In this document: piece by piece, positions 1 to 12,422 of the stretch
Position numbering within the stretch: the stretch's first letter is position 1
How the letters are laid out: every line of letters begins with the position of its first letter
Assembly: GCA_041484665.1 (NCBI GenBank)
Contig: JBGPIA010000037.1
Span: 1 to 12,422 of the forward strand
Source: Candidatus Krumholzibacteriia bacterium
GTDB taxonomy: Bacteria > Krumholzibacteriota > Krumholzibacteriia > JAJRXK01
Direction of reading: 5' to 3'
Length of the DNA stretch: 12,422 bases
Position numbers and translations under genes: made by a program
The notes under the pieces: generated by a model
Told to the model about the DNA's origin: nothing
The model's input: the letters and a program-made list of their open reading frames with translations, nothing else
Databases searched by the model: none

Positions 1-105
1 GGACAACAGGTTGCAAGAAAGTTGAGATTTCGTGTCCCCGACCACTGGGCAGACCCCCCTTTCCCCATCAGCGGACGCGAGTCCAACGACAGGAGGTAGC
101 CGGCC

Positions 106-375
106 ATGCGCACGCCGGAAGTTCGGACGCTGGTTTCGGAACTGTTCGAGGAGGAGGCCCTGGTCCTCGGCGGCCTGGTTGCCACCCACGCGGTGGATGA
201 CGAGCTGGTCTGGAGCCTGGTCCGCAGCCTCGACGTGATCCGCCGGCGGACGCTGGGCCGGGTCGACGAGGGGGCTTCGCCGGCCATTGGCGAGGACGCC
301 CCGAAGCCCGGCGTGCCGCGACCTCATCCGGCGATCGAGGACTTCCTGAAGAGGATTCGCGAGGACACGACGTGA
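106..375 (+). CDS. Small hypothetical protein (89 aa)
   Basis: Strong RBS AGGAGGT at 91-97 before the ATG, GC3-biased codons and same orientation as the operon. No recognisable motif. Confidence 0.75.
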   Translation: MRTPEVRTLVSELFEEEALVLGGLVATHAVDDELVWSLVRSLDVIRRRTLGRVDEGASPAIGEDAPKPGVPRPHPAIEDFLKRIREDTT

Positions 376-471
376 TGGCCGCCTTGGCGCCGACCAAAGC
401 GCCACGGGCAGGATCAATCTAAACAGGCCCGGTCACACCGTGACTGTGGCCATGAAAGAGGAGCCAGAACA

Positions 472-1059
472 ATGATCGTCAGCGATCCATGGAAGCGTGC
501 CGAGCAGATGGCGCGCAATCACGATCAGGGCGCCAGCAAGTGGCTCAAGCTCGTCGACGGCGAGAAGAAGGTCGTCGTCTTCCTCGGCGACCCACACCCC
601 CGCGAGGTCGTCTTCCAGGAGGGCAAGTACGCGACGTTCGATGACAGCCACCGGGCCCAGGGTCTCAAGTCGTCGCTCCGCGTGAGTTTCAACGTCGCGA
701 TCTACAACACCAAGGAGATCAGGATCTTCGAGCAGGGCTCGATGTTCTTCAAGGACCTCCTGCGCGTGCGCGAGAAGTTCCGCCTGGACCGCTGGGCGTT
801 CGAGATCCAGCGCAACGGTGCCGCAGGTGATCCCAAGACGACCTACAGCATCCTGCCTGAGCGCGAGCTCACTCCGGAGCAGCAGAAGGCTTACCAGGCG
901 CTGCCGCTGTTCGACCTGGTGGAGCTGTACGGGGGCAACGCTGCGGCGCAGCCGACGCCGGTCAGCCAGGGCGCCGGGCCCGCTGCCGTCGGCGAGACAG
1001 GCCCCACGCCGGCCACCGCCGTGCCCCAGGCCGACGACGATCGAGATCTTCCGTTCTGA
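472..1059 (+). CDS. Putative phage-type single-stranded DNA-binding protein
   Basis: RBS GAGGAG at 458-463. Beta-rich, aromatic N-terminal core (WLKLVDGEKKVVVFLG...FEIQRNG...TTYSILP), a Pro/Ala/Gly linker and an acidic tail ending DDDRDLPF like the SSB C-terminal motif. Lies next to nuclease and primase genes. Confidence 0.7.
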   Translation: MIVSDPWKRAEQMARNHDQGASKWLKLVDGEKKVVVFLGDPHPREVVFQEGKYATFDDSHRAQGLKSSLRVSFNVAIYNTKEIRIFEQGSMFFKDLLRVREKFRLDRWAFEIQRNGAAGDPKTTYSILPERELTPEQQKAYQALPLFDLVELYGGNAAAQPTPVSQGAGPAAVGETGPTPATAVPQADDDRDLPF

Positions 1060-1067
1060 GCCCGCTT

Positions 1068-1577
1068 GTGAGCGTCTCGACTGCAGCAGCGTACGTGAGG
1101 GCGTCCCCAGGGCGCCCCATCTCCGCGACTGACCTCGTGGTCGTGATCGATACGCGCGAGCAGCTGCCCTACCGCTTTCCGCGGTCGGTGGTGCAGACGC
1201 TGCAGTCAGGGGACTACTCGCTGGTGGGATACGAGGACTGGGTGGCCATCGAGCGCAAGACGAAATCGGACGCCTACAGCTCGCTGGGGCGAGATCGACC
1301 GCGATTCGAGAGGGAGATGGAGCGGCTCGCCGAGCTGGACTACGCAGCCGTGGTCCTCGAGGTCAGCCTGCGCGAGTTCCTAGTGGCGCCCTACCACTCG
1401 TGCCTGAACCCGCGCGCCGCGGTCAACACCCTGCTCGCGTGGTCGATCAAGTACGACGTCCACGTCTTCTTCGCGGGCAGCCGGGAGTGCGGCAACGCGA
1501 TCACCCTGCGCCTGCTGGAGAAGTACCACCGCTACCGCATCGAGCCGGGGCGGTCGTCCCAGGTTGGCGCGCAGTGA
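1068..1577 (+). CDS. ERCC4/XPF-domain endonuclease (stand-alone)
   Basis: ERCC4 signatures VIDTREQ, GDY and IERKxxxD are all present, followed by R-F-x-x-E-x-x-R. GTG start 8 nt after the upstream stop. Confidence 0.9.
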   Translation: MSVSTAAAYVRASPGRPISATDLVVVIDTREQLPYRFPRSVVQTLQSGDYSLVGYEDWVAIERKTKSDAYSSLGRDRPRFEREMERLAELDYAAVVLEVSLREFLVAPYHSCLNPRAAVNTLLAWSIKYDVHVFFAGSRECGNAITLRLLEKYHRYRIEPGRSSQVGAQ

Positions 1578-1585
1578 GGCAGGCC

Positions 1586-3967
1586 ATGGCCGAGACCATC
1601 GAGGGGGCCAGGGACGTGCTCGTTGAAAGCGGCACGGTGGCAGGCGAGGCGAGCCCGGGCGGCTTCCCACGGCAGGCCGAGGACCCGGTTGCCCTGCGCA
1701 CGGAGGAGGTCCGCGCCGGCATCGCGCGAGGCTGGGCGTTCACGCCGCTGAACGGGAAGAAGCCAATCCTCAAGGCGTGGCAGAAGCGCCCCAAGCCTCG
1801 GTTGGACGAGGCCCTTGTCTGGGCACGTCAAGGCAACATCGGCCTTCGGACCGGCGCGATCTCGGGGGTCGTAGTCGTCGACATCGATCCGGGGGCTGAG
1901 ACGAGCGCGCTTGACCTGCCGCGGACGGTAACCGTGGTGACGGGCCGGGGCGGTCGGCATCTGTATTTCCGCGCCCCTGACGTCGAGATCTGCAACTCCG
2001 CTGGCAAACTTGCCGAGCACGTCGACTTCCGCGGCGACGGCGGCCAGGCGGCATTTGTCGGATCGGCGCACCCCGACACCGGGCAGGTGTACCGGTGGGC
2101 AGACGACTTGTCCCCGGACGATGTCGTGCTGGCGCCGTTGCCCGACTGGATACTCCACGCAGGGAAGGGCAACGGCTCCCCTGCCAGCGATGCTGGGGCG
2201 CCCGCCAAGCCCGATCGTCCGCGGGCTTACGCGCAGAAGTGTCTCCGCGCGGAGCTGGAGAAAGTGCGGACCGCGTCCGAAGGGCAGCGCAACGACCAGC
2301 TCAACAAGTCGGCCTTCAACCTCGGCCGCTTGATCGCCAGCGGGGACCTCGACCGCGCCGACGTCGAGCGCGAGCTGCTCGTCGCAACGGCGCTGCCGGA
2401 TGCGGAAGCCCGGCCGACGATTCAGTCGGGGATCGACGCGGGCATGCTGGAGCCGCGGGGCCCGGCGCAGGGCCGACACACCGTCCTCGTTCCGGGCGGG
2501 CACCGCACCGACGACGGGGCTTACAAGGAGGTGAGCGAGAAGGAGTTTGCCCAGGCGGTGCTCCACGCCATCCCGGAGGGCCAGATCTACCGTCGAGGCG
2601 AGCCGGGCGTGCCGGGCGAGCTGCTGGGCAGCCCCGGCTCGCGCTACTTCAACGTCCTCGACTCCGACTCCAGCCGCCTGCTCATCGGCGAGTTCGCACG
2701 GTTGTGCAAGTGGACGAAGGCAACGCGAGGAGAAGACCCGAAGCTCGTCGTCTGTCCCGTCACCAAGGCGCACGCTGGTCTGGTCCTGGCGGAAGCGCGC
2801 GGCAACGATCGCGTGCGCAGGATCGAGCTGATCGCTCCCTACCCGGCCTACGGGTGCATGCCAGGCTGGAACGCCAACGGGATCTACTGCGACCTCGTGG
2901 CGGAGCTGGTCGATCTGGAACCCGAGTTGGACAGCGAGACGATCCACTGCGCCCTCGAGGACCTGCTCATCGACTTCCCGTTCGCCGACGAGGCCAGCCG
3001 ACAGAACTTCATCGGTCTGATGCTGACGCCCCTCCTGCGGCCGATCATCGAGGGCAACGTCCCGCTTCACCTGGTCGCCTCCCCACTGGAGCGGACGGGC
3101 AAGACCAAGCTGTGCGAGGAGATCTTCGGGGGCACGCTCCTGGGCTACCCCACGCCGGCGCTGCAGCTGTCGGGCAGCGAGGAGGAGATCGACAAGCGGA
3201 TCGTGGGGTTGCTGCTCAAGGGGACCCCGCTCGTCCACCTGGACAACCTCCGCGCCTACGTCGACAGCCCCGCCCTGTCCAGCTTGATCACGGCCTCGCG
3301 CTACCAGGGGCGGGTGCTGAGCACCAACGCCATGCCCGCGTTGTCCAACCAGGCGGTGCTCGTGGCGAGCGGCAACAACGTGCACATGTCGGGCGAGATG
3401 GCCAAGCGGACGGTGCCCATCCTGCTCCAGCCCTCCGACGATGCCCCCGAGCTGCGCAGGGACTTCAAGCACCCCGACCTGCGGGCGTTCGTGCGGGACT
3501 CGCGCCGCCTGAACCTGGCTTGCCTGCTCGGGATGATCGCTCGCTGGGAGCAGCAAGGGCGCCCTCAGGGGGAGCAGCGCCTCGGCGGGTTCGAGGCGTG
3601 GTGCGCGATCGTGGGCGGCGTCATGCGGGCCAACCGGTTCGACCGCTGGCTGACCAACGCCAGGGACTGGCAGCGCCAGGCCGACCCCCACGGGGAGGAC
3701 CTCATCACCTTCGTGCGGCTGTGGCGCGAGCGGCACGGCGAGGTGCCCGTCTCGGCCAACCAGCTCATGGCCCTCGCCGACGAGAACGACCTGTTCCTCG
3801 ACGAGCTCAGGGGCGCGACCGAGAAGGGCAAGCTGGGCTCGTTCTCCAAGCGGGTGCTGGGTCGGCACAAGGACACGCCAGTGCGCGGGCGCACGATCCG
3901 GCAGCTGCGGACGGGGGCGGAGCGGCTGTGGAAGCTGGAGCAGGCCAGTGCCAATGACACGTCGTGA
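1586..3967 (+). CDS. Bifunctional DNA primase/polymerase (Prim-Pol, AEP) fused to a PriCT-like region and a C-terminal P-loop ATPase/helicase (about 793 aa)
   Basis: AEP motifs VVVDID, TGRGGRHLYF and VDFRGDGG; GQRNDQLNKSAF helical segment; Walker A-like ERTGKT, Walker B LVHLDN, sensor ASGNN and AKR arginine-finger candidate. Start moved from 1400 to ATG 1586 (or GTG 1574 overlapping the ERCC4 stop) because 1400 lies inside the ERCC4 gene. Confidence 0.88.
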   Translation: MAETIEGARDVLVESGTVAGEASPGGFPRQAEDPVALRTEEVRAGIARGWAFTPLNGKKPILKAWQKRPKPRLDEALVWARQGNIGLRTGAISGVVVVDIDPGAETSALDLPRTVTVVTGRGGRHLYFRAPDVEICNSAGKLAEHVDFRGDGGQAAFVGSAHPDTGQVYRWADDLSPDDVVLAPLPDWILHAGKGNGSPASDAGAPAKPDRPRAYAQKCLRAELEKVRTASEGQRNDQLNKSAFNLGRLIASGDLDRADVERELLVATALPDAEARPTIQSGIDAGMLEPRGPAQGRHTVLVPGGHRTDDGAYKEVSEKEFAQAVLHAIPEGQIYRRGEPGVPGELLGSPGSRYFNVLDSDSSRLLIGEFARLCKWTKATRGEDPKLVVCPVTKAHAGLVLAEARGNDRVRRIELIAPYPAYGCMPGWNANGIYCDLVAELVDLEPELDSETIHCALEDLLIDFPFADEASRQNFIGLMLTPLLRPIIEGNVPLHLVASPLERTGKTKLCEEIFGGTLLGYPTPALQLSGSEEEIDKRIVGLLLKGTPLVHLDNLRAYVDSPALSSLITASRYQGRVLSTNAMPALSNQAVLVASGNNVHMSGEMAKRTVPILLQPSDDAPELRRDFKHPDLRAFVRDSRRLNLACLLGMIARWEQQGRPQGEQRLGGFEAWCAIVGGVMRANRFDRWLTNARDWQRQADPHGEDLITFVRLWRERHGEVPVSANQLMALADENDLFLDELRGATEKGKLGSFSKRVLGRHKDTPVRGRTIRQLRTGAERLWKLEQASANDTS

Positions 3968-4068
3968 CACGTATGACACGTTTCCTTAGATGCTTCTAAG
4001 AAGGAAGGAAGGAATGAAGAATATAAAGGGGGGAAGGAAAACGCGTCACACGTGTCATCACGTGTCAT
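3954..4068. repeat. Inverted iteron array, candidate replication origin
   Basis: TGACACGT at 3955, 3965 and 3974; inverted copies ACGCGTCA 4041 (one mismatch), ACGTGTCA 4050 and ACGTGTCA 4060. The centre holds the palindrome CTTAGA-TGCT-TCTAAG (3985-4000) and an AT-enriched, purine-rich tract (3998-4041). Confidence 0.8.
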
Positions 4069-4099
4069 CGCCGTGGCCTGCACAGGGGGGTTCGGGGTG

Positions 4100-5119
4100 A
4101 TGCTCGCGGCCCTCCGAGCCCTCCCCGCCTACCTCGGCGGCAAGCGCCGGCTGCTCGGCGCCATCTTCCGCGGGCTGCCGCCGCCGGCCGAGGCGCCGGT
4201 GCTCGTGGATCCCTTCCTCGGCGGCGGGTCGGTGAGCCTGTACGCCAAGGCCCGGGGCTACCGCGTGGTGTGCAACGACCTGGCCGAGCGCAGCGCGATC
4301 GTGGGCAAGGCCCTCATCGAGAACGACCGCGTCCGGCTGCAGCACGACGACCTGGTCCGCCTGTGCGTCCATGTGGACGGCCCCGGGTACGCGGAACAGC
4401 ACCTGGCGCCGGACGTCTGGCCGGTGGAGCACGCCAGGTTCCTCGACACCGCCCTGGCCAATGCCCGCGAGCTCGAAGGCCCGAAGCGATGGCTCGCCTT
4501 GCTGCTCGTCGAGCGCCACGCCCTGCGGCTGCGGCCAATGGGCAACTTCGGCGCGAGGACGATCGTGCGACAGGCAGCGGCTGGCGAGTGGGAGTCGATG
4601 AACGAGCACTACGTCCGCGACCTCGCACGGCGTGGCCTGCCCCTGCACCCGATCCGGCTGGCGGAGACGCTGCGTCGCCAGATCAACGCGGGCGTGTTCA
4701 GCAATGGCCAGGAGAACCGCGCCTGCCAGGGCGATGCCGTCGAGTTCCTGCGCGGCGTCCGGGGCGACGTCTGCTACCTGGACCCCCCATACGCTGGGAC
4801 GCAGTCCTACGAGCGTTCGCTGCGCCCGCTCGACGAGCTCCTGCATGGCGGGCCGCTGGACAGCCAGTCGAGCGCGTACAGCACGGACTCACCCGACAAG
4901 GTGTTGCCTCCGCTGCTGGAGGCGGCTGCGCACATCCCCGTCGTCGCGCTGTCGTACGGCAATCACCTCATCGACCTGGGTGACCTCATGGAAATGGTCC
5001 GCCGGCACTGGCCAGTGGTCGAAGGGCGCGCCATCCGCTACGTGCACTGCACCGGGCTGGCTGGCGAGGCGAGTCGCGAGCGGAACCATGAGCTGCTGGT
5101 GATCGGGAGGAAGTCATGA
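4100..5119 (+). CDS. DNA adenine methyltransferase, D12/Dam-like (alpha motif order), orphan
   Basis: N-terminal YLGGKRRL, SAM-binding DPFLGGGSV, NDL and catalytic YLDPPY. Start placed at ATG 4100 (or GTG 4097) because the track start at 4052 is inside the iteron array. Confidence 0.9.
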   Translation: MLAALRALPAYLGGKRRLLGAIFRGLPPPAEAPVLVDPFLGGGSVSLYAKARGYRVVCNDLAERSAIVGKALIENDRVRLQHDDLVRLCVHVDGPGYAEQHLAPDVWPVEHARFLDTALANARELEGPKRWLALLLVERHALRLRPMGNFGARTIVRQAAAGEWESMNEHYVRDLARRGLPLHPIRLAETLRRQINAGVFSNGQENRACQGDAVEFLRGVRGDVCYLDPPYAGTQSYERSLRPLDELLHGGPLDSQSSAYSTDSPDKVLPPLLEAAAHIPVVALSYGNHLIDLGDLMEMVRRHWPVVEGRAIRYVHCTGLAGEASRERNHELLVIGRKS

Positions 5120-5814
5120 AGGCGAGCGAGCTCGAGGTCGTGCAGATCGACGTGGACCGGCTGGTGCCGAACCCCTGGAACGTGAACCGCATGCCCGCGC
5201 GGCTGCAGGCGAAGCTGGCGGCCTACCTGAAGCGTGAGGGGTTCGTCGAGCCGATCGTGGTGCGCCCGCATCCGAAGCAGGATGGCGCCTACGAGATCAT
5301 CGGCGGGGAGCACCGCTGGCGCGTGGCGAAGGAGCGGCTGGGCTACAGCGTCGTCCCGTGCGTGGTGCTGCAGGGGCTCGATGACAAGCGCGCAAAGATT
5401 CTGTCGGTGAATCTCAACAGTATGAAAGGCGAGGCAGTCCCCTCGCTGCTCAGCAAGCTGCTCAACGATCTTCAGCAGGGCATCCCGCTCGATGACCTGG
5501 CGGCGACGCTGCCCTACGACACGAGCGAGATCACGGACTTCCTGTCGCTGCTGCAGGTGCCCGAGGGGTTCGCCGACGAACTCGAAGCCGAGGCCGAGGC
5601 TCAGGACGAGCACGCGCCGGTGGTGCTGACGCTGGTGCTGGACCGCAAGCAGGCGGAGCTGTGGGAAGCAGCGGTGCAGGCGGCCAAGGAGGAAGTCGGC
5701 GGAGCGCGCAACCCGAAGGCGCGGACGCTGGAGCTGATGGCGAGCGAGTTCGTTGCGGCACGCCGTGAGGAGAATGACCCTCGAAAGCAAAGGGTGGCCC
5801 AGGGCGGGGCGTGA
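5116..5814 (+). CDS. ParB/Srx N-terminal domain protein
   Basis: LVPNPWNVN, GFVEPIVVR and YEIIGGEHRWRVAK (GxxR box) motifs. RBS GGGAGG at 5105-5110 and ATGA overlap with the MTase stop. Confidence 0.88.
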   Translation: MKASELEVVQIDVDRLVPNPWNVNRMPARLQAKLAAYLKREGFVEPIVVRPHPKQDGAYEIIGGEHRWRVAKERLGYSVVPCVVLQGLDDKRAKILSVNLNSMKGEAVPSLLSKLLNDLQQGIPLDDLAATLPYDTSEITDFLSLLQVPEGFADELEAEAEAQDEHAPVVLTLVLDRKQAELWEAAVQAAKEEVGGARNPKARTLELMASEFVAARREENDPRKQRVAQGGA

Positions 5815-6209
5815 AGCTGATCGCGGGGCAAGGCGAATGCCGAATGTGTACGCATCAGCGAACGCTGCCACGCTGGCAGATCATACACGCGGCGCGCGGA
5901 GGCGAAAGGTCGCGAATTGTGCGGTGAACAGCGCGGATCATACAGCAGCGTTGTTACTGCTCAGTGAGAAAACGCTGCTTTCTCACGAAGGCCCCCGCGA
6001 GTGGCTAGAACCTGGCCGATCTTCGGGGGTGCAGATTCGCCTCAGGGCAGGCCCGGGGCGCGGGAAGGCCGGGTCGGAACGGCGGCAAGGTGGGCGCAGA
6101 ACGTGACCTCCCGGGAACCCCCGATCATGCCCGGCGTGGCCGGGCGGTCGAGGAGCCAGCGGGCCCCCGGGAGGCGGTAACAGGCTAGGTCTGAGGGGGA
6201 TACGCGGCA

Positions 6210-6971
6210 ATGGAGACGAGCGGCGACCTGGCGGCGCTGCAGGCTGCAGCGGCGGACCTGCCGGCCCAGCTGCGCCCGTTGCCCGGTCAGCTGGAAATCC
6301 GCCCACCGGCGGGCACCGTGGGGCCACACAAGGGGGCCACCCGCCATGGCTGGCACAGCGGCGACGCCGTCCAGATCCCGACATCGCTGACCTGCAATCA
6401 GTGCCCGCTGTACCACGTGAAGCGCAAGGATCCGCGGCACCCGCTGTCCTGTCCCGAGGGACGGAAGAACCGCATCTGCCCCATCCTGACGCGCCAGCAG
6501 ATCGCCTGGGCCGATGGTCTACTCCGCGAGGTGCAAGACGTCACCGGGGCACCCGCCACTCCGTCCGACTGCGCCCGGGTCGAGCAGATCATCCGGCACC
6601 GCAGCCGCCTGTTCCAGATCGAGAACTTCCTGAAGGTCAGCGGGCTCATCGATCTGCGCAGCGGCGAGGTGCGCAACGTGGCCGACCGGCTCACCACCAC
6701 CGAGAACGCGCTGACGCGGGTGCTCGGGGAGTACAGGCAGGCGATCGCGGAGCGCCGCGAGCAGCAGCCGCACCGTGGGCCACGACTCCAGGACTACCTG
6801 CGTGAGATCCAGGAGGGGACCGCTGGCCACGATGCGGGGACCGGTGCTGTGGCCGATCGGATCGCAGACGCCACCGTCCAGGACGCACCCCAGGACGACC
6901 CCGAGGACGCCGACGACGACGACACCGACGAGACCGACGACGAGATCGACGCGGAGGGCAACGCGCCGTGA
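6210..6971 (+). CDS. Hypothetical protein, candidate terminase small subunit with Cys4 motif and acidic tail
   Basis: GAGGGGG upstream; sits immediately before TerL with a GTGA overlap. KGATRHGWHS resembles the NAxKHGxYS motif of many TerS-position proteins. Contains CNQC...C...C, a helical middle and a D/E-rich C-terminus. Confidence 0.55.
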   Translation: METSGDLAALQAAAADLPAQLRPLPGQLEIRPPAGTVGPHKGATRHGWHSGDAVQIPTSLTCNQCPLYHVKRKDPRHPLSCPEGRKNRICPILTRQQIAWADGLLREVQDVTGAPATPSDCARVEQIIRHRSRLFQIENFLKVSGLIDLRSGEVRNVADRLTTTENALTRVLGEYRQAIAERREQQPHRGPRLQDYLREIQEGTAGHDAGTGAVADRIADATVQDAPQDDPEDADDDDTDETDDEIDAEGNAP

Positions 6972-8380
6972 CCCCTGCGATCGACATCCTGCGCGCCATC
7001 CACGACCCCAACATCCTGGGCGACGAGATCTCGCCCGCGCAGGAGGCGGCCCTGCGCGCGCTGTACGGGCTACCCATGACGGCGGACCAGCTGGAGATCG
7101 CCCGCCGCTGCGCTGGCCAGGCGTGGCGCCCGGGGACTGAGTACCGCGAGGCCGCGTTCGTGTGCGGGCGTCGCTCGGGCAAGTCCGACAAGCTGGCGGC
7201 CAACGTCGCGATCTACGAGGCCTTCTTCCGCGACCACCGCCTGTCCGCAGGCGAGACCGGCGTGGTGCTGTTGCTCGCCCAGAACATGCGCCAGGCCAAG
7301 GTCGTGAAGGGGTACGTCGAGGGCAAGATCGAGCGCAGTCCGGTGCTGCGCGGGCACGTCGTGGCCAGTCGCGCTCAGGAGCTGGAGCTGGACAACCGCG
7401 TGACGATCGCGATCCACCCCTCGTCGTTCCGTGCCATCCGTGGGCTGTCTGTCGTGGCCTGCATCTGCGATGAGGTCGCGTACTGGTGGACCGAGGAGGG
7501 CTACAGCAACCCGGACGTCGAAGTGGTGCGCGCGGTGCGGCCCGCCATGGCGACCTTCCCCAACGCCAAGCTCCTGCTGGTCAGCTCGCCGTACGCCATG
7601 AGCGGCGTGCTGTGGGAGATGTGGCAGGCTCGCAACGAGGACCCCGACGCGCTGGTGTGGCATGCGCCCACCGCGCTGATGAACCCGACCGTGTCCCAGC
7701 GATTCCTGCAGCGGGAGCAGCGGCGCGACCCCGAGACGTACGAGCGGGAGTACGAGGCGGTCTTCACCGAGGCACTCAGCTCGTTCCTGCCGGGCGATGC
7801 CATCGACGAGTGCATCGTGCGCGGGCGGGCGGAGGTGCCACCGGACAACCACCGGCACGTCTACATATCCGCTGTCGATGCGGGGTTCGTCGGCGATCGC
7901 TTCACCTTTGCGATCGTTCACCGCGAGTGGGAGCGGAACCAGACGGTGGTGGTCGACTACCTCACGGGCTGGCAGGGCTCGCGGCGCGCGCCGGTGCAGC
8001 TGCGGGAGGTGCTGCCGCACATCAAGGCGAAGTGCAAGGAGTACTGGATCTGTGAGGTTCACGGCGACCAGTACGGAGCGGCGCCGATCGGTGAGGCGCT
8101 GTGGGGCCACGGCCTGAAGCTGAAGGAGGTGCCGTTCACGCAGACCAGCAAGGCGGACATCTACGGGACACTGCGCACGCTGGTGGTGAACCGCCGCATC
8201 GAGCTGCCCGACCACGCGGACCTCATTAAAGAGCTGCGAGCGCTGGAGCTGGAGCTGGTGCCCGGCGGAATGACGCGGATCGGTCATCCCAGCCGTGCGG
8301 GCGCTCACGACGACTACGCCGCGGTGGTGGCGCTGGCGGCGATGCAGGCGCAGGCGCTGAGGATGTGCGGCGTGGGGTAG
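6968..8380 (+). CDS. terL: Terminase large subunit (ATPase + RNase H-like nuclease)
   Basis: Walker A CGRRSGKS, RGLS...CICDEVA Walker B, coupling motif SSP, REYEAVF linker, nuclease VDAG...DRF, GDQYG and C-terminal HDD. RBS GGAGGG at 6953-6958. Confidence 0.88.
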   Translation: MTPAIDILRAIHDPNILGDEISPAQEAALRALYGLPMTADQLEIARRCAGQAWRPGTEYREAAFVCGRRSGKSDKLAANVAIYEAFFRDHRLSAGETGVVLLLAQNMRQAKVVKGYVEGKIERSPVLRGHVVASRAQELELDNRVTIAIHPSSFRAIRGLSVVACICDEVAYWWTEEGYSNPDVEVVRAVRPAMATFPNAKLLLVSSPYAMSGVLWEMWQARNEDPDALVWHAPTALMNPTVSQRFLQREQRRDPETYEREYEAVFTEALSSFLPGDAIDECIVRGRAEVPPDNHRHVYISAVDAGFVGDRFTFAIVHREWERNQTVVVDYLTGWQGSRRAPVQLREVLPHIKAKCKEYWICEVHGDQYGAAPIGEALWGHGLKLKEVPFTQTSKADIYGTLRTLVVNRRIELPDHADLIKELRALELELVPGGMTRIGHPSRAGAHDDYAAVVALAAMQAQALRMCGVG

Positions 8381-8480
8381 GCGGCCTGAACGTGGTGCGC
8401 GTGAACGATGGCGATGACGGCGGCCCTTGATGTTTCCCACGACCAGAGCGTCCATGGTCGCGCCCCAAGGAGGTGGCGCC

Positions 8481-9515
8481 ATGAACTACGCTCCTGACCC
8501 AGGCTGGCACCCAACCGGGCGCGCTATCCGGCAACGTAGCAATGATCGCCCTGGCCGGCAGCCTGGCGAGCCCGCCAGCGACGACGCAGCCCAGACGCCG
8601 CGCACAGCGCCCCACACGGGCGGTTTCCTGGCGGTGGAGGCCCAACAGCTGCATCCCGGCGCGCATCCGGCCCTGTCGGCCGCCCTGCCGCGCTTCCTGC
8701 GCCGCTGCGACGCCGAGTCCACGCGACTGGCGTACGAGCGCGAGCTTCTCCGCTTCATCGCCTGGCTGCCCGAGCGGCCCGGCCCCGAGGTCCTGTTCGA
8801 CTACCGCGATCACTTGCGTGCCCGCGGCCTGGGCCCGACGACCATCCGCTGGCGCACGACGGTGGCGAGGGCGTTCCTGCAGTTCGCCGAGCGCGAGGGC
8901 TACCTGCCCCCCACCCTGGCCGGCGACTTCCGCCCGCCCCGCGGGCACAGCGGCTTCGTACCGCGCGTGCTCACGCAACGCGAGCTGGAGCGGCTGCTCG
9001 CCGCCCCCGACCGCCGCAGCCGCCGAGGGAGGCGCGACGCAGCGATCCTGGTGTGCCTCGGCGTGGGTGGCCTGCGCGCTGGGGAGGTCTGCGCGCTCGA
9101 CGCGGAGGACCTGCTCATCCGCAGCGACGCGGTCGTGCTCACGGTGAATGGCAAGGGCCGCAAGCGCAGGCTCGTCTCGCTGCCCGCGCGGTGGGCCGAG
9201 CTGTTCCGCGGGTACCTGCGCAGCTGGCCGGACGTCAACGTGCCAGGAGCGTCGCTGTTCCGCTGCGTGCGCCCGGGGACCGAAGCGCGGCGCCTCACCG
9301 TGCCGTCGGTCGATTACGTCGTGCGGCACCACGCCACGGCCGCCCACCTGGCTGGCATCAGCGCTCATTGCCTGCGACACACGGCCGCGTCCCTGGCCAT
9401 TGATGCTGGCGAGCCACTCCACCGCCTCCGCGACCGCCTGGGGCACAGCAGCGTGCTCGTGACGTCGCGGTACCTGCACGTGGCGGGCGGCATCACCGAA
9501 GGGAGACAACCGTGA
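8481..9515 (+). CDS. Tyrosine recombinase/integrase (Xer-like, about 344 aa)
   Basis: Complete catalytic set: RD...GLRAGE (R), GKGRK (K), HCLRH (HxxR), LGH and TSRY (Y), with a core-binding domain STRLAYEREL. AAGGAGGT at 8467-8474 favours ATG 8481 over TTG 8427. Confidence 0.93.
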   Translation: MNYAPDPGWHPTGRAIRQRSNDRPGRQPGEPASDDAAQTPRTAPHTGGFLAVEAQQLHPGAHPALSAALPRFLRRCDAESTRLAYERELLRFIAWLPERPGPEVLFDYRDHLRARGLGPTTIRWRTTVARAFLQFAEREGYLPPTLAGDFRPPRGHSGFVPRVLTQRELERLLAAPDRRSRRGRRDAAILVCLGVGGLRAGEVCALDAEDLLIRSDAVVLTVNGKGRKRRLVSLPARWAELFRGYLRSWPDVNVPGASLFRCVRPGTEARRLTVPSVDYVVRHHATAAHLAGISAHCLRHTAASLAIDAGEPLHRLRDRLGHSSVLVTSRYLHVAGGITEGRQP

Positions 9516-9799
9516 AAGTGCGAGAGCTGATCAGCCTTCTGGAGGACATGGAGCCGGATGCGGACGTCTTCCTGCTCACCCAGGAAGCGTATCCGTTTGA
9601 AAACTCGATTGCTGGCGTCTGCGAGCGTCGTGACTTCACCGAGTGCGAGCCCGATCCGGACCCCGCCGCCGAGGCGCCCCATGGCAAGGCCCGGTGGTAC
9701 ACGCGCGAGGGGCGCCTGCCCGCCAGCGACGTCTTTTTGATCGAAGGCGCGCAGCTGCGGTACGGGAACAAGGCGGCGTGGGAGGCGGCGAGGCGGTGA
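9512..9799 (+). CDS. Small acidic hypothetical protein of phage type (95 aa)
   Basis: GTGA overlap with the recombinase stop and purine-rich RBS GAAGGGAG. N-terminus MKVRELISLLEDMEPDADV matches a common pattern of small phage proteins (M-x-V-x-E-L-I-x-x-L...P-D-x-x-V). Confidence 0.75.
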   Translation: MKVRELISLLEDMEPDADVFLLTQEAYPFENSIAGVCERRDFTECEPDPDPAAEAPHGKARWYTREGRLPASDVFLIEGAQLRYGNKAAWEAARR

Positions 9800-9858
9800 G
9801 GCGAGGCAACGCCAGCAGTAAGAACCCCATCCGCCACAACGAATTGGTCCGGATCAAT

Positions 9859-10264
9859 CCCGCAGTTGACCACTTCAGCGGGGACAGAGCATCGTTCTAC
9901 TTCCACAGATCACATCTTCGGAATCCACATTACACAATTGCACCTTGACATCCGCGAGCACCGGGCCCTTGATTCACGCACGACTCGCTGAGAACCGGCC
10001 ACCTCTCGCGCTGCATCCCGACCGCAGGCTCCCACCGAACACCCCAGCGAGTCCGTAGGCGGCTGCATAGCCTCCTCCTCGATCGTCGGCTCCCGATCGA
10101 TCTGCCTGTGCAAGTGCATGCCGTCCGCGGGCCCTCCCCGGGGCGCGGAGGTGCCGGCATGGATCGATCGGTGCAGCGGAGATCTCGCCCTTACATGCTG
10201 CCCAGAGGCCCGCTGTCCGAGCCACTTCAGCGGGTCAGATACGCACGGCAACGTTCGGCACTTC
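9859..10264 (+). repeat. Two degenerate direct copies of an element of about 45-55 bp (9859-9903 and 10209-10264)
   Basis: Exact 13-bp core CCACTTCAGCGGG at 9870-9882 and 10222-10234, with similar flanks: CCCGC(A/T)GT upstream, CAGA and GCA(T/A)CGTTC..ACTTC downstream. Confidence 0.55.
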
Positions 10265-10455
10265 TGCGGCCGCTTCGATGGCGCGCCGTTGGGGCATCGA
10301 ACAGCCTCGGTGGCGGCGTTTGGAGTGGCGGGTGGAGCGGCCTGGGAAAGTGAGGTGTGCGCTCCACTGGCACAATGGATCTAGCGTAGGAGCACGCTGG
10401 TGTCGCGCAATTGGAGACGTATCTGTATGGCTGTAGTCAAGTCAGGGAGGTCGTC

Positions 10456-12330
10456 ATGCGTTATATCCAAGTACGTTGGCCGTTGACGGCGGGACGATCT
10501 ATAGTAACCCTCGCCACGGCAATCTGGTCCGTCACGTCGTGCTTGCCGTCTGCCTCGGCGGATGACTGGTGCCTCACGCAGATGCCAGACAATGCGGTGG
10601 CCACATGTGTTTACCCCTATCCCCACACCCTTCGGCGCGCCACGCTCCGCATCTTTGTGCACCGCGTCCACGAAAGCAACGGTACCGGTGGTTTGACCCA
10701 GAGTCAGGTCGACGACATGTTGTCCGGAACTGCCGCGATCTACGCGCCGAGGGGTGTCTTTTTCGAAAAGCTCGGTCAAGACGAGATCAACGATTCGAGC
10801 CTTGTCACAGGCTTCACAGGCTGCACCTCTCCGCCGGCTAGTGAGCACTCGGATGCAATTGACATGTACTTGGTTGCGCCAGACTTGGTCAATCCGAGCA
10901 ACAACAAAGGAAAGTCGTGCTACTCCGATGGTGGGACAACCGTCTGGATAAGGCACTCAGCGGCGGTCGTCCTCGCTCACGAAATCGGGCACTCTCTGGG
11001 CTTGGCGCACACGAACGGGGGGACCTGCATCGACCCGCCGGGCGGTGCCCAGTGCGCAACCTGCGGAGACTACGTGTGCGACACGCCACCGGATCCAGGC
11101 CTGTCTTGCGAGAATCCGCCGGCGAATACTATCGACCCCTACACCTGTGCTTGGACCGTCACAAGCCCTGCGCATCCTCTGTGGACCACCTGGGGCGCTT
11201 ACAATCCACCGCCGGGACCGCCGGATACGCACAACATCATGTCAACCCGGTTGTCGTGCCTTAACTGCGAGACGGAGATCACCGCCGGGCAGGCCGACCG
11301 GATCCTCTGCAATCTCGAGGCCGATTCCCGCTACGTCCCGGAACTGGCAAGCTCTGGGGTGATCGCGGCCTTCGTGAATCAGTCTGCCACCGTGGCTTTC
11401 GACTACACTGGCAACCCGTACGACAGCAGAGGGCTGGACTACGACGCCGATGGGGACCTGGACCTCTTCGTGACCGACACCGGGGGACAGGGCGGGCTGA
11501 TGCAGGACCAGAGGCAGCAGAACGCGGCTCTGCCGCAGTTCCACGACGTTCGCCTCACGGCCTTCGCGAGCAGCGACCAGCCGAGCCACCTGCGCCGCCT
11601 CGCCGTAGGCGATCTGGACAATGACGGGAAGGTCGATGTATTCGCGTCGGCTCGGGGCGTGTCCAGCCCTCCCCGGCTCTACCGAAACGTGTACTCCGGC
11701 GGCCAGGGCCTGGTTTTCGACGACCTCGCGAACAACGTCGGTGGCATCGGCGTCGATTGGGCGACATACGCCAATGACTCCTGGACGGGAGCGTTTGGGG
11801 ACTACAACCGAGATGGCCTGGTCGATCTCTACATCGGACGCGGAAATACCGACGGGGCCGGAAAGCCCTCGACTCCCCTCCCCGACCAGCTGCTGCGCAA
11901 TAAGGGAAACGGGCTCTTTGATGTTGCGACTTCGTCCAGCGGACTGGACCTCGTTCCGAACGTGACAACAACCGTCGCCCTATGGGCGGACATCGACGGG
12001 GACAACGACATTGACCTATTCCGCGGGGACCACGGCGGTCTGGGCTCCCAGGTTGTGCAAAATCGTGGGGATGGCACCTTCAACGCCTCTCCCTCGCCTT
12101 TGTACTGGAAGAGCGTGACCGGGGCGGCATGTATGGACGTGGACGGCGACGGGAAGCTCGATCTCATCGTTGTCCAAGACGATCCGCTTCTCCCGGGCCC
12201 GATCGTGGCACTTGGGGATGGCAACGGGAGCTTCCCCGGCGGCCCGATCCTGCCCAATCCGGGATCAATTCCCCTGGGTGGACCCCACTGTTGCAAAAAG
12301 ATCTGGGCACAACGTGATGTGAGGAATTGA
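10456..12330 (+). CDS. Secreted metzincin metalloprotease (M43/pappalysin-like) fused to FG-GAP/VCBS repeats; C-terminus probably truncated by an IS
   Basis: RBS GGAGG at 10446-10450 and a signal-peptide-like N-terminus ending ASA-DD. Zinc motif HEIGHSLGLAH (10978-11010), GDYVCDTPP and NIMS Met-turn typical of M43. Five DxDxDGxxD-type repeats (11437-12171). The last 15 or so residues are out of character. Confidence 0.85.
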   Translation: MRYIQVRWPLTAGRSIVTLATAIWSVTSCLPSASADDWCLTQMPDNAVATCVYPYPHTLRRATLRIFVHRVHESNGTGGLTQSQVDDMLSGTAAIYAPRGVFFEKLGQDEINDSSLVTGFTGCTSPPASEHSDAIDMYLVAPDLVNPSNNKGKSCYSDGGTTVWIRHSAAVVLAHEIGHSLGLAHTNGGTCIDPPGGAQCATCGDYVCDTPPDPGLSCENPPANTIDPYTCAWTVTSPAHPLWTTWGAYNPPPGPPDTHNIMSTRLSCLNCETEITAGQADRILCNLEADSRYVPELASSGVIAAFVNQSATVAFDYTGNPYDSRGLDYDADGDLDLFVTDTGGQGGLMQDQRQQNAALPQFHDVRLTAFASSDQPSHLRRLAVGDLDNDGKVDVFASARGVSSPPRLYRNVYSGGQGLVFDDLANNVGGIGVDWATYANDSWTGAFGDYNRDGLVDLYIGRGNTDGAGKPSTPLPDQLLRNKGNGLFDVATSSSGLDLVPNVTTTVALWADIDGDNDIDLFRGDHGGLGSQVVQNRGDGTFNASPSPLYWKSVTGAACMDVDGDGKLDLIVVQDDPLLPGPIVALGDGNGSFPGGPILPNPGSIPLGGPHCCKKIWAQRDVRN

Positions 12331-12422
12331 AAAGTGGCCTCCGTCGTGGGAAAAAGGGGTTGCTTATTACACCCAGATCCCCACGAAGCAGAGGCCACTT
12401 CCAGTGAAGTTCAGTAAAGCAC
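12285..12422 (+). mobile_element. Left end of an insertion sequence, probably IS1380 family (partial)
   Basis: Abrupt switch to AT-richer, non-coding-looking DNA at CCACTGTTGCAAAAAG, then a long hairpin AAGTGGCCTC (12332-12341)/GAGGCCACTT (12391-12400) directly before a GTG. From memory this layout resembles IS1380-type left ends; only 138 bp are visible and the exact terminus is uncertain by a few bases. Confidence 0.6.
12404..12422 (+). CDS. Possible first codons of the IS transposase (MKFSKA..., runs off the window)
   Basis: GTG AAG TTC AGT AAA GCA directly after the hairpin, with GAGG upstream. Only six codons are visible. Confidence 0.4.

Follow-up and report, generated by a model that had tools for sequence, protein, structure and literature searches.

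The window analysed here (the whole stretch of 12,422 nucleotides) is an entire contig, C37, of the metagenome-assembled genome of a sediment bacterium (G000, 93.65% complete, 54 contigs). Gene calls together with Pfam and PHROGs searches place each of the genes reported in the initial annotation, from the SSB gene to the small gene closing the series, at the position given there, all on the + strand. The first gene of the window (106..375, + strand) encodes a conserved 89-aa protein without Pfam or PHROGs family, 94% identical to its counterpart in a second copy of the element located on contig C38, and with a weak homologue in locus L005. It is followed by genes for an SSB (472..1059; phrog_14578, E 2e-8), an ERCC4-type nuclease (1068..1577; PF02732, E 9e-9; phrog_3490) and a Prim-Pol primase/polymerase (1586..3967; PF09250, E 4e-30) with a C-terminal NTPase-like domain, replaced in the C38 copy by a D5-type helicase domain. 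Just past the primase lies, as previously proposed, a putative replication origin (3954..4068), consisting of inverted short repeats around a purine-rich spacer. Its inverted repeat (3954-3983/4039-4068) is 87% complementary and the longest in the window; C38 and L005 carry other repeats at the same position.

Downstream come a D12-class N6-adenine methyltransferase (4100..5119; PF02086, E 7e-19), whose reading frame is open from 4052 with the ATG at 4100 as the likelier start, a ParB-N domain protein (5116..5814; PF02195, E 2e-11), a probable small terminase subunit (6210..6971), the large terminase subunit TerL (6968..8380; phrog_2, E 1.7e-28), a conserved two-armed 29-bp motif (8427..8455, + strand), a XerC-like tyrosine recombinase (8481..9515; PF00589, E 3e-19) and a 95-aa protein without family match (9512..9799), two remnants of which were found on contig C12. 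Translational coupling, suggested for these genes as a whole, holds for the methyltransferase and ParB, TerS and TerL, and recombinase and small-gene pairs, which overlap by 4 nt, but not for ParB and TerS, which are 395 nt apart. The distance between the terL stop and the recombinase ATG (8481) is exactly 100 bp, as first described. Further right, a stretch (9746..10163) 79% identical to an island region on contig C19 likely lies within or near the right end of the element, and a zinc-metallopeptidase/FG-GAP repeat protein (10411..12330, + strand; Pfam) is a host gene or cargo rather than a head gene. The window stops 2.6 kb past the 95-aa gene.

Position 106 had been taken for the start of the element, but it is merely close to the contig end. 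The first 127 bases of the window (1..127) overlap exactly with the end of contig C42 and with the C38 copy (the first 141 bases of C37 and C38 are identical), and the element continues on C42. This left arm carries a large serine recombinase, DUF2924, an HTH gene, a regulator, a Com-like Zn ribbon and a sigma-70 region-4-like gene, and Pfam and PHROGs searches detected no head or tail gene on it, so the search to the left suggested initially did not refute the satellite reading. Given this overlap with an arm carrying a large serine recombinase, the window is likely the right-hand part of a mobile element of about 16 kb integrated by that enzyme (15.5-15.8 kb when calculated from the coordinates, provided that C42 joins C37). 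That C42 represents a collapsed two-copy repeat is unsupported, as its depth over positions 960-5400 is single-copy-like; one left arm of the two copies is probably missing from the assembly. No terminal repeat comparable to the direct-repeat attL/attR pair of classical PICIs was found between the C42 arm and the right end of the window; delimiting serine-recombinase sites requires an empty allele, and none was found. Neither tRNA nor tmRNA occurs near either element copy, C37, C38 and C42 are devoid of tRNA genes, and the window, C42 and C38 have no Rfam match at E<=0.5. A CRISPR array adjoins the left arm. The last repeat on C42 breaks off after 21 of 29 nt, which led us to consider an insertion of the element into a CRISPR repeat, but neither the other half nor another array was found, and a degenerate trailer repeat is equally likely. 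The CRISPR spacers showed no match beyond 24 nt to the two element copies or to any fetched locus.

The large terminase has no Pfam match, and the Terminase_6N profile missed it, illustrating that family searches miss divergent genes. It nevertheless exhibits the hallmarks of the large terminase superfamily, namely an N-terminal P-loop ATPase, a C-terminal RNase H-like nuclease and an acidic triad. Its AlphaFold model (mean pLDDT 90.4) has the HK97 large terminase as best Foldseek match (E 5e-22), and the fold matches listed are phage and herpesvirus terminases only. Residues G67/R68/R69, G71/K72/S73, D168/E169, D304 and D367 do not vary in any of the 69 close homologues, 67 of which also have D449 (the other two have gaps), so that the catalytic motifs are indeed intact in a set of about 69 sequences 58-74% identical. 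Between the window and C38 copies, TerL shows a dN of 0.022 for a dS of 0.32. The resulting dN/dS of 0.068, a comparison that had been called for earlier, is the lowest among the seven genes compared between the two G000 copies (0.15-0.47 for the others) and indicates that TerL is under purifying selection. The small subunit is less clear-cut. The gene overlaps the start of terL, encodes a conserved Cys/His motif and a predicted helical core, and has 151 homologues; a match based on ESM features assigns it to a Terminase_4 cluster (score 0.91, rank 10; Terminase_4 on 56% of cluster members). The earlier TerS-like label is consistent with this position and match, but Pfam and PHROGs gave nothing above cut-off and a fold search returned 0 matches at E<=0.001. 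The evidence is suggestive: the protein is probably a small terminase subunit from a family without a name.

No portal, capsid, tail or connector gene was detected with Pfam or PHROGs in the window, on C42 or among the scanned C38 genes. Four portal families and one capsid family (PF04860, PF05133, PF05136, PF05065 and PF06074) gave no match in G000, the PF06074 control being silent everywhere. Conjugation or secretion genes were not seen in the element either.

The tyrosine recombinase possesses the R-H-R-H-Y residues, has about 65 additional N-terminal residues compared to its relatives, and is 45-66% identical to five relatives which likewise follow terL. It had been viewed as the integrase, which is probably wrong: judging from the gene content of C42, L003 and L174, the large serine recombinase at the other end appears to be the better candidate. 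Each element has a single 29-bp motif, which precedes the tyrosine recombinase gene; it is present in the window, C38, L003, L005, L006/L011 and L138, and in a weaker form in L174; the window and C38 sites are the only two strong ones in G000. A 34-bp sequence common to the window (8426-8459) and C38 was considered as an att site corresponding to a host target, and rejected because it lies upstream of the tyrosine recombinase in every carrier and has no other strong site in G000. The 29-bp motif is a candidate promoter/operator or recombination site.

The same architecture is found elsewhere. L003 and the 17.6-kb IMG/VR provirus L174 share the order serine recombinase, DUF2924 ... methyltransferase, ParB, TerS, TerL and tyrosine recombinase. 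For nine distinct close relatives, 500 bp or more of sequence downstream of terL is available; none of the nine has a portal gene after terL, whereas seven have the same tyrosine recombinase there. Sequence extending about 3 kb or more past this recombinase is available only for the window, L003 and L005, the latter two showing no head genes over about 9 kb. Of 20 chromosomal 20-kb regions from the wider TerL family, 19 gave no portal match, and head genes occur in some members (portal in L012, L072, L115 and L193; capsid in L032, L115 and L122). Genes of fetched loci were predicted with a simple caller and core genes by tblastn; as the caller missed the tyrosine recombinase when tried on the window, single genes may have been missed in these loci. 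In IMG/VR, the 52 matches include a single close relative, catalogued as a provirus, a tyrosine-recombinase profile scan yielded 22 loci of which the close one is this already known provirus, and a single-protein scan found 0 relatives among six candidate stretches. Decay is frequent and affects several relatives: L003, L138, L233 and a number of wider-family loci have a broken or partial TerL, and G000 contains element remnants on C1, C5, C12 and C19. Defence-like cargo accompanies some members (a PDC-S39-like gene in the C38 copy; a DrmD-like helicase and a type III methyltransferase adjoining L005).

The DUF2924/serine-recombinase chassis is associated with more than one terminase. Among 20 DUF2924 regions from the host phylum, five carry a different TerL of about 770 aa, accompanied by a TerS-like gene of HTH type and by a XerC-like one, and one (L227) carries Nu1 and a GpA of the lambda type; two further regions with the ~770-aa TerL lie in one IMG/VR contig, bringing that TerL type to seven regions. 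No portal was found in these ~770-aa TerL or GpA regions within the sequence covered, which stops just past terL in L234. The three TerL types are about 25% identical over 114 aa or do not match at E 0.01, while six of the serine recombinases from the elements carrying them are 36-51% identical: terminase lineages have been exchanged on the same chassis. All three lineages have phage relatives which kept a portal (L273, L274, L278, L288, L247 and L012), and a XerC-like gene stands beside terL in two separate TerL lineages. In the GpA case, the full tailed prophage found in DUF2924 region L237/L247 encodes a GpA sharing 49% identity with that of L227, which may therefore be a plain deletion. 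The recurrence of a portal-less terL in close relatives and with three terminase lineages shows that this is not a one-off deletion, the outcome which the initial annotation had regarded as fatal to a separate class of elements.

An intact and conserved TerL, the lack of detectable shell genes and the presence of two distant TerLs in the same slot point to a likely phage parasite. On these sequence-based grounds, we consider it somewhat probable that the element is a helper-dependent satellite which has its own complete terminase and packs its own DNA into the empty heads of a helper. The satellite with its own packaging motor envisaged at the outset is thereby upheld as to recurrent portal-less architecture, terminase diversity and selection on TerL, but not as to integration by the tyrosine recombinase. 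Under this proposal, the large serine recombinase of the left arm would excise and integrate the element, and the Prim-Pol would replicate it from the repeat region 3954-4068. TerS would then recognise an element-specific site, and TerL would cut the DNA and dock on the helper portal, so that the TerL of the helper would not be needed. Two further steps are the weakest: with no capsid-size gene, full-size heads may be filled with concatemers, as in PICMI, and the XerC-like recombinase may convert the multimer, once injected, into monomer circles, possibly by way of the single motif 8427-8455. With another TerS-TerL pair, a different helper portal would become usable. A more general model, which is tentative and in our opinion somewhat doubtful, involves a widespread class of satellites hijacking helpers at the portal, swapping phage-derived TerS-TerL cassettes, packing concatemers and resolving them with the XerC-like recombinase and its site.

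Direct traces of such a cycle were sought. In four sediment runs, the depth of the copy-specific primase gene is similar to that of the neighbouring FG-GAP gene, hence no sign of over-replication. Contigs from five of 24 sediment runs contained neither an attP-like joint at the left arm nor a junction of the element ends, a negative result that does not prove their absence. There was likewise no trace of a helper, an excised circle, an empty site or a complete copy derived from virions.

Alternatively, DUF2924/serine-recombinase prophages may repeatedly lose everything after terL, the terminase lingering without a role. The complete tailed prophage on this chassis (L237/L247/L248), the frequent broken copies and remnants, and the similar reading of NitKor-E1 by Krupovic et al. 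2019 (PMC6563490) are all compatible with such relics. We nevertheless find this unlikely, given the low TerL dN/dS between two copies both lacking a portal at such a dS, the motifs maintained across divergent homologues, and the dedicated recombinase and motif after terL in relatives from different datasets; moreover, no close relative with a portal was found. Less likely still is an anti-phage device, in which the terminase would occupy or poison the portal of an invader or cut its DNA, protecting the host without efficient packaging of the element. The defence-like cargo and the adjoining CRISPR array would fit, but a poison would require neither intact ATPase and nuclease sites together nor TerS, an origin and a replication module, and TerL has no PADLOC match. 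We regard as improbable that TerS, TerL and the XerC-like recombinase process DNA outside capsids, either trimming concatemers to unit length or driving DNA into vesicles or some other conduit: the missing head genes and the XerC-like gene next to terL in two lineages are in its favour, against which stand the exclusively viral fold matches listed for TerL, the portal-bearing relatives of all three lineages and the lack of visible conjugation or secretion genes. Finally, a bipartite or mis-assembled prophage with head and tail genes elsewhere in the genome or outside the bin, which the incomplete and fragmented assembly, the probably missing left arm and the short right flank could accommodate, is the least probable explanation, considering the portal and capsid family searches in G000 and the long flanks of L003 and L005.

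If the satellite interpretation is true, many "defective prophages" or lone terL matches would be intact mobile elements, and three terminase lineages on one chassis would offer a natural collection in which to study what determines TerL-portal specificity. Quick tests are limited by the hosts of the portal-less family being uncultured, but the wider TerL family also has carriers in culture (Alcanivorax jadensis and a Methylobacterium plasmid).

The closest printed case we found is NitKor-E1, a cryptic integrated element of Ca. Nitrosopumilus koreensis AR1, described as a likely relic (PMC6563490). According to that description, it resembles our element in gene content: TerS immediately precedes TerL, a tyrosine integrase is present, and tailed-virus genes are otherwise missing. 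However, NitKor-E1 is a single archaeal element, whereas we are dealing with a bacterial family with a serine-recombinase chassis, replication genes, purifying selection and three terminase lineages. DUF2924/large-serine-recombinase prophages with lambda-type heads, such as L237/L247/L248, share the integration module, SSB/AAA, ParB-methyltransferase and terminase slot, but go on to portal, S49 protease, capsid, tail and lysis genes, unlike our element, in which Pfam and PHROGs reveal none of the portal, HK97 capsid and tail genes that a Caudoviricetes prophage would have linked to its terminase. PICMI, about 6 kb long, is packaged as concatemers in full-size helper heads (Barcia-Cruz et al. 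2024, PMC10803314) and, as reported there, likewise involves no capsid remodelling. The word terminase is absent from the main text of that paper, while our element brings its own; PICMI also inserts by fis and has no packaging gene, whereas our element is about 16 kb long, encodes TerS-like and TerL proteins and has no fis among its annotated neighbours. PICIs (PMC10085698) and PICI-like tycheposons (Hackl et al., 10.1101/2020.12.28.424599), as presented in these sources, resemble it in being 10-20 kb long with an integrase, a primase and a packaging gene and without tail or lysis genes, but carry terS or a capsid gene instead of terL and two recombinases. With an integrase, a regulator, a primase, a size of 10-20 kb and no tail or holin gene, our element looks like a classical PICI, except that its own intact terL replaces reliance on the TerL of a helper; it departs from tycheposons, which have a lineage-specific tyrosine integrase and insert at a tRNA gene, in its tRNA-free contigs and its integration module of serine recombinase and DUF2924. 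In the SatelliteFinder PICI models, terL is specific to cf-PICIs (de Sousa et al. 2023, PMC10085698), and this gene serves there to recognise tailed phages and, within the satellites, cf-PICIs. As characterized in the same study, cf-PICIs share with our element their own TerS and TerL, an integrase and a primase, but have in addition a portal, a capsid, a head-tail adaptor and a connector, none of which was detected here. A family without portal and capsid, and with a TerL under selection, would thus represent a further mode of helper exploitation, between PICIs and cf-PICIs.

Gene calls, Pfam and PHROGs recovered every gene that the initial annotation had listed, from the SSB gene to the tyrosine recombinase, each in its place. 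The large terminase subunit, TerL (6968-8380, forward strand; 470 aa), has no match in Pfam and falls into PHROG terminase families (phrog_2, E 1.7e-28). A 41-sequence TerL profile matches Thermus phage terminases of the PDB over their nuclease domains, and the AlphaFold model (pLDDT 90.4) has the HK97, T4 and Sf6 large terminases as its top-ranked structures. The catalytic motifs, said to look intact, are so in TerL: none of the 69 close homologues deviates in the P-loop GRRSGKS, Walker B D168/E169 or the nuclease residues D304 and D367, and D449 is kept in 67, the remaining two being gaps. The gene directly upstream of terL, which has 151 homologues, is probably the small subunit, TerS, judging by its position, its predicted helical core and an ESM-feature match to a Terminase_4 cluster (score 0.91); the name is only probable because a fold search found no match at E<=0.001.

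The window is an entire contig (C37) of a 5.45 Mb, 93.65% complete MAG, and its first 127 bases recur exactly as the final 127 bases of contig C42 and at the end of contig C38. From left to right, C42 begins with a CRISPR array, followed by an HTH remnant, a gene of 199 aa and an HTH gene; then come a large serine recombinase (535 aa), DUF2924, a 453-aa gene of unknown function, a Com-like zinc ribbon and, last, a gene resembling sigma-70 region 4. Among those scanned there was no head or tail gene. If C42 joins the window, the element is about 15.5-15.8 kb long, an architecture independently supported by the equal gene order of two relatives, L003 and L174, on single contigs. C38 holds a second copy, 83-87% identical to the window in DNA, but with a helicase domain of another kind (D5-type) and different origin repeats; its terL is followed by a DUF4209 (PDC-S39-like) gene, the two-armed 29-bp motif found at 8427-8455 of the window, and a repeat at the contig end. 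In related sediment runs, C42 is covered at single-copy-like depth over its serine-recombinase part, so this arm probably belongs to just one of the two copies.

The CRISPR array (C42 1-997; 29-nt repeats, 32-nt spacers) adjoins the left arm; its first spacer is duplicated, its last repeat is cut at 21 nt, and its repeat is absent from the other contigs of the MAG. One spacer matches contig C10 (157823-157855) at 31 of 33 positions, a possible self-target. Two copies, 80% identical, of the small HTH gene that comes after the serine recombinase lie on either side of the 199-aa gene (C42 1009-1299 and 2432-2833), which suggests successive insertions at one site. In all four runs examined, contigs join the window's SSB gene to ERCC4-start letters (1086-1094) that differ from the window and resemble C38, suggesting mosaic copies or a different assembly path. 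Over the tyrosine recombinase (8716-9130), the same runs have a summed contig depth 3-5 times as high as over the copy-specific primase; the MAG may not show all the related copies that exist.

A phmmer-type search with TerL returned 323 proteins, the best 69 at 58-97% identity, and genome, metagenome and IMG/VR collections were scanned for the surroundings of terL (one listing comprising 80 of 190 confirmed loci). Relatives occur in 2 of 208 genomes of the host phylum. In a FastTree of 144 TerL sequences the window lies inside a clade of support 1.0; partial sequences below 380 aa (L003, L011, L017, L026, L138) were left out and placed by identity instead. Downstream of terL, nine distinct close loci extend for 500 bp or more (the window, C38, L003, L005, L006/L011 counted once, L017, L026, L085/L174 and L138/L173), four more (L007, L008, L010, L013) being too short downstream to be counted. 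No portal follows terL in any of the nine, and in seven the same XerC-like recombinase follows as in the window, with at least about 3 kb of DNA beyond it only in the window, L003 and L005. The portal-less order, whose recurrence the initial annotation had proposed to test, does recur. The IMG/VR provirus L174 (17.6 kb, contig ends on both sides) encodes, in this order, a serine recombinase, two DUF2924, AAA, SSB, ERCC4, sigma, primase, helicase, ParB-MTase, TerS, TerL and the tyrosine recombinase, and no head gene. In L005, a Lon-like protease, an xis-like HTH, a DrmD-like SNF2 helicase and a type III methyltransferase directly follow the element (13415-21381) and may be defence-like cargo or a neighbouring island.

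Beyond these close loci, the TerL profile matches 22 of 401 sampled genomes from the phylum of the L003 genome. Of the 20 regions of about 20 kb inspected, out of 38 matches listed, most are small islands in which TerL is accompanied by a short TerS-like gene, an integrase and either a primase or DnaB. Scanning genes of 330-800 aa, minus those already labelled by BLAST, revealed a portal in one of the 20 (L193); L183 has tape-measure and neck genes, and terL is truncated or IS-hit in several. A minority of metagenomic loci have head genes: L012, L072 and L115 encode a portal, L032, L115 and L122 a capsid, and L004, L052, L060, L075 and L084 a protease or scaffold. Some 50 more distant TerL loci are ordinary large phages with portals. 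As loci range from large portal-bearing phages to TerS-TerL islands, the wider family, by gene content, grades from full phages into terminase-only islands. Virus Rctr16k (KX853514.1), a 16.7-kb partial genome from an enrichment culture deposited as a virus, encodes a distantly related TerL (27%) together with an integrase, a Mu-type protease and a tape-measure-like gene, and has no annotated portal or capsid. A wider-family TerS-like and TerL pair is located on the non-mobilizable Methylobacterium sp. 4-46 plasmid pM44601 (1343-3132), with no annotated phage structural genes in the 13 kb inspected; the pair also occurs on Komagataeibacter plasmids. L052 and L183 are small integrase-primase-TerS-TerL islands with a tape-measure-like gene, in which neither portal nor capsid was detected.

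The integration module of DUF2924 and large serine recombinase also carries other terminases. DUF2924 is present in 30 of 208 host-phylum genomes, and 20 regions were fetched, picked for long contigs. Five (L232, L233, which is broken, L234, L241, L246) encode ParB-MTase, a 181-188-aa HTH protein, a XerC-like gene and a 756-776-aa TerL, and one from the host's family (L227) has Nu1 and a lambda GpA-type TerL; no portal follows terL in these six within the DNA covered, which in L234 stops about 150 bases past terL. Another (L237/L247/L248) is a complete tailed prophage, and the other 13 have no terminase within the stretch fetched. XerC-like, Nu1, GpA and type I-E-like are names that we presume to fit the matched families. 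Two more elements with a ~770-aa TerL share one IMG/VR contig; their replication genes again differ, and no portal was found among the scanned genes downstream. The three TerL types show about 25% identity over 114 aa or no BLAST match, whereas identity among the serine recombinases is 36-51%. Nine loci of phage relatives of the ~770-aa TerL were scanned, and four (L273, L274, L278, L288) have a portal downstream. Because the L227 GpA shares 49% identity with its counterpart in the full prophage, this single case may be a simple deletion. In the ~770-aa type (L232:6766-9033, L234, L241, L246, L271, L272) the P-loop, as read from the sequence, lacks the usual lysine, and the C-terminus has an additional domain that matches a second terminase profile (phrog_675) and is possibly a duplicated nuclease domain.

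Between the window and C38, TerL has dN 0.022 and dS 0.32, and the ratio, 0.068, is the lowest of seven genes (others 0.15-0.47). As TerL dS is as large as in adjacent genes, the low dN is not accounted for by gene conversion; in comparisons with five more distant relatives dS approaches saturation and the ratio lies at 0.18-0.25. This constraint argues against the element being a relic, which we consider unlikely, although L003, L138 and L233 have a broken or partial TerL, and remnants of the recombinase, the small gene, the HTH gene and right-end sequence lie on contigs C1, C12, C5 and C19 of the MAG. The family persists and decays at once. Right-part remnants lie at C19:34733-35150 (cf. window 9746-10163), C12:74281-74415, C12:76476-76587 and C1:691924-692024. 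Those on C19 and C12, like the window and L003, adjoin genes for large secreted-looking proteins, which may be preferred neighbours or cargo. A 513-aa ORF (C12:72145-73683) adjoins one remnant of the 95-aa gene, and its N-terminus reads like a group II intron reverse transcriptase.

The gene content, recurrence, TerL constraint and terminase cassette exchange of the family are documented by sequence comparison. As for its working, the serine recombinase would integrate and excise the element, Prim-Pol would replicate it from the repeats at 3954-4068, which vary with primase type, and its own TerS-TerL would load its DNA into helper proheads. The XerC-like enzyme, whose gene is preceded by the single two-armed motif, could use this motif to resolve multimers, an analogy being Cre-lox of phage P1; the motif could be the resolution site or equally the promoter of that gene. 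As no size-redirecting gene is present, heads would be expected to take concatemers, by analogy with PICMI satellites, for which concatemer packaging is reported (PMC10803314). Four portal families and one capsid family gave no helper match in the MAG, a search in which Terminase_6N likewise missed the element's own TerL, and contig depth in four sediment runs revealed no over-replication. That the terminase is an anti-phage device seems improbable, and its use in non-capsid DNA processing more so; that the element is part of a split prophage is hardly credible.

The terminase-bearing, portal-less element is real and recurrent, and that it works like a phage satellite is moderately probable. 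Full-text searches, with most subscription papers and supplements outside their coverage, found no literature on terminase-only satellite families or such DUF2924 elements. In the SatelliteFinder models, terL sets cf-PICIs apart, and these also encode portal and head-tail genes (PMC10085698); PICI-like tycheposons have a terS or capsid gene (10.1101/2020.12.28.424599); the archaeal integrated element NitKor-E1, regarded by its authors as a likely relic, combines TerS and TerL with a tyrosine integrase and has no further viral gene (PMC6563490); and small HK97 viruses that lack a portal show the reverse, a capsid without terminase (PMC13669383). On the features tested, the element is no member of PICI, cf-PICI, PICMI or tycheposons, yet a satellite-like way of working is the likeliest. 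Such satellites may hijack helper phages at the portal by means of exchangeable terminases.
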